A stretch of 64,000 bases of DNA from IMG/VR virus record IMGVR_UViG_3300025018_000138, positions 1-64,000 of that record; one strand, given 5' to 3'. This stretch comes from a virus (Duplodnaviria; Caudoviricetes). The position numbers and the translations under genes were made by a program. The notes below the pieces were generated by a model. That model was not told where the DNA came from. It did not search any database and saw only the letters and a list, made by a program, of their open reading frames with translations. Below are positions 1 through 64,000 of the stretch, piece by piece. Within the stretch, counting starts at the first letter, position 1; each line of letters opens with the position of its first letter.

Positions 1-394
1 CGTGCTAACTGTTGTGTATTGATATATTCCAATCTATCGAATACAACAGATTGTCCATTATCATTATGGTTTTCATTAATATCATCAACATCACATTGAT
101 GTTCAATGATATCATGAATATTTCTCGCTAAGAGTCCATAATTACCAGAGCCTTCAATCGCCCAATTAATTATAGTATTTAAAACTGTGTCGTATATTGT
201 CATAATATATAAAAGTTTAATTCATAATGATTATTTTCTGTACCACGATTATACACTTGGATGTGTAAGTATCGTTTAAATCTTGGTTTAGATTCGTGGA
301 TTAATTTTATTGAATGACGAGTAGTCATATCAGATTTTGGTCTACCTTGACCAACAGTTACTTCTCTGAAGTAGCTATCTTCATCTACAGTTAT

Positions 395-423
395 AATATA
401 CACACTTTAAAATCAAATGTCAA
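395..423 (-). promoter_or_regulatory. sigma70-like promoter TTGACA-N17-TATATT
   Basis: Minus strand ttgaca tttgattttaaagtgtg tatatt; same consensus recurs elsewhere in the window. Confidence 0.6.
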
Positions 424-606
424 ATCTTTTTTTTTAATTTAAAAAATTAAATCCAATAACAACTTCTTTTAAGTCTTCTTTATTCTTATACATTAATGAA
501 GTTGTTTCTGTATGACCATAACAAATATATTCTACTTGTTGCCACCAGAAACCATACTCTTGATAAGGTTCACCAATCACATTGGTTACTGTACATTCTA
601 ATAGAT

Positions 607-1254
607 TCATACTCTAAAGTCTACTGTTTTAATTTTAGTTATAATGCGTTTAAATCCTCTAGTCGATAAATCCACCTTTGGTTTCAAGATAAGACCTTCA
701 GACTCAAATTTACCCCATGTAGAAGTCATTCCACCACCAACGAGAAATATAGCATCATGTAATGTACCTTCGAAAACTTGTGGTACTACATCGATATTAA
801 ATTTTTTGGCTATGTTACAAATTGAATCTCTTGTTAACCACCATCCATTAATATTAATATCAAATAAAACAAATTGTTGAGTATCAGAATAAACACCACC
901 TTTTTGAATTCCTTTGCCATATCCTTCACCATACAAACACACCATTGGTTGTTGCCCTTCTTCATTGGGAAGAAATTCCGATTTAAATAAATCTAATAAT
1001 GGTAAGAATTGTTGATTTAAATTATTTAATAATGGCGTTGGAATTTGTGCATTATCAGTTTTACCACCAAAGGTGATAGTATTACCATCGAACATAATAC
1101 GCATATTAGTTCCATCTACCTTTTCTGTTCCAACCCAAATATTATTTTGTAAATATTCAAATTCGGGTTCTGACCAATTTCCAATGATGATTGGATTTTT
1201 TGGTTTGGTCATATCTCTTTTAAAGATTGTATTTATTTTATGATATGTTTTCAT
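607..1254 (-). CDS. RNA ligase, Rnl2 family
   Basis: Motif I EKVDGTN, LYGEGYG, FVLFDI, EGLILK and terminal KIK motifs of ATP-dependent RNA ligases. Confidence 0.8.
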   Translation of the reverse strand: MKTYHKINTIFKRDMTKPKNPIIIGNWSEPEFEYLQNNIWVGTEKVDGTNMRIMFDGNTITFGGKTDNAQIPTPLLNNLNQQFLPLLDLFKSEFLPNEEGQQPMVCLYGEGYGKGIQKGGVYSDTQQFVLFDININGWWLTRDSICNIAKKFNIDVVPQVFEGTLHDAIFLVGGGMTSTWGKFESEGLILKPKVDLSTRGFKRIITKIKTVDFRV

Positions 1255-1263
1255 TTTATCTCC

Positions 1264-2274
1264 TTAATAAGTTTTAAATTTGTGATGAAATGTTTCATAA
1301 AAGTTTTTAATTAAACTAATTATTTTATCTTTCGTTTTATATAATATAAACGTTTTAAATTGTTTATCATTCGAAGAATATGTTTTTTTAAATTCATTAA
1401 TAAACGAACCTAATTCTTTTCCTTGCAATCCTGTTAATATAGAAACAAGTTTGCCATTGAATCTTTCCTTAAACATTTTATCTATTTTTTCATCTACTTT
1501 AATAGATTCAAGTTCACTATATATTTTATTATTGAAGTTATATAAATAATCAAGTAGATTAAAATCTTTAGTTATTTCAAAATAATAAGAATCACCTTGA
1601 AGATTTAATGATTCACAATATTGTAAAAAGTTATTATACATTTTACGTTTAGCATTTCGGGTTCTATTCTCATGATTTAATTCTGATAATAAAAAGAATC
1701 TCGGATTAAAGAAATCTGAACTACAAACAAATTCAAATATATCATTTTCCGTTTTAAACCCATTGAGATATATATTAATTGCATCTAAATTAAAACCTAA
1801 TATTTTTAATATTATAGTCATATCTTTTGATATTAATATATCTCTACTATATTGGTTATTATTATATTTATAATATAATCCTTCGAAACCAAATTTACAA
1901 TTGAATTTGTTTGCGATTCTACCTAAAATATTTCCTAAATCTCCATATTGATAAAAATTAACCGCGGTATGATAATTATCAGTATAATACATAAAATCGA
2001 TATGATAACGACCATCATATAAAATTGATATCGTATTACTATTATGCGAAATGGGACAATCGGGAAATAATAATGAAATCATTTCATATACATTAGTATT
2101 TTTAGGTACATTAATTAATATATCCACATCACCAAATGAATCTTTATCAGTATAAGGAATCAATATATGATACTTATATACCAATGATTCTATACTTTGT
2201 TTAATGTTATATACAACCAAATCAAATTCTTCACGATTTAGTCTTACCGATGCTTCAAATAAGTTTCCACCCAT
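1264..2274 (-). CDS. Nucleotidyltransferase-like protein
   Basis: SFGDVDIL (G-D-x-D) and later HIDF acidic motif typical of the Pol-beta NTase fold. Confidence 0.5.
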   Translation of the reverse strand: MGGNLFEASVRLNREEFDLVVYNIKQSIESLVYKYHILIPYTDKDSFGDVDILINVPKNTNVYEMISLLFPDCPISHNSNTISILYDGRYHIDFMYYTDNYHTAVNFYQYGDLGNILGRIANKFNCKFGFEGLYYKYNNNQYSRDILISKDMTIILKILGFNLDAINIYLNGFKTENDIFEFVCSSDFFNPRFFLLSELNHENRTRNAKRKMYNNFLQYCESLNLQGDSYYFEITKDFNLLDYLYNFNNKIYSELESIKVDEKIDKMFKERFNGKLVSILTGLQGKELGSFINEFKKTYSSNDKQFKTFILYKTKDKIISLIKNFYETFHHKFKTY

Positions 2275-2286
2275 TATTTATTTCCT

Positions 2287-2679
2287 CTATAATTTAATTT
2301 CAAATCTATCTTTTTGTGCTTGTACCATTTCGGGTGAAACACCGTGAACATTTTTACCACCATGTCTATTTTCAACAATGACAGTGAATACTGTATAACC
2401 ATATAGTTTTGCTAATGTAAAATAAGGTTCCATTTCCCATTCTCGTGTAAATGTATTTGCAACTGCAATTTTGGGTTCACCGAACTTCATGTACTTGGTC
2501 GTAAAGTCTTGACAGTATTCATGTGCAAGTTTTAACTTACTTGAGTCAAATTTATATTCAGTACCATCGGTACTTGTAAAGTAATCATCAGCACTGAATA
2601 CATGACATTCTAATGAGTTTGCAAAAGATGTTTTTCCACTTCCTGATGCTCCTCTAATTATATAAAGTATTTTTTCCAT
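2287..2679 (-). CDS. P-loop kinase (AAA_33, polynucleotide-kinase-like)
   Basis: N-terminal RGASGSGKT Walker A, SADDYF, VANTF motifs. Confidence 0.75.
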   Translation of the reverse strand: MEKILYIIRGASGSGKTSFANSLECHVFSADDYFTSTDGTEYKFDSSKLKLAHEYCQDFTTKYMKFGEPKIAVANTFTREWEMEPYFTLAKLYGYTVFTVIVENRHGGKNVHGVSPEMVQAQKDRFEIKL

Positions 2680-3893
2680 ATGTTATTTCATTTTTATTTT
2701 ATTTAAGTTTATCTTCACATGACATATACACACAAAATGTTAGCAATAATTATTCAAACAACTTACGAATATTGCGGAAAAACTTCTTTCTATCATATCT
2801 TTTCCACCACCCCTTTTTGAAGTATGCTTTATTACTTCCACCTCTACCAATAGGTTTTCCACAATCACCTTCTTCGTAATTGTGCCATTTCTCTGTCTTT
2901 GGTCTTGATATTTTCATTCTATTAATGTTTTTTTTTAAATTAAATTTTATTTTTTGCCTAAGTTAAGTATGATATATTTTATATGAACATAATGCTACGT
3001 TTATAACATCAATGTTATCGTCATCCATTAATCCTTTAATGGTTTCAATGTCTATTTCAATTTTTGAATGTCCGTAATATTTACAATTCTCGATTATAAC
3101 TTCTTCTGGTAGTGCATTAGCACACATCTTCTCTGCTACCGATTGACAGATGTCAAACAGTTGTTCTTCGGTATATAATTTCATAATTATTTCTTTTTAT
3201 ATTGTTTAAAACATAAAGGTATAATATCTCTAATTTTTTCATCAGACGTGATGTAGATGTTTTGGTTTTTAGTACCACCACCACCACAATTTTCAGTATA
3301 AAATGGGTCATTCGAAGTAAATCCAATACTTGGTTTATCCGTTGGTAGTATGTATATATTCTTATTCATTTTGATTTTAAATTTTCAATCTTAATACTTC
3401 AATAAAATAAGCATAAAATAGTGAAGAGTCAATTATTTTATTCTAATTTTAAATGATTGTTTAAATAATAAATCGATTAAGGTGAATAATTTTACGGTTT
3501 GTAAATAGGTTAATATGGGTAGTTTAAATATGGGTGCTATATCATTCCACAACCACATGATAGGAAAAGATAATATTATTGCAATTATTATTGCGTTAAT
3601 AAATATTAAAAAGAAATTTTTAGATTCTGTCATAAATTTTTATATTAAAAATTAATTGTTAATATAACATGAATATATGAACAAAATATATTAAAAACAA
3701 GCATTATTTTAAGTATTGTTTAAATATGCAATAGGATAAACAACCCAATTTTTTACCCACGTGGCTTTACCTTCAATATTTTCCTTTGCCCAACTTTTTG
3801 CCTTTTCGTCTGTAAGAAATGCAATTGGAGTTCCATTTTCAGATACAACATCATAAACGGGTTCTACTACTCGTCCCACTTTTATAATATACA

Positions 3894-4403
3894 TTATTTA
3901 ACTCCCAATAAAATTGAATCTAAATGTCTCCACATAGCATGTACACGTTCATCAGATTCAAATGAATTGTACAAATCTTCACGAAATTGCTTATACTCTT
4001 GTACATACATATCGTTAAATTCACCACCAGAACTAACATTAGCAATTCTATCTGCTAATTTTACTATGATTGCTTTTCTATTAGCTTTTATTTTAGGTAT
4101 AGTTTTTAATTTACGTTCTTTTCTATTTTTACCCAATTCATCTGTAACTGCATATACAATATCGGATACTTCTTCACCAAAGTCTTTAACTAGTTCATTA
4201 TATGATGTTGGTGTGTCTTCTATGATATCATGTAAATACCCTGCTGTGATAATAATTTCATCAGATTCATATCCAAAATAATTTAATGTTTGTACTACTT
4301 GTTCCAAATGATAAAAATATGGAAGACCTTTATAGGTTTGATTACCATGTTTTGATATGGCAAAATAGGATGCCTTTTTAAATGGTGTTAATTTTACTTG
4401 CAT
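3894..4403 (-). CDS. HD-domain (p)ppGpp hydrolase-like protein (HD_4/Mesh1-like)
   Basis: HxxQxxxGxPYxxH, YLHDIIEDT and VKLADRIAN motifs. Confidence 0.8.
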   Translation of the reverse strand: MQVKLTPFKKASYFAISKHGNQTYKGLPYFYHLEQVVQTLNYFGYESDEIIITAGYLHDIIEDTPTSYNELVKDFGEEVSDIVYAVTDELGKNRKERKLKTIPKIKANRKAIIVKLADRIANVSSGGEFNDMYVQEYKQFREDLYNSFESDERVHAMWRHLDSILLGVK

Positions 4404-5557
4404 AACATTTTTTTTCTTCTTTTAATTAAATAATCATATAGTTCACTATATCTTTTGTAGGAGTTCAAATCCCCTATTAATTTCGAACCTAATAAAAGTT
4501 CAGCACTTTGTCTTATTAACTCATTATACCAACATTCAGTATATTGTTGCGTCATGGTTAATTTGTTTCCCATAATGTAGCAGGAGTTCTATGTGCATTT
4601 GGATTTTTAACATTACTAAACCCGATGGATTTAATAATATTATCTCTTTTTGCCATTACAAAAATTGCTCCCCAAGCACGTTTATTTGGTGGCTCAGGTA
4701 CAATACCTTCAGATGCTACTCTAACATCTTCTGCCATAAATCGCTTATGATTTTTAATATATTCCAATAAAAATGAATAAGCCGAAGCTCCCCACGATTC
4801 GTTTTTATTTTGTGCATTGTTAAAAGATTCATTAATACCTAAATCTCTTAATTCATTTCCTTTAATTAAATTTAATTGTTCTTGCATTGCGTTATTTTTA
4901 ATTTTAATATTGATTTTAATATAATATAATAAGTTAATATGTATTTTCCAAATTCACCGTTATTATCAAATATGATAACGGTGCATTCTTTAGAATCATT
5001 GTTAAATGAAATAGTATAATCATCGATATCTTTACGTTTATATACTTTGATTATATAAGCTATTATTTGGTCAGATAATATATTTTGTGCTAATCTGCTT
5101 AAAGAATATATTTTTTCGATAAAATCTTTTTCTGATTCAAAATATATCATCTGATGTTTAGCCTGTTCTATTTTGTTTAGCCCACTCTCTTAGTGTATCA
5201 ACGATTACTGCATTATCAGTACACAATTTTCCCTTAATTAAAATATCACCAAATGGTGATATTTTAATCATTTCTTTACCATTACTATTCAAATGAAATG
5301 ATAATGAAAATGGTTCTAATGTGTTATCGTTTGTTATATGTCGTAAATCATATTCCATAGGTTTATCTAATTCGATTTGTTTATCATTCATAATATTAAT
5401 TACTTAAAGGTGCTTTGATTGTTGCTAATGGTGCATAGTTAATTAATTTAAAATTATCAATTGTTAACTGTTAATTTTTTAAATTAACTATATTTAATGG
5501 TAAACCAAATATATCGGGTAATATGAAAGGAATATTGATTGAAAGATTTGAAGAAGA

Positions 5558-6421
5558 CTAAACTGCCATCTTCACTTTTTTAAGTGGTGGTAAAGGGTTA
5601 TACCCAATCAACTCAATGTCTTCAAACTGAATATTCAACAATTCTTCAAACGATAATTTTGATATGTCTTTTTTAAATTTTAAAATTGGTAATGGTGGAA
5701 TTTCTTTAGTTTCCCATCTTTCAATTAATTCATTGGCTACTTCGAGTTGATGATTATATAAATGGGTATCGCCTGATGTAAATACCAAGCTATCTACACC
5801 ATAACCTAAATATTCAGCAAATAATTGTAATACAAATCCGTATCCTGAAATGTTAAATGGTGCGCCATGATAAATATCCCAACTTCTCATATAAACCATT
5901 AATGATAAGTTGTTATTTGCTACATACCATTGCTGAAACATATGACACGGTGGTAAAGCACTTTCATCCAATTGTAACGGATTCCAATGAGTAACTATAT
6001 GCCTACGTGAATCGGGATTGCGCTTTAAATTAAAAAGTAATTCTTTAATTTGGTCATAACCATCTTCTTTAGTTTTCCCACCAAAATTTCTCATTTGCCA
6101 TCCATATCCTTTGCCCATATCACCTTCGGGTAAATAATTCAAACCTCTTTCATCTAAAAATTCTCTTGTAGTATTTCCAACCCAAATATTAATATTTTTA
6201 TCTTCGAGTTTTTTTGTTTGTGTGTCTCCACGTAAGAAAAACATCATTTCTTCAACTGCTATTCTAAATGGTATTTTTCGAACAGTCATCAATGGAAATC
6301 CTACCTGCATATTCCATCTTAATTGCCTACCAAATACTGAAATCGTACCAGTACCTGTTCTATCTGATTTTACAGTTCCATTTTCTAATATATCTTCAAT
6401 TAATTCTTTATAGTTTTTCAT
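5558..6421 (-). CDS. thyA: Thymidylate synthase
   Basis: DRTGTGT, ALPPCH catalytic Cys, RSWD, PFNI, GDTHLY motifs. Confidence 0.97.
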   Translation of the reverse strand: MKNYKELIEDILENGTVKSDRTGTGTISVFGRQLRWNMQVGFPLMTVRKIPFRIAVEEMMFFLRGDTQTKKLEDKNINIWVGNTTREFLDERGLNYLPEGDMGKGYGWQMRNFGGKTKEDGYDQIKELLFNLKRNPDSRRHIVTHWNPLQLDESALPPCHMFQQWYVANNNLSLMVYMRSWDIYHGAPFNISGYGFVLQLFAEYLGYGVDSLVFTSGDTHLYNHQLEVANELIERWETKEIPPLPILKFKKDISKLSFEELLNIQFEDIELIGYNPLPPLKKVKMAV

Positions 6422-6490
6422 AAGTTATGCCTTAAAAAATTTTAATAAAAACTTTATTAATTTATGTTGATTGAGTTTGGGAAGATTTCG

Positions 6491-9400
6491 TTATAGTTTC
6501 CCTATTTGTTTTTTTAAAAGATATTCACCATATTCATTTATGTCTTTTAATATTTGATTGAGATTGTCATCCTTTATAACAACGTTTTGTGCATCAAAAT
6601 CATATCCGATTATTTCGTTGTTTTGGTTATCAATCTTAATTTTATAATATAAAATCATAGACGAAGTTTTATTCTCTACGTCTGTTTTAAGTCTTTTCAA
6701 TTCTTGTTGAATTTTTTCGTATTCTTCAAGAGGTAATGTTACCATTCCTTTACTATCGTTTTTCATAGTTGTTTATTTTCTAAATAATAAGCGATACATC
6801 GTCCAATTTTGAATTTCTTTTGTAAGTCGTTCCGTTCTAATTGAATCTTGTTTTGTTCGTTGGATATTAGAATGATAATATTCAGGTTGTTCACTCGATA
6901 ATCTATATCCAAATAAATAAGGAGTAAATATAATTATTCCTGATACAACAAATACTAATAATATCCATTTTAATAAAAGTTTATTTTTCATTTGTTATCA
7001 TTCATAAAAATCTAATAAAATCACTGTCCCACGTTTTCGGAATTGAAATTTGCCTATCAATATCCCATCTTTTATTAATTCATTTTGCATGCAAGTATCT
7101 AAAAATTTAATACCCGATGTATATGTTCTATGTCTATCTTTATCATACCATTCAAAATTAATAGCACTTCTTCCTGTTGAATAACCAACATATGATAATT
7201 TTGCTTCAAAAGGTATGTTTTGTTCTTGGAACTCTTCTTGTCTACTTGGGTAGGGTTTATGAATTAAATGAGTTATATCATCATAGTTATGATAATATGA
7301 AATAATTAAGTTATCTCTATTGTCTGACATTTTTTTTTTAATTTAATTAATTGTTCTTGTAATTTCTCAATAATTAACGGGATAGATTCTTCATTCAATG
7401 TTAACCACTTGGTAGTGAATCTATCACTTATTATTTTTAATTGTAATTCTTCATCTGAATTAGATGAAGATATAACTTTAGTTAGTTCATCAGTATAATA
7501 TAATTCCATAATAATTTAATTAAAATTCGAATTTATAATATCTAAAATGTTCTTGATATTTTTCCAAGATGGATTGGAGATGTTCCATTCGAATATATGT
7601 CCAAATGAAATAATCAGGTTCATCATTCACAGATGTACGTACAAACCCTTCTATATATCCACTCTCCCATGTATCCCAATCTCTTGTAGGCATAATAGGA
7701 TGATGTACAATTTTAATACCAACGGACATAGAATGGTTATCTACAAACTCCAATGCTTGTTCAAAAAGTTAGTTTACTTTCTTTACGATGAAATGATGTT
7801 AATTCATCTACTCTTGTATAGTCTGTAATATCATGTAAATATTGTAAGAATTCTTTGTAGATGGATGGCTCAACTATATTAGTTTGAACTGAACCATTTT
7901 TCTGAAAGTGGTGAAAATGATTGGTGTATTGAATAAACTTATCAATATTAGTTATTTTATCATTCATATAACATTTTGTTTTAACTGCTGTTGATATTCG
8001 GGATTACTTCTATTTCTTAGTACATTATATTTTTCTACTAAATCTTTAATATAACAACTATTATCAATTAAACTATTCGCTATTAATTTATAATATATTT
8101 TTTCATATATACTATTATCTAATTCGATGATATATGATTTATCATCTTTATCATCTGATATAATTGTAAATGATTCCCCAAAATAATCCAATAACCACTT
8201 GCGTCGTAATAGATTTATTTTATCGGATTCTCCTTTAATCGATGTTACAAGTATTGTCTTACCAATCAAATAATCTTTATTGAAAATCGTATATTCAATA
8301 ACATCAAAACAAATAGAAATATAAAATCTTAAAAAAAATAGTAATAATGCCTAATAATAAAAACAAAAAAGGTGCAATTTCCGTTAATAGAAAATATATA
8401 ATGGATGAACTTAATACAAACAAAATTATAAGAAATATAAAATACCGTGACTTATTGGTTTTACTATATTTTTCAGCATCTTCATACAAATCAAATTTTA
8501 TGTTATTACATTTACTATATCTTTCATATAAGTTTTTTCTAATTCATTATTATAAGATGTATGGCAAATTATTTGTTCTGATATTTTCATATTGTTTAAT
8601 TTATTTATAATGTTATTTTAGTATCCATACTATTGTTTATTTATAATCATTGCAATATCTGTTAAGCTTTCTACAAATATATCATAGTCTACTCTTTTAG
8701 ATGCAATTGATTTAATCGTGTCTATTGGTATGCTTTTTTGAATGTCTTTCAATGCTTCTACGATTTCGTGTACTTTAATTGTAAGAGATTCTTGTTCTGT
8801 GATTGTAATAGAATTATCACTATTTGATGTATTATTTATATTTTGATTAGATGTAAGTTGATGTAGCATAAAATCAAATATCATATAACATACTGCTATG
8901 TCATATTCATCCAAACTACTTATAGTGGTTTTATTACGATTAGCATACCATTGTTTTATATCTATGAGATGAATTGGTTTACACATATTGTAAAAGTTAA
9001 AATGTTAATTGTTTGTTATAATATACAAAATTTAATTTAATAAGGCAACTCTATATAATCATTCATTAGATGGTAAGATGACATTCGATAATATTTATAA
9101 ATTGTGTTACCATTTGTACCTGCACGAGTATATAAATCAAAATATAATACTGCACCAAATACTCTAAAAGTATAAGTACGATGTGGTCTATTACTATTTG
9201 CTGCATCTAATATGTGCATTTCTAAATTCGATATTTTTAAACAATAATTGATACAAGCAAATATTCCTTCTTCGTTTGGTTCGAACCGTGCAATCGGTGA
9301 ATATAATTTTCTACTTTCACTAAAATGGGGGTCAAATTCTTTTTGTCTTAATAGATTTTCATAATCAACATCATAGACCAAGACTTTAGTACCCTCATAA

Positions 9401-10446
9401 TTTGTACAATTATGATATTTGATAATCAACATTGTTATTTTATCAAATGCAAGTATATTTTTTATTGTATATCTATCATATGATATACGTTGAGTTTGAG
9501 TTTGATTATTACATTCATCGGAAGATGATGCACTCAGAATCCTTAATCCCATGTTTCTCCATTATATTATTAGTTATTTGCTCTCACCTTTGTTCAATTA
9601 ATTCATCAATATGATTTAATAATTCTAATTCTTCATTAGTATAAATAGGAATTAGCTGTTGCTTTTCTATATCTAATACCATTTTGTAGTCAATTTTATT
9701 TATGATATCAACTTTGCGACCTATCAATTGATTTATAAATACATCGTCTATTAGTTGCTTATGTAATTCACGAACAAAGGACTCATAGTGTTTTTCTTCT
9801 GTTATACGCATACCATAAATATATATAATTGAATTGCAAAAATCAATTAATATTCGTTATGTTCAAATTGTTTATGTGCATATTCTAAAAATTTATCCCA
9901 CTTGAGTTCAAAGAATGATTTATTAATAAAAGATTTAAATTTATTAAAATCTAAATTGGCATAACCTTCCGAGTCGATGGAATTAGGATTTATTATTTTA
10001 TCTAAATTATTAAATAATATCTCGTAAGTATACTCATTGACTCTATTAGTATTATCATGCATTGCAAATCGAATTTTAAAATCTAAATCAAAATAATCAT
10101 CATACTTTTCTGAATAGAATTCATTGAATACAATATTAAAATATAAATAAAATGATTCAGACTTAGTTGATACATCTGTTTTAACAAAGGATGCCTTTTT
10201 AACATTTGGTAATAATGTAAGCAAAGATAAAATATGTTCAACGTATTGGTTTGATTCCTTTTCGTAGTCAATCGTGTGAATAATAGATGTATTAACTCGC
10301 TTGAATTCTTTATCACCAATCATTTGTTTATTATGATATTCTAATACATGTTTGATTGATTCTGAAATAATACTTTTGAATATAGGCATAACTTTATAAT
10401 TAGTATTGAAAGTATATATAATTATACTTAACTTTAAGTTATGCAA
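6491..10446 (-). other. Run of short tightly packed hypothetical phage ORFs
   Basis: About 13 consecutive or overlapping minus-strand ORFs of 60-200 aa with no recognisable motif. Confidence 0.6.
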
Positions 10447-10881
10447 AAAATATTTGAAATAGATTATGATGGAACAATGGTGATGAATTCTATGATTAAA
10501 GAAATCATCCCAGTACCTTATGCAATAGAAACATTAAAGATGATACAGAATGCAGGTCACATTATACACCTTAATACCTATAGATATGATATCGCTTTAT
10601 TATTTGGTAAATGGGACTCATTTTTAGCATGTACTAATTATATGCATTCAATATTAGGTGAAAACTATTTTATTGATAAACCTTTTAAAATAAAAGAGTT
10701 TGTCGAATATTCATTTAATGAAGCATTATCTTCGAATAAAGATAAAATTTACATCGATGATGATGAAAGTTATGGTTGCCCATTAATAAATATTAAACAT
10801 GATAGTATTCATATAACTCCTATAAATGTAGATTGGATTGAAATACGTAACAAATTATTTGAATATAAATTAATCCATTGA
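10441..10881 (+). CDS. HAD-superfamily hydrolase-like protein
   Basis: IDYDGT motif I, LNTYR motif II, YIDD motif IV. Confidence 0.65.
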   Translation: MQKIFEIDYDGTMVMNSMIKEIIPVPYAIETLKMIQNAGHIIHLNTYRYDIALLFGKWDSFLACTNYMHSILGENYFIDKPFKIKEFVEYSFNEALSSNKDKIYIDDDESYGCPLINIKHDSIHITPINVDWIEIRNKLFEYKLIH

Positions 10882-11291
10882 AATTAACATAGCATTAACA
10901 CCGTGTATAGGATAATCTTTAACAGTCACTCCTTTACGTTGCAATAATAATTTATACATTTTATTTTTTCTATCATTATAAGAACCTATAATAATTTTCC
11001 CATATTCTTTAACCCATTCAACAGCTTTAATTAATATCTGATGACCATCTTCTAATGATACTGCATCAGGAATGATATGTTCCATCTGTTGATTAGAATC
11101 GGTAAAATCTAATCCTTTACGTTGAACACCTATTGAATATGGTGTGACAGGATATATATGACTTTTGATTAATACCAATTGGTATTCGCCAACTTGAAAA
11201 TCTTCAATGATTTCTATACCCATATTTTCTAATTTATCTTTTTGGTCAGGTGATATTTCCTCAAGTAATAATTTTAATAATCCCATTTTAT

Positions 11292-11948
11292 TTATCGATT
11301 ATATTTTTTAATAATTTTTCCAATAGCATCCGCTTCTTTTTTTATCAATTCGGATTCATATTTTGTTAATTCTGATGTATCTTCATTTGTTGAACAAGAC
11401 ATATACCACACCTTTTTACGTTTAGAATCGGTTAAATATAAAACAATTGACAATTTTACACCTTCTTGGTCATAGATAGCTTTTAATAATCCATTTTGTA
11501 TTTTATTTGTATGTACAATAATTTCACCTTTAGTCATTATTTCTACAAGCATATTTACATAATCGGCATCTAATGGTACATCTTGATATTCTTGTTTTAC
11601 ACTTTTAAAAGGTGAATTTAATTTTTCATAAAAAACTGATGTATAAAGTTTAACTCCTGCTTTTATTTCTTGTCCACTATTATGTGATGCAAAAATTAAA
11701 ATACGTTTCATTTGAGTTTTATCTAGTATGTTTTGCATAGAATCATATATTTTAGATATATCTTCGAATGCAGTTCTACTTTTACTAGTATTTATTTTAT
11801 CAATAAGTTCTAGTATTATTTTTGTCAACCCCCCACCACTTAATAATCCTATTAATGCTACAAGAATTGATGTCCAATTTAATGGTGGTGACTGTTGTAA
11901 TGCTGTAGATACAACTGATAATGTATCAGAAATTAAATACAATATCAT
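11292..11948 (-). CDS. Membrane-anchored hypothetical protein
   Basis: Hydrophobic segment WTSILVALIGLLSGGGL followed by a soluble domain. Confidence 0.45.
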   Translation of the reverse strand: MILYLISDTLSVVSTALQQSPPLNWTSILVALIGLLSGGGLTKIILELIDKINTSKSRTAFEDISKIYDSMQNILDKTQMKRILIFASHNSGQEIKAGVKLYTSVFYEKLNSPFKSVKQEYQDVPLDADYVNMLVEIMTKGEIIVHTNKIQNGLLKAIYDQEGVKLSIVLYLTDSKRKKVWYMSCSTNEDTSELTKYESELIKKEADAIGKIIKKYNR

Positions 11949-12015
11949 GTATATATCCTTTCAACTTTGATACAAATATATTTGTTTAAAATATTTTTAC
12001 ACATTTAATTTATTT

Positions 12016-12088
12016 TTTAGTGATAATATGTATAATTATAATGTTTTTCGAATAATATGTTTATAATTATATACATATTATCACTAAA
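12016..12088. repeat. 26-28 bp inverted repeat in a divergent intergenic region
   Basis: tttagtgataatatgtataattataa (12016-12041) vs ttataattatatacatattatcactaaa (12061-12088); one 2-nt indel. Confidence 0.8.
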
Positions 12089-12102
12089 CTTAGGCTATAC
12101 CA

Positions 12103-13734
12103 ATGATTTTAACATATTTAGAGTCACAAAAATTATTTTTATTTAAATGTACTTATGCACAAAGGGGTATACCAAGTAATGCAGGATTGCGATATGACCC
12201 TGTATTAAAATTATATACGACAAAAGACCCAGATAAAGCATATATATTAAGACAATATGCATCCAAATCTTTGGAAGAACGATTTGTTAAGTACGAAAGA
12301 TATTTAGCTAAGAAGATAAATGAATCTAGTGCTACATCAAGTACGTTAGTTATACCTAAAAATGATAATGGTAAAGACTTTTTTGAATATCAAACAGCAG
12401 GCATTGAATTTGCATCAACAAAGAATACATTGATAGCAGATGAGATGGGTTTGGGAAAATCGATTCAGGGTATAGGGTTAATTAATTTATTACCACCCAA
12501 TTTTAAACGTGTATTAATAATCTGTCCTAATACGGTTAAATTAAATTGGAAACGTGAACTTGAAAGTTGGTCTATTCATAAGGATAAATCTATCACTATA
12601 TCATCGGGTTCTACAATTGAAGTTGGGGATATTATGATTATGAATTTTGAAATATTTAAAAATAAGATTACTGATATAAAAAAATATAATCCATCATTAA
12701 GCTTTATTAATTTAGTTAAGAAATGGAAACATATAGATTTAATTATTATAGATGAATCACACCGATTGAAAAACTTCTCTGCTAATACTACTAAAAATAT
12801 TTTTAAATTAAAAAAGTTTGCTAAACATATTGTATCATTAACAGGTACACCAATTTTAAATAAACCCGAAGAATTATGGACAACAATTAAATTATTAGGA
12901 TATCAAAATGAATTTGGTAGAACAAAGGATAACTTTGTTAAAAGATATTGTGGAGCAACATTTGACCCAAGGTGGAATAAAATGGTATATAATTTAGATA
13001 ATGTACCTAAACATATCTTACGGGAATTACAGATAAAATTACGTAAGACATTTATGATTAGAAGATTAAAGTCTCAGGTATTAAATCTTCCACCTAAAAT
13101 TAGGTCATTAGTTCCTGTTGAAGTTAAATTAGATTTCTTAAAAAAATATTCTAATTTAGATAATTTTGTAAATGAGATATCAGGGATAGTACAATCTGAT
13201 GATATTAATTCTAATTTTCTATCGGGAGTTAAACCATCATTAATAGATGAATTATCTAAATTTAGAAAGGACACGGGTATTGCAAAAATTCCTGCGGTCA
13301 TAGAATTCGTTGGAGATATATTAGACCAAGATGAAAAAGTTGTTATATTTTGTCATCATAAAGATATTATAAATGAATATAAGAAACGATTCCCTGATGC
13401 AGTTATTATATATGGTGATACTCCGATGAAGGATAGACAACGTGCGATAGATGAATTTCAAACCAATCCTGATGTTAAAGTATTTATCGGGAACTTTGAT
13501 TCAGCAGGTGTGGGAATCACTTTAACGGCATCAACTAAAGTTGTAATGGCAGAGTTGTATTGGCATCCATTCATGATGTTACAAGCAGAAGATAGATGTT
13601 ACCGAATTGGTACAACTAATATGGTTAATGTATATTATATTGTTGCAGAAAATACATTAGATTCGTATATTGGACAAACAGTAGTTAGAAAATTAAACAT
13701 GTTTAAAAGCATAATAGAAACAGAAACACTATGA
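12103..13734 (+). CDS. SNF2/SF2 helicase (SMARCAL1/HARP-like)
   Basis: LIADEMGLGKS, IIDESH, SLTGTPILN, GITLT, QAEDRCYRIG. Confidence 0.92.
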   Translation: MILTYLESQKLFLFKCTYAQRGIPSNAGLRYDPVLKLYTTKDPDKAYILRQYASKSLEERFVKYERYLAKKINESSATSSTLVIPKNDNGKDFFEYQTAGIEFASTKNTLIADEMGLGKSIQGIGLINLLPPNFKRVLIICPNTVKLNWKRELESWSIHKDKSITISSGSTIEVGDIMIMNFEIFKNKITDIKKYNPSLSFINLVKKWKHIDLIIIDESHRLKNFSANTTKNIFKLKKFAKHIVSLTGTPILNKPEELWTTIKLLGYQNEFGRTKDNFVKRYCGATFDPRWNKMVYNLDNVPKHILRELQIKLRKTFMIRRLKSQVLNLPPKIRSLVPVEVKLDFLKKYSNLDNFVNEISGIVQSDDINSNFLSGVKPSLIDELSKFRKDTGIAKIPAVIEFVGDILDQDEKVVIFCHHKDIINEYKKRFPDAVIIYGDTPMKDRQRAIDEFQTNPDVKVFIGNFDSAGVGITLTASTKVVMAELYWHPFMMLQAEDRCYRIGTTNMVNVYYIVAENTLDSYIGQTVVRKLNMFKSIIETETL

Positions 13735-14026
13735 TAGAAATAACACCTGAAGAAGAAAAGAAATATATAAATGAAATTCGACATGGATATTCATTAGGAT
13801 TGTCAGCATTAGCATATTTGGATGATTTGTCTGAAACTGCATATAATAGAGTAAACAAAGCTATATTGACACTTAGTTTTTTTAAACACAGTGTATCAAT
13901 AAGTAATTCTAAATATGTTAAAATGGGATTCAACGATTTTATAAATACAAATAGTGAAATATTAAATAAACTTTATGCATTATTTAGAGATGTAGAAGAA
14001 GAAAAAAATAAAGTGAAAGCTTCTGC

Positions 14027-14620
14027 TTAAAAATCTATTATTATATAATCACCAGTTGGTGATTTTCTAATGTTTGCATAATGAATATCTCTTGGATAAA
14101 TTTGATATTTAACCAATGATTTTATTCCTTTATATATATCCGAAATGAATTTTTCTCCATCGGGAATTTTAGTTAATACTTCTTTTGCTTCATCATCCAT
14201 TGTGTTTTTAATATAATACAATGGGTCATTAACAAATGTCTTTTTAGCTATATGAGTCGTTATAGAAAATAAAACATTTTTAAATCTAATCAATTCTTGC
14301 TCAATTTTATCGGGCATATATTCTTGAACAATAACTGTAAATGAATAATCTCGTATCTTAATTGGCAATTTTTCTATAAAGATAATGTTTGCAACATTTT
14401 TTATTTTTTTATTTTGTATTAATTTAAATTTTTCTATTTCAACATCAAATGTCGAGGATATAATTTTTAATACATATTTATTATTTATTTTATAAACTTC
14501 GCTGTATAAACCCGAATCTAAATAACTAATATCTTCAATGGGTTCTAAATCTATATAAAATATATTAAAAATTTCAATAATTTTTTTTAACTCCGATTTT
14601 TTTAAACTGTATCTTTTCAT
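14027..14620 (-). CDS. Protein kinase-like protein
   Basis: Gly-loop LDSGLYSEVY, VLKI lysine, RDIHYANI catalytic loop, IIDF. Confidence 0.7.
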   Translation of the reverse strand: MKRYSLKKSELKKIIEIFNIFYIDLEPIEDISYLDSGLYSEVYKINNKYVLKIISSTFDVEIEKFKLIQNKKIKNVANIIFIEKLPIKIRDYSFTVIVQEYMPDKIEQELIRFKNVLFSITTHIAKKTFVNDPLYYIKNTMDDEAKEVLTKIPDGEKFISDIYKGIKSLVKYQIYPRDIHYANIRKSPTGDYIIIDF

Positions 14621-14622
14621 AT

Positions 14623-16038
14623 TTATGTTAATTTAAAATATTCTTTATTTAAAAATAATATTGCCCACATATTAGAACGATTATGGTGTTGTGATACTAT
14701 TTTAATGTATGCTATTAATTTTGAATTTGGTGTATAAATGTTAATCGTATCTTTCGGATGTACTAATACCATTAACATAGCGTCTTCTTCCGAAACTTTT
14801 CTTTCAATCCAAAGTTTAATTTTAATTTCTGGTCTAATAAAATCTTCGTCAAATGGAGTCTTATCTATTTTATATCCATAACCAATAAATTCACTATCAT
14901 TTATTATAGTAGTAGTATCATCATCATTACCTTTCATTTTATATGATTTTAAAAAGTTTTTAACTTGTTCCATAAATTTTTTATAACTTTTGGATTTATA
15001 TTTTTCTATATCCATTTGTATATTATCTAAATATGGTGGTGGCAAACTATATAACAATGTTAAATCATTCTTATCTTCTTCATAACTTACTTCATATTTA
15101 TCATCTATATAATCCCATACTGTTAATTTATCATCAGTTAATAAATCCGCAATCTTATTTGTTATAGACCCGATTATAATATCAGTAAAACCATATAACT
15201 TTTCTATAACGATTGTATCTTTGATTTGACGAACGATAAGTCTTACGATAGGTGTGAAGTCATGTGTCTTACCACAAACGTCTCTGAAGGGTTTCTTGTA
15301 GCCAATAAGTATGATTTTAGAATTGTTATCAAAGACATTCGATAACAGTTTAGTTGCATGAGTGAATTTATAATTTGGTGCATTTAAATTATATACATTT
15401 TGACATGAATCAAAAAATGGAGATACAGACATATACATAATGTCATCTGGCTTTGATGTAACTCTAAATGTCACTTTCTCTTTATTTATGTTGACCAATG
15501 ACATCACTTGATTGAAAAAATGCTGATGTAAATTTTGTATCGTGTTATAGTTATCCAATAATTCTTTAGCTACTTGTTTAAGCGAAGCGTATTTATAGAA
15601 ATCGGCAACTGATTTTAAGAATTTATACAATGATGTTTTGGTCTGATTTAAATAGGAATCCCTCGTAATCAATGGGTATTGTTTATCAAACATATTTAAT
15701 AATGTTATTTTTTTGTCACTGCTATATTCGACAAGAGTTTCTAACTGTGGAAATGATATCGTCATTTCAGCTACTAATCTATGTAATTTTCTATATTCTT
15801 CCCATAATGTTTTAAACGTATGATTATCATTAGTTTCAATATTCTTTAGTATTAGCCCTAAAATATCATTAGTTGATAATTCCCTAAGTGTGATAGGATA
15901 ATCTCCATCGGGTAAAGCAGGTATTTTATTCTGAGCTACATTTTGATTTAATATTTCTTCACCCCATACCTTTTTAACTAATGGATGTAACTCAGAATTT
16001 AATTCGTCTTTTAAAGATTCTAATAATAATTGTATCAT
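14623..16038 (-). CDS. Large hypothetical protein
   Basis: 471-aa intact ORF co-oriented with neighbours; no motif recognised. Confidence 0.7.
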   Translation of the reverse strand: MIQLLLESLKDELNSELHPLVKKVWGEEILNQNVAQNKIPALPDGDYPITLRELSTNDILGLILKNIETNDNHTFKTLWEEYRKLHRLVAEMTISFPQLETLVEYSSDKKITLLNMFDKQYPLITRDSYLNQTKTSLYKFLKSVADFYKYASLKQVAKELLDNYNTIQNLHQHFFNQVMSLVNINKEKVTFRVTSKPDDIMYMSVSPFFDSCQNVYNLNAPNYKFTHATKLLSNVFDNNSKIILIGYKKPFRDVCGKTHDFTPIVRLIVRQIKDTIVIEKLYGFTDIIIGSITNKIADLLTDDKLTVWDYIDDKYEVSYEEDKNDLTLLYSLPPPYLDNIQMDIEKYKSKSYKKFMEQVKNFLKSYKMKGNDDDTTTIINDSEFIGYGYKIDKTPFDEDFIRPEIKIKLWIERKVSEEDAMLMVLVHPKDTINIYTPNSKLIAYIKIVSQHHNRSNMWAILFLNKEYFKLT

Positions 16039-16936
16039 ATTAATATAATTATATTATTTATTGAATAACCGTTTAAAAAACCCTCTATTTTCTAATAAAT
16101 GTATTTTTGTAGATAATTCATCAATACGATTGTTTAGCCATACAATTTCTTTTTTCAATTCATCATTTCTTTTAACATGATTTTCATATAATTTAGCAAG
16201 AGATGATATTGTATCATCTTGTCTACTGATTGATGATAAATCCACCCGTTTGTTATCCGATTTTTCCATAATATAATCCTTTCATAAATAAAAAATGAGA
16301 TATTACCTATCTCATTTATGTTTATATATTAATTATATGCTTCTTTTAGAATAACATCATAATGGTTGGATTTAGTAACTCTCCCATCTGAATGGTGTGA
16401 TATGTATGATAATGGAAAATCGTGTTTTAACTTATCAACTCTGTCTTTCCAACGATGATTTTGTAACGTATGATATTTGTAATATAATAAAGCAGTCCAA
16501 TAAGAATCTGGTTCATCAGTATGTAAAAATATACAAAATTGTTTTTTAAATAATACCAATGAAAACAAAGGTGCATATTCATATCTATAATCTATATCTG
16601 ACCATTTTGTTTTCCACCCTAATCCCACAAAATCAATTCCAAACCAAACTTTGGCTTTAAATGTATAATGAGTTTTGTCATCTGACAATATCATTTTTCG
16701 AGGATAAAAATAAGGTGTACCCATTTCTATATTTCCAAAATAAAATTTTAATTTGGGTCTTTTAAAAGGAGAAAAAAAAGCATGAAATAAAATATTCATA
16801 TTGTTATTCGCAAAATTTATTAACTACCATTTTTAGCATACTTTTATAATGACTTTCCGTAATTTTACATAGTAAATAATCTGTTGACATACTTATTAAT
16901 AGTTCGGCATATTTTTGTTTTTCTTGTTCATTCATG

Positions 16937-17500
16937 TTATTTTATATATTTAGTTCTAATGTTATTTAAATGTTCTCTCGACATCGTTATACCTGTATCG
17001 TTAATTGATAAAAATAGTTTAATTTTTTCATCCACATCATCGGTTTTATATTCAGCAACAGATATAGTTGCATTATTAAATCTATATTTTAATTTAACAT
17101 CTAATTCACTATAATAATATCCACGGTATTTCCACCTATCTAAATAAAAATCTATTAATGTAGATAATCGTTGTTTACCATCTAATATTTCATATTCTAC
17201 CGTGGTTTGTTTAGAATATTCATATGAATGGTCAATTATAACTATTTTACCAATATCTGTTCCTTCTAATACTGATGTAATAAAATCTTCTTTGTCTTTA
17301 TTTGACCACACCAAATCTCTTTGATATTCAGGGTCGAGGTTTACATTCCATGTAAAATAATGAGATAATAAACCATCAATAGATTTTTTACTATATTGTA
17401 AATTGTAATTATTATCTTTAATATTAAAGTATACAGTTTGAACATTAGTTTTATATATTTCATACCACATCCATCTATTTATACTCGTATTTGCATTCAT
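16937..17500 (-). CDS. DUF262 / ParB-like (GmrS-type) domain protein
   Basis: PEYQRDLVW and ILDGKQRLSTL motifs. Confidence 0.85.
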   Translation of the reverse strand: MNANTSINRWMWYEIYKTNVQTVYFNIKDNNYNLQYSKKSIDGLLSHYFTWNVNLDPEYQRDLVWSNKDKEDFITSVLEGTDIGKIVIIDHSYEYSKQTTVEYEILDGKQRLSTLIDFYLDRWKYRGYYYSELDVKLKYRFNNATISVAEYKTDDVDEKIKLFLSINDTGITMSREHLNNIRTKYIK

Positions 17501-17661
17501 ACATTTCGCATTAATATATGGTCATGTAAAAGATGATAAGAATTTATGTTAAATAATAGAAATTATATGAAACTTTTTCTATTATTTCAAATAATATACT
17601 AAATTTATTTTAAAAAACAAAATTTATTTATAATTAAAGTCTATAAGACCAAAATTAATAA

Positions 17662-18909
17662 ATGCAACTATCGGAACGACATATTATCAAAGAAGACCAT
17701 CTTTATTTTAAAGAATGTGATAACATTACTTTTAAATCAAAGAACCTTTATAATTCCTGTCTATATACCATAAGACAACCATTTATAAATGATAATGTCA
17801 ATGTTTCATTCGATTTGCATCATTTAATTAAAAACCATGAAGCATATAAAGAACTTCCTGCTAAAGTATCTTCGAGTGTTATTCTAATGGTTCAAAAGAA
17901 TTTTAAATCTTATTTTAAAGCTACTTCTGCGTTTTACAAAACACCAGAAAAATTTAAAGGGAAACCCAAATTACCTTATTATTTAAACAAATTAGATGGT
18001 AGATTTGTCGCTTCATACACGAATCAAGCTATTTCCAAAATTTCTTTCAATAAATACAAAAAGATTAAACTATCTAATACAAATATCGAATTAAATACAA
18101 AAATTAAACAATTTACTGATATAGATTGTGTTAGAATTGTACCTAAACTTGGATATTTTGTTATTGAAGTTATTTATACTATCCCCGATACTCCTTTATT
18201 GGAAGATAATAACAACTATTTAGGAATAGATTTGGGAATAAATAACTTAGCTACATTATCATCAAATGAAAAAAGTTTTAAACCAATAATAATCAATGGC
18301 AAACCATTAAAGTCGATAAACCAATTTTATAATAAAAAGTTATCAAAGATAAAATCGACATTAGAAGTAAGAAATAAAAAAAGTAAAAGTAAAAAACTTT
18401 ATAAGTTAACTAATAAAAGACATTTTAAAGTGGAAACTTATTTACATAAAGCAAGCAAAGAAATTGTTAAATTAGCAAAAAACAATAACATAAATACAAT
18501 AATCGTTGGAAAAAACGAACAATGGAAACAAAATATTAACATCGGTAAAGTTAATAATCAAAAATTTGTTTCCATTCCTCATAGTAGATTTATAGAAATG
18601 ATACAATATAAATGCGAAAAAGAGGGTTTAAACTTCAAAATAAATGAAGAAAGTTATACATCAAAAGCATCATTCTTAGATTTAGATGAAATTCCTACTT
18701 ATAATTCAAAAAATAAGGAAACTTATAATTTCTCAGGATATAGAAAATATCGTGGATTATATAAATCAAAAATAACAGGAAAACAGATAAATGCTGATGT
18801 GAATGGAAGTTATAATATAATAAGAAAAGCAATTCCAAATGTCTTTAAAAACGATGGAATAGAGGGTGTAGGAGTACACCCAATAATCAAACAAATAAGT
18901 TTTAATTAA
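17662..18909 (+). mobile_element. tnpB: IS200/IS605-family TnpB RNA-guided endonuclease, no TnpA nearby
   Basis: LGIDLGINN (RuvC I), NEESYTSKAS, INADVNGSYNI (RuvC III); inserted opposite to flanking genes. Confidence 0.92.
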
Positions 18910-18929
18910 TTTTTTTGTTCCATTATAAA

Positions 18930-18964
18930 AATTTACCATAGATTTCTATGATAAGTTATACTCT
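18930..18964 (+). repeat. 35-bp element just downstream of tnpB (candidate IS right end); inverted copy at 34558-34592
   Basis: aatttaccatagatttctatgataagttatactct; 33/35 identical to the reverse complement of 34558-34592; internal CATAG/CTATG hairpin. Confidence 0.75.
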
Positions 18965-19639
18965 TATATATTCCATGTTGGGTAATGACATGTTATTAAT
19001 CCCACCAATTTCTACAATCTGAATCGGATATGGTATCATCGCCAAATAATAAACATTTAAGTTCATTCCATTCATCTTGTTCCAATTTACATGCTTTATC
19101 GAATACTTGTCTATTATGTTCTTGTACTTCTTCCGAAGCTAATGATTGCATTACTTCAACTTTACGATTTTCCAATATCATTTCTACCCACTCGTAATCC
19201 TCTTGAACATGACCACTTCGTTCTAAGTAATCTCCATTATAGATATTTTCTATAATTTCTATTACACGTTTGATATTTGGAATAGTTTTTTCAGCTTTGA
19301 ATGTATTTTTACCCATCCACTTTAACGTTTCAGTTAAATGTGCATGAACATAATATGTCCAATCGTCACCATTGAATGTATATGGAATTTTACCACTTTT
19401 AATCATGTTTCTCCACACCTTGAATGAAGCATAGATATTTTTTAATTTATCTAATTCATCAAAAGGTAAATATATAACTGATATATAAACATTAGAATAA
19501 AATTTTGGATATTTTTTGAATAACCAATCCTCAAATTTTTCCCTCAATCTTTTATAGATTGATTCTTTAAATACAGTAATATTTTTTATATCAACTGTTT
19601 CCATTGGTTCATCGGATGTAATTACTAATTTTTCTTTTT

Positions 19640-20011
19640 TCATAATATATTCCTATGTTCTAATTCTTGTTCAACTTTTAACCAATCCACTACGTATTCC
19701 AAATGTACATTCTGAATCATTGGACAAACCGCAGAAGGTAAATCATCTATAAAAAATTCTGTTTCTGTCGGCGGCGTTGGAGTCAATTTATAATCACATA
19801 TATGAAATACATGAATATTATTAGTAGATAAATAATTTACCGCATCAAATAATGAATGTGTACTCAATTGTGAACGCATGGTGTTTAGATATATATCCAC
19901 TTTTTTATCTTGCAACCGTTTTAAAACACGTATTGCATGTTCAACAGGAATTCCAATTACAGGATACCTATGTGATACTACTGTACCATCAAAGTCTAAA
20001 AATATTTTCAT
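19640..20011 (-). CDS. HAD-superfamily hydrolase-like protein (related to 10441-10881)
   Basis: LDFDGTVV, LNTMR, FIDD, final VDW motif shared with 10441-10881. Confidence 0.7.
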   Translation of the reverse strand: MKIFLDFDGTVVSHRYPVIGIPVEHAIRVLKRLQDKKVDIYLNTMRSQLSTHSLFDAVNYLSTNNIHVFHICDYKLTPTPPTETEFFIDDLPSAVCPMIQNVHLEYVVDWLKVEQELEHRNIL

Positions 20012-21102
20012 TTATTTCTTTCAAATCTGTTAAAGTTAAATTTGGAATTTCTATTAGAAATAGATTTTCTAGGAGTTTTATGAATTTTTTAATTTTATTA
20101 TTTCTAACTACTCCGTTTATTTTTTATTCCTAATAAATCTCAAATTTGGTCTATGATGATATGGTGCAATATATGTTAAATAATCAATCGGGAGTTTGTG
20201 TTTAACTAAGTTTGGATATTGAATATTATTCCTATTATATAATAGGAATAATATAAAACAAAAACCGATGCAAAAATATATAAAGTCTATCATGATTAGT
20301 TCTCCGAAAATTCTAAAGGTAAAAGTTCATAACCAAAATTTTTGATAAGGTAGTAACATCCATCAATCTTAACTACATCACCACTTGATATAGATGAATG
20401 AGTCGCATTTATCTCACCACTTTTAATTTTATCAGAGATAACCGATGGATATGACCCAATGTTATGTGATTTAATTATTTGATTAATAATGTTCTCAATA
20501 GTATCGTCAAATTTCAAATCAGTAGTAACTACTGCATAATGTGATAGTTGAGGACTGATATCCTCTTTAGTATTCAAATCTATAAATTTGTCTGTGATAC
20601 TAAAAAATCTAGTGCTACACGTGTTGTTGGTATATAAAACTGATACTGATGTCATAAGAAACTCCAATGGGTTAGTGTTGATTACATTCATAATATACAC
20701 TCTTTAAAGTAATGTCAATAGTTTAATTTAATTATTTTATCATATCATAATTAGCCTACCATATCATTGTCATCGATATACATAGTTAAAAACGCAATGG
20801 GATTTGGATATTTATCAAAATCACAACCCCTATTTTCCAAAGCTGATGTAAAAAATTTAACCAAATCTCCATGTTGTTTTTTCCAGTGTTCAAGTAATTT
20901 AATTCTATTAAACGATTTTAACCTACCCAATTGGCGAGATTTATGTTGTTCCATCGTTATAGATTTAGTTTTATAACCTTTAGGTACATAAATAAAATAT
21001 AGATTAAATAATTTATCTAATGTGAATATTTCTATTTTAGTTTCCATATGTTCTACAGTTTTATTTGATGCAGTCATATTTTCTTAATTTAAATTTGGTT
21101 TT

Positions 21103-21936
21103 TCATTTATTAGTTGGGATTAATTTCATACCATAATTATCAATTTCATCTGATAATTCTAAACCATCGATACGAATCAATTTATTATTTTTAAAAGGTT
21201 TATAATTTACTTCATGATGCCATCTATCATATCTCCAAACCTTTTTAACGACATCGGGGTGTTGAGACACTAAAGAGTCTACGAATTCACTTCTATGCTC
21301 ATCAGCTTCATATATGGGAGTATTACCACCACTTGTAGTCATTGTTGCATCTTTATCACCTGAGAATGCATTAAAGTTTACCGTACAATATCCATCTTTA
21401 AGCATACGTAAACAAATATCAGTATCATCATTGAAAATACCTCTCCATTTATAAGGGAGTTCATTGTTTACTAAACTCATAGAATATACTCTACTGTTTA
21501 AAATATATGGTGGTCTACCATCAGGTATAGCATAATTCATATAGTTCAACCCTGCCATAGAAACATTAGTATATCTATCAACAAAATCTTCTACGCATCT
21601 AAATATCACATGTGTTAATACTTTATTCCTTTTATTGTTATTTAATCTATAAAAAGCTTTAACATTATCATCAAATTGCCAATGTCTTTTATGACCTTCT
21701 GATATTGAATGTTCTTTAATCCAATTCCTTGTAGTTACTAATTGGCTTGATTCATTCGGTTTTGAATAAGGCAAAACCAATATTTGATTATCACTTAATA
21801 CGGTTTTATATAACTCATATTCTTGTGGTTCAATTACTACTCTAAAATCTGCATTCATTTCTAATAATGCATTTACAGTTTTTCTAGAATTAAATCTACC
21901 TTTAGTTGGTATATAAATTGGATATTTATTCTTCAT
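21103..21936 (-). CDS. TET-associated glycosyltransferase-like (TAGT/GREB1-like) protein
   Basis: PIYIPTKGR, RNWI, WQFDDN, WRGIFNDDTD, GGNT pattern of the phage TAGT family. Confidence 0.7.
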   Translation of the reverse strand: MKNKYPIYIPTKGRFNSRKTVNALLEMNADFRVVIEPQEYELYKTVLSDNQILVLPYSKPNESSQLVTTRNWIKEHSISEGHKRHWQFDDNVKAFYRLNNNKRNKVLTHVIFRCVEDFVDRYTNVSMAGLNYMNYAIPDGRPPYILNSRVYSMSLVNNELPYKWRGIFNDDTDICLRMLKDGYCTVNFNAFSGDKDATMTTSGGNTPIYEADEHRSEFVDSLVSQHPDVVKKVWRYDRWHHEVNYKPFKNNKLIRIDGLELSDEIDNYGMKLIPTNK

Positions 21937-22195
21937 CTTCAGATATGTATACGAATTCAGATGGTCGTGGGTCTAATGGATACCAAGTAGTATAATTATT
22001 TTTAACTTGTTTTCCATCGATAACTCTTTTTCCATTATACAATTGTTCTTTTACAATTGCCATGAACGAATCATAATCATCTTTATTTTTAAATTTAAAA
22101 GTTACTGTGACTTCGGGGTCGTTTGGTTTTTCATTTATATATTCAGGCATATTGAGCCACTCATCTTTCCAATTGTGTGTTTCATGTTTTGACAT
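21926..22195 (-). CDS. Small protein overlapping the start of the TAGT-like gene
   Basis: EWLNMPEY...FKNKDD...TTWYP; overlaps start of 21103-21936. Confidence 0.55.
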   Translation of the reverse strand: MSKHETHNWKDEWLNMPEYINEKPNDPEVTVTFKFKNKDDYDSFMAIVKEQLYNGKRVIDGKQVKNNYTTWYPLDPRPSEFVYISEDEE

Positions 22196-23075
22196 ATTTT
22201 ATGAATATTTTTTTTGTAATTCTGCTAATAGTTTTAATTCTCGTTCTTTGTCTTTTTCTAGTTTTGTATGTTCTTCTTTAAGACGAAGTGTATATTCGTC
22301 ATCCGTTTCATATCTTTCTGAATAAAACTGAACAATTATTCTACCATCCGACCTAGTATACAAAGATGTATGGGTAGCACCCATTAGTTCTGCATCATCT
22401 AAATCTTTTCTAATATCATGTATTGTTTTATTTGCATACGTGTCCCACTCAGGATATATATTGAGATTAAATCGTTTAAGTTGTTTCATTTCTGTTCCGT
22501 ATGCATAACAAACATATCATATAGTTGTCGTATTGAAATTTCGGGGTTCTTTGGATATCTAGATACTTTAGGCATCTCAGGATTCCATTCTTGCGTTGGT
22601 ATATTTCTAAGATTTCTTAATACATAGTAAATAAATGCAGTAGGCATATCGTATTCGGGTAATTCCTCAACTTGTTTACCAAATGACCATTTACAATGTT
22701 TAGTATAATATCCATATTTCCAACACTCCGTTGGATGAATACCAATCAGTACTTCTTTTAAATCAGTCCATCTATATAATTCGGATTCATATGTTGCATT
22801 TAAAATTATTACATATACATCAACATAATTATGTGGGTCATAATCATCTAATTTTAAAATTTGTTTTAAATCTTCCCAAACATCATCAGTTTTTTTATAC
22901 CAACCTTTAGCATAAAGAATTACATGTGTTAATTTAAATTTATTTTTCATGATATTAAATATTATTTGGTGACATTAAGATGACTGTACCCACCCATGAT
23001 GTTATGTTTAATTTTACTAATTTTACAGCACTTGACATGTTTTAAATTTTAAAAGTTATTTGTTTAGTTTTAGTT

Positions 23076-23104
23076 AATATACTTAAACAGACAATAAATG
23101 TCAA
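23076..23104 (-). promoter_or_regulatory. Promoter TTGACA-N17-TATATT
   Basis: Consensus match with 17-nt spacer. Confidence 0.65.
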
Positions 23105-23123
23105 TACGAAATTTTAAAAAATG

Positions 23124-23200
23124 TACCCACGACAAGATTCGAATCTTGTATGTATCCATTACACTTTCGACACGTTCGTAGCGTGAGGTGATACGTGGGC
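23124..23200 (-). tRNA. Non-canonical tRNA-Arg(ACG)-like gene, copy 1 (anticodon arm precedes D-like arm)
   Basis: GCCCACG/CGTGGGT acceptor; CACG-CTACGAA-CGTG anticodon arm; then GTGT-AATGGAT-ACAT; T arm ACAAG-ATTCGAAT-CTTGT. Confidence 0.75.
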
Positions 23201-23201
23201 A

Positions 23202-23237
23202 TATGTTTTTATCACCATTCCTCGTCCAATCGAGTCT
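23202..23237 (-). repeat. 36-bp exact repeat, copy 1 (copy 2 at 24464-24499)
   Basis: Minus strand AGACTCGATTGGACGAGGAATGGTGATAAAAACATA is identical at both sites. Confidence 0.9.
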
Positions 23238-23258
23238 AAAACTATGACATTTGATAAA

Positions 23259-23585
23259 TTATCTAAATGTAATAGTTTTAGTTTCAATTGGACTTCCATC
23301 GGAATTCTTTTCAACAATGTTTAATTCTCTTTCCATTTCCCATAAAAGTTCTTCCATTTTAAGTTGTAACTGCTGTACCTTGTTGTAATCAATTTGTCTT
23401 GATGGTGTCATTTTATTTTGTGTTTGTTTAACACAATTTGGACTTGCACCTGATAACAATGCAATTGATAGCAGTGTTCTGAAATTTGAATGTTCACTTC
23501 CAATACCTCTATCATTTGATAATGATATTGATAAGTTTACTTTTTGTTTTTTAACTTCTATTTTGTCAAGAGAAACGGCTTTCAT
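23259..23585 (-). CDS. Hypothetical protein between the duplicated tRNA-Arg(ACG)-like genes
   Basis: 108-aa ORF preceded by promoter at 23627-23655. Confidence 0.6.
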   Translation of the reverse strand: MKAVSLDKIEVKKQKVNLSISLSNDRGIGSEHSNFRTLLSIALLSGASPNCVKQTQNKMTPSRQIDYNKVQQLQLKMEELLWEMERELNIVEKNSDGSPIETKTITFR

Positions 23586-23626
23586 ATTTTTAATCCTTTG
23601 TGTGTTTGGTTACTTACTACATCACT

Positions 23627-23655
23627 AATATACAAACAAAAACATCAAAAGTCAA
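23627..23655 (-). promoter_or_regulatory. Promoter TTGACT-N17-TATATT
   Basis: Consensus match with 17-nt spacer. Confidence 0.65.
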
Positions 23656-23682
23656 CCCTTTTTATTAAAATTTTAAAAAATG

Positions 23683-23759
23683 TACCCACGACAAGATTCG
23701 AATCTTGTATGTATCCATTACACTTTCGACACGTTCGTAGCGTGAGGTGATACATGGGC
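23683..23759 (-). tRNA. Non-canonical tRNA-Arg(ACG)-like gene, copy 2
   Basis: Identical to copy 1 except C6>T, which gives a T-G pair in the acceptor stem. Confidence 0.75.
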
Positions 23760-24056
23760 ATATTAATTATTTTGTATCTGCATCTAATTGTTTTACTAAT
23801 TTGTAAAAAGTATCTTTATTAATTCCATGTGTTAACATTATCAATGCAGTATATTCATGTTTGTTGTACATATATTTATTATCAACAGCAAGTGTAGTAT
23901 TATTATGCTGTGTTTGTACTGATTGTATTAATGGATTTTCTATGTTAAATATTGTTTTCATATAGTGAATTATTAGTTGATTAAAAAAGAAACATATCAA
24001 ATTACTGCTTTACCTATCAATGATTAATATCAAGGTTCTGTACTTTCTTCTTATTT

Positions 24057-24177
24057 CGTTGCGTATTTAACGCCTACGACTTATAGATTTCCTCCGAGTG
24101 CACCTTCCTATATTTGCGCAGTAGGCGATGCTCTTACGGTCAGCACTATTAAAGTCTTGGCAAGCTACTCCAAGTCA
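24057..24177 (-). ncRNA. Candidate pseudoknotted ncRNA downstream of tRNA-Arg(TCT)
   Basis: GC-richer non-coding stretch; GACTTTAATAG/CTATAAGTC crosses CGCCTAC/GTAGGCG; extra hairpins CTTGG/CCAAG and TGCT/AGCA. Confidence 0.45.
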
Positions 24178-24197
24178 TAATAAGATATGTTTAACTG

Positions 24198-24269
24198 TAC
24201 TCAGTATTGGAATCGAACCAATATTAAAGGCTTAGAAGTCCCTTGTACTATCCATTGTACGAACTGAGC
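24198..24269 (-). tRNA. tRNA-Arg(TCT)
   Basis: GCTCAGT/ACTGAGT acceptor, loop CTTCTAA, T loop TTCGATT. Confidence 0.9.
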
Positions 24270-24341
24270 ATAAAAAGCAGTAACATAATATCATCACGAC
24301 ATGATGTTACTTATTCCTAATGATATAGGAATATAATCGAG

Positions 24342-24427
24342 CGGAAAGCACCATAGTTGAAATGGATGGCTTTGACACCACAATCTGTTTAGCAAACAGT
24401 TACAAGCACCTACTTGTTTTACTTTCC
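24342..24427 (-). tRNA. tRNA-Ser(GCT), atypical T arm
   Basis: GGAAAGT/GCTTTCC, loop TTGCTAA, long variable arm, T stem closes with T-A. Confidence 0.8.
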
Positions 24428-24463
24428 AATTAAAAACAGAAAGTCATTGGAAACTTTCATACC

Positions 24464-24499
24464 TATGTTTTTATCACCATTCCTCGTCCAATCGAGTCT
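24464..24499 (-). repeat. 36-bp exact repeat, copy 2
   Basis: Identical to 23202-23237. Confidence 0.9.
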
Positions 24500-24752
24500 T
24501 ATTTTAATAATGATAAATTATATTCATTTAGATATTGTTCAACATATTTTTTATCAAGTTTGATATTAACACTGACAATATGACCCGATGAATTATGTTT
24601 GTATCTATTAAATAATTCATCTGATTCTATATCGTGAAAAACATCAATAAATTCAAAATCCACATCATGTTGTTTCTTACTTTTATATGCAAGAAATTCT
24701 TTATATTCATCGACTGTTATATATGGCATAGTATTCCAAAAGTGATAATTTG

Positions 24753-24827
24753 TACATCATATCAGATTCGAACTGATACTACCAAGTTTCTAAGACTTGT
24801 GACTCCTACCGATTGGTCTAATGATGC
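24753..24827 (-). tRNA. tRNA-Leu(TAG), short variable region
   Basis: GCATCAT/ATGATGT, CAAGT-CTTAGAA-ACTTG, T loop TTCGAAT. Confidence 0.9.
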
Positions 24828-24832
24828 AAGTG

Positions 24833-24906
24833 TACTCTTGGACAGATTCGAACTGTCATTCAACAAATTTTAAGTCTGTTGGCGTTACCATTTAGCCTAC
24901 AAGAGC
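24833..24906 (-). tRNA. tRNA-Leu(TAA), short variable region
   Basis: GCTCTTG/CAAGAGT, ACAGA-CTTAAAA-TTTGT, T loop TTCGAAT. Confidence 0.9.
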
Positions 24907-25021
24907 ATTAAAGCGCTTATCACGAATCTCACGACATGATGATAAGCTTTCCATAAGATACTGAATATGTTTTAATATACATATGTTTTATTCTAATGTC
25001 AATATATCAACGAACTTTTTG

Positions 25022-25105
25022 AGGAAGATGTGGGATTTGAACCCACGGGACAAGATGCCCTTTAGTTTTCAGGACTAACGCAATAATCCACTCTGCCAAT
25101 CTTCC
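25022..25105 (-). tRNA. tRNA-Ser(TGA)
   Basis: GGAAGAT/ATCTTCC, TTAGT-CCTGAAA-ACTAA, long variable arm. Confidence 0.92.
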
Positions 25106-25343
25106 TTATTAAATACCATCGCCATCTAACATGTTAAGACGAACAGTTTCATCTTCACCGATTAGATAAATTCTATTTATGAATTCACCATTTTCATCCG
25201 TTTTACCATTCCAACCTTCTGGGTGTGAATGAATTTCAACACAATATTCCCAACATAATGTTTGGACTTTACTTATAAATTCTTTCATTTTAGGTGATGT
25301 GTTATTTTTCATATGTATTTGTGTTTGTGTTATGTTTTCAATG

Positions 25344-25415
25344 TTGCCCGAACAAGATTCGAACTTGTACACCATAATTCAAAGTTATGTTTCCTGCCAA
25401 TTAGAATATCGAGCA
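25344..25415 (-). tRNA. tRNA-Gln(TTG)
   Basis: TGCTCGA/TCGGGCA, CATAA-CTTTGAA-TTATG. Confidence 0.92.
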
Positions 25416-25428
25416 ATGTATTTGTATG

Positions 25429-25503
25429 TAGCGTAGGGGGGATTTGAACCCCCAGTCTCCTGTTCCCAAAACAGGCGGAATAACCGAATTATCCTACTAC
25501 ACT
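25429..25503 (-). tRNA. tRNA-Pro(TGG)
   Basis: AGTGTAG/CTACGCT, CCTGT-TTTGGGA-ACAGG, GGGGG-TTCAAAT-CCCCC. Confidence 0.92.
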
Positions 25504-25545
25504 ATTTATTATAAAATCAATTGTTATTTAAATAAATCAAGGAAC

Positions 25546-25581
25546 AAAAAAAGTCATGCACCTTTTCGAGATACATGACTT
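25546..25581 (-). terminator. Intrinsic terminator of leader A
   Basis: AAGTCATGTATC-TCGAAAAG-GTGCATGACTT followed by a U-run. Confidence 0.8.
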
Positions 25582-25612
25582 AAAATCTATTTAAAGTATA
25601 CACATATCTCTC

Positions 25613-25681
25613 TCAGCACAACAACGGTTGTGAATGTCTACGTAGACTTAAAGATGATAATATGTATGTTTTGTTTTCCAT
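25613..25681 (-). CDS. Putative leader peptide A, MENKTYILSSLSLRRHSQPLLC
   Basis: 22-codon ORF between a promoter-like tataat and the terminator, upstream of the Pro/Gln/Ser/Leu/Arg tRNA array. Confidence 0.7.
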   Translation of the reverse strand: MENKTYILSSLSLRRHSQPLLC

Positions 25682-26489
25682 GAATAGTAATTATAGTATT
25701 TTTTTATTTAAATCAATTTTTTCTTAAAAAAAATTAAAAATCTTTTTGGATGTCAATGTAATCGTCTCTATCCACATCAAGCAAGTCTTCTTCAAACTCA
25801 CGATTTAGAAAGGATTTAAACCTTTCTACTAAAGCTTTTTTAGTTGCTTTAACAGCATCTTCTTCCGCATTTACAAAATCAAAGGAATCGGGGATTGATG
25901 TTGTAGTTTCGATATTGGCAGAGTCAACTGTTTTAATAGTATCTTTTACTTTTAAAAGACCTTTTGCAGTCCATGTAATTTCAAATTTTGCTGATTTAAT
26001 CATAGTTTTTTTGTAATTTAGGGGATTGTGTTTTATTTTTGAATAGCAGGTGCAATTTGTATTGCTTCGATTAATTGTTCTAAGAATTTTTCATCAAATA
26101 CATCTTTAAGAGTAGTGATTCCTAATTTTTCTAAAATGTAAAATTCCATATGCGATGCCAATGCAGAATCTACAATTTGATTTAACAAATGTGCATTTTC
26201 TTGTGTAGGTTGATATCCTAACAGTGATGCTTTACGCATTAACGTTGCAACAACAATCTGTCTGATGTCATTAAACTCTTGCTTCATTTTAGGAATAGGA
26301 GCAAGTTTTGAGGATGGTTGGGTAATGGAAGATTCTTCAACTGTATCTATATCTGTATCTGTATCTGTATCATCGTCCGAAATGACGAGAGGAATTTGGT
26401 TTTCGGATACATCTTCGTTGATAGAATCTTCGTTGATAGAATCTAGGTCTAGTAATTTCATGTGTAAGTTTTTAAGTGTTTATAAAAGT

Positions 26490-27290
26490 TTAATATAAAT
26501 TAAAAATACGTGCGATTGCAATAGCAGATAAAACATCTGCACCATATTTTTCTAATTGAAATACAACATTCTTAATATACTGAGCTTTTTCGAAAAAGTC
26601 AACAACAATAACAACTTTTTTATTTTTTATTTTAGATATTTGTTTTTCATCTATCGTTAATAAACCGTTTAAAAATGATTGTTGTTTAGCAGGTATATTC
26701 ATATCTGCAAAACTATAATCTCGGTCTTCACGATTTAATGTTTGTATTTTTTTATTTAGCATATCTTTAACATCAGATGGTGTATTTTTCATTAATGATA
26801 AGTCACTACCATCAACAACATTCTCTTTAGTAAAGATATTATCATATCGAGCGGATACACCATTAGTTAGTTTTAAGAAGAATCTGTTGTAAATATCAGT
26901 ATCATTATTAATACCAACTGCTACTACATCTTCTTCTAAAACTCCATTTTTAGTTAAGAATTTCTTCATTTCAGTAGCTGATAAATCTACCCAATTCCTA
27001 ATGTATTCATTATTCAATGATTGTGCTTTCATATTGTTAGCAAATTCATTTGTTGATTTATATTTAGGTGGTAGTTCATCTTTTTTAATTTTATAAGTAT
27101 AAAACACAGTAAGCATTTCGGATTTAATAACACCAATATGTGGGACAAATTCTTTAGAATTTTGTTTACCGAGATTGGTCATATTCGTTGTATTATTTCC
27201 TGCATCAATATAAATTGTCCCATCTTGTAATGTATCGATAGGACTGGTTGATTTTGGAGATTCTAATGGTTTTTGTGTTTTATCTGCCAT
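26490..27290 (-). CDS. Hypothetical protein, possible degenerate PRTase-like fold
   Basis: VVIVVDFF...VLSAIAIARI resembles the PRPP-binding loop region; weak. Confidence 0.35.
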   Translation of the reverse strand: MADKTQKPLESPKSTSPIDTLQDGTIYIDAGNNTTNMTNLGKQNSKEFVPHIGVIKSEMLTVFYTYKIKKDELPPKYKSTNEFANNMKAQSLNNEYIRNWVDLSATEMKKFLTKNGVLEEDVVAVGINNDTDIYNRFFLKLTNGVSARYDNIFTKENVVDGSDLSLMKNTPSDVKDMLNKKIQTLNREDRDYSFADMNIPAKQQSFLNGLLTIDEKQISKIKNKKVVIVVDFFEKAQYIKNVVFQLEKYGADVLSAIAIARIFNLY

Positions 27291-27659
27291 GTTGTTTTAT
27301 CTACTATTTCGTTGGTGTTTGCGTCTATTACTTTTCAGTTTAAACTTATTCAAAGAGTGTTCATTCCATTCTACACGGATTATTTTATCTTTACTTGATA
27401 CTTCAGCATGTCTTTTTAGACCTTCGGAAATATTATAAGTAATGATACCCATCCATTCATCAAAAGTTACTGAATTTTTACTTTTAATATATACTCTATC
27501 CAACTTTTTTTTCATTTTATCTGATTGCATAATATATTTTTGACGTAGAGCAACTAAATCTACATCTTTAAGTTCTTCTTCTGTTTTTCCGCTTGTAAAT
27601 AAGCGCATATATTGATTAGGTGTTAGCATGTTAAGCCTTTATTGTTAATTGTTAAGTGT

Positions 27660-28058
27660 TTAAATTAATTCTTCATCTTCATCTTCTTCATCAAATAAAT
27701 CTTCATCTTCCTCTTCTTCATCAGACCAATCTGCTAATCTTGTATACTTATATTTAAATTTAATATCTGTATTTCTTAGCGTTTGCCAAAATTGAGAACC
27801 ATGTGATGGTGCATTTAATAATGTAATGAATACTCGAATGGGTATTCTAAAATATTGGTATTCAGAACCGAATGTAGCTCTTTCACCCTTGGTTTTATTA
27901 TCACCTTTGAATCTAATTCGTAATAATTTTTCTGTTGGTAAATATAACAACGAGTGGATATTAGAAGATTCAACTTCTACATATTTCCCATATAGTAATT
28001 TCACATTTCTATATGTTACTCTAACATTTACCGCTTCTAATAATAGGTCTTTTAACAT
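27660..28058 (-). CDS. KTSC-domain protein with acidic tail
   Basis: VESSNIHSLLY...LRIRF...YQYFRIP...LNAPSHGSQF. Confidence 0.7.
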   Translation of the reverse strand: MLKDLLLEAVNVRVTYRNVKLLYGKYVEVESSNIHSLLYLPTEKLLRIRFKGDNKTKGERATFGSEYQYFRIPIRVFITLLNAPSHGSQFWQTLRNTDIKFKYKYTRLADWSDEEEEDEDLFDEEDEDEELI

Positions 28059-28073
28059 ATTATTAATTATTAG

Positions 28074-28718
28074 TTATTTCGAAAAATTGATAAATCGATT
28101 TATATTATATGTCGATTCTTCTATTTCAGATAGAATTGGAATAACATCATTTGTATGTTCACAAACTAATGCATCCAAATTATATTGTTTTTTTAATAAC
28201 ATGGGTGAATAATTTTTGTTATGTTCAGCACGTATTAAAATTTTAGTAGTTGAATATACAGATTCGATTAAATTTTTCTGATAATCATCAATAATAATAT
28301 TTGCCTTATATAATCCTTTACTATCACTAATCAGATTTAAACGATTTGCAATATCTTCATTAAAATGAAATTTTAACCATTCGTATTTTTGTTTATAAAT
28401 AGATTTATATTTTTCTTTTTTTGTTCCCGAACAACTAGATAATATTTGAAAATCAAATATATCATTTGAATTAATTAAATATGTTATCAACTCTGTTGCA
28501 CCTTTTTTTATTGGAACATCATAAAAAAATCCATCATAATCAAAATATTTAAAAATTTTATGACCATAAATTGAATGCTTATGTGCATCCCAAGTTTTAA
28601 ATTTAATAATTTCACCCGTTTCTAAATAATGAAGACGTTTCCAATGCGAACTTAATGAATTTAAAACATCATCTAAATCTACATTAATAGTAATTTTGTC
28701 GTTGTTCAATTTATACAT
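28074..28718 (-). CDS. 5'(3')-deoxyribonucleotidase (NT5C-type HAD)
   Basis: VDLDDVL, KYEWLKFHF, IIIDD motifs. Confidence 0.8.
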   Translation of the reverse strand: MYKLNNDKITINVDLDDVLNSLSSHWKRLHYLETGEIIKFKTWDAHKHSIYGHKIFKYFDYDGFFYDVPIKKGATELITYLINSNDIFDFQILSSCSGTKKEKYKSIYKQKYEWLKFHFNEDIANRLNLISDSKGLYKANIIIDDYQKNLIESVYSTTKILIRAEHNKNYSPMLLKKQYNLDALVCEHTNDVIPILSEIEESTYNINRFINFSK

Positions 28719-29738
28719 AGTTATATTCTATCAATTTTAAATATATTAATATAATATTTATGAATAAAATAATCAAGATACGATTTAAAATTAAACAATA
28801 AAGTTAATGTGTATGTAGTATTAGTTTTTTTTACCAATAAATGTGTAATTAAGACATCATTGGTTTCTTCTTGAATCACTAAAAAATCATTTGTATTTAT
28901 ATGTGTAATAATTTTTAAATCATCTACTACGTATGGGCGTATTAATATCGAACCTTTGGTTAATACTGTAGGACAAATATTCATTATCGTTTTAGTTTTA
29001 TAAAAAGTATTCCAAAAACTATTTGCATTGAATAGATATTTTTCCTTTTGAATCTCCGTTAATGTCATACTAATGCTTGTCAAATGTTTAAAAGCATTAG
29101 TATTTTTAATCGGTAGTAAAGGAATAATATTTTTTTTTAAAAAATCAGATGAATATTTCATTATTACTTAGTTAGTGTTACAGAATTCAATTTATCAATT
29201 GGTACTTTAAATTTTTTAAATTTAGAAATTGGTAAAAGGTCTTCTATCTTATTTTTTATGATAGTCTTATCTTTTGAATTAACAGGTTTATATTTTGCTT
29301 CTACAATAGTTTTATTTTCTAATTCGATACCCGAGAAGTATAAAAACTCATCTTTTTCTTCAAGACCATGTGTTAACACTTTGAAAGGGGATTCTTCTCT
29401 TGCTTTCTCATGTTTGACACTATCGAATGATACTAATTTTGATTCATAATTAGTAATCAAATCTTTAATGATAGTAAATATTTCATCAGATGTGGTACCT
29501 TCTTTTAAAACTTTAGATTCGTTTAATCTTTTTGCAGTTGCTAAACGTAAATCTCGATTGATTCCTTTTAACTTAGCTAAACTTTCTTTAATCAGTTCTT
29601 CATAGTCCCAATCCAATGATAATTCTATATTGTATGTTCCACTTGACAATATCTTTTTACCATCGGCTTCTTTTTTATAATTTAAAATTGATACATGTTT
29701 GTATCCATCTTTTATTTGTTGTACTAATTCTGCTTTTG

Positions 29739-30584
29739 TCATAATATTATTGATTTTAAATTGTTAAATAAATCTTCTCGAAGTCCATTATTTGTTATAT
29801 CAAATAGTGAATGATTCAGTGCATCAGGTGATGTATAATAATCCAATGCGGTTTCACTTTCGTGTGTAATTACTGAAATTATTTCTGGTTGTTGTTGTGA
29901 TAAATATCTCATTATTTCAGGTTCAGGAACATCAATAATAGATTTTACACCAAAAATTTCTGGTTGTAAATTTAATCGTAAACCCAAATGTCTGTGTAAA
30001 AAAATAAATGTGAAATTATTAGTTGCACATCGTTCATATTCATTGATGAAACGTAAGTCAGTAATTATGTTATTTTCATCTAATTTTAATTTATTAAATG
30101 CTATATTTACCCAAATATCGGGGTGTAAAATATTTCTCCCAGCTTCTGTTCCTAGTAATTGCAATAGTAACCTAGGAGTTAATTTAACTAACGCCCTTTC
30201 ATCAAATAAATCTTTGTGTTTCATGTATGAAAAAATTTGTCTTTTATTTGCATTATCGAAAGTTTCAAAAATCCACCATTCTTTACCCAAATGCGTATTC
30301 TTAAATTCTCTATCTTCTAATTTGGCTCTAGTACATCCTAACCAAGAACATATCGTATCTTTAATAGCATCTGCAAATTTAATATTGTTAGTCCCATAAC
30401 GAATGCTATCTTTTAAATTTAAATAATGTCCATATGTACTTATATTCAAATACCCTGATGATGAAATTAAAAAATTTAACATATCATATGTTGTATCTTT
30501 ACCCGAACCTAATTTTCCTCGTATTGCAATATTAAAATTATTCATTAGTAGTCTCCGTGACTTTATCAAATAAACGTACTCCAA
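29739..30584 (-). CDS. Deoxynucleoside monophosphate kinase (T4 gp1-like)
   Basis: GKLGSGKDT, FADAIK, TPRLLLQLLGTEAGR, ITDLRF.NE. Confidence 0.88.
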   Translation of the reverse strand: MEYVYLIKSRRLLMNNFNIAIRGKLGSGKDTTYDMLNFLISSSGYLNISTYGHYLNLKDSIRYGTNNIKFADAIKDTICSWLGCTRAKLEDREFKNTHLGKEWWIFETFDNANKRQIFSYMKHKDLFDERALVKLTPRLLLQLLGTEAGRNILHPDIWVNIAFNKLKLDENNIITDLRFINEYERCATNNFTFIFLHRHLGLRLNLQPEIFGVKSIIDVPEPEIMRYLSQQQPEIISVITHESETALDYYTSPDALNHSLFDITNNGLREDLFNNLKSIIL

Positions 30585-31364
30585 TTAATTCTAATTCGAA
30601 CTCGATTTTGGTATTAGTAAATTTGGGTACTGTTTTGATAATACATAGTTTTACTTGTTCGAGTCTACTATCTTTAATACCATTATTAGTTGCCGATATG
30701 ATATCATATTCAACTGTATTAAAATCGAACAACAATGCACCATATCGTATCGATTTATTTGTTGTTATAATTTTGTAAGTGTAAACACATTTATACATTT
30801 TTTTGTTTCCTTTTGTTATTTAAAATGGCATATCTATATGTTCATATATAGTAATCCATTCATTTACTAATATAATGTTTTTTTCTTAAAAAAGTCAATG
30901 TGTAAAATTCTCTATTAATTCTATATCCAACGCTTCCACCACATTTAATCTTGGTCAGTTTTCTGAATGGGCGAGTGCGTTCATGGCAATGTGCTATTTG
31001 ATAAAACACACCATCGTAATCACATACAATATATTCTAAGTGTTTAAACCTACATCTTATGTGTAACTTTAAACCTTTGGGGTGTAATTGGTTAATCATA
31101 AATATTACACATTAGCTTCTTATATTAACAAGTTATAAGCCATTTATCTGCTCACCTAATTCAGCAATTTGAAAGCACCATTTTAATTGGTCTTTATTCA
31201 TTTGCAAGATATTGTCGTTAAGTGGTGCGCCTATGGCAAAACACATACCATTTATTTCTCTTTTAATGATTGTGTTTTCTTTTAAACATGCTTTTAAATC
31301 TTCAATCTCAATTTGTTGTTTAGTAATCAATTCTTCTTGTGTCATAATTTTAAAATAAAACGGC

Positions 31365-31495
31365 TTATAACAGCACCTATGCAAAAGCAGGGGTTATGTG
31401 GTAGCCGAAAGTTTGAAGCACTTAATTAATTTTGTGCGAGCCGACAGGTAAGTGCTTTTTAAACCCTGCCTTCGCATAGCTGCAAAACGTTATCA
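31365..31495 (-). other. attC-like (integron cassette) imperfect palindrome
   Basis: About 131 bp bounded by ATAAC...GTTAT; inner arms GCTATGCGAAGGCAGGG / CCCTGCTTTTGCATAGGTGC; lies between two short co-oriented ORFs. Confidence 0.55.
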
Positions 31496-32118
31496 CCAAT
31501 ACTATCTAACAAGGTCATCAAGTGCTAATTCAAACAATGTGAAGGCAAGCTCTTTGTTTTTTAATTGGCTCACGTGGTATCCTACTATTATCTCTAAATC
31601 AAGTTCTTCACTTTTTAAGATTACTGGATACGAAGGCATTCCACATTGTTGTCCTCCTGTTACTTTGGGTCGCTTACTATCCCATTCCACATTGTTTTTT
31701 ATCTGTTGTTTAATTTCGTTCAATTCCTTTTTGATGTAATGGTTGCACAAATATCAATCACATGAACTAAGTCTAATAGTTCAACATTTTTAATTACAAG
31801 GAGTTTAGACCCTGTTTTTTTTCTAAGGTCTATTTGATATAAATCTCCTTTTTTATGAATTATAGCTAATCCACTAAATGTTTCAGTATTAATATCAAAT
31901 GTAAAACCGACATTATCTATATTTGAAACTGTAGTAGTTTTCCAATGTTTAACAATATGCTTAGATTCTCTAAACATAAATCGTATTGCATCCACGTTAG
32001 TATCTTTACTAAATTTTGTTACAGCATTGAAATTGTTTTGAGAAGTAAGCATATCGTTATTTATTAAGTTTCCGATTCTGATTAAAGATACACAAAAAAA
32101 TAATTAAACCAAACTTTT

Positions 32119-32706
32119 TTAGTATAATAAATAAAAAAACATTCCAATTCCAGTTAGTATATGCCATGCACTATGTAATCTATCATGTGACTTATATCCT
32201 TCATCGGTATTTTTATAATATTTAGTTTGCCCTATTTGCCGTATATAAAAAGCAATTAGAAAACATATACCACTAATCACCCATGTTACAAATGGTAATA
32301 TAAAAAATGATAGTATTAATGTCGATGAATATAATAAACCTACAATATAATATGTTAATTCTATATCAAATAATTTTTTTTTATCTAATCTATTATGCAT
32401 AACAGTCAATAATAAACCTAATACCAAACTATTAATTAAGATACTCGGATGAAATATTCCGAATTGATATAAAAATGTAAATATAAATGCCGAAAACGTG
32501 AAGTACATCGCACTCCAATCTGCTAATACATATTCATGTCTTTCATAATAATGATATATACCACTACCTATCATTAAATATACTAAGGTGCAAGCAAGTA
32601 TAAAACCACTCCAACCGTGTAAAACGGCACATATGATGCCTATTAATCCATATATTAAATTTGTGTATGTACTAAATTGATTATGTACGTCAATTATTTT
32701 TTTCAT
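32119..32706 (-). CDS. CREST-superfamily membrane hydrolase (ceramidase/hemolysin-III-like)
   Basis: Multiple TM helices; GSGIYH, LADW and LHSAWHILTG motifs. Confidence 0.6.
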   Translation of the reverse strand: MKKIIDVHNQFSTYTNLIYGLIGIICAVLHGWSGFILACTLVYLMIGSGIYHYYERHEYVLADWSAMYFTFSAFIFTFLYQFGIFHPSILINSLVLGLLLTVMHNRLDKKKLFDIELTYYIVGLLYSSTLILSFFILPFVTWVISGICFLIAFYIRQIGQTKYYKNTDEGYKSHDRLHSAWHILTGIGMFFYLLY

Positions 32707-32787
32707 AGTTATTTTATTTTAAATGGTTAAAATTATAATTATATATAATTACTTATATATTTATTTTATAGAATACAAATTATTATC

Positions 32788-33429
32788 ATGATACTAATCG
32801 AACAACAGATTGATTCACAATCATTAGCTATGTTACTAAAATGTCGAACTCAATTGATTAATTTAATTAATTCATTCAAACCTTATTGTAATAATTATTT
32901 TTATATTTATGGTGGGTTTATACGAGATTTAATATCTGGGTTTAAACCAGTTGATATTGATATTAATATTGCCGACAGTAATGATAAAAATCGTGTTATT
33001 AAGTACCTATCCAAAACACATGATATTTCATATGAATCAGCTTGGGTAACTCGTTACAAGTCAAAAATGGGTTTACCAAAAACAATGTATGATATTGCAT
33101 CCAATTTTAAAACACCAACGGAATTTATATCAAATTCCGATTTTTCAAATAATGCTATATTATTTGATTCCAATTATGATTTGTTTTGTTTGGACTCGAC
33201 TATATATGCAAATACGAATAGAAAATTAATTTTAAAACCAATTGAATCTAATAGTCCTATGATTTTAGCATATAGAGCAGGTAAACTAATTCAAAAAGGG
33301 TTTGTATATAAATCCGAAAATCCTATAGACTTGATTAAAGATATAGAATATCAATTTGAACTATATACAAACCCAATCGATATTTATAAAGTTAATTTAT
33401 CCATTAACGATAGAAATGTATCACGTTGA
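32788..33429 (+). CDS. Class II nucleotidyltransferase head-domain protein
   Basis: YIYGGFIRDL, VDIDI, SDFSNNAI resemble CCA/poly(A) polymerase motifs. Confidence 0.6.
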   Translation: MILIEQQIDSQSLAMLLKCRTQLINLINSFKPYCNNYFYIYGGFIRDLISGFKPVDIDINIADSNDKNRVIKYLSKTHDISYESAWVTRYKSKMGLPKTMYDIASNFKTPTEFISNSDFSNNAILFDSNYDLFCLDSTIYANTNRKLILKPIESNSPMILAYRAGKLIQKGFVYKSENPIDLIKDIEYQFELYTNPIDIYKVNLSINDRNVSR

Positions 33430-34439
33430 AAATTTCCAATTTCAGCACCTACTAATGTTTTAGGATAATCAACTCCTAATGCTTTGTACAACAATTGTAC
33501 AATACTTACGAAAGATTCATCCAATTTACATAACATGTTAACATTGTTCATAACAACTCGTCTATTTTTCCAAATAAATAATTTTGACTCGTTTATATCA
33601 TCTACATAACTATCAATCATAATATAGTTACCATAAAATTTAGATACTTGAGCAACTTCTTTTTTGATTGGTAATGAATCAATGAATGAATCATCAAACA
33701 TACTAAATAAAAACGCAAATGAAGCATCAACATCATGGTCAATACACTCTTGAACTTCATCAATTCCCAACGATACGTCATCGATGAAACCTACATTATA
33801 TAATAATACTTTTGGGATGAAATTAAATGTAGTAATACATTTAGCAAATTCATCCAAGATTCTTTCCATTGATAATACTTTATCCAATTTAACAGTATCA
33901 AGAATTTTTTCAATTGCCAATTTAGTACTTGCATCAAATGTCAAACCATATTTAACATAGAATCTAAAGGCTCTAATCACCCGTAAATAATCTTCTTCAA
34001 ATCTGTGATACGGATTACCAACAGTTTTTAAAATATTATTTTCCAAATCTGATTGTCCATCAAACCAATCTAATATTTTTGTTCCATCAAAACCCATCGC
34101 ATTTATTGTAAAATCTCTACGTTGAGCATCTTCATAAAATGAATTGGTGAATTCTACTGTTGCACGTCTACCATCAGTACCCACATCTTTTCTAAATGTA
34201 GTATGTTCTACATGAACCCCGTGAATTATAAATGTGACCGTTCCATGCTCTATACCAGTATCATATGATGAAAAAGGTAATAAATCTTTAATTTCCAATG
34301 GTGTATATGCTGATGCTACATCGATATCATGTGCTTCACGATTGAGTAACATATCCCTTACACAACCACCAACAGCAATTACTTCGGGTGCATATTGATG
34401 AATGGCATGTAAAATTAATTCGATATTCGGGGTTGTCAT
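33384..34439 (-). CDS. cca: tRNA nucleotidyltransferase (CCA-adding enzyme)
   Basis: VGGCVRD, HDIDV, GIEHGTV, EDAQRRDFTINAM, EDYLRVIRAFRF. Confidence 0.9.
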   Translation of the reverse strand: MTTPNIELILHAIHQYAPEVIAVGGCVRDMLLNREAHDIDVASAYTPLEIKDLLPFSSYDTGIEHGTVTFIIHGVHVEHTTFRKDVGTDGRRATVEFTNSFYEDAQRRDFTINAMGFDGTKILDWFDGQSDLENNILKTVGNPYHRFEEDYLRVIRAFRFYVKYGLTFDASTKLAIEKILDTVKLDKVLSMERILDEFAKCITTFNFIPKVLLYNVGFIDDVSLGIDEVQECIDHDVDASFAFLFSMFDDSFIDSLPIKKEVAQVSKFYGNYIMIDSYVDDINESKLFIWKNRRVVMNNVNMLCKLDESFVSIVQLLYKALGVDYPKTLVGAEIGNFQRDTFLSLMDKLTL

Positions 34440-34557
34440 AATTATTATTGAAAGATTAAAAATTTAATTAAATAAAATGTACTAAAAATTTTTACTATTG
34501 TCAAATATATTTTACTTCTCCACCATCGTTCTTTATATCTACCAACAAACCATCGGT

Positions 34558-34592
34558 AGAGTATAACTTATCATAGAAAACTATGTTAAATT
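34558..34592 (-). repeat. Orphan copy of the tnpB-downstream 35-bp element
   Basis: 33/35 identity to 18930-18964. Confidence 0.75.
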
Positions 34593-34696
34593 GTTATTTG
34601 TCCTACATGAACCTTTAATTATATTACTAATTCTATTGAAGATAAGATTAAAATTTTTAATTCGCGAATCACGAATGAATACATATAGTAATACGT

Positions 34697-35242
34697 TTAA
34701 AAGAATAGATACGTCTTCCATTCATCAGGTATCTCCCCCGAATAAGATTTCATTAACATTAACCAATGTGGTCTATAAGGTTGTGGAATAGGTCTACCCC
34801 ATTCTTCATCAGTCAAACAATCTTTCTCATTATTGCATTTTTTACATGCAGTAACTAAATTGTCCCATGAATCTTTTCCACCCCTCGCTTTTGGTATAAC
34901 ATGGTCTAATGTTAATTCTTTTCTATTTTTATCGAACCCACAATAAACACACGCATGGTTATCACGTTTCAAAATGTTATCACGATTTAATGGAACCGCT
35001 TTGTTATGAACATTAACCCATTTATCGATTAATATAATTGAGGGTTTTTTGTATTGTAAATTGGGATTGATTGTTTTAAAAAACACATCATGTTCATATA
35101 CTATACGTGCATTACCTTTATACCAAATAGCAAAGGCACGTTCTGTTCGTATGATTTGCATAGGCATATATGCGGAATTAAGAACCAAACATTTATTGAC
35201 CATTTCGGTTGAAGTGGTTAAGTTCTTTACATTAGTTACCAT
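34697..35242 (-). CDS. HNH endonuclease (McrA-like)
   Basis: CVYCG, TLDHVIPKARGG, NLVTACKKCNNEK. Confidence 0.92.
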   Translation of the reverse strand: MVTNVKNLTTSTEMVNKCLVLNSAYMPMQIIRTERAFAIWYKGNARIVYEHDVFFKTINPNLQYKKPSIILIDKWVNVHNKAVPLNRDNILKRDNHACVYCGFDKNRKELTLDHVIPKARGGKDSWDNLVTACKKCNNEKDCLTDEEWGRPIPQPYRPHWLMLMKSYSGEIPDEWKTYLFF

Positions 35243-35301
35243 CAGTGGATTTTTATGTTATAATTGTAATTATAGTTGAATATACAAATAATATACAAAT
35301 A

Positions 35302-35333
35302 AAAAAAGATTATTTCGTCTGTCGAAATAATCT
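35302..35333 (-). terminator. Intrinsic terminator after the CAT/Cys tRNA cluster
   Basis: AAAGATTATTTCG-ACAGA-CGAAATAATCTTT followed by a U-run. Confidence 0.75.
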
Positions 35334-35339
35334 TTAGTG

Positions 35340-35412
35340 TGTTCCTAACAGGACTTGAACCTGTAACCTACTGATTATGAGTCAGTTGCTCTCACCATTG
35401 AGCTATAGGAAC
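35340..35412 (-). tRNA. tRNA-Ile2/Met(CAT)
   Basis: GTTCCTA/TAGGAAC, ACTGA-CTCATAA-TCAGT. Confidence 0.9.
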
Positions 35413-35416
35413 ATAG

Positions 35417-35491
35417 TGATGCATGGGGGATTCGAACCCCCGAATTCGAGTTTATGAGACTCGCCACGTAGACCACTGGTGTACCATGCAA
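35417..35491 (-). tRNA. tRNA(CAT) with irregular acceptor/T register
   Basis: CGAGT-CTCATAA-ACTCG, GGGGG-TTCGAAT-CCCCC; acceptor does not fit a clean 7/5 fold. Confidence 0.65.
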
Positions 35492-35499
35492 TATATTTG

Positions 35500-35582
35500 T
35501 GGCGGTGGTGGGAGTCGAACCCACGCTCTGAAACAGATAAGTTTATGAGACTTATGAGGAAAACCACACCTTCTTCACCGCA
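35500..35582 (-). tRNA. tRNA(CAT), 1:72 mismatch, long variable arm
   Basis: TGCGGTG/CACCGCC, ATAAGT-CTCATAA-ACTTAT, CTG-TTT-CAG extra arm. Confidence 0.75.
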
Positions 35583-35585
35583 AAG

Positions 35586-35656
35586 AGTTGGATAACAGAA
35601 TTGAACTGTTCTAAGATGTTTTGCAGACATCTACCTAACCACTCGGTCAATCCAAC
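35586..35656 (-). tRNA. tRNA-Cys(GCA)
   Basis: GTTGGAT/ATCCAAC, GATGT-CTGCAAA-ACATC, U73. Confidence 0.92.
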
Positions 35657-35660
35657 GTTT

Positions 35661-36362
35661 TTACATATTTATTAATGCATTTATTATTTTTTTCCATATT
35701 GGTTTAATTTTTATATTTAAATCATTATATACTTCGGGTAAATTAGATTTTAACCATTGTGGTGCAGTAAAAAAATGCATAAAATTTTCTGCAAATACTT
35801 CACTGGTGTGTTGAATACCATAAGAAGAACTTGCGTAAGTTATGGTCGATGCTATACCTTCCTTATAATATTTATAATGATATATATGACCTAATTCATG
35901 TATCAATACATTAATATTAACCACGGATGGTACTTCTAATTTATCAAGACTAACTTGAGCATAATTTCCATGACCATTATATTCCCTGACTGATACTTTA
36001 AAATCTAATTTACTTGCTATTAATTCAACTATATTAAACTTTATTTCTTTATCAATGTGTTTAGGCTCATTAGAACCCAAATCTCTTAATCTGTATATTG
36101 TTTTTGCATATTCTCGATAATTTTCAAAATTCAAGAAATCTTTTTTTGACTTTATGTCTTTTAAAGATGCATTATTTATTAAATCAACATCTTGTTTTCC
36201 ATATTTCTTATCATAATCTATTCCGAATTTATCATTTAGTATTTTCTTATATTTCTGATATGAAGGTTTTTCAGGATTCATTGATATTATATCAATATAG
36301 TCTTGAATTTCTTCTTTATTTTCATATAATAATTTACGTTTTGTCACATTTATGCTTTTCAA
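35661..36362 (-). CDS. Zincin-like metallopeptidase domain protein
   Basis: LIHELGHIYH (HExxH) and downstream SEVFAENF. Confidence 0.6.
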   Translation of the reverse strand: MKSINVTKRKLLYENKEEIQDYIDIISMNPEKPSYQKYKKILNDKFGIDYDKKYGKQDVDLINNASLKDIKSKKDFLNFENYREYAKTIYRLRDLGSNEPKHIDKEIKFNIVELIASKLDFKVSVREYNGHGNYAQVSLDKLEVPSVVNINVLIHELGHIYHYKYYKEGIASTITYASSSYGIQHTSEVFAENFMHFFTAPQWLKSNLPEVYNDLNIKIKPIWKKIINALINM

Positions 36363-36425
36363 TATGTTATGTTCATTTATTTCATTTGTTCACGTAAAAT
36401 GAACACTGTAATTATGTGAACGTTG

Positions 36426-36497
36426 TACCGTAAGCAGGATTCGAACCTGCAACCTAATGTTTATGAGACATTATGCTCACCTCTCGCATTCTACGGC
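36426..36497 (-). tRNA. tRNA-Met(CAT)
   Basis: GCCGTAG/TTACGGT, AATGT-CTCATAA-ACATT, GCAGG-TTCGAAT-CCTGC. Confidence 0.85.
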
Positions 36498-36556
36498 ATG
36501 TATCGGGAATAAAATTTTATCCCCGATGTTTTATAATTATACACAAATGTCATTTT

Positions 36557-38230
36557 TTAAATAACAATCGCTTTAATATCGTTGAGTACTGCTTTTGGGT
36601 CAAACTCAACTTTTTTAATCAGTTCATAGATATCTTGTGTATATCCTTCGAGAGAAAACACACGTGGGTGTTTACTATTAAACATTTCTGTTGGATAACC
36701 ACAAACATTTATACTATAAACATAGGTATTACCATTCAGTTTTTCATATTCTTTAAAAGAATTTATTACCGAATCTTTACCTTGCATATCACTAATGATA
36801 AATACTCTATCATATCGTCCTTTTAATGATGGAAAGATAGTATCAAACGCAGTACCATAACCAACAGACCCTTGTTTTGATGCAATTACTTTTTTAATAG
36901 TATTTACAGAATCCAAAGGATTTATATTAATAGGTTGAGTATAGTTTGCAAAATGATATACATCTGCATTTGTAGCTTTCGCTAAAGTTGATGCAACCAA
37001 TGATGCTTTTTCGATTGCTGATTTACTACCTTGTTTTTTATTTGCTAAAGTAATCAAACTTGTCATAGAACCTGAGCTATCTAATACTACAGCAGTTTTA
37101 CCTGTGAAGTAATCTTCTAAATTTGGTATTGATAATTCATATGCTTTATTTAATGCAGTTAATATTGAACCTAAATCACTTGGGCTATGTTCTTGTAACA
37201 GAAACTCCAATGCCAAATCTATTTGGTGTGGAAACACTAATGATTTTTTGATAAATTCTGGTTCAATTAGTAAAGCAGATACTTTTTCTTTTAATGTACT
37301 ATGTCCAAGTTTAATGATATTGTTTAAGTTTCTTAACAATGCCAAGTACCCAATTTTTTTAGTATCAATTAGCTCTACAAAATTTTCACCCTTTAAATCA
37401 TCCAATTCAACTTTAGCTTGCTCAACACTTAATTCACCTGATGCCACTTTTGCAGAAACATCTTGACCCGATTTGGTGTTTTTATCTTCAACAGTATTGA
37501 ACTGTTTTAATAAACCTAACGTTAATGCAAACAATGTTGGGATAGTTACTTCTCCATCATCACTAATATTTCTTGTTAGTTTATGTGCTTGTTCTTCATA
37601 TAATACATGCCCTTTGACTGCTTTAAGTAATTTAGCTTTAGGTACAGATACTACTCCTTGAATTTCGGTTTCCCGTGGGTGTACTAACTTGACAATATTC
37701 AATAAAGAAATACTAGAAGTTTTCAATTGGTATTTAGCCAATTGGTATTTATCAGCATTTTCAATCACAGATTTGAATCCACGTTTGATAGCATTTGATA
37801 ATTTCTTACCGTTATTTAATGCCATATATGCACCTGCGATTTCCATCATATCATCTAAACGATATACAACTCCACCGCGATTTTCACCACGAACACGTTT
37901 AGTGAAGAAATGAGTTCCTAATTCGGTACCACTAAGATATCTAGCTAATACTGCTGATGCAAAATGTGTTGTTGCACGTTGTCCTACGACTGAACGTACA
38001 TAAACAATTGCTTTGGCTACCAATTCTTTATCACCAATTTTATCAATTAATGATAATATTCGTGCTTCTCTTGTTTCACTTGTTTCATAAAATGTATTAT
38101 CTACACCTGTAGCAAGAATTCCTACTAATTCTACGATTGGGTCTTTTGCAAAACCGTTTCCGTTTTCATATGTAGTTACATTTGGTTCTGCTTTAGTAGC
38201 AGATACTTGGTGTGAGTTATATTTTCCCAT
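36557..38230 (-). CDS. rsr: TROVE-domain Ro60/Rsr RNA-binding protein with C-terminal vWA domain
   Basis: TFYET, YQLAKY, YLALLRNLNNI, VVLDSSGSM MIDAS, FIISDMQ. Confidence 0.9.
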   Translation of the reverse strand: MGKYNSHQVSATKAEPNVTTYENGNGFAKDPIVELVGILATGVDNTFYETSETREARILSLIDKIGDKELVAKAIVYVRSVVGQRATTHFASAVLARYLSGTELGTHFFTKRVRGENRGGVVYRLDDMMEIAGAYMALNNGKKLSNAIKRGFKSVIENADKYQLAKYQLKTSSISLLNIVKLVHPRETEIQGVVSVPKAKLLKAVKGHVLYEEQAHKLTRNISDDGEVTIPTLFALTLGLLKQFNTVEDKNTKSGQDVSAKVASGELSVEQAKVELDDLKGENFVELIDTKKIGYLALLRNLNNIIKLGHSTLKEKVSALLIEPEFIKKSLVFPHQIDLALEFLLQEHSPSDLGSILTALNKAYELSIPNLEDYFTGKTAVVLDSSGSMTSLITLANKKQGSKSAIEKASLVASTLAKATNADVYHFANYTQPININPLDSVNTIKKVIASKQGSVGYGTAFDTIFPSLKGRYDRVFIISDMQGKDSVINSFKEYEKLNGNTYVYSINVCGYPTEMFNSKHPRVFSLEGYTQDIYELIKKVEFDPKAVLNDIKAIVI

Positions 38231-38325
38231 TGTTTGCTATCCTTTCGATATTATTAGTTGATTGGAAGAATTATAATGTTATAAAATGATGTTGAATATT
38301 ATCAACATATTTGAGTTATTTGTTT

Positions 38326-38354
38326 AATATATTAAACAATTTCTAAAAAGTCAA
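38326..38354 (-). promoter_or_regulatory. Promoter TTGACT-N17-TATATT upstream of the Ro60 gene
   Basis: Consensus match with 17-nt spacer. Confidence 0.6.
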
Positions 38355-38394
38355 ATGATTGTCGTATTTTTACTATTTGAAAAAAAAATATTTT

Positions 38395-38555
38395 TGGAGA
38401 ATTTTGTGTAACAGTTTTACAGGTTCATCCCTCTGCTTTTTTTTATAATGTATATTTATAATTTGATACCTTTGCGGTGTCTACAATTATAAACAGTTGA
38501 TTTTTAATCATTGTTTTGTTTTTTGTTTTACGAAGTACCTGTTATACCGCTACCA
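38395..38555 (-). ncRNA. Y-RNA-like ncRNA 1 (no tRNA module; internal hairpin with GCAAA loop)
   Basis: 5' TGGTAGCGGTATAACAGGTACTTCGTA ... ACCTGTAAAACTGTTACACAAAATTCTCCA; family motif; nearest RNA upstream of Ro60. Confidence 0.65.
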
Positions 38556-38569
38556 AAAAAAAATAAAAT

Positions 38570-38642
38570 TTTCATCAAAAGGATTTGAGCCTTTATTTTA
38601 TCTCCGTAGAAGGGAGTTGTTCTACCATTGAACTATGATGAA
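38570..38642 (-). tRNA. Atypical tRNA-Arg(TCT)-like gene
   Basis: TTCATCA/TGATGAA, CTCC-CTTCTAC-GGAG, T loop CTCAAAT instead of TTC. Confidence 0.6.
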
Positions 38643-38647
38643 AATTG

Positions 38648-38720
38648 TACTCCTACAAGGAATCGAACCTTGATTTTTCTCCGTAGAAGGGAGATATTTT
38701 ACCATTAAAATATAAGGAAA
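38648..38720 (-). tRNA. Atypical tRNA-Arg(TCT)-like gene, weak acceptor stem
   Basis: TCTCC-CTTCTAC-GGAGA, CAAGG-TTCGATT-CCTTG; mismatched acceptor. Confidence 0.55.
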
Positions 38721-38725
38721 TATTG

Positions 38726-38798
38726 TACGTCTGATGGGGTTCGAACCCATGACTTATAGTTTAAAAGACTATTACTCTACCAACTGAGTTACAGACGT
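38726..38798 (-). tRNA. tRNA-Lys(TTT)
   Basis: ACGTCTG/CAGACGT, ATAGT-CTTTTAA-ACTAT. Confidence 0.93.
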
Positions 38799-38809
38799 AT
38801 ATTTTATTG

Positions 38810-38880
38810 TAGGAGTACAAGTAATCGAAACTTGATATATTGGATGTAAACCAATCGCTTTACCATTAAGCTATACTCCC
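38810..38880 (-). tRNA. tRNA-Val(TAC), T53-A61
   Basis: GGGAGTA/TACTCCT, ATTGG-TTTACAT-CCAAT, CAAGT-TTCGATT-ACTTG. Confidence 0.88.
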
Positions 38881-39064
38881 AAGTCGAAAACTCAGAACCA
38901 CATATTCTGAGTTTTCATGTAGTATTTATTCGATTTGATTTAATTGTATATTTTTCATCTTAGATTATTTATGTGATAATTGACCAAGAGTCTAAGATTA
39001 GTATTGATAAATTTTTTTTGATATATTTTTTGACATATATTCTTATTTATTTTATCTACTAAGT

Positions 39065-39300
39065 ATAAATCTGAGCCATTCTATTTACTTGGAATAGATT
39101 ACTTCGTCAGAAAGAAGTATCACCAAAATGCTTATATACCAATCGCATATGGTTTAAAGATTAACTCATGTGTTTATGCAGAAACCATGTGCATCTTTTG
39201 GCACATGTAGAGTTGTGATTTCAGTCACTCTAAAATCTGAAATTTCATCTGTATGCTTTCTTAAATACTAGTCACTGAAGACCATCGATACTATGTGTTC
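39065..39300 (-). ncRNA. Candidate multi-hairpin ncRNA
   Basis: No ORF of 60 aa or more; hairpins TAGAGT/ACTCTA, CATGTGC/GCACATG, TACTTC/GAAGTA, CTATT/AATAG. Confidence 0.4.
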
Positions 39301-39328
39301 ACGATTTTAATAATACAAATTACTTTTG

Positions 39329-39400
39329 CACTACGGGGGAATTTCGAAATCCCATGACAAGTTTTGGAGACCTGCATATTAGCCTTTATATGACCGCAGT
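39329..39400 (-). tRNA. tRNA-Trp(CCA), atypical T-stem closure
   Basis: ACTGCGG/CCGTAGT, CAGGT-CTCCAAA-ACTTG, GGGAT-TTCGAAA-TTCCC. Confidence 0.85.
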
Positions 39401-39445
39401 ATAAATGATACTTTTAGTATAATCAAAACATATCAGTATCCCACA

Positions 39446-39597
39446 TGAACTGTTTTTCATTTACAAGGAGTAGCAATTTACTACACATCTACCTTTTTAG
39501 TACATTAACGTGTACTACTTCGGAACAGTCCATAACGTTGATGTACAAAACGCTAACTCTTATCGTAAGTCAGAAACGCCATTTTAGCTATAGTTCA
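39446..39597 (-). ncRNA. Candidate multibranch ncRNA
   Basis: Closing TGAACT/AGTTCA; internal CTGACT/AGTTAG, AGTACA/TGTACT, GTAG/CTAC hairpins. Confidence 0.35.
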
Positions 39598-39616
39598 AAT
39601 GGTAACACATTGGATG

Positions 39617-39688
39617 TATCGCATACGAGAATCGAACTCGTGTCTCTACCTTGAAAGGGTAATGACTTAACCATTTGTCCAATGCGAC
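39617..39688 (-). tRNA. tRNA-Glu(TTC)
   Basis: GTCGCAT/ATGCGAT, TTACC-CTTTCAA-GGTAG. Confidence 0.92.
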
Positions 39689-39699
39689 ATATAAAAATA

Positions 39700-39826
39700 T
39701 AAAGAAATATCAAAACAGAATTTTTAGCGCTCTACCATTGAGCTACATGTCCCCATAAGGGACATGGTTGGACTCGAACCAACAACCACTCGTTTCAATA
39801 CGATGAAACTGTTTTTGTCACTATTA
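39700..39826 (-). ncRNA. yrlA: Y-RNA-like ncRNA 2, YrlA-type (permuted tRNA module)
   Basis: Order: stem, T arm GTTGG-TTCGAGT-CCAAC, loop-closed acceptor CATGTCCC/GGGACATG, D arm GCTC-AATGGTA-GAGC, stem; matches published YrlA topology; near the Ro60 gene. Confidence 0.85.
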
Positions 39827-39835
39827 TATTTTTTG

Positions 39836-39907
39836 CTCCCCAAGTAGGACTCGAACCTACAACCTATTGGTTAACAGCCAATTACTCTGCCATTGAGTTA
39901 TTGAGGA
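39836..39907 (-). tRNA. tRNA-Asn(GTT)
   Basis: TCCTCAA/TTGGGGA, ATTGG-CTGTTAA-CCAAT. Confidence 0.93.
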
Positions 39908-39916
39908 ATATATATG

Positions 39917-39989
39917 CGATGTTGATGGGATTCAAACCCACATAATCTTCGCTGACAACGAAGTGCATTAGTCATTATGCTACAACATC
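39917..39989 (-). tRNA. tRNA-Asp(GTC), T loop TTTGAAT
   Basis: GATGTTG/CAACATC, CTTCG-TTGTCAG-CGAAG. Confidence 0.88.
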
Positions 39990-40625
39990 ATTATGTTCAT
40001 GTTTTTCGTAGAATTTTATCCATTTTCTTATAGAATTATCTGAAACTCCATATTTTCTACCTGTAGCACTAAATCCTAATGATTTTGTGTCTTGTATTAA
40101 TATTTCATATGGTGGTCTGTTTCTTTTTCTATCTTTTTTTAATATTTCAATATTTATTTTTTTTTCTTTGAATGGGTTATTATTTTCATAATCATTTAAA
40201 TAATTTATTTTAAATTTTTCTTCATTTACTCTAATTGCTGTTTTATTTTCAATATCAGATGTAGATAAGAAAAAAATACCACCGCTTTTTACTACAATAA
40301 TAATATAATCTATTTTATTTTTATCAAAATATTTTCGTGTATTATTATATTTATTACCACCGCTAGTTGCAAGTGTTACTATCCAATTATTATTTTTATA
40401 AACACTTGTTGATTTGACTTGAACTTTTAGTAAGCAATTATCTTTTTCAATAATAAAATCATACGATTGATTTTCGTTTAATGGTTTAGATACTGTGTAT
40501 CCTTCTTTTATTAAGAAAGCTAAAGCGTATGCTTCACCAACATTACCTTTATCTTTTTGGGTTTTACAATTTTCAAATATATTCATGATATTAATTATAA
40601 TATATTTTATATTTTTGAACCCCAA
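39975..40625 (-). CDS. Free-standing PD-(D/E)XK endonuclease (group I intron-associated type) with C-terminal HTH
   Basis: KGNVGEAYA, QSYDFIIEK, KVQVKS; HTH GVSDNSIRKW. Confidence 0.8.
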   Translation of the reverse strand: MGFKNIKYIIINIMNIFENCKTQKDKGNVGEAYALAFLIKEGYTVSKPLNENQSYDFIIEKDNCLLKVQVKSTSVYKNNNWIVTLATSGGNKYNNTRKYFDKNKIDYIIIVVKSGGIFFLSTSDIENKTAIRVNEEKFKINYLNDYENNNPFKEKKINIEILKKDRKRNRPPYEILIQDTKSLGFSATGRKYGVSDNSIRKWIKFYEKHEHNDVVA

Positions 40626-40647
40626 AAATAAAATAAAATAATTTTTG

Positions 40648-40734
40648 TGCGGTTCGAAAGATTCGAACTTTACGCCACCAACCCCACTTAGTTTTTGACA
40701 ACAGTTTTACAGACTGCCGTGGGGAACGAACCGC
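40648..40734 (-). tRNA. Non-canonical tRNA-Tyr(GTA)-like gene (anticodon arm precedes D-like segment; 8/4 acceptor/T)
   Basis: GCGGTTCG/CGAACCGC, GCAGT-CTGTAAA-ACTGT, then AAC-TAAGTGGG-GTT, T arm AAAG-TTCGAAT-CTTT, A73. Confidence 0.75.
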
Positions 40735-40743
40735 AAATAAAAA

Positions 40744-40887
40744 CAAAGAAATTTATAATCAGTTGACCAACATTTCAACCCCCGTACTAATACTAATTAT
40801 ATTAACATTAGTACGGGGGGCAGGAATTGAACCTACGTTATAGCAAAGCATGATTTTGTACGAAGTATCTGATTTATTACGCTATTG
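40744..40887 (-). ncRNA. Y-RNA-like ncRNA 3, YrlA-type with extended closed acceptor
   Basis: T arm GTAGG-TTCAATT-CCTGC, 13-bp CCCCCGTACTAAT/ATTAGTACGGGGG, D-like TTGA-AATGTTGG-TCAA; family terminal motif. Confidence 0.75.
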
Positions 40888-40893
40888 TTTTTG

Positions 40894-40965
40894 TGCAGGA
40901 TAAGGGATTCGAACCCTTATAGCAAGTGTGGAAAACTTGAAGATTAACCATTATCGTAATCCTGC
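40894..40965 (-). tRNA. tRNA-Gly(TCC)
   Basis: GCAGGAT/ATCCTGC, CAAGT-TTTCCAC-ACTTG. Confidence 0.88.
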
Positions 40966-40974
40966 AAAGAATTA

Positions 40975-41055
40975 ATCAAAGAAATTTTAAATGAGCGTGT
41001 TTGTAGATGTTATGTTGTAGATAATTTACGATGAAACTCATTAAGTGCTATTGAT
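40975..41055 (-). ncRNA. Y-RNA-like ncRNA 4, minimal form
   Basis: ATCAATAGCACTTAATGAGTTTCATCGTA ... CTCATTTAAAATTTCTTTGAT; family motif with a short unstructured loop. Confidence 0.65.
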
Positions 41056-41061
41056 TAAGTG

Positions 41062-41136
41062 TACCCATAGATGGATTTGAACCATCGCATAACTGCGTAT
41101 CAGACAGTTGCCTTAACCAAGCTTGGCTATATGGGC
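41062..41136 (-). tRNA. tRNA-Ile(GAT)
   Basis: GCCCATA/TATGGGT, ACTGT-CTGATAC-GCAGT. Confidence 0.92.
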
Positions 41137-41148
41137 ATAATAAAATAA

Positions 41149-41270
41149 AAGGAGAAATATAAAAAGTGTGTTCCTCTTACGAGGTCGAGTGGAATTGAAC
41201 CACTGAAGTTTATTTTCAAGATAAATGCCCAACCATTGAGCTACGATGTAACACTTTTAAACGCTACCTT
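41149..41270 (-). ncRNA. Y-RNA-like ncRNA 5 enclosing unpermuted D, anticodon(TGA) and T arms
   Basis: Family stem AAAAGTGT/ACACTTTT; GCTC-AATGGTT-GGGC; TTTAT-CTTGAAA-ATAAA; AGTGG-TTCAATT-CCACT; only 3 bp of acceptor, then CCTC-GTAA-GAGG. Confidence 0.7.
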
Positions 41271-41275
41271 TTTTG

Positions 41276-41348
41276 AGCTTTCATTGGGAATCGAACCCAC
41301 TTCCTCGCTTTACAAGAGCGAACATCATCCAATAAATGTTTTGAAAGC
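41276..41348 (-). tRNA. tRNA-Thr(TGT)
   Basis: GCTTTCA/TGAAAGC, TCGCT-CTTGTAA-AGCGA. Confidence 0.9.
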
Positions 41349-41752
41349 TATTTTCTAGTTGTTCTAGAAGATTTTCTATTATTTATATTTTTGTACGTTT
41401 TGGTTAAAGAGTGACAATTCGGACATAATAATCTTAGATTTTCTCGCAAATTATTTTTAGCATCTCCATCTATATGGTCAATCTCTAATGGTATATTACC
41501 CGTAAATTCATTTATTTGTGACCAACCACATAATGAACATTTATTATCATTTTCTTCTAATAAAAATTTTCTTATCCAATTAGGAATGGTCAATCCATTA
41601 CCACGTAGATAATTTTTACCATTTAACCACATATTAATACGTTGATTCATTTGAAATTCTTGTTGACATTTATTATTACAAAAAATGTTATTATTAACAA
41701 TTTCATTATTACAAAATTTACAAGTTTTTTCCTTTTTTTCTCTTTTTCTCAT
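41348..41752 (-). CDS. Free-standing HNH endonuclease
   Basis: CSLCGW, LEIDHIDGD, NLRLLCPNCHS. Confidence 0.9.
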   Translation of the reverse strand: MRKREKKEKTCKFCNNEIVNNNIFCNNKCQQEFQMNQRINMWLNGKNYLRGNGLTIPNWIRKFLLEENDNKCSLCGWSQINEFTGNIPLEIDHIDGDAKNNLRENLRLLCPNCHSLTKTYKNINNRKSSRTTRK

Positions 41753-41813
41753 CGGTCAACCATTTTTATATATAATTATATGGTTTTCCAAAAAAATAAA
41801 AATTATATTATTG

Positions 41814-41888
41814 GGTGTCAGGTGGGACTTGAACCCACAAGGTACTAGAGTCACAATCTAGCGCATCTACCAATTCTGCTACAGACAC
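41814..41888 (-). tRNA. tRNA-His(GTG)
   Basis: CTAGA-TTGTGAC-TCTAG, C73; genomic -1 base is T, not G. Confidence 0.88.
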
Positions 41889-42008
41889 ATGTAAGTATTT
41901 AATAAATATATTAAGGATTCTGATACATACATAATTCAACACGTTACTACAATCCTTTTCACAGAGTTAGCAATGTATACATTACAGTATTTATTAGTGA
42001 TACTTTAG

Positions 42009-42080
42009 TGAAGTCTATAGGAATCGAACCTATACTCATGGGGCTTCAACCCATCGCTCTACCAATTGAGCTAAGACTCC
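42009..42080 (-). tRNA. tRNA-Phe(GAA)
   Basis: GGAGTCT/AGACTTC, ATGGG-TTGAAGC-CCCAT. Confidence 0.92.
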
Positions 42081-42083
42081 AAG

Positions 42084-42178
42084 TGCTTATGGCAAGAATC
42101 TCACTAGGAGTCTTGCACGAACTATTAATCGTTCTCATACCTTGTTAGGTATTTAGTGTCTAATTCCACCACATAAGC
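42084..42178 (-). pseudogene. tRNA-Leu-derived RNA with remodelled D, anticodon and T loops
   Basis: Intact acceptor GCTTATG/CATAAGC and variable arm; D loop lacks GG; 6-nt anticodon loop; T loop replaced by CTCCTAGTGAGAT. Confidence 0.6.
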
Positions 42179-42181
42179 TTG

Positions 42182-42254
42182 TGGAGACTGAGATAATCGA
42201 AATCTCCCAAACGGTATGCAAAACCGTTTCGCCAACCTTGGTACATTAGCCCCC
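42182..42254 (-). tRNA. tRNA-Ala(TGC), T53-A61
   Basis: GGGGGCT/AGTCTCC with G3-U70; loop TTTGCAT; GAGAT-TTCGATT-ATCTC. Confidence 0.88.
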
Positions 42255-42353
42255 TTTTTCTCAAGAGTTTACCAACCATTTTGGTTTTACTCTCGATTGC
42301 AAATAGTAAAAAAATACGTCAATGAACTGTTAGAAAGGTAAGAAGTTTTTTTA

Positions 42354-42509
42354 TTAAAAGTCAACAGATAATCTGCATTTATTTTTATTTGCTTCTTTTT
42401 TCTTGTCTACTACAACTTTAGGAGTAAATCTCCCATCGAAATAACCGACAGATTTTAGTTGTTCTCTAAAACCTTTTGTCTTCTTGTATGTAGTAGTATT
42501 TGTTTTCAT
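42354..42509 (-). CDS. Small basic protein (51 aa) at the head of tRNA array B
   Basis: MKTNTTTYKKTKGFREQLKSVGYFDGRFTPKVVVDKKKKQIKNKCRLSVDF; below the ORF-track cutoff. Confidence 0.6.
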   Translation of the reverse strand: MKTNTTTYKKTKGFREQLKSVGYFDGRFTPKVVVDKKKEANKNKCRLSVDF

Positions 42510-42555
42510 GATTATAAGATATGAAGTTATTTATTAAATATCAAGTGTTATAAAT

Positions 42556-42590
42556 AAAAAAGTCCAAATTTTTTTAGGGTTTGGACTTTT
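42556..42590 (-). terminator. Intrinsic terminator of leader B
   Basis: AAAAGTCCAAA-CCCTAAAAAAA-TTTGGACTTTT followed by further U residues. Confidence 0.8.
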
Positions 42591-42625
42591 ACAACTAATA
42601 ATCTGCGATACCTCAACCAAACCTA

Positions 42626-42709
42626 TTAGATATTCACCCCCTTCACAAAACCATAATGGTTGGTTGAATCGGTGTTATTATCCCAAATAAATGTTGTAGT
42701 TGTTTTCAT
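42626..42709 (-). CDS. Putative leader peptide B, MKTTTTFIWDNNTDSTNHYGFVKGVNI
   Basis: 27-codon ORF after the same aaaaaaatactataattacta context as leader A, followed by an antiterminator-compatible segment and a terminator. Confidence 0.7.
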   Translation of the reverse strand: MKTTTTFIWDNNTDSTNHYGFVKGVNI

Positions 42710-42718
42710 GATTAGTAA

Positions 42719-43585
42719 TTATAGTATTTTTTTATTAAAATCAAAAAAATCTTCAAAATTTTCAAAAATAATTTCTTTTTTAATATCATCATATACAATA
42801 AACTCAGTTGGATACATAAATAATGAAGTATCAGACATTATTAATGAAGGATTTAAATAATATGGTGAATGTAATGGGAGACCATGTATATTACTAGTAT
42901 GCCCGAATATTTGTATAATATTCTTATTTGTCGCAGTAGGAACAGTAATTTCTGATGGTCTCAGCCAAAAAATTCCTCCACACGATTTATATCCACCCGA
43001 TATATATCCAATGTCAAATAACGATTTAACTTCCGAATTTCTATTACCACTTGATAATACATATAGATACATATCATTTGTTAATGGTTTTAATGTTTCA
43101 TTAATATCATCGATAGTAATTTCTTCAAATGGTATATGTTTAGTATTAGGGAGTTGTTTAAATATATCCCCATCTAATCCTGCATGAGTACATAAAAGAT
43201 TATCGATTGAATGATAAAATTTTAAAATCTTTTTATCCATCATTTTTTCATAATATGGATAAAACGAAAATCCTGCACCTGCACTATACCCAGAACATTG
43301 AAATGGATTTTCCACATGTGGTTTAATCATATATTGTAAATCGTGATTACCGATTAGATATGTCATCTTTTCGGGTTCATATTCATACATCATAGTTTTT
43401 AATAACTCTTGTTGCTTTTTTCTACCAAACTCAGGGTTATGATTATTCCCCCAAGTCACTTGTCTATTATCTACATAATCGCCTAAAAATACTACTTTAT
43501 AGTCATCAGTTGATTTTATAAATTTATTAACTTTGTTAAATAAATTTATATTACCGTGTAAATCACCAAATATTATATGTTTCAT
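42719..43585 (-). CDS. Calcineurin-like metallophosphoesterase
   Basis: GDLHG, FLGDYVD, LIGNHD, THAG, IFGHT. Confidence 0.9.
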   Translation of the reverse strand: MKHIIFGDLHGNINLFNKVNKFIKSTDDYKVVFLGDYVDNRQVTWGNNHNPEFGRKKQQELLKTMMYEYEPEKMTYLIGNHDLQYMIKPHVENPFQCSGYSAGAGFSFYPYYEKMMDKKILKFYHSIDNLLCTHAGLDGDIFKQLPNTKHIPFEEITIDDINETLKPLTNDMYLYVLSSGNRNSEVKSLFDIGYISGGYKSCGGIFWLRPSEITVPTATNKNIIQIFGHTSNIHGLPLHSPYYLNPSLIMSDTSLFMYPTEFIVYDDIKKEIIFENFEDFFDFNKKIL

Positions 43586-44124
43586 TATTTTTTACTTATA
43601 TCAGTTTGATAGTATACTTTTCCGTGATGAAAAGTTTCTATATAGTCAATAGCTTTAAATATCAATAGTTTCCTTTCATCTTCGGTTGTTCGGGAAAACA
43701 ATAATACCATATTATCATATATGACAAATTTTTTCATGTAGTTATTAAGTTTACCCAATTTTCTGAGTAAATCTTCTTGTTTACTTACACGCATTCTATC
43801 CAATATTGCATACCGCATGTGTTCTTCAATCATCATCAATACATCACGTTTGATGTTAATTGGTATGAATTTTTTAGCATATTTTAATGATGCTTTTTCA
43901 TGTCCAAATGCAGTAGGAGTTCCATCTTCCTTATATTTCAAAGTATCAATTTTACCAAAATCGTGAAATAATGCCGTGTACAATAGTTCATCGGGTTCAT
44001 TATTTTCTAATGCTTGACCCAATACTAATAGAGTATGGGTTAATACATCACCTTCGGGATGATAATCCTTACGTTGGGGAGTATTCTGTAATTGTTTGAG
44101 TAAGTTTGTTAAGTCCATAATCAA
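43585..44124 (-). CDS. HD-domain protein (related to the HD domain of multifunctional CCA enzymes)
   Basis: HPEGDVLTHT, LFHDFGK, GHE, EHM. Confidence 0.8.
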   Translation of the reverse strand: MIMDLTNLLKQLQNTPQRKDYHPEGDVLTHTLLVLGQALENNEPDELLYTALFHDFGKIDTLKYKEDGTPTAFGHEKASLKYAKKFIPINIKRDVLMMIEEHMRYAILDRMRVSKQEDLLRKLGKLNNYMKKFVIYDNMVLLFSRTTEDERKLLIFKAIDYIETFHHGKVYYQTDISKK

Positions 44125-44158
44125 ATATATGAAGTATTACAGTATAATCAAAATAAAC

Positions 44159-44863
44159 TTAAATTTTATTTTTATACTTTTTGGAAAACTCAGCATAAGT
44201 CATTTCTTCTTCAGTATGAACTACCTTTTTAACACCTGATAATTTTTTAATATTGATGCTTTGTCCTTCATCACTTGGTAATAGATATCCATCGACATTA
44301 AGACTAAAGCTATGTCTTATTAAACGCTCTTGACCCATATTAGCGACAGATGATGCATTAGTAATATTCGGATAGGTCACACGAAGATAGTACCCATCGA
44401 TAGACCAATATTTTGATTCATTAAGTATGAATTGCTCTATGTTCTTATCATTATGTTTAACATAATTTGATACTATATCTACGGTATAATTAGCAGTGAT
44501 TTTAACAGGTAATCGTGGTAATACATATTGAACGTTTTCATTATCTTCGAATGAAGGAGTATTATATTTCAATAGTTCATAACGCAATAAATCATTGGGG
44601 AGCCAATGTGGAAAACGATTCTTTTCAATTTCCAATGAGTCTCTGTTTAATAATATTAGAGGAAGAATATATAATTCACCCGATTGGTCTTTCTCCTCAT
44701 CATTTTTCAATAATTTAGCCCAACGTTCTTGGTTCTTAAAATCTACTCTAGTTTTAGTACCATCTGTAAATGTTGTAGCAATATGATTTTCTATATAGGT
44801 TTTAATTGCTAAATCTATATCAATTAGTTCAATGTCTACATTTGTATTAATAAAATCGCTCAT
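44159..44863 (-). CDS. Putative virion structural (tail/neck-completion-like) protein
   Basis: Overall pattern recalls phage tail-terminator-like proteins; weak. Confidence 0.35.
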   Translation of the reverse strand: MSDFINTNVDIELIDIDLAIKTYIENHIATTFTDGTKTRVDFKNQERWAKLLKNDEEKDQSGELYILPLILLNRDSLEIEKNRFPHWLPNDLLRYELLKYNTPSFEDNENVQYVLPRLPVKITANYTVDIVSNYVKHNDKNIEQFILNESKYWSIDGYYLRVTYPNITNASSVANMGQERLIRHSFSLNVDGYLLPSDEGQSINIKKLSGVKKVVHTEEEMTYAEFSKKYKNKI

Positions 44864-44882
44864 ACTATTAAGTATAGATTAT

Positions 44883-45572
44883 TTATAATTTAAGTATTGC
44901 TATTGTAGTTATCATACCCGTTGATAATCCAACCCAAAACCAATAAAAAGACTTTTTTTGTTTCAAGGTTGTTTTATTCGTTATATTTAATTCTACAAAA
45001 TCTGTTGATGAAATATATGAGATTACAGTAGATTGGTCATCGGATACTGTTGAAGTAATTTGTATATTTATATCTCGCAATTGTACCAAATCTATTTCAT
45101 TAGTCATAGTATTATCTTTTATATCAACTTTAGAATTTACCATTATCAAACTATCACCAAATGTATTCGATGTAGTTATTGTGGTATCTGTAATTTTATT
45201 ATTAATTATTTCTAAATCTCTTTTTACCAATGGTAATGAATCTGCTATTGTAAATCCATCTAAAAATTTTAATGAATCAATTGTTTTTTTTAAATTATCA
45301 TTGTTTAATCGCAATCTACCTGTTAAGTTAGATAAAGAAAATATTTTCATATCACTATCTTTAATCTTTTGGACAAATTCTTTCGATAAGTCTTTATATA
45401 AATTTTGTTGAGTTTCATATTGTGCAACAGATACCCATTTGGTTGAATCAATTTGTTCAGTTTTTACTTCATATGTCATACGAGGGAAATATTTTGTAGT
45501 GATGTGCCAACTGAATACCGTTATAAAAATAGACCAAGCAAAAAAAATAGTTAAAAGTATACGTTTGTTCAT
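44883..45572 (-). CDS. Membrane protein with N- and C-terminal TM segments
   Basis: Hydrophobic termini, coiled-coil-like middle. Confidence 0.5.
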   Translation of the reverse strand: MNKRILLTIFFAWSIFITVFSWHITTKYFPRMTYEVKTEQIDSTKWVSVAQYETQQNLYKDLSKEFVQKIKDSDMKIFSLSNLTGRLRLNNDNLKKTIDSLKFLDGFTIADSLPLVKRDLEIINNKITDTTITTSNTFGDSLIMVNSKVDIKDNTMTNEIDLVQLRDINIQITSTVSDDQSTVISYISSTDFVELNITNKTTLKQKKSFYWFWVGLSTGMITTIAILKL

Positions 45573-45949
45573 AATATTATAATTTAAAATAAAAAAGCCA
45601 CTGCTTATTACAACAGTAGCTTTAATTATAAATTATATTTTTTATTGTTAAAAAAATCTTGATATAAGTAAATTAAATCGAAATATAAGTTTTCCTAAAT
45701 CTGTTTTGATATTAGAATCTTTTTCGATTAATTCTTTAATTACGAAATACCACCATGCGATAATTGATACCATAGCGATACCAACGAAATGTTCTTTATT
45801 TTTATTACCCCACGTTTTCACATTCACGTATAAAAAAAATAAAAAAGCACATATTAAGTATAGATTGAGTAACATAGGAGTTAAAATTAGTTGTTAATTG
45901 TTTAGTGGATATTAAATATACGAAAATTTTATTTTTTATCAAAAAAAAA

Positions 45950-47251
45950 TTATAATCGTATAAAAACTTTATTTGACGCTCTTGTTATAGCAACATATAA
46001 TAACTGATTTCTTTCTTTAATGACGCTATTTCTTGCGATATTAGGCATATCAATAAACACATTAGCAAATGTACTACCTTGTGACTTATGTACGGTTAGG
46101 GAGTGAGAATACGAAATATCATTAAAGAATTTTTTTACTTTATAATGAGTTTTCCAATCTTTTTTATCAGCAGTTTTTCTAAGAAAATCTTTTAAATCAT
46201 CTTCATATGCTTCATGAATAACTCGAATAAATTTTTCAGTTATTGTTCCCACTAATCGTATACCTAATTCATAGTAATCTAATTTACAAGGGTTACTAAG
46301 AGTTTTAATTTTAATTGAAGTAACTATTGCTTCTTCGGAATTTGGTAATACTATATTCATACCAATTTCATCAAGACACGCTTCATTCGCAATAATTTTA
46401 TCACCAATGACAAATTTATCATCTGATTTTACGAACAATCCACGTACTTTAGTGTTCCATGTGGAAACATTGACATTGGTATATGCTAATATCCTACAAA
46501 AATCTTCATCACGACTATAATCATCAGATAAAAAATATTCATTTAAAGTAGATGTAAATTGTCTCCTATCTAATAGGATTACAGAATCGGATTCATGTTT
46601 TTCAACTAAGTCTTCAAAATCGATTCGCTTATCCAAGTTTTCTCTAATATCGGTAGCAAGTCTACCAATTTCATTCCCATAACGAACTACATTAGTCAAT
46701 GTTTTTGTAGTTTTTTCATTACCTTGTAATGCCAATGATTCAATTTCTTTAATAGGTGGTAATTGTGCAGGGTCTCCAACAAACAGAATCTTAATGGTAT
46801 AACCGCTAACCGCTTTTGTTATATAATCTTCATACAACACTTTATTAATCATAGATGCTTCATCTATAATAACAAAATTATAATCGTATAACGACTGGTC
46901 TACGGTTTTATCAGGTATATATGTTTCTTCACCCGTTTTATAATCTACAAAAGGCTTGATTGCCAAATGTCCATGTATAGTTTTAGTCTCTACATTTGCC
47001 AACCCCGATTCTTCCAATTTTTTACGAATCACCTTTACTGCTTTATTAGTTGGTGCAGAGATGGTCAAGTCAGCACGATTTACACCATAAACTAATGGTC
47101 TGTGATGTTGTACATATTCTGCTAAACTAATGAGAAGCGTAGTTTTTCCCGTTCCTGCAAATCCTTTTAGTACATAAAATTGGTCATTCGGTGAAGTCAC
47201 CCATTTGATAATATCATCAAATGCTTCACGTTGTTCGTCTGTTAATGTCAT
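45950..47251 (-). CDS. dda: SF1B DNA helicase (Dda/RecD-like)
   Basis: GFAGTGKT, APTNKA, IIDEASM, GDPAQLPP, TVHKSQGST, YVAITRA. Confidence 0.88.
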   Translation of the reverse strand: MTLTDEQREAFDDIIKWVTSPNDQFYVLKGFAGTGKTTLLISLAEYVQHHRPLVYGVNRADLTISAPTNKAVKVIRKKLEESGLANVETKTIHGHLAIKPFVDYKTGEETYIPDKTVDQSLYDYNFVIIDEASMINKVLYEDYITKAVSGYTIKILFVGDPAQLPPIKEIESLALQGNEKTTKTLTNVVRYGNEIGRLATDIRENLDKRIDFEDLVEKHESDSVILLDRRQFTSTLNEYFLSDDYSRDEDFCRILAYTNVNVSTWNTKVRGLFVKSDDKFVIGDKIIANEACLDEIGMNIVLPNSEEAIVTSIKIKTLSNPCKLDYYELGIRLVGTITEKFIRVIHEAYEDDLKDFLRKTADKKDWKTHYKVKKFFNDISYSHSLTVHKSQGSTFANVFIDMPNIARNSVIKERNQLLYVAITRASNKVFIRL

Positions 47252-47298
47252 ATCGAATATTAATAATTAAAATTTAATTAATGCTAAGATACAAAATC

Positions 47299-47802
47299 TC
47301 ATTTACAAAATAAAATCTTTTGTAATAATTTTGCTCTACATCTTTTGACATTTCTATTGATTTCCTTTTCTGTAAAACGAATTAAATTTAATTTATTCAT
47401 TTTTGCTAATTTGTTCTTAACAAAATCATTCGTTACATTCTTCTTTTGAACTTCATTCAAATCCTTTTTAGTATTACCATGCCAGTAGTCACCATCAACC
47501 TCAATTAATAATTTTACCGATGGGATATAAAAATCATAAAACTTGGTAGCAATCCTATATTGTGCTTCATAAGGATAGTTTAATGGTTTCAAAACATAAT
47601 CTTCAAATGTTGTTTCAAGACCTGAAGATTTAATAAATTTTTTTGAAACTATATACTTATTGATGGGTAATCTCTTTTTAACAATATCTGTGAACTTAGT
47701 AAAATTAATTCGATTTCTTACTTTCAATTTATTTTTTTTCGCTATCGATTTGGAATTTTGCGTTAAAGATTTCTTTATTCTCTTTATGTCAAATTTTTTC
47801 AT
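47299..47802 (-). CDS. DUF559/Vsr-like endonuclease
   Basis: FYDFYIP, LIEVDGDYWH, LIRF motifs. Confidence 0.75.
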   Translation of the reverse strand: MKKFDIKRIKKSLTQNSKSIAKKNKLKVRNRINFTKFTDIVKKRLPINKYIVSKKFIKSSGLETTFEDYVLKPLNYPYEAQYRIATKFYDFYIPSVKLLIEVDGDYWHGNTKKDLNEVQKKNVTNDFVKNKLAKMNKLNLIRFTEKEINRNVKRCRAKLLQKILFCK

Positions 47803-47843
47803 ATATTTGTTTAACTTGTTACTATAACTATATAATTATCACT

Positions 47844-48574
47844 ATGACTACAAAAAATGTAAAATATAAATACGCTTCTCGATTGATGGAACGATTATCA
47901 AAAGATTCTGATGGTGAACCTATAGACCGCACCACAGAAGTTGATACCGAAGATGTACAATTATCATCAAAAAACATCAGGGGTATAATATCTGATAATA
48001 AAAATATGATAAAAGATATAATTAATAAAGAATTGGCATTACCCGACAAGGAATTTTCTAATGATGAATTATTACAACGTATATTCTTCTTAGAATACGA
48101 AAATTCACAAATCACACAAGAGGTTGAACGCTTACACAGGTTGTTAATCTTAAATAATATTAAATTTAATTAATTATGAACATAAAAATATATATAGATT
48201 CAGTTAAAAAGGTTATCAAAGAAAATTTAGATACGTTATATAATGTACAAGATGGATATCCTACCCCAGAAGATAAGTTCGAAAAATGGATGTCATCAAA
48301 ACCCGATTTAGCATCCAATGGTATAATGTTTGATTTATCCGATAATCGCATCGTACATGGACTAATTTTTAGATATTCAGATGATATTATTTTCGGTTCA
48401 ATCAGTGATGGTGGTATCGATGCAGAAGTATTTGATTTACCTAAAGATTCAGGAAAATACTTCGCACGTTTCAAGAGTGAAATCAAAAAGAAATATGATG
48501 AATCACTTCTCAATGAAGATGATTGTAAAAAACAATTTGAAACATATCTTTCTAAAAATTTTATAAAGCTTTAA
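47844..48574 (+). other. Two hypothetical plus-strand ORFs (47844-48173, 48176-48574)
   Basis: Co-oriented and abutting, leading into the neck gene. Confidence 0.55.
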
Positions 48575-48584
48575 ATAAACAATA

Positions 48585-49745
48585 ATGGCAGATTATCCAT
48601 CAATAGTTATTCCTTATTACGAAGGAACTACTCCTTACATCTCAGGTAGTACAACACCGTTCAAATATTTTGATAATGAGTCCACCTTTGTATCGTTTGC
48701 ACCTACGGTAGCAGATTATGTAGCATCTAATCTTGGATTTCCTGTACATCAAATTGAGATTACTCCAAATCAAATATACACGAATTTAGAATCTGCAATG
48801 GTTACGTATTCTAAAATTATAAATGAGTTTAGAACCAAAGAAGATTTTTTTAATCTTATTGGTCAACCAACAGGTAGTAATTATACAAACCGCTTACCAT
48901 ATCAATCTAATCGTTATCTGATTAGATTATCAGAAGCTTATTCCGCAGAAGCTAAAGTTTCTACTCATGTTTCATTATATACATCATCGGTAGAGTTGGA
49001 TACTAATCAATCGGTGTATAATATCAAGCAACACCTGATGGATATACACCCCGATGAATATGAATTCCAAATAAATATGGTTTTTCATAATCGTATCCCT
49101 GCAAACAGACAATATTTAAATTCGAATTTTGCATTCCCAAATGGGGTAAATGCAGGGATGATTGGTGATAATTCTTACTATACAATGTATCCATTGGGGT
49201 TTGACCTGTCTCGTATGCAAACTGTTAATACACATAGAGATATGAGATTGAGTGACTACTCATTTAAATTAGAAGGTGATAACATTCGTTTTCTACCAAT
49301 ACCCAAATACCCAATGAAAATTTGGTTCAATTATTATGTAGGGTCTGAATTATCAGGCAAATTTGCTGATGATAAAAATAATGCATATACACAAGATAAT
49401 CTAATAGTAAACCCCAGTGATATCCATTATGATTTTCTTCCTTTCTCCCGACTAAATCAACACGCAAAACAATGGATTATCGATTATACATTGGCACTAT
49501 CAATGATTACTTTAGGTATTAACAGACGTAAATTTGGTTCTGTTAATTATCCAACTGGTACAATTAGCTTGGATGGGGATGCATTTGTAGGAGATGGTTC
49601 TACCAAAAAAGATGCTTTAGAGCAAGAATTACGAGAAATGTTGATGAAATTGTCTAAGGAGGAAGGTATGGATATACAAGCAAGAATATTACAAAATCAG
49701 AAACAATTATTAGCAGCAATACCATTAGGTATATATAGATTTTAA
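48585..49745 (+). CDS. Neck/head-completion protein (T4 gp13-like)
   Basis: LGFPVHQIEIT and WIIDYTLAL...RRKFGSVNYPTGTISLDG patterns. Confidence 0.6.
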   Translation: MADYPSIVIPYYEGTTPYISGSTTPFKYFDNESTFVSFAPTVADYVASNLGFPVHQIEITPNQIYTNLESAMVTYSKIINEFRTKEDFFNLIGQPTGSNYTNRLPYQSNRYLIRLSEAYSAEAKVSTHVSLYTSSVELDTNQSVYNIKQHLMDIHPDEYEFQINMVFHNRIPANRQYLNSNFAFPNGVNAGMIGDNSYYTMYPLGFDLSRMQTVNTHRDMRLSDYSFKLEGDNIRFLPIPKYPMKIWFNYYVGSELSGKFADDKNNAYTQDNLIVNPSDIHYDFLPFSRLNQHAKQWIIDYTLALSMITLGINRRKFGSVNYPTGTISLDGDAFVGDGSTKKDALEQELREMLMKLSKEEGMDIQARILQNQKQLLAAIPLGIYRF

Positions 49746-50054
49746 AAAAAGGTCAGATATCTGACCTATAAAAATTAATAATCGTTATTATAATCATCGT
49801 CATCATAATATGATTTATTATCGTAATCTTCGTCATCGTCATCCATAGATGTAAATTCATCCAATCCGAAACTTCCTTCCTCGACCTCAAGTTTTGTTTT
49901 ATCAATTAAGTTGGAGCATTCATCATACAAACCTTGGTTTAATAATTTTGATAGTTTTGTTAATACTTTAATAAATAATTCATCCACTATAGTTATATTT
50001 AAATTGTTAATGTATAACGCTTAAATATAGGCTATAGTGGATTTTTAAACTAAA

Positions 50055-52652
50055 TTATTCTGTCTCAATATCTTCACCGATAATTTCTTCAATCGAAATT
50101 GAAGCATCGGTAGTAAGAATCAATCCTGCAATCGAAACTGCATTTAATAAAGCAGATTTTGTAATCTTAAATGGGTCAATAATACCCATCTCAAACATAT
50201 CTCCATTAGTATTATTTCTAACATCTAATCCCATGTTTACATTAGAATCCTCAGTGAATCGCTTTACAAATTCTCTAATATCATTTTTACTATAACCTGC
50301 ATTTTCTAATATGGTCTCAAATGGTTTTTTTAATGAATAAAATAATATATCATATGCTAAATTTTTTTCTATTGATTTATTAATATATTTTGATGGAGAA
50401 TATTCTGTTGATATTTTCAACAATGGAATCCCACCACCTGCTACAATACCATACTCAGTTGCAGATTTAGTAGCAAATAATGCATCTTCAATTCTATCCT
50501 TTTTCTCTTGTAATTCTACTTCAGAATTTGCACCAACTTTGATGATGGATACACCATTTGTAAAATTAGCATAACGTTCATTAATAGCATTTCTTTCAAA
50601 CATTGATAATTTTGAGTCATTGATTAAAGATTCTAATAATTCTTTTCTATCATTGTATTCTTTAACTTTTGGAATACCACCGATGATAACAGAATTCTCT
50701 TTTTTACTTATAATTCGTTCAGCTTGACCTAAGTAGTCCATCGAAATATTTTTAATAGAATGTCCAAGTTCGGGAGTTATGAATGTAGCACCCGTAGATA
50801 CTGCAATGTCCTTCATAATCTCTTTTCTATTATCTCCAAATGATGCAGCTTTAATCAGACAAACTTTAATCACTCCACTTAATTTATTCTGAGCTAATAC
50901 TCCTGCTACTTCCGCTTCAAAATCTTCAGCAATAATAACCAATGGTTTTCCTGATGATACTACACCTTCAAGCACAGGTAATAATTCTTTAGCAGTTGAT
51001 AAAGTACCTGCATATACCATGACAAACGTGTTGTTTAATTCTGCTACCATTTTTTTCATGTCAGTAACAAAATAAGAAGAGAAATAACCTCTATCAATCT
51101 GCATACCCTCGACATGTGACAAATAAGTTTCATCATTTTCTGAATCTTCAACTGATACATATCCACCGACACCAACCTTGGATATAGCTTTAGCAATGAT
51201 AGAACCTAGAATGGTATCTCCATTTGCAGAAATAGTTGCTACTTGACGTAGATGTTCTTCTGAATCAATATTTTTTTTCATTGATTCTAATTTTTCAACT
51301 ACATCTACTGTTAGTAAATCCAATTCTCGTTTCAATTGAATTAAATTCATAGATTGGTTTGATGATTTAATTAACTCAAATGCTTTATGAAGAATTGCTT
51401 GTGTTAATACAGTTGCAGTAGTTGTATTGTGTGTTAAAATGAAATTATCAGTGAAATAAAGTTTATCGTTATTGCTGACTTTTATACAACGCATTGGAGT
51501 ATATACATCAGTAGGAGTAATAGATACTATTTTGTTTCCATATTTATACCCTTTCAATTGTATAAATCTATGAATAGGATTATAGGAATAAGAATTGTCA
51601 TCACTATCTCTTGTATGAAATTTGAAATTTAAAGAAATGCCTAAACTATAACATAATACTTCAAAGTTTCTTGCTAACCTTCCACTTACGGTACTAAATA
51701 CAAATCTACCTCGTTTATTTTTATAACCACCCATGTCAAGTAAACCTTGTAATAAATTTTCTCTTGTTGTATAATCATTATATAGATATTCATCTGGAAT
51801 AAATTTAGTAAAACTATTTACACCACGTAAATTAAGTTGTTCTAAAATTTCTGATAAGGATTTACCATATAATTTAACTCTAAAACTATTACTTTTTTCT
51901 ACATGAGTTACATCTTTTCGTACACCTTCGGGTAGAATCAATTTGTCAATGATATGCTGCTTTTTAAAACCTAAAGATAACTCTATAGTTTCTCCACTTA
52001 AACTTCCATCGCCTAATAGTACACCTAGTGTGTAAGGGTCTATGGGTACAGATTTCTGTGGAAAATTGACACCTTCTGATTGCACATAGTATCCATGTCT
52101 ATTATTTTTCATTGTTATTCTACCAGAGTCTATTAAAGCACGTGTGGACATAGACTTCTTAGCACCATAATTAGTTATTACCGTCCATATATGAGTATCA
52201 TCACAGTCGACCACTCTACCATCAGCAAATTTCACTTGATGTATTTGTAAATTACCTTTTTCATACACTTCTTCTACTGTTTGTACAGTATTATTAGTAC
52301 CATTGATTAAATCACCCTTTTTAATTTCAGCCATAGTAGTCCAACCATTTGGTGTGGAAATTTTAGACCAAAGTGGTTGACAACCGTCACCTGCATTATC
52401 GGCAGTTTTTTCAGCTACGGATTTGATTAAATCCGCACCCATATTTTCGATTGGGTCTTTAAGTATAATGTGTTTCGCAACAGTTACCCCATCTTTAGTA
52501 ATTAGTGGTAGTTGCATTTCTCGTTGAATGATAACATTCTTACCCGATGCACCAAGCGTTGATTTAACTGCATTAGCTAATTTGTCAACGCCTGATTTTA
52601 ATTTATGACGAGTTTCTACATCGTATGATATATGTTTAATTATCTGTTTCAT
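50055..52652 (-). CDS. groEL: Chaperonin GroEL interrupted by an intein
   Basis: TKDGVTVAK, AGDG|TTTATVL, GMQIDRGY, EKKDRIEDA, GIIDP. Confidence 0.95.
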   Translation of the reverse strand: MKQIIKHISYDVETRHKLKSGVDKLANAVKSTLGASGKNVIIQREMQLPLITKDGVTVAKHIILKDPIENMGADLIKSVAEKTADNAGDGCQPLWSKISTPNGWTTMAEIKKGDLINGTNNTVQTVEEVYEKGNLQIHQVKFADGRVVDCDDTHIWTVITNYGAKKSMSTRALIDSGRITMKNNRHGYYVQSEGVNFPQKSVPIDPYTLGVLLGDGSLSGETIELSLGFKKQHIIDKLILPEGVRKDVTHVEKSNSFRVKLYGKSLSEILEQLNLRGVNSFTKFIPDEYLYNDYTTRENLLQGLLDMGGYKNKRGRFVFSTVSGRLARNFEVLCYSLGISLNFKFHTRDSDDNSYSYNPIHRFIQLKGYKYGNKIVSITPTDVYTPMRCIKVSNNDKLYFTDNFILTHNTTTATVLTQAILHKAFELIKSSNQSMNLIQLKRELDLLTVDVVEKLESMKKNIDSEEHLRQVATISANGDTILGSIIAKAISKVGVGGYVSVEDSENDETYLSHVEGMQIDRGYFSSYFVTDMKKMVAELNNTFVMVYAGTLSTAKELLPVLEGVVSSGKPLVIIAEDFEAEVAGVLAQNKLSGVIKVCLIKAASFGDNRKEIMKDIAVSTGATFITPELGHSIKNISMDYLGQAERIISKKENSVIIGGIPKVKEYNDRKELLESLINDSKLSMFERNAINERYANFTNGVSIIKVGANSEVELQEKKDRIEDALFATKSATEYGIVAGGGIPLLKISTEYSPSKYINKSIEKNLAYDILFYSLKKPFETILENAGYSKNDIREFVKRFTEDSNVNMGLDVRNNTNGDMFEMGIIDPFKITKSALLNAVSIAGLILTTDASISIEEIIGEDIETE
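51426..52382 (-). mobile_element. 319-aa intein with LAGLIDADG homing-endonuclease region
   Basis: Starts CQP after GDG, ends ILTHN before T; LGVLLGDGSL block; second block GLLDMGG. Confidence 0.92.
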
Positions 52653-52661
52653 AGTTAATTT

Positions 52662-53372
52662 TTAAAGTTTAAATTGATAAATTGTATTGTTTGCGATGTT
52701 TCTTACTTTATTATAAAGTCCATCACCTTCTCTAGAACCTGCGTTATTAGTATTACCTTCAATAGTAACAACTTTATCAGGGATATTTTGCATTAAAGAT
52801 TCGATTGGGTCAACTATATATACATGTCCGAACCCGTTATCATTAACCCACCCACCGATTACTATTGTATCTCGTCTGAGTTGATTAATATTAGTCACTT
52901 TAATATAATTTGCTCGAACACTTGCCCAATCTAACATATCTTTTGCGCGTGCAGTTTTTAATAATTTGTTATGAACATCAGGGTAAGAATTGAATAGTAC
53001 ATACGTTACAAAAATTGCACACCATGCGTATCCTTTTGTAGTTTTATCTTCGATATTAAACTGAGGAAATACAAATTTAATCATCTTATCAATTTCTTCA
53101 CCACGATTATCTGATTTCCCATCACCATCAACGTCAATTTCTCGTATATTTTTTAATAATAATTTGTGTGACGTTACTATATGTTCAGGTGTAATAAGTT
53201 TTAAATAATCATAAAGTTTTTCTGTAGTAGTTCCACCCACTGATGAATCGAATAATACTGATGATTTAAGATGGGTAAGCGTTTGATTCCCAAATACACC
53301 ATCGGTAGTAATACCAAGAGCATATTGTAATAATCGTACATCCCCACCACGAGATTTTAATGTTAAAGTCAT
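52662..53372 (-). CDS. Endolysin-like protein: peptidoglycan-binding plus CHAP domain
   Basis: VRLLQYALG...DGVFG...T; WCAIFV, GHV, TIEGNTN. Confidence 0.8.
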   Translation of the reverse strand: MTLTLKSRGGDVRLLQYALGITTDGVFGNQTLTHLKSSVLFDSSVGGTTTEKLYDYLKLITPEHIVTSHKLLLKNIREIDVDGDGKSDNRGEEIDKMIKFVFPQFNIEDKTTKGYAWCAIFVTYVLFNSYPDVHNKLLKTARAKDMLDWASVRANYIKVTNINQLRRDTIVIGGWVNDNGFGHVYIVDPIESLMQNIPDKVVTIEGNTNNAGSREGDGLYNKVRNIANNTIYQFKL

Positions 53373-53962
53373 AATGTTTTTTGTGTTAGTTTTTGTTGAT
53401 TATAAATATACTTTTCTTTTCTATCCATTATAGAATAAATTTTTTCGAAACTTATTGGTTCACCATCATAACCATCTACACCAACATCTAAAAGTTTTTC
53501 ATTTATTAATAATGGTTGGTTATGAAAAGTTGAACCATGAAGCATCCATGCACCTTCGTTCTTTCTGTTCCAATTTAATTGTGGATGATGATTTAAAGTA
53601 ATTGATATATCATTAATGAATATATCGAGTTTATAGCTGATAGACATCAATTTATCTTTACACGCCAAAATTGTATCGTGTGTATCTGATGTTCCAATAA
53701 TCAAATTTATATTTCCATTTAGTTTCTGTAAAATAGATTTAGTAAGTGGTATCGAACCTACACTAAAATTTCCTAAATGAAAAACTATATCGTTACGCTT
53801 AACAACAGAGTTCCATTTCTGAATCAAATAATCATTCATTTGTTCTACAGTCCATGATTGACGTTCATATAATATATCTTCATCATAAAACAACTGGTCT
53901 GATGTAAATAATATATCATCTCTAACTGCATTAAGAGCTTTCATGCCTTTAATAACGTACAT
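53369..53962 (-). CDS. Degenerate calcineurin-like phosphoesterase
   Basis: FTSD, MNDYLIQKWNSVV, HLGNF scaffold with metal ligands substituted. Confidence 0.7.
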   Translation of the reverse strand: MYVIKGMKALNAVRDDILFTSDQLFYDEDILYERQSWTVEQMNDYLIQKWNSVVKRNDIVFHLGNFSVGSIPLTKSILQKLNGNINLIIGTSDTHDTILACKDKLMSISYKLDIFINDISITLNHHPQLNWNRKNEGAWMLHGSTFHNQPLLINEKLLDVGVDGYDGEPISFEKIYSIMDRKEKYIYNQQKLTQKTL

Positions 53963-54976
53963 ATTACTTTTGTTTTAACGATTTGATTTTATCTTTGATT
54001 TCTAAAATTTTTGAATTAAGTGTTTCACGTTCTGATTGCAAACCTTTGAGTTCATCATTCAAGCGAGATATTAATTTTATATGAGAAATTTTTAATTCGG
54101 GTATAAAATAAAAAGGGAATGATTTGTGATTAAATTTTACTACTGAAAATACATCATAAACTTTTGATTTATCAAACTGTTTTTGGTCATCAGTAGAAAT
54201 TTTATCAATGGCACATACTAAATCAGATAAAGAATTTATTTTATTCGCATCATAACCACCAATTTTTTCATTTATCAATGGTTGTGGTGATACTCTATAT
54301 TTTTTTAATTCTTGTTCATAATACGTACATTGTTTTTCGGTATCAAATTCAAACCCATCTTCTGATTGGTATTTGACTATCATATTACCCAAACATCAGA
54401 CGTTTATTTGCAACACTTAGATTCACCGTTTTTACTTCACAGATAGTTTTCGGTACTTCTTGTACGATTCCACCATCTTGAATGAAATAATTTTTCTCAT
54501 CTTGGTACATAACAGGATAGTGAACATCCAATTTTAGATTTTTTGTAGTAGTAAATCTTGCATCAGTAATTTTAACAAGCATTTTTTCCATAATAGTTTA
54601 ATTTATAGGTTAGGGTTAATTGTTTAAGTAGGCGAATTTAGTAAAAACATATTTTTTTGTTTTAATAAATTCTTTTTTTAAAAAAGTTATATCGGTTTCG
54701 GAAATATTTATGAACTCATTTCGAATTTTATACATTATTGTATGATTTTTATTATGTCCATTGTATTCCATTGTAAAAAAATTGTTAGATTTTATATCAT
54801 CATCAAAAATTTTTTTGATTTTATGATTATTTATAATCATTTCAAAGTATAATTTTTGGTTTCTGTCAACCGATTTATATAAAATATAACAAAAATTTAA
54901 ATCGGAGACTAATTTTTTTAAAAAGTCCATAAAATGTAAGAGTAATTATGGACTTTTTATAAAATAAAACTACTTT

Positions 54977-55699
54977 TTAACGATAATTTTTAAAATCTTC
55001 TGTTTCTGCATAATATTCTAAAATTCTATCTACTACGGGGTGTCTATGATTAGTTAAAAGTTCACTAAATCCTACCCCTTCGATTTTATCTCGAAGATTA
55101 ATCAATTTATTTATTCCTGATGTAGGTTTTCTTTTTAAATCAATCTGATTTATATCACCACATAGTACCATCTTCGAATGTAACCCTAAACGTGTCATAA
55201 CCATTGCAGTTTGTTCATTGGTTAAATTTTGTACTTCATCAGCTATGATAAATTTATTAAGGAATGTTCTCCCTCTAAAAAATTGTAATGGAACTATCTC
55301 CAATTTGTTTAATAATATTAGTTTTTTAAACTCCACTTTACCAACAACCGATTCAATATTGTCGTATACGGGATATACCCATGGTTGCATTTTATCGTTC
55401 AAATCTCCCTTTAGAAAGCCAATATCTTCTGTACCCACTGTAGGTCTTGTAATAACTATTTTATCAACTTCATCGGCATATAATAGTTCGATTCCTGTTA
55501 ATACTGCGGTTAATGTTTTACCACTTCCTGCTTTACCCGTTAATACTGTTATATCATTTTCAATTATTATTTTTTTTGTTATCTGTTGCTCTTTGTTTAA
55601 TCTAATTCTCGATTTCATTAGATTCTCGATTGATAACTCGGTTAAACTATTTTCATGGATAACCATTTTTGTGTTATTAGAATTTTTATTTCTTTTCAT
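54977..55699 (-). CDS. phoH: PhoH-family ATPase
   Basis: GKAGSGKT, TRPTV, RGRTF, DEVQN, TRLG, GDINQID. Confidence 0.95.
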   Translation of the reverse strand: MKRNKNSNNTKMVIHENSLTELSIENLMKSRIRLNKEQQITKKIIIENDITVLTGKAGSGKTLTAVLTGIELLYADEVDKIVITRPTVGTEDIGFLKGDLNDKMQPWVYPVYDNIESVVGKVEFKKLILLNKLEIVPLQFFRGRTFLNKFIIADEVQNLTNEQTAMVMTRLGLHSKMVLCGDINQIDLKRKPTSGINKLINLRDKIEGVGFSELLTNHRHPVVDRILEYYAETEDFKNYR

Positions 55700-56231
55700 A
55701 CGATAGTTGTTTTGTTTCTAGGTAATTAATCATAAAATGAAAATATATATCCTTTGATAATTTTTTCATTTCAGTAGATATTTCAGAAACCACATTTTTT
55801 GTATTTTTTTCGAACCATGAACCATCAGTAGATTTTCTTACGATGTCACTATCTGATATATCTACTAAATATAAAAATCTTTGTGATGTGGCTGATTTAG
55901 AATGAAACACTGAATCTAAAAATTCCCACTTTGATTTATCTTCTTGGACTATCCCACTCTCTTCTGCTAATTCTCTTATTGCAGTATCAAAATGATTTTC
56001 GTTTGGTTCGATTGTACCCGATATACAAGTTAATTCAGCTTTTTTGTTTCTCCATATATTAATTGGTTCTAAAAGATAGACCACATATATCTTATCATTT
56101 GATATAAAATATGGAAGAACCATCACCTTATCTGATTCTTTAAAAATCGTATATTTATCCCCTGAATCAGAGTTTGTCTTCTCGATTAACGAGACCCATT
56201 TGTTTTTAAATAATATTTTTTCTTTACTCAT
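55686..56231 (-). CDS. NUDIX hydrolase
   Basis: GTIEPNENHFDTAIRELAEESG Nudix box. Confidence 0.88.
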   Translation of the reverse strand: MSKEKILFKNKWVSLIEKTNSDSGDKYTIFKESDKVMVLPYFISNDKIYVVYLLEPINIWRNKKAELTCISGTIEPNENHFDTAIRELAEESGIVQEDKSKWEFLDSVFHSKSATSQRFLYLVDISDSDIVRKSTDGSWFEKNTKNVVSEISTEMKKLSKDIYFHFMINYLETKQLSYEKK

Positions 56232-56249
56232 TATAGCTTAAATATAATA

Positions 56250-56525
56250 TTATTTCAATAATAAAATAGAATCTTTTAAGAAAATCCCATCAAATTTTAA
56301 TAATATTATATAATACCCATTTTGTAAATCATTATTTTGTGGTTGTGTACCCGAACCATCACTTATTGTACTCCAAAGAGTTTTATCATTGAAAAAACCA
56401 TTACCTTGAGAGTAATAACTTGTTTGTCCGAATACGTTACCGATAAAGAAAAATAAAGTAAAGAATAGTGAAAACCAAAATGGTTTCCAATGTGTTTCGA
56501 TGATGTTATATAGCGTTTTATTCAT
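56250..56525 (-). CDS. Signal-peptide protein resembling the N-terminus of Bacteroidota secreted proteins (possibly truncated)
   Basis: Hydrophobic leader then VFGQTSYYSQGNGFFNDKTLWST. Confidence 0.4.
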   Translation of the reverse strand: MNKTLYNIIETHWKPFWFSLFFTLFFFIGNVFGQTSYYSQGNGFFNDKTLWSTISDGSGTQPQNNDLQNGYYIILLKFDGIFLKDSILLLK

Positions 56526-56558
56526 ACCAATAAGTATATTATTTAAAAATAATTGGTA

Positions 56559-56582
56559 TAAAAAAAGCCCCCGAAGGGGCTA
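56559..56582 (-). terminator. Intrinsic terminator
   Basis: GCCCC-TTCG-GGGGC followed by a U-run, after the DUF932 gene. Confidence 0.85.
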
Positions 56583-56586
56583 AATA

Positions 56587-57525
56587 TTAAAGAAGTACTA
56601 CTGCTTTTTCAAAAGCTTTCTCTTTACTCGTAGCACCAGAACCCAACCAAATCGCTTCAAGTTTGTTTGTGCGTTCTTGGTAGTTTTTGTAGTGGTCGTA
56701 GTATTCGGTCACTGCATTATAAGCACCCCAAAGTGAACCACGTACACCTTTTAAGTCTGTTCCTGCTCCAACTTCAACCAAGCGATTAATCTCCACGATT
56801 GTGTTTTCTGCCTGAGTAGATTCACCTACAACTGCTTTGAAATAAGCATCCATACTTTCAGAGGTCAGTTGTTTTTTGAACATCTCAGCGTACAATTCTT
56901 CGATTTTTACTGCTTGTTTTTTGATGATTCCCATTGATTCGGAAGCAATCATCATATTTGCTCTTGCATTCGTAGTGTGACGAATGTTCACTTTGTTTTT
57001 GTTTCCTTTTAATGCCCAATTCAACGTGTTGTTACATACAACTCGGATTGGAGTTAAAGCCAACTGAATGGATTGTTTACCATTGTGACCGTTTGATAGG
57101 AGAACAAAATTCTCAACTACATCCCCATGACCAACTTGCATGTATGTAGGCATTTTAGCAAGCATCCATACGATTTCACCTTCTCTTAGTGAACCTGCTG
57201 TTTCGAACATTGCTTCTTTAGCTTCTACGATTGTATCGAAGAATTCAAAAGCATCTCTGTTTTGGATAGGAGTATAACGTCCTGTTCCCATACCTAACAC
57301 TTTATGGTCAGTGTTTCTAACCAATGCGAATTGGTTATCGATTTCTAACTGTGTACCATCGGGTAGACCTTGGTATACAATTCTTTTTTCTACAGACCAA
57401 TGAAGACCTGCTTTTACGATAGCATCTTCGGATGTCATCAGACCATCTACTGCTACACCTAGACCGTGCCAAGGTTTTTCGTTATTAGAATTGTTATAAG
57501 CCATTGTTTCTACATTGTGAGCCAT
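56587..57525 (-). CDS. DUF932 / phage-plasmid-like protein (TIGR03299 type)
   Basis: MAHNVETM, PWHGLG, YTPIQN, FETAGSL, TPIRVVCNNTL, WGAYNAVTEY. Confidence 0.9.
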   Translation of the reverse strand: MAHNVETMAYNNSNNEKPWHGLGVAVDGLMTSEDAIVKAGLHWSVEKRIVYQGLPDGTQLEIDNQFALVRNTDHKVLGMGTGRYTPIQNRDAFEFFDTIVEAKEAMFETAGSLREGEIVWMLAKMPTYMQVGHGDVVENFVLLSNGHNGKQSIQLALTPIRVVCNNTLNWALKGNKNKVNIRHTTNARANMMIASESMGIIKKQAVKIEELYAEMFKKQLTSESMDAYFKAVVGESTQAENTIVEINRLVEVGAGTDLKGVRGSLWGAYNAVTEYYDHYKNYQERTNKLEAIWLGSGATSKEKAFEKAVVLL

Positions 57526-57571
57526 GATATTTTTCTTTCGTTATGTTTGGGTGATTGTTGACTTCCTTACT

Positions 57572-57600
57572 AATATAAAAAGAATAATTTAAAAAGTCAA
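57572..57600 (-). promoter_or_regulatory. Promoter TTGACT-N17-TATATT for the DUF932 gene
   Basis: Consensus match; the gene has its own terminator. Confidence 0.65.
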
Positions 57601-58128
57601 TAGTTTAATTTAATTATTTTCTAAAATTAAGAAATACTTATCGAAAATGGAACAGGTAATCCTGAAGTTGGATTAGTAGTTATTATAACCCCTTTAATTG
57701 ATTTTATATGATTTTTGATTTTATCAGTCAATAGTTTACAAAAATCTTGATATGAACGGTCTATATTAGGTATATAGAAAGGAATGCCACCAAAAGCTAC
57801 AATACTTGATACTTTGATATTACCATTAATTGGGGATGCTATACCAAAAGTTGTACCCACCCACCCTGAAGAAATTGCACTACCAAAAGCTATACTAAAT
57901 TGTTGTTTACTTAATAATGATGTTAATGTTATTTTCATTAAACTATCATTGAATGTTAATGGTGTATCAATACTATTTGGATAATCATTGGCTACTGCAA
58001 CTACGTAATCTTTATATATAGTCACGAATTTATCAATATAATCATTCAAATCATTAGATGGTTTAGAATGTAATTCTAAAAGTTTGTTCTCTAAAATAGT
58101 AAAATTTACCATATTTTGTATTATTCCT

Positions 58129-59043
58129 TCAACGATTGATTAATTGTTTAAAAGTATTATTTACATGTTCAATAGTATTTAAATAGTACTTTCTTTTTTT
58201 TCTATCATTCATAACAACTTCATCAAATTTCCATACCATTCTATTATTATATTCTTCATCTGCAATATTATTTATCGTTATCAATTGAATTGGTTGGTCG
58301 TTTTTGTCTATTTGGTTAAATAAAAGCATCAACCAAGTATCCTCAAATCCATAATGATAAAAACTATCTGGTATACCATATACTTTATCCATTGCTATTT
58401 TTGAAAAACATGTCATACAACCACCACCCCATTTATATTTAATACCATATTTACTATTATCTATAATTCCAATATAAATATTAGTATCAATATTTTCTAT
58501 TTCGTATTTTACATTAGTATATTTGTGAAAATTAAAGTCTTTATTTAAAAATTTTTTATTAACCAGACAATCCCATGATGAATCCCATTTTTTAAGTATT
58601 TCTGGTGTTATTATAATATTTTCTCCATTATAAAAAACCATTATTTGTTCATAATAACTTAAAAAATCATTTTTAAAAATGATATCACTATCTACCCATA
58701 AAAAATAATCATATTGTTTTTTTAAACAATCCCTCCTAGCCGATGTACATCCGTATATATCAATTTTATCTATTATTGGGACAATATTAATATTTTTATT
58801 ATTGAATTTATGTAAAATATTATTAAAATATTTTAATATTTCAGCCTTTGAAATTTTAGTTTTAGTCCAATCTACCGAATCATCTATGTCTAAATAAATA
58901 AATAAATCCCATTGTATTTTACCAATGTTTATTTGTTCATCAAATTGCTTTAGCAACCTTTCGAACATTAAAAATTCACTTGGCATAATATATAAACATA
59001 TACTACATTTTATTGTATTATTCAAATTTATAAGTTCTAGCAT
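58129..59043 (-). CDS. Glycosyltransferase-like protein (GT-A fold)
   Basis: FLWVDSDII DxD motif, YGFEDT. Confidence 0.6.
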   Translation of the reverse strand: MLELINLNNTIKCSICLYIMPSEFLMFERLLKQFDEQINIGKIQWDLFIYLDIDDSVDWTKTKISKAEILKYFNNILHKFNNKNINIVPIIDKIDIYGCTSARRDCLKKQYDYFLWVDSDIIFKNDFLSYYEQIMVFYNGENIIITPEILKKWDSSWDCLVNKKFLNKDFNFHKYTNVKYEIENIDTNIYIGIIDNSKYGIKYKWGGGCMTCFSKIAMDKVYGIPDSFYHYGFEDTWLMLLFNQIDKNDQPIQLITINNIADEEYNNRMVWKFDEVVMNDRKKRKYYLNTIEHVNNTFKQLINR

Positions 59044-59764
59044 AATTTATGTATTCTTGTAATTTATCTAATTTGCCAATTTTTTTGAAGAATTCATACA
59101 TATTATAATTAGCTTTGTCATTATAATTAGAAATTTCTTTACGGTCTGAATATTTTTTAACAGTATAATTTCCTAAGTGTACAATAGGACAATAATCCAA
59201 AATACATATTTTCCAATTATTTTCTTCACAAATCATACCTGTATATAAATCATTACCCCAACCATATTTCAAAAGGTCATCAAATTGATTTATTTTTTTG
59301 ATGACATCTATATGTATCAAACACGACTGAAAATCTACAAATTTGACATCTCTTGGGGTTTTTGAATTCCAATTGTGCATAGATAACCAATAACATTGTT
59401 CATGTTGTACAGGTTGAATTATCGTTGAAGATACAATTTTATAATCATCATTAAACATAACTCCACGCAAAGTTTTTATAAAATTATAAGGATGGATTAT
59501 TACATCCGAATTTAATAATAGCAATGAGTCGTACAATTCTTGATTATTTAATATAATTTCGAATGCTACATTTACTCCACCACCATAAAAAGTATTACTT
59601 GATAAGTCAATCGATTCATATTTACATTTTTTATCATCATCAGAGCCATTGTCCAATATAAAAACATCATATAAATCGGATTGGTTTTTTTTTAAATCTT
59701 CATATAATGGGTTGGTTAGTTCAGGAGTATTATAATTTAATATTAAAATTAAAGTTTTTTTCAT
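59018..59764 (-). CDS. Glycosyltransferase family 2
   Basis: ILILNYN, ILDNGSDD, LLNSDV, YGWGND. Confidence 0.8.
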   Translation of the reverse strand: MKKTLILILNYNTPELTNPLYEDLKKNQSDLYDVFILDNGSDDDKKCKYESIDLSSNTFYGGGVNVAFEIILNNQELYDSLLLLNSDVIIHPYNFIKTLRGVMFNDDYKIVSSTIIQPVQHEQCYWLSMHNWNSKTPRDVKFVDFQSCLIHIDVIKKINQFDDLLKYGWGNDLYTGMICEENNWKICILDYCPIVHLGNYTVKKYSDRKEISNYNDKANYNMYEFFKKIGKLDKLQEYINYARTYKFE

Positions 59765-60432
59765 AATTTTATATAATCGTTAATTAAAAATTCATTGTTA
59801 TAAGGTTCAGTCCCATTAAATTCGTATAAACATTTTATTTTCGATTCGTGACTACTACCTATCCAAAATTCTGCACCATATCTATCACCGTTATTATCTA
59901 AATAACTAGAATTTAAGGTAAGTATATTTTTTGAATTAGTCCACCAATAGTTTCCTGAATAATGAGGATGAAAACCTAAAAAGGTATTTTCTCTATACAA
60001 AACACCGACCGAGTCGTAACCACTTTCAAGTTGAATTATACAATTTTCCCATCCGTATATTATATAATGTTCCATCAATCGTCTCCATTGATTGGTATTA
60101 TACGTTGCTCTTGTTATTCCTTTTGTGTGAAAATAACAAATATAGCAATCTTTAGTTTTTGCAAATTCGAGTATTAACCTCAAAGTATTTTTTTCTTCAA
60201 GTGCATTATCTTTGTGTAAAATAATTTGGATTTTGGGATACTGACTGATTAGATTTTGTAACCAATGTAAATCTTTTTCTTCGACATAATTCACTCCTAT
60301 AAAAATATTTGAAACATTATTGTATAATTTAGATTGAAATAGATTTGTAAGTTGTTCTTGTACTAATTGTTTATAATTTTTACTTAAATATACATGATAA
60401 AAAATTACTTTTTCCATATTCCAATCCCACAT
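59761..60432 (-). CDS. Putative glycosyltransferase-related protein
   Basis: YFHTKG, HYSGNYWW, AEFWI; located inside the glycosylation cluster. Confidence 0.45.
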   Translation of the reverse strand: MWDWNMEKVIFYHVYLSKNYKQLVQEQLTNLFQSKLYNNVSNIFIGVNYVEEKDLHWLQNLISQYPKIQIILHKDNALEEKNTLRLILEFAKTKDCYICYFHTKGITRATYNTNQWRRLMEHYIIYGWENCIIQLESGYDSVGVLYRENTFLGFHPHYSGNYWWTNSKNILTLNSSYLDNNGDRYGAEFWIGSSHESKIKCLYEFNGTEPYNNEFLINDYIKL

Positions 60433-61061
60433 TTATCAGACTTAATAAATTCCAAACAATTTTGTTTTTTTATTTCGTTCCATAAATTATTTACACCTGA
60501 ACATTGGTGACTTGCTATATCATGAAAAACTAAGTATCCATCTTTTTTTAATAATTTCTCACTATTAATAAAATCGAATTTTACTCCATCATAAGAATGG
60601 TCTCCATCTATAAAAATAATATCAAATTTTTCATCAGGATGTTCATCAAAAAATTTTCGACTTGTTCCATCAAAAAATACGATTTTAGTATTTGTATTTT
60701 TTTGAAGAAATGAAATATTTTGTCGAATGGTATTTTTCTGTTCATTTCCCCAATAAGATGAATTATCTATCGCAACACTTAATTTCAGTAACGGTTGAAT
60801 GTAAGTTTCTATTAAAAAAGAACCACCTTTACCTACACCGATGTTAAGATATGATTCAAACTTATGGTTTTTTAAAAACCATAAATATTCCACGTATTCT
60901 TCGGGGATTTGTTGTATTTCTAATCCCCCATATTTTAAATTGTCCCCAAACCAATTTGGGTGATTTACACCTGCTTCATTTTTAAGCCAATTTAATAATT
61001 CTTCTTTTGTTAATTTGTTTATATTTGTCATTGTTATAAAATTTTTAGTTCGGGAAAACAT
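60405..61061 (-). CDS. Class I SAM-dependent methyltransferase (Methyltransf_24-like)
   Basis: LNIGVGKGGS, DIIFIDGDHSY, VFHD. Confidence 0.85.
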   Translation of the reverse strand: MFSRTKNFITMTNINKLTKEELLNWLKNEAGVNHPNWFGDNLKYGGLEIQQIPEEYVEYLWFLKNHKFESYLNIGVGKGGSFLIETYIQPLLKLSVAIDNSSYWGNEQKNTIRQNISFLQKNTNTKIVFFDGTSRKFFDEHPDEKFDIIFIDGDHSYDGVKFDFINSEKLLKKDGYLVFHDIASHQCSGVNNLWNEIKKQNCLEFIKSDKCGIGIWKK

Positions 61062-62248
61062 ATTATAAATTTTTCATCGTAAATATCCGATAATGATTCC
61101 ATTATATATTCTTTAAAATTATGAGATAGTATCAATATGTAATCAGGCTTATACGTTTGAATTATGTTTCTATCGACTATTTCAATTCCAAGTTTGGGCA
61201 AAAATTTTCCTTGTTTTATATCCGTATCATCTATTATATATGGAATATCAGTATAATCTAACCCTAAACTATTTAAAAAAATACCACCTTTGGCTGATGC
61301 TCCAAATCCTACAATTTTATATCCATCTTCAATCAACGTATTAATGAAAGTTTTACAATCATTTATATGGTTTTTTATATTTTTCCCCCAATTTATATGA
61401 GAATCTAAAGTATATTTCTTTTCCATTTCTATATATTTTTCTACCGAACCATCTGATTTAATAACATTAGAAGTATCATGAGATATAATCAAACGTAAAG
61501 AACCTGAGTGCATATCATGAAAAATTATAACATTTATTTTTAAATTATGTTTCTGCATTAATTTTACTAATGGTGATACGGAGTAATAATAAATATGCTC
61601 GTGATAAATTTGGTCGAACTGATTAGTATTCATATTATGAATCCAATATGGAAATTCCAATACCCAAATACCATCTTCTTTTAATATTTTTTTAATAGTT
61701 TTAACAAATTCATCTATGTTTTTTAAGTGCTGAAATACATTTGTAGAAATAATTACATCGAATTTGTCACTTACATGTTCGAATACATTTTCATTAAAAA
61801 AGTTGTTAATAGTAGGAATTCCAATCGATTTGGAAATTTTAGATAAATTATCCGAAGGTTCTATATTTAATAACTTTAATTTTTTATCGGAACAATCTTT
61901 AAATGTTTTTAATAAAGTACCATCGTTACCCCCTATATCCATGATGTTGGTATTATCATCTATATTTACCATAGATTGTATATATTCAAACATTTTTTTA
62001 CAATGTTCGATATAAGGTTTATTCACTGACGTTTTAAACAAGTAATTATTAAATAATTTTTTAGCTTCGATTTCATTAGTTAACGATGTTAACCCCGATT
62101 CATTGAAATATTGAAGTTCGAGTTTATATGTTTTTATTTTTAAAGAATCCTCTCGTGTCAAACATAAATCGTTGACTAACGGCATATTACCTAAGTTGAA
62201 ATATTTTGTGGAAGTTTCCGTTTGTGTTATTGGACATATGTTTATCAT
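61034..62248 (-). CDS. NDP-sugar C-methyltransferase-like protein (NovU-like)
   Basis: LGNMPL, DIGGNDG, NVFQH, QIYHEHIYYYS, GFGASAKG, DDTDIKQG. Confidence 0.85.
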   Translation of the reverse strand: MINICPITQTETSTKYFNLGNMPLVNDLCLTREDSLKIKTYKLELQYFNESGLTSLTNEIEAKKLFNNYLFKTSVNKPYIEHCKKMFEYIQSMVNIDDNTNIMDIGGNDGTLLKTFKDCSDKKLKLLNIEPSDNLSKISKSIGIPTINNFFNENVFEHVSDKFDVIISTNVFQHLKNIDEFVKTIKKILKEDGIWVLEFPYWIHNMNTNQFDQIYHEHIYYYSVSPLVKLMQKHNLKINVIIFHDMHSGSLRLIISHDTSNVIKSDGSVEKYIEMEKKYTLDSHINWGKNIKNHINDCKTFINTLIEDGYKIVGFGASAKGGIFLNSLGLDYTDIPYIIDDTDIKQGKFLPKLGIEIVDRNIIQTYKPDYILILSHNFKEYIMESLSDIYDEKFIICFPELKIL

Positions 62249-62274
62249 TTTAATACTAATTACTCTCTAATGCT

Positions 62275-62970
62275 TTATAATTTGTTATATAAATCGTTTT
62301 GTTGTTCCTGTTTACTAATTTCTTTAACATGGAGGATTTCTAATTCATCACCTAAAGTTGCATAATTTTTTATATTAGTCAATTTTTCATGCACTTTACC
62401 CGACCATACAATATTATTTCGTTTTACATGAATTCTACCTTGAAAATCGGGATAATTTATTCTGTTAAACTGGTCTAATCTCCAACCCCATCGTTGGACA
62501 TGACTTGGTGTAATACCATTGACATAATTAGCCCTTGTACAATAGATTAAATCTAAAGTTGGATTTTCTTTAAATACATGATATGCTACAATAAAAAAGT
62601 TATCAGAAACTTGTTCATCAGCATCTAACCATAATACAATATTTCCATCTTTTATATGTTCAAATACTACATTTCTAAATGCTGAAAAGTCTCCTTCAAA
62701 TTTAGTAAATACAAAAATAAAATCATCCACGTTAATAGATGATTTTATTTGATTAAAAAAATCAGATTCTTTAGTCACTTTAGATTCATCCAATAGTATA
62801 ACAGGTTTATCAAAAATATTGATATTGTTAAACATTTGGTCTGAAATGCTAGTTAATAATCTAAATGTTTCTGATTCACCACATGTTACTATAATAGGTG
62901 TTAATTTCATATTAGACTCCTGTACTCCCAAAACCACCAATACCACGTACTGTTTCTGATAAGTCATCAA
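62275..62970 (-). CDS. Glycosyltransferase family 2
   Basis: LWLDADE, NYPDFQGR, GKVHE; true start probably at the internal MKLTP. Confidence 0.75.
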   Translation of the reverse strand: MMTYQKQYVVLVVLGVQESNMKLTPIIVTCGESETFRLLTSISDQMFNNINIFDKPVILLDESKVTKESDFFNQIKSSINVDDFIFVFTKFEGDFSAFRNVVFEHIKDGNIVLWLDADEQVSDNFFIVAYHVFKENPTLDLIYCTRANYVNGITPSHVQRWGWRLDQFNRINYPDFQGRIHVKRNNIVWSGKVHEKLTNIKNYATLGDELEILHVKEISKQEQQNDLYNKL

Positions 62971-63340
62971 CTATTTTGAATCCATTTAATGTTAAAACAG
63001 GTACAAATACTATTTGTCCTACTTTATCACCAAAATTATAGCTTTCATCACTATCCGATGTTTGATAATATCTAAAACGTATAGTTCCTCTATAATCAGG
63101 GTCTATTACACCAACACTATTTTTTAACATTAAATCCATTTTTGTAACTGAACTTCTTGGAAATAATAAACCGACATATCCTATTGGAATAGTCATCGCA
63201 ACACCTGTATCATATTCTATATATTTTTGAGTATGATTCACATTTATACAAGTCATATCATACCCCACAGCATTTTCAGAACCTTTTGATGGTATCGTTG
63301 CATGTTCATCAACTAATTTTATTTCTATATAATTTAACAT
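62912..63340 (-). CDS. dut: dUTPase
   Basis: AVGYD, FPRSS, GVIDPDYRG, RGIGGFGSTG. Confidence 0.95.
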   Translation of the reverse strand: MLNYIEIKLVDEHATIPSKGSENAVGYDMTCINVNHTQKYIEYDTGVAMTIPIGYVGLLFPRSSVTKMDLMLKNSVGVIDPDYRGTIRFRYYQTSDSDESYNFGDKVGQIVFVPVLTLNGFKIVDDLSETVRGIGGFGSTGV

Positions 63341-63341
63341 A

Positions 63342-64000
63342 TTATTCTACCTTTTTAATATTTAACGATTTTAAATTTGGTAATTTGATTTGTAATTGTT
63401 TAGCATGATAATTTGCAATAACATTAGTAATCTGTTTTGATACAGATTCATATCCAAATTTTGTTTTAATTTCTTCAATATTAGACAAATTTTTTGTGAA
63501 ATCAAAATTATTTCCACTTCGATTAATATATTTCAAATATCCTTTTAGCGAATCAATATTTATTTCATACCACTTAGAGCCTTGTACTAATATTTTACCC
63601 ATAACAGCTGATGGTGGAATATCTTTAAAAGCGCCCTTCATATAACTAACATTTTCACAACCGATAGTAAAATCCCTAAATGCTCCAACTTCGGGTACAA
63701 TTAATGGTTTATTAGATAAAACGGCATCCAAAATCATTCTTCCAAATCCCTCACCTTTAGTGGGATAAATATTAGCAATGTTTTTTTCATGGGATAGTAA
63801 GGCAAATAAGAACTGTGGGGATAGATGACCTGATAAAACAAGTAATGGAGCATTATCTTTAGATTTGATTTCTAAATCGACTACTGAGATTGCTTTTTTA
63901 AATAGATAATCAGTCATATAACTGCTATTTAAGCCATTCAATTTAGCAACTAATGCTATCTTATCAGTTGATTTAAATTGCTCTTTAAAAGCGATGTATA
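63342..64000 (-). CDS. Glycosyltransferase (GT-B/GT4-like), 5' end beyond the window edge
   Basis: Frame stays open to 64000 (YIAFKEQF..LVAK); PTKGEGFG motif. Confidence 0.75.
   Translation of the reverse strand, partial: YIAFKEQFKSTDKIALVAKLNGLNSSYMTDYLFKKAISVVDLEIKSKDNAPLLVLSGHLSPQFLFALLSHEKNIANIYPTKGEGFGRMILDAVLSNKPLIVPEVGAFRDFTIGCENVSYMKGAFKDIPPSAVMGKILVQGSKWYEINIDSLKGYLKYINRSGNNFDFTKNLSNIEEIKTKFGYESVSKQITNVIANYHAKQLQIKLPNLKSLNIKKVE

Follow-up and report, generated by a model that had tools for sequence, protein, structure and literature searches.

A putative phage tRNA-Tyr(GUA) with a pseudoknotted, non-cloverleaf fold and its relatives in phages and mobile bacterial tRNA arrays

The window analysed here is the stretch of 64,000 nt that forms positions 1 to 64,000 of the viral record IMGVR_UViG_3300025018_000138. 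Its minus strand carries a block of tRNA arrays, in which ORFs for PD-(D/E)XK and HNH nucleases and genes for TROVE/Ro60, HD and metallophosphoesterase proteins are interspersed. A PolyA_pol-head nucleotidyltransferase gene, putatively encoding a CCA-adding enzyme, is found in the same block. ARAGORN identified 25 tRNAs on the minus strand, covering 19 amino acids, with no tRNA-Tyr among them; the result is the same for the window and for the full 74,815-bp contig (27.9% GC). An 8/4-type Ser(GCU) gene is also present in the window. Tyrosine codons (TAT plus TAC) amount to 53.8 per 1000 (5.4%) in the long ORFs of the phage.

Within this block lies an element with a tyrosine anticodon, the features of which are given in Table 1. 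The sequence quoted for it in the original prediction is the exact reverse complement of the window at this locus. Read 5′ to 3′ on the minus strand, its segments are GCGGTTCG - TT - CCCCAC - G - GCAGT-CTGTAAA-ACTGT - TGTCA - AAAACTAA - GTGGGG - TTGG - TGGCG - T - AAAG-TTCGAAT-CTTT - CGAACCGC - A. Nine nucleotides (UU CCCCAC G) make up the whole spacer between the acceptor and anticodon stems, and the D arm is therefore absent from the 5′ side of the anticodon arm, as had been predicted. Two further elements listed in Table 1 were considered as permuted tRNAs. They were rejected as such, as in each the acceptor forms a closed hairpin with T and D arms on either side and a TROVE/Ro60 gene lies beside them; they fit YrlA-type Y RNAs serving Ro60 and are separate from the Tyr finding.

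Table 1. Features of the Tyr gene and of its neighbourhood, in window positions.
Feature	Position	Strand	Remarks
Tyr tRNA element, 87 nt	40734..40648	-	
Acceptor stem, 5′ strand GCGGUUCG, 8 nt	40727..40734	-	Pairs with 40649-40656, perfectly in the window copy
UU connector, in place of nt 8-9	40725..40726	-	TT in nearly all relatives, TC in two; fixed by the search pattern for most relatives
P helix, 5′ strand CCCCAC (putative equivalent of the D-stem 3′ strand)	40719..40724	-	Pairs with 40682-40687
Lone G between P and anticodon stem (putative equivalent of nt 26)	40718	-	One nt in all relatives
Anticodon arm GCAGU-CUGUAAA-ACUGU, anticodon GUA (Tyr)	40701..40717	-	5-bp stem; loop with U33 and A37
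V helix, 5′ strand UGUCA, directly 3′ of the anticodon stem	40696..40700	-	Pairs with 40673-40677
L2, A-rich loop AAAACUAA, between V 5′ strand and P 3′ strand	40688..40695	-	5-11 nt and 55% A across relatives
P helix, 3′ strand GUGGGG (putative equivalent of the D-stem 5′ strand)	40682..40687	-	Within the V hairpin loop (pseudoknot)
L3, UUGG (putative D-loop equivalent, with GG)	40678..40681	-	L3/T-loop association among relatives
V helix, 3′ strand UGGCG	40673..40677	-	Pairs with the V 5′ strand
Junction U, then T arm AAAG-UUCGAAU-CUUU	40657..40672	-	4-bp stem, 7-nt loop
Acceptor stem, 3′ strand CGAACCGC	40649..40656	-	Covariation
Discriminator A73	40648	-	Window copy without encoded CCA
Candidate YrlA-type Y RNA	39689-39834		
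Candidate YrlA-type Y RNA	40735-40892		
PolyA_pol-head nucleotidyltransferase (putative CCA-adding enzyme)	33384-34439	-	Same block as the tRNA arrays

Standard tools miss this gene. The intron, low-threshold and mitochondrial modes of ARAGORN gave no correct model at the Tyr element, ps80 returning one spurious call only, and the Rfam tRNA model RF00005, which has a family threshold of 29 bits, showed no match at the locus even at E<=10. RNAfold alone recovers the acceptor stem and P; V and the T arm are not shown because of the pseudoknot. The gene had been put forward as the only tRNA-Tyr, completing the set for 20 amino acids. This holds for the contig, where the other 19 amino acids are served by canonical tRNAs and ARAGORN finds no further Tyr gene. 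It does not extend to the whole phage, since the contig is a linear viral fragment which CheckV estimates to be 36% complete, and the remainder of the genome could hold a canonical tRNA-Tyr.

Relatives of the gene amount to more than 110 distinct sequences from phages and mobile bacterial tRNA arrays; viral contigs account for about 70 of them, long tRNA arrays of Planctomycetota chromosomes for about 48, and a cultured Pseudomonas phage for one. An exact match to the 23-nt core was found in one 343-kb viral contig. The pattern CCCCAC-N6-CTGTAAA-N13-28-GTGGGG was matched by 21 viral stretches, 19 of which are clearly the same gene (14 distinct). A pattern that did not force complementarity of the P strands (TTCC-YYRY-N6-CTGTAAA-N5-YG-N6-21-RYRR-GG) was matched by 92 stretches; the P strands were complementary in all of the ~64 distinct matches with tRNA-like acceptor pairing and in neither of the two matches without it. 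These retrieval patterns were anchored on CTGTAAA and on the CC....GG of P, so that part of the constancy seen in the anticodon loop and in the two outer P pairs is built into the search. A covariance model (R1) built on the Tyr element scored 93.7 bits on the window and 48-97 bits on 69 other distinct sequences. BLAST analysis revealed one cultured carrier, the 45-kb Pseudomonas phage Rembedalsseter (PQ464593.1), whose copy is unannotated, is the only tRNA-like gene of the phage and scores 26.3 bits with Rfam, which is below threshold; a CCCTAC-type member had no BLAST match among GenBank phages. Among the public runs matching the gene no RNA runs were listed, the DNA runs being aquifer, groundwater and spring metagenomes, and no variant letters were seen over the gene in contigs of four public runs.

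When one genome per prokaryotic species was scanned, 58 stretches matched; 54 of these were true copies, nearly all of them on Planctomycetota chromosomes. Here the gene occupies a fixed slot, Leu(CAA) - odd Tyr gene - Glu(CUC), in arrays of 20-38 tRNAs, and it is present in 7 of the 151 Planctomycetota genomes sampled. That these copies are the housekeeping tRNA-Tyr was rejected on the basis of this sporadic occurrence and of a canonical Tyr gene located in a Thr-Tyr-Gly-Thr cluster. The odd gene is thus accessory in Planctomycetota, where translation need not draw on it. Horizontally spread 'L-arrays' have been described for several phyla including Planctomycetota (PMC8421152), and the sporadic, accessory distribution seen here matches that description. 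Arrays of 17-37 tRNAs around the odd gene are otherwise devoid of Tyr, with a separate canonical Tyr gene in only 8 of 96 loci. Phages that have the same Ro60 gene mostly carry an ordinary class II tRNA-Tyr, and therefore the odd gene is no lineage-wide default.

The fold of the gene emerges from an alignment of 70 distinct sequences. The covariance model was derived from nested helices only, and the sequences were realigned and the pairs counted with P written as a pseudoknot. Overall, 96.3% of cells were paired, compared with 74.2% in shuffles and 38-56% for slid partners. Changes on both sides were seen at 21 of the 27 pairs (shuffled mean 16.6), and the covariation score was 0.616, as against 0.18 in shuffles and <=0.14 for slid partners. 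None of 500 shuffles equalled the observed pairing, both-side changes or covariation score. By helix, both-side changes occur at 8 of 8 pairs of the acceptor helix (97.9% of cells paired), at 4 of 6 pairs of P (98.3%), where the two outer pairs are fixed by the pattern, at 4 of 5 pairs of the anticodon stem (98.6%), at 2 of 4 pairs of V, with one-side changes at 2 more (97.9%), and at 3 of 4 pairs of the T stem (85.7%). A covariance search had been suggested along with the original prediction; the helices covary across the 69 other distinct sequences scored by the model, which bears out the claim of a real, conserved tRNA-like gene.

P is found as CCCTAC/GTAGGG, CCCTGC/GCAGGG, CCTTAC/GTAAGG, CCCTAT/ATAGGG, CCTCAT/ATGAGG, CCTTGC/GCAAGG and CCCCGC/GCGGGG, and moreover with the transversions CCCCTC/GAGGGG and CCCCCC/GGGGGG in copies that were retrieved by the model and not by a pattern. 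The pairing of CCCCAC with GTGGGG, originally offered as one of two possible folds, is upheld by these changes. V is found as TGGC/GCCG, TGTC/GACG, CGTC/GACG, TGAC/GTCA, TGCT/AGCG and CGCC/GGCG; in the first 15 sequences tabulated by segment, it is 4-8 bp long, starts directly after the anticodon stem and stops 1-2 nt before the T stem. The GUGGGG strand is enclosed by V and pairs outside it with CCCCAC, and therefore P and V cross and form a pseudoknot. The acceptor and T stems (8 + 4) form a 12-bp stack, equal in length to that of 7+5 tRNAs, that is kept in all relatives. As read from the alignment, then, the fold is not a cloverleaf and consists of five covarying helices, two of which (P and V) cross. 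The initial description of the gene as 'arm-swapped', in the sense of an exchange of whole hairpins, is not supported; what is conserved instead is P together with a crossing helix V (UGUC.../...GGCG) that had been missed.

Bacterial tRNA-Tyr is a class II tRNA with a long variable arm. V is found at the site of this arm and is therefore read as its probable stand-in. P, which is joined to the anticodon stem through one nucleotide, would be the equivalent of the D stem, and the short GG loop that follows it, L3, would be the equivalent of the D loop, docking on the T loop as the elbow. L3 reads YGG in 57 relatives with the T loop UUC (UUCRAYU) and UAGU in 7 of 7 relatives with the T loop YGC (YGCRAKU), although these seven possibly represent few independent lineages. 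Such an association is the pattern expected if L3 plays the part of G18-G19 against positions 55-56. On paper, the 5′ strand of P runs into the anticodon stem via one nucleotide in the manner of 22-25/26/27, and the chain exits P at the elbow end in the manner of 13-14. An L-like shape could be kept in this way with an altered strand connectivity.

The two Arg(ACG) genes of the window have a related arrangement, acceptor(7)-UA-UCAC-C-(anticodon arm)-CGAAA-GUGU-AAUGGAUA-CAU-(T arm), in which AAUGGAUA is exactly the D loop of the canonical Arg(UCU) of the phage, GUAC-AAUGGAUA-GUAC. No relatives were found with an exact-like pattern for Arg(ACG); a degenerate, looser pattern recovered 13. In these 13 the P helix covaries and is then followed by AAUGGAYA, the D loop of canonical Arg(UCU). 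The 3-bp core of UCAC/GUGU is replaced by ACC/GGU, ACU/AGU, CCC/GGG, UCC/GGA, CAG/CUG and CGG/CCG, and the end pair, at the 13.22 position, is usually a mismatch, mostly U.U. The Arg(ACG) genes keep P and the D loop and have no V helix. That P is followed by the D loop of a canonical tRNA supports its reading as the D stem. The suggestion that Tyr and Arg(ACG) share a common logic is also strengthened, as the CAC/GTG helix of Arg(ACG) covaries across the 13 relatives. Moreover, the full P+V layout is seen in one Arg(UCU) gene, on a viral contig of 176 kb; an anticodon-blind descriptor scan of ~2.2 Mb otherwise found this layout only with GUA. The arrangement is best and most simply described as an apparent transfer of the D-stem 5′ strand and the D loop from before the anticodon arm to a place 3′ of it, which in Tyr is the variable-arm loop.

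Taken together, the comparative evidence indicates that the element is probably a working tRNA-Tyr(GUA) gene whose RNA is not a cloverleaf. A73 is present in 70 of 70 sequences and was imposed by no search pattern, CCA is encoded after it in most phage copies and G1-C72 is found in 67 of 70. The anticodon of the window copy is G34 U35 A36, which in the relatives was set by the search pattern. The gene has the canonical 5-bp anticodon stem, the 7-nt loop with U33 and R37 and the T loop UUCRANY, and at the position of the long variable arm it has a covarying hairpin stem, V, with a loop tied up in P. The 12-bp acceptor/T helix, the part recognised by RNase P, CCA enzymes and EF-Tu, is intact. 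Departures from the canonical cloverleaf are the missing 5′ D arm, the Rfam score and an acceptor and T stem that are not of 7 and 5 bp. The gene is not permuted; the acceptor strands form its two ends, and in relatives the 3′ terminus carries A73-CCA. The Tyr transcript would be excised from the minus-strand tRNA array, receive its CCA from the phage's own nucleotidyltransferase, be charged by host TyrRS via A73, G34/U35 and the V arm, and decode UAU and UAC. The E. coli translation machinery is known to take a D-arm-less tRNA without adaptation (PMC11551756).

As for the reason behind the shape, one reading involves nucleases directed at tRNA-Tyr. The sites at which retron-Eco7 and Septu PtuAB cleave the tRNA-Tyr of E. 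coli lie in the variable loop/stem, between U47 and C48 or at C48/A49, and the tRNA-Tyr of T5-like phages is uncut by PtuAB, its variable loop being needed for counter-defence (PMC13096335, PMC12673091, PMC11555353). The variable arm targeted by PtuAB is the region that has been rebuilt in the odd Tyr family. The remodelled variable-arm/D region may thus no longer be a substrate for tRNA-Tyr nucleases such as PtuAB of Septu or of retron-Eco7. By analogy with this literature nuclease resistance is a plausible reading. Evasion of a tRNA-Tyr-directed nuclease as the reason for the shape is the weakest step of the explanation, and we put it forward tentatively. In the same speculative vein, the fold might be a topological isomer of the cloverleaf that occurs in nature and was favoured by selection in three or more anticodon families, because it would keep charging and decoding and be invisible to immune nucleases that read the D/variable region (e.g. 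PtuAB).

A serious contender, to which we would give a little less than an even chance, is that the molecule is a working tRNA-Tyr whose topology brings no advantage, having arisen once in a mobile array, been tolerated by a permissive bacterial translation machinery, spread with phages and arrays, and then stayed under purifying selection as other tRNAs do. The gene does travel with similar arrays in phages and in Planctomycetota, where its slot is fixed, its sporadic presence in the latter fits horizontal spread, and the acceptance of a D-arm-less tRNA by E. coli indicates that such a molecule could be tolerated. However, the same kind of transposition is shared by Tyr GUA, Arg ACG and a single Arg UCU gene, three anticodon families in all, which points to repeated origin or to selection. 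Moreover, unless the odd gene brought a specific benefit, its presence as the sole tRNA of a 45-kb phage would be difficult to account for.

It is unlikely that the RNA is no adaptor and instead serves as a tRNA mimic or decoy, titrating a tRNA-Tyr nuclease, TyrRS or another host factor. Overexpressed tRNA-Tyr is able to neutralise PtuAB toxicity (PMC12673091), and the tRNA-like candidate Y RNAs beside the Ro60 gene of the window suggest that tRNA mimicry is already used by the phage. However, where a tRNA set is complete but for Tyr, it is this gene that takes the Tyr place, and it has kept A73, often CCA, a standard anticodon loop and an acceptor/T helix that is open and 12 bp long, which a decoy need not have all together. 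The probability that is left for the shape falls to other selective reasons or to such a decoy role.

The fold named first in the original prediction, with a D-like hairpin, AAC-TAAGTGGG-GTT (AAC-UAAGUGGG-GUU in the RNA), placed after the anticodon arm and with CCCCAC single-stranded, is now very improbable. The window copy does allow this hairpin, with a GG in the loop, but its three pairs are formed in 40.8% of cells across the 70 relatives against 38.6% in shuffles, with no covariation signal, and the same nucleotides are explained by P and V with strong covariation. The analogous hairpin GUGU/ACAU drawn for Arg(ACG) was likewise rejected, being lost in the relatives L274 and L294, where P is kept by double changes. 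Decay to a pseudogene, or a chance resemblance to a tRNA, as rejection by standard tRNA finders might suggest, has a negligible probability given more than 110 distinct relatives and compensatory changes in all five helices.

The preferred reading, a working tRNA-Tyr with a crossing P and V, can be set beside several known systems. The gene resembles bacterial class II tRNA-Tyr, including those of phages T5 and SP15, in its GUA anticodon, A73, the mostly G1-C72 pair and a hairpin between the anticodon and T arms. The T5 and SP15 genes are likewise phage-borne within tRNA arrays, and the class II variable arm is the site of PtuAB attack and of phage escape (PMC13096335, PMC12673091). Unlike these, the odd gene has no 5′ D hairpin, the loop of its variable arm provides one D-stem-like strand, its stems are 8/4 and not 7/5, and it is missed by Rfam and ARAGORN. 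The (8/4) tRNAs of Mukai et al. 2017 (PMC5389517) share the 8-bp acceptor and 4-bp T stem, the 12-bp branch and an occurrence in phage clusters; however, they are Ser, His, Cys, Sec and allo-tRNAs, cloverleaves with a 5′ D arm, and no Tyr member or pseudoknot was described among them.

Two further groups lack or rearrange parts of the cloverleaf. Mitochondrial tRNAs without a D arm (e.g. mt tRNA-Ser(AGY)) and the engineered mini HisT also have no hairpin between the acceptor and anticodon stems and function in translation. In these a short unpaired connector is found and the D/T elbow is lost, whereas the odd Tyr gene, of phage and bacterial origin, has a covarying 6-bp helix and a GG loop contributed from the 3′ side. 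Circularly permuted tRNA genes, as in Cyanidioschyzon merolae, similarly have tRNA parts in a non-standard gene order. However, their transcripts are processed back to a cloverleaf, whereas the ends of the odd Tyr gene are normal acceptor ends and its rearrangement is internal and permanent. YrlA-type Y RNAs are made of reordered tRNA parts as well, and a YrlA-like permuted module lies within 200 nt of the Tyr gene; in YrlA, however, the acceptor stem is closed by a loop and a Ro60-binding terminal stem is present, whereas the acceptor of the odd Tyr gene is open.

A prior description of a pseudoknotted Tyr fold was not found in the literature searched, in which coverage of subscription journals is thin and an earlier report possible. 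A 2020 review of non-canonical tRNAs contains no pseudoknotted or phage Tyr case (PMC7609411). Moreover, according to a 2024 paper, every bacterial tRNA known is a cloverleaf, and arm length is the sole structural variable in cytosolic tRNAs (PMC11551756). What appears to be new here is a secondary-structure topology for a tRNA, and with more than 110 distinct sequences and strong covariation the family would be a natural exception to the all-cloverleaf statement. Since tRNA finders are blind to the family, the tRNA sets of phages and arrays are wrongly called Tyr-less and sometimes Arg-ACG-less. The member in a cultured 45-kb Pseudomonas phage makes fold, charging and benefit directly testable. 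The remodelled region is exactly the region in which PtuAB cuts tRNA-Tyr, which yields a concrete counter-defence hypothesis, and the scaffold may serve as an orthogonal or nuclease-proof tRNA chassis.

Seven of the pseudoknotted tRNA-Tyr members in alignment A3 (70 distinct sequences), those of contigs L077, L079, L069, L134, L114, L125 and L087, carry YGC in place of UUC in the T loop. In all seven, the YGG of the loop following helix P, formed by the 5′ connector and the equivalent of the D-stem 5′ strand, is replaced by UAGU. This joint change suggests an 18:55-like tertiary covariation. The only non-GUA anticodon found with both P and helix V (at the variable-arm position, crossing P) was an Arg(UCU) gene on a 176-kb viral contig, L078, with P formed by CCUGGU/ACUGGG and G as discriminator.

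Both Arg(ACG) copies in the window also lack a 5′ D arm and follow the layout acceptor(7)-UA-UCAC-C-anticodon arm-CGAAA-GUGU-AAUGGAUA-CAU-T arm. The D strand and D loop are transposed as in the pseudoknotted tRNA-Tyr, but without helix V. In 13 viral relatives (the six loci tabulated and others), the 5′ connector keeps a covarying 3-bp pairing with the nucleotides preceding AAUGG, and this helix usually ends in a terminal U.U mismatch. A GUGU/ACAU hairpin is not conserved among the relatives.

Coordinates of tRNA genes, tRNA-like elements and associated ORFs in the window and in related contigs (L-numbers)
Feature	Location	Strand
TROVE/Ro60 ORF	window 36557-38230	-
tRNA-like element	window 39689-39834	-
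tRNA-like element	window 40735-40892	-
tRNA-like element	window 41137-41274	-
PD-(D/E)XK nuclease ORF	window 39975-40625	-
HNH nuclease ORF	window 41348-41752	-
Arg(ACG) copy 1	window 23684-23759	-
Arg(ACG) copy 2	window 23125-23200	-
Ser(GCU)	window 24343-24427	-
Arg(UCU)	L078:7010-7095	-
Arg(ACG) relative	L274:2352-2427	
Arg(ACG) relative	L294:2064-2139	
Arg(ACG) relative	L285:3066-3142	
Arg(ACG) relative	L318:974-1050	
Arg(ACG) relative	L305:861-939	
Arg(ACG) relative	L319:11029-11106	
Short Tyr(GTA)	L014:~3460-3530	
Short Tyr(GTA)	L027:5214-5281	
Short Tyr(GTA)	L051:1920-1989	
Short Tyr(GTA)	L052:1070-1139	
Short Tyr(GTA)	L066:1919-1986	
Short Tyr(GTA)	L042:~690-760	
Short Tyr(GTA)	L050	
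Short Tyr(GTA)	L058	
tRNA array, Lacipirellula limnantheis I41 chromosome	L206:about 5,955,540-5,960,640	

ARAGORN made no call for the window's 8/4-type Ser(GCU) tRNA, which has a long D stem and relatives in L001, L002, L010 and L015, nor for any of the short Tyr(GTA) genes tabulated. The latter are about 68-70 nt where full length was determined; their variable loop is short, and their D region is odd, containing YCAGGG in most. Some adjoin a canonical class II Tyr. They constitute a third kind among unusual phage tRNA-Tyr.

In arrays of 20-38 tRNA genes on Planctomycetota chromosomes (L169-L226), gene order is conserved as Phe-Glu-Pro-Ile-Lys-Lys-Thr-Gly-Pro-Asn-Gly-Gln-Gln-Ser-Val-Asp-Leu-[pseudoknotted Tyr]-Glu-Leu-Met-Leu-Ala-Ser-Arg-His-Trp-Arg..., and the housekeeping Tyr is canonical and located outside the array.

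CheckV puts completeness of the viral record at 36%; beyond the window, the contig terminus (positions 74520-74750 of the whole contig) is of low complexity, a long repeat of the (TA)n / ATATAA type. Within the window, the three tRNA-like elements upstream of the TROVE/Ro60 gene look like YrlA-type Y RNAs. Two have a permuted form (T arm, loop-closed acceptor, D arm and paired flanks). In the third the tRNA body is unpermuted, its anticodon reads UGA, its acceptor stem has 3 bp, and there is one additional hairpin. The PD-(D/E)XK and HNH ORFs, each flanked by tRNA genes, look like homing endonucleases, resembling the kind represented by SegB of T6, which reportedly amplifies tRNA-Tyr loci.

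Follow-up and report, generated by a model that had tools for sequence, protein, structure and literature searches.

The window analysed here, the whole stretch of 64,000 nucleotides, is the initial 64 kb of an IMG/VR viral contig that measures 74.8 kb and is estimated to be ~36% complete. Its G+C content is 28%, and Shine–Dalgarno motifs, present at 10 of 62 genes of the phage, are generally absent. DNA almost identical to that of the window is present in many aquifer metagenomes and in one cold-spring metagenome, and the DNA contigs from those metagenomes carry the leader sequence described below without differences. A DNA-level search of cultured phages returned matches to tRNAs only. The locus of interest, termed leader B, lies on the minus strand with all its features, which follow one another in the order promoter-like block, small ORF, intrinsic terminator and tRNA array.

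Upstream of leader B lies a metallophosphatase gene (43585..42719, minus strand), whose stop codon falls inside the TATAAT of the promoter-like block P1 (TTGATTTTAATAAAAAAATACTATAATTACTAATC; 42710..42744, minus strand). Homologues of this gene at 92% and 43% identity exist; a scan of viral contigs by protein for the gene found no relative. P1 directly abuts the ATG of leader B, so that a transcript starting from it would have a 5′ untranslated region of about 0–4 nt. An earlier interpretation of this DNA, made from the letters alone (hereafter the sequence-only reading), had described the upstream context as nearly identical to that of a second unit in the window, leader A. Indeed, P1 and the block before leader A (25682..25716) are identical at 38 of 40 bases, a 20-mer of the block occurs in the 74.8-kb record only at the two leader sites, and the pattern TTGAYW-N14-17-TATAATTA has three matches where 0.35 are expected. 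The block preceding leader A is intergenic. Outside the record, a scan of viral contigs with the promoter 20-mer gave a single match, in an unrelated giant virus, and a metagenome scan with the promoter/start pattern yielded an unrelated sequence (L071) and a near relative (L072) with leader A only, but no variant of leader B.

The leader B ORF (MKTTTTFIWDNNTDSTNHYGFVKGVNI; 42626..42709, minus strand) begins with ATG and comprises 27 codons followed by TAA. The lack of a Shine–Dalgarno motif is no argument against its translation, since the genes of this phage generally do without one. Within and behind the ORF, three segments with the arrangement of an attenuator can be delineated, all on the minus strand. 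Region 1, the predicted anti-antiterminator strand (UUCAACCAACCAUUAU; 42653..42668), spans codons 14/15–19 and pairs with region 2, the predicted antiterminator strand (AGGUUUGGU; 42616..42624), which occupies positions +4..+12 counted from the first base of the stop codon and therefore lies within the footprint of a terminating ribosome. The stretch TAGGTTTGG (42625..42617), which begins one base past the stop, pairs with CCAAACC in the 5′ arm of the terminator. Region 3 is the 5′ arm of an intrinsic terminator (42552..42590) with the stem AAAAGUCCAAA / UUUGGACUUUU, an 11-nt loop and a T-run; the hairpin proper (42590..42558, -10.1 kcal/mol) starts 36 nt past the stop, with the T-run behind it. 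The A/U-richness of the stem, together with the 11-nt loop, weighs against the attenuator reading of leader B given below.

The array begins 308 nt beyond this terminator, and its first gene, tRNA-Ala, starts 372 nt downstream of the leader B ORF on the same strand. Array B, as located by ARAGORN and Rfam (38569..42254, minus strand), reads Ala, Phe, His, an HNH gene, Thr, Ile, Gly, a PD-(D/E)XK endonuclease gene, Asp, Asn, Glu, Trp, Val, Lys, Arg and Arg. The tRNA region also contains a Ro-like (TROVE) gene (36557..38230). A terminator scan from array B onwards reached a clean terminator at 35333..35307 (minus strand); the two hairpins before it (41241..41227 and 40683..40639) are weak and both lie in tRNA-like sequence, so that the Ro-like gene and the Met and Cys tRNAs may share the transcript of array B.

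Leader A is built in the same way (25546..25716, minus strand): its P1-type block is followed by a 22-codon ORF (MENKTYILSSLSLRRHSQPLLC; 25681..25613, minus strand) and by a strong terminator (25581..25550, minus strand). Some 45 nt past this hairpin begins tRNA-Pro (start 25503), the first gene of array A, which continues with Gln, Ser, Leu, Leu and Arg.

The amino-acid composition of each leader follows the array behind it. In leader B, 24 of 26 residues belong to the set of array B (binomial P=0.008), and 24 of 26 codons can be read by the anticodons of that array, compared with an expected fraction of 0.68 (P=0.004). Among the 344 ATG-initiated ORFs of 18–40 codons in the six frames of the window, leader B ranks first for array-B content. 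The sequence-only reading had drawn attention to the lack of any Leu, Arg, Gln or Pro codon, and this lack stands, with a chance of 0.005 given the amino-acid use of the phage. The remainder of its description is right apart from small corrections, and its observation on leader B is confirmed in part. Its list of amino acids was correct as far as it went, with one Ser codon (TCA) overlooked. The 11 tRNAs that it counted as matched become 10 isotypes, because neither ARAGORN nor Rfam found a tRNA-Tyr anywhere in the record, inside the window or outside it. Ala and Glu are indeed unrepresented, but so is Arg, which it had omitted; these three are the only array B tRNAs lacking a codon in leader B. 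Conversely, the only unmatched codons of the leader are those for Tyr and Ser, the latter being an isotype of array A. Each matched isotype has between one and six codons, and the only tandem run is ThrThrThrThr. This scatter, like the unmatched codons and the unrepresented tRNAs, counts against control by an attenuator.

Leader A shows the reciprocal pattern, with 13 of 21 residues drawn from Pro, Gln, Ser, Leu and Arg (P=3e-4); only two of the 344 small ORFs, leader A included, are as rich in these five. That the two leaders divide the codon space between their arrays, as had been proposed from the letters alone, is therefore borne out statistically (Fisher exact P=2.9e-5) and, as described below, recurs in an independent lineage. 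In the near relative L072, leader A differs by a single coding change, by which the sole non-matching core residue, His, becomes Pro, an isotype of array A.

The proposal that the strand directly after the stop codon can pair with the terminator arm also holds for leader B: region 2 and the 5′ arm of the terminator (GGUUUGG/CCAAACC) form seven contiguous pairs with a duplex energy of -10.3 kcal/mol (p=0.013 when the spacer between stop and hairpin is shuffled), the z-score being -0.97 when a wider region (30 nt plus the spacer) is shuffled. The competing pairing of regions 1 and 2, between codons 14–19 and the post-stop strand, is present in the minimum-energy fold, with a duplex energy of -17.9 kcal/mol. 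For leader A, the corresponding energies are -12.9 (regions 1 and 2), -12.7 (regions 2 and 3) and -15.9 kcal/mol (terminator). Both leaders are thus predicted to possess the four-region anatomy of an attenuator.

How these pairings might respond to a ribosome was examined in a co-transcriptional model, in which transcripts were cut at the terminator loop and a 28-nt ribosome mask was moved along the ORF. With these truncated transcripts, the predicted probability of the antiterminator in leader A is 0.98 at most of codons 2–20 (0.54 at codon 18) and falls to about 0.6 near the stop. In leader B, it is ~0.5 for a ribosome at codons 1–9, 0.25 at codons 11–18 and 0.09 from codon 21 to the stop. 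When RNA with the complete hairpin is folded to equilibrium with ribosome masks, the leader B terminator is formed (probability 0.92) at every ribosome position. Since the terminator wins everywhere at equilibrium, the case for leader B has to be made on kinetic grounds, as is true of many genuine attenuators. Taken alone, leader B thus derives modest support from modelled folding.

Between the terminator and tRNA-Ala lies a further promoter-like sequence, P2 (TTGATA-N17-TATCTT; 42544..42516, minus strand). The sequence-only reading had named it as a caveat, which our comparison strengthens: P2 is a diverged copy of P1, to which it aligns colinearly and without gaps, the spacing from TTGAT to ATG is equal, and the ORF that follows it (51 codons, MKTNTTTYKK...; 42354..42509, minus strand) begins with TAATCATGAAAACAA, identical to the start of leader B. 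P2 and its ORF therefore look like a third copy of the cassette. The 51-codon ORF matches no Pfam family, has no relatives in the related loci and is followed by no terminator. As a candidate for a second codon-matched leader it was rejected, 41 of its 50 residues lying in the array set (not significant) and the terminator being absent behind it. The sole contig from an RNA library (metatranscriptome) covers 42489..42251, that is, from inside the 51-codon ORF to the 5′ end of tRNA-Ala, and the leader lies outside it. The end of this contig coincides with the tRNA-Ala 5′ end, where RNase P would cut. As a weak hint, the contig fits transcription into the array either from P2 or by read-through, and it is uninformative on the leader. 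With a P2 cassette past the terminator and RNA on the P2 side, array B could be transcribed without read-through; judged from the sequence, it probably has an input that bypasses the attenuator. This input may be basal, with the attenuator adding to or modulating the output.

The same features lend themselves to a more prosaic explanation, in which the upstream operon (genes 45572..42719) simply ends at the hairpin at 42590..42558, the 27-codon ORF has no bearing on the array, and array B is transcribed from P2 or another promoter downstream. Going upstream, no terminator is met before 45623..45594, and the four genes on that side must therefore be closed by some stop signal; the spacing of P2 would suit transcription that starts at the ATG of the 51-codon ORF; the RNA-library contig lies on the P2 side only; and the folding model of leader B is weak. 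However, an operon terminator with an incidental ORF leaves unexplained why that ORF should match the codons of the array behind it, why 38 of 40 bases should be held in common with a block that is intergenic before leader A, and why the composition of leader A should be reciprocal. Related phages provide further evidence on this point.

A search with the Ro-like gene found 67 viral contigs with 43–52% identity, many of them 100–430 kb in length, and most have large tRNA arrays next to this gene. A search with the Ro-like protein found no close cultured relative; the best match was an uncultured megaphage (32%), with Vibrio and Streptomyces phages at ~24%. For Vibrio phage Va1, an annotation table that holds protein genes only shows no tRNA less than 20 kb from the Ro-like gene. 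Related loci were scanned for units consisting of a small ATG ORF whose stop lies 5–45 nt before a hairpin with a T-run, with a tRNA at most 500 nt away. The scan recovered both leaders of the window and recurring ORF–terminator–tRNA units in the relatives. For example, the leader MSQIQYILDTLHLDHTSSTCESSIVMRREY precedes Ser, Ser, Thr, Cys, His, Leu, Ser, Asp, Met and Glu; MKTTFRNNVKPFMPQSVAPFNQVGIAKWYNGYSKGSGGHDII precedes Pro, Trp, Gln, Lys, Tyr, Asn, Phe, Gly, Met, Ala and Val; MIRNYTYNFSQLPEQCEQLPLFYFL... precedes Cys, Gln, Phe, Leu, Pro, Tyr and Glu; and MILCYIYEVLCQLPQRGYLPLLYLP... precedes Gln, Leu, Pro and Tyr. Leaders ahead of near-complete arrays contain all 20 amino acids.

Across all 10 non-redundant units whose arrays are partial, among them probable false positives, leader composition matches the array behind it with a combined P=4.9e-14 (Fisher). 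The cross-phage correlation of leaders with arrays, a check that the sequence-only reading had proposed together with a permutation test, holds as well: when the arrays of the same 10 units are swapped among the leaders, P=2e-5. An independent lineage (L028/L035/L070) again has two leaders and two arrays of reciprocal composition. Because two lineages each carry two oppositely composed leaders within one genome, base composition does not account for the match.

To assess the antiterminator across the same loci, the 5′ arm of the terminator was paired with the final 30 nt of the ORF and the spacer, and the best duplex was taken, in 20 leader-type units and 37 ordinary gene-end terminators. A narrower region, from stop-6 to the hairpin, misses the pairing in the relatives, whose upstream strand is part of the ORF itself. 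The mean duplex energy is -11.4 kcal/mol for leaders, compared with -5.4 kcal/mol for ordinary terminators (Mann–Whitney P=3e-6), and the mean shuffle z-scores are -2.3 and +0.1, respectively (P=4e-7). In the relatives, the upstream strand falls in the last 2–10 codons; in the leaders of the window, it lies at +4..+12/+22 past the stop. It is hence always placed where a finishing ribosome would melt or cover it. Such pairing of a strand within the ribosome footprint with the 5′ arm of the terminator is found in leader B and 14 related leaders but not in ordinary gene-end terminators. This family-wide signal, together with the family-wide match of composition, is not expected of a terminator that merely closes an upstream operon. 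Moreover, in several relatives the first tRNA lies only 8–38 nt past the T-run, which leaves no room for a further promoter there; leader A likewise has no space for a promoter between its terminator and first tRNA. We therefore regard the operon-terminator explanation as unlikely, although it is the strongest of the alternatives.

Less probable still is that the ORF is translated and senses decoding speed, with an output other than transcription of the array, namely the 51-codon ORF, RNA stability or processing, or Rho. The position of the 51-codon ORF directly past the terminator, the start sequence that it has in common with the leader and the marginal energetics of the leader B hairpin switch would suit such an output, but tRNAs stand directly behind leader A and most related leaders, with no ORF between, and the antiterminator signal is specific to the 5′ arm of the terminator.

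The leader peptides of different lineages are unrelated in sequence, as would be expected if codon content rather than peptide sequence matters, and tblastn searches of the related loci with three peptides gave nothing significant. Many leaders start with MKT, and those of one sub-family (L004/L005/L011/L018) have a conserved peptide motif, W-ERR-TL-LGYCF...QGKP. Very improbably, these two traits could mean that the small ORFs encode functional micropeptides whose likeness to the array isotypes is a by-product, but peptides unrelated across lineages nevertheless each fit their own array, the neighbouring 51-codon ORF matches no Pfam family, and a peptide function predicts no complementarity to the terminator arm.

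We thus consider it probable, at roughly 0.7, that leader B acts as a ribosome-mediated (leader-peptide) transcription attenuator in front of a phage tRNA array and senses the tRNA pool. This agrees with the interpretation put forward from the letters alone; both of its claims that can be addressed in silico, the correlation and split of composition and the attenuator anatomy, hold. Slow decoding of the leader codons probably raises tRNA output. From the computed anatomy and statistics we infer translation, termination, the direction of the response and its natural trigger as follows. Transcription starting at P1 would produce an mRNA almost devoid of a 5′ untranslated region, on which the 27-codon ORF would be translated immediately. 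If all codons are decoded fast, the ribosome would reach the stop and cover GGUUUGG, so that the terminator could form and transcription would end at ~42556. If a tRNA supplied by the array is scarce, the ribosome would stall somewhere between codon 2 and about codon 24, leaving the post-stop strand free to pair with the 5′ arm of the terminator; with the terminator blocked, RNA polymerase would continue through the 51-codon ORF into the tRNA genes. The new tRNAs would then end the stall, making the loop self-limiting. Without a ribosome, region 1 in the ORF would sequester region 2, giving termination by default. Leader A would play the same role for the Pro/Gln/Ser/Leu/Arg array, with one sensor for each array, written in that array's own isotypes.

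The trigger is likely to be the loss of host tRNAs during infection, through host shut-off or through defences that cleave tRNAs, rather than the supply of amino acids; amino-acid starvation would throw the same switch, with no gain for the phage. For the large phages of this group, we lean somewhat towards a general scheme in which tRNA genes are sorted by isotype into blocks, each behind its own leader that samples those isotypes, and supply is driven by demand. By the same slightly favoured reading, a fall in any isotype, caused by an anticodon nuclease or by host shut-off, would open the matching block, and the new tRNAs would close it again.

The role of phage tRNA genes has been debated for decades, between codon compensation and escape from tRNA-targeting defences (PMC10264068). 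The attenuator reading of leader B predicts on-demand synthesis of phage tRNAs, one block at a time, whenever the leader codons are decoded slowly. Such leaders would mark the tRNAs that a phage expects to lose, and could be put to use as compact, naturally occurring tRNA-pool sensors. To our knowledge, little has been established about the control of phage tRNA genes, and full-text literature searches returned no paper on leader-peptide attenuation of tRNA genes.

Two bacterial systems offer partial parallels. Leaderless polycysteine short ORFs in mycobacteria are described in a bioRxiv preprint as Cys-responsive attenuators (10.1101/834739). On that account they resemble leader B in being leaderless short ORFs whose codon content senses supply and which control a downstream operon, and differ in sensing one amino acid, in controlling Cys-related protein genes and in being cellular rather than phage-borne. 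In Anabaena sp. PCC 7120, the trn operon, a long array of accessory tRNA genes, is silent under normal conditions and becomes induced by impaired translation (PMC8421152; PMC10272220). It thus shares with array B, as interpreted here, induction by translation stress, but its control is exerted at the promoter, through direct repeats (PMC8421152) and the repressor TrcR (PMC10272220), rather than by an attenuator such as leader B; the terms attenuat-, leader peptide and terminator are absent from the text of the 2021 paper (PMC8421152).

Searches of the Rfam leader families with leader B gave a match to Thr_leader only, far below the cut-off (17.7 bits versus 55, E=0.91), leader A had no match, and the whole window gave tRNA matches only, with no T-box among them. 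T-boxes bind uncharged tRNA directly, need no ORF, and control aminoacyl-tRNA synthetase and amino-acid genes. Leader B would share with them a cis-acting leader RNA, a terminator/antiterminator switch and a response to the tRNA pool; by contrast, it would work through an ORF instead of direct tRNA binding, and regulate tRNA genes.

The closest parallel is provided by the attenuators of enterobacteria, several of which have multivalent leader peptides: the thr leader responds to Thr and Ile, the ilvGMEDA leader to Ile, Leu and Val, and others precede trp, his, leu and pheA. As in these systems, leader B consists of a short 5′-leader ORF enriched in regulatory codons with an intrinsic terminator before the regulated genes, and it is predicted to have an antiterminator strand that a ribosome at the end of the ORF occludes and a pairing of regions 1 and 2 that leads to default termination. 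Unlike them, it would sense up to 10 isotypes, mostly through one to six scattered codons instead of runs, and would have almost no 5′ untranslated region; the his and trp leaders contain tandem codon runs, whereas leader B has none beyond ThrThrThrThr. It would also regulate tRNAs rather than biosynthetic enzymes, and would therefore sense the very product whose synthesis it controls. The mechanism would be that of classical attenuation, and what would be new is the class of gene regulated, the sensing of several isotypes and the feedback by the product. If correct, the attenuator reading would extend the classical scheme to RNA products and to a sensor that reads up to ten isotypes simultaneously. 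On the slightly favoured demand-driven scheme, this would be the first attenuator to sense what its own genes encode, and it would monitor the tRNA pool through several channels.

The promoter/start cassette occurs in the window in a third copy, on the minus strand at 42354-42544, where P2, the diverged copy of the promoter-like block that lies behind the terminator of leader B, heads a 51-codon ORF. This ORF is rich in Lys and Thr, matches no Pfam family, lacks relatives among the related loci and is followed by no terminator; possibly it is a leader that has decayed or been repurposed. The block that abuts the leader B start codon (P1), together with the bases upstream of it (42711-42790), is matched by short pieces of other contigs from the same aquifer metagenomes (sequencing runs X12, X19 and X5). 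These pieces span 35-48 nt, are 85-90% alike and have higher depth. Judged from such matches, the cassette may also stand at the head of further units in co-occurring phages.

Within array B, a degenerate tRNA-like gene (41185-41246, minus strand), found by an Rfam match only, has a short variable arm, an acceptor stem with mismatches and the anticodon UGA, which reads UCA, the sole Ser codon of leader B that had appeared unmatched. The array is interrupted by an HNH gene (41348-41752) and a PD-(D/E)XK endonuclease gene (39975-40625), both on the minus strand and probably homing endonucleases that invaded the tRNA region. Upstream of the latter lies a hairpin element (40683-40639) similar to an identical pair of 48 nt each (23725-23678 and 23166-23119) with a T-arm-like core, CAAGATTCGAATCTTG; all three are on the minus strand, and may represent repeated tRNA fragments or mini-helices.

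Among the related viral loci, tRNA-shaped genes missed by ARAGORN lie directly 3' of leader terminators (L011, 5512-5590; L017, 2740-2840; L024, 585-685). One is Phe-like (anticodon GAA), and the Ser-like ones have a long variable arm. The real distance from terminator to first tRNA is therefore smaller than the listed one. The near-relative metagenome contig L072 (1-420, minus strand) keeps leader A, with a His-to-Pro change and one G.U-to-A-U change in the terminator stem. Beyond this terminator, a promoter of the form TTGACT-N17-TATATT and a protein-coding gene take the place that tRNA-Pro has in the window, and the contig ends before any tRNA is reached.

The tRNA operon of the window also contains a Ro60-like (TROVE) gene (36557-38230, minus strand), which is conserved next to tRNA arrays in 67 viral contigs (L004-L070). 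Several of these also carry tmRNA genes and amber-suppressor tRNAs (anticodon CUA), a hint that some of the relatives recode stop codons.
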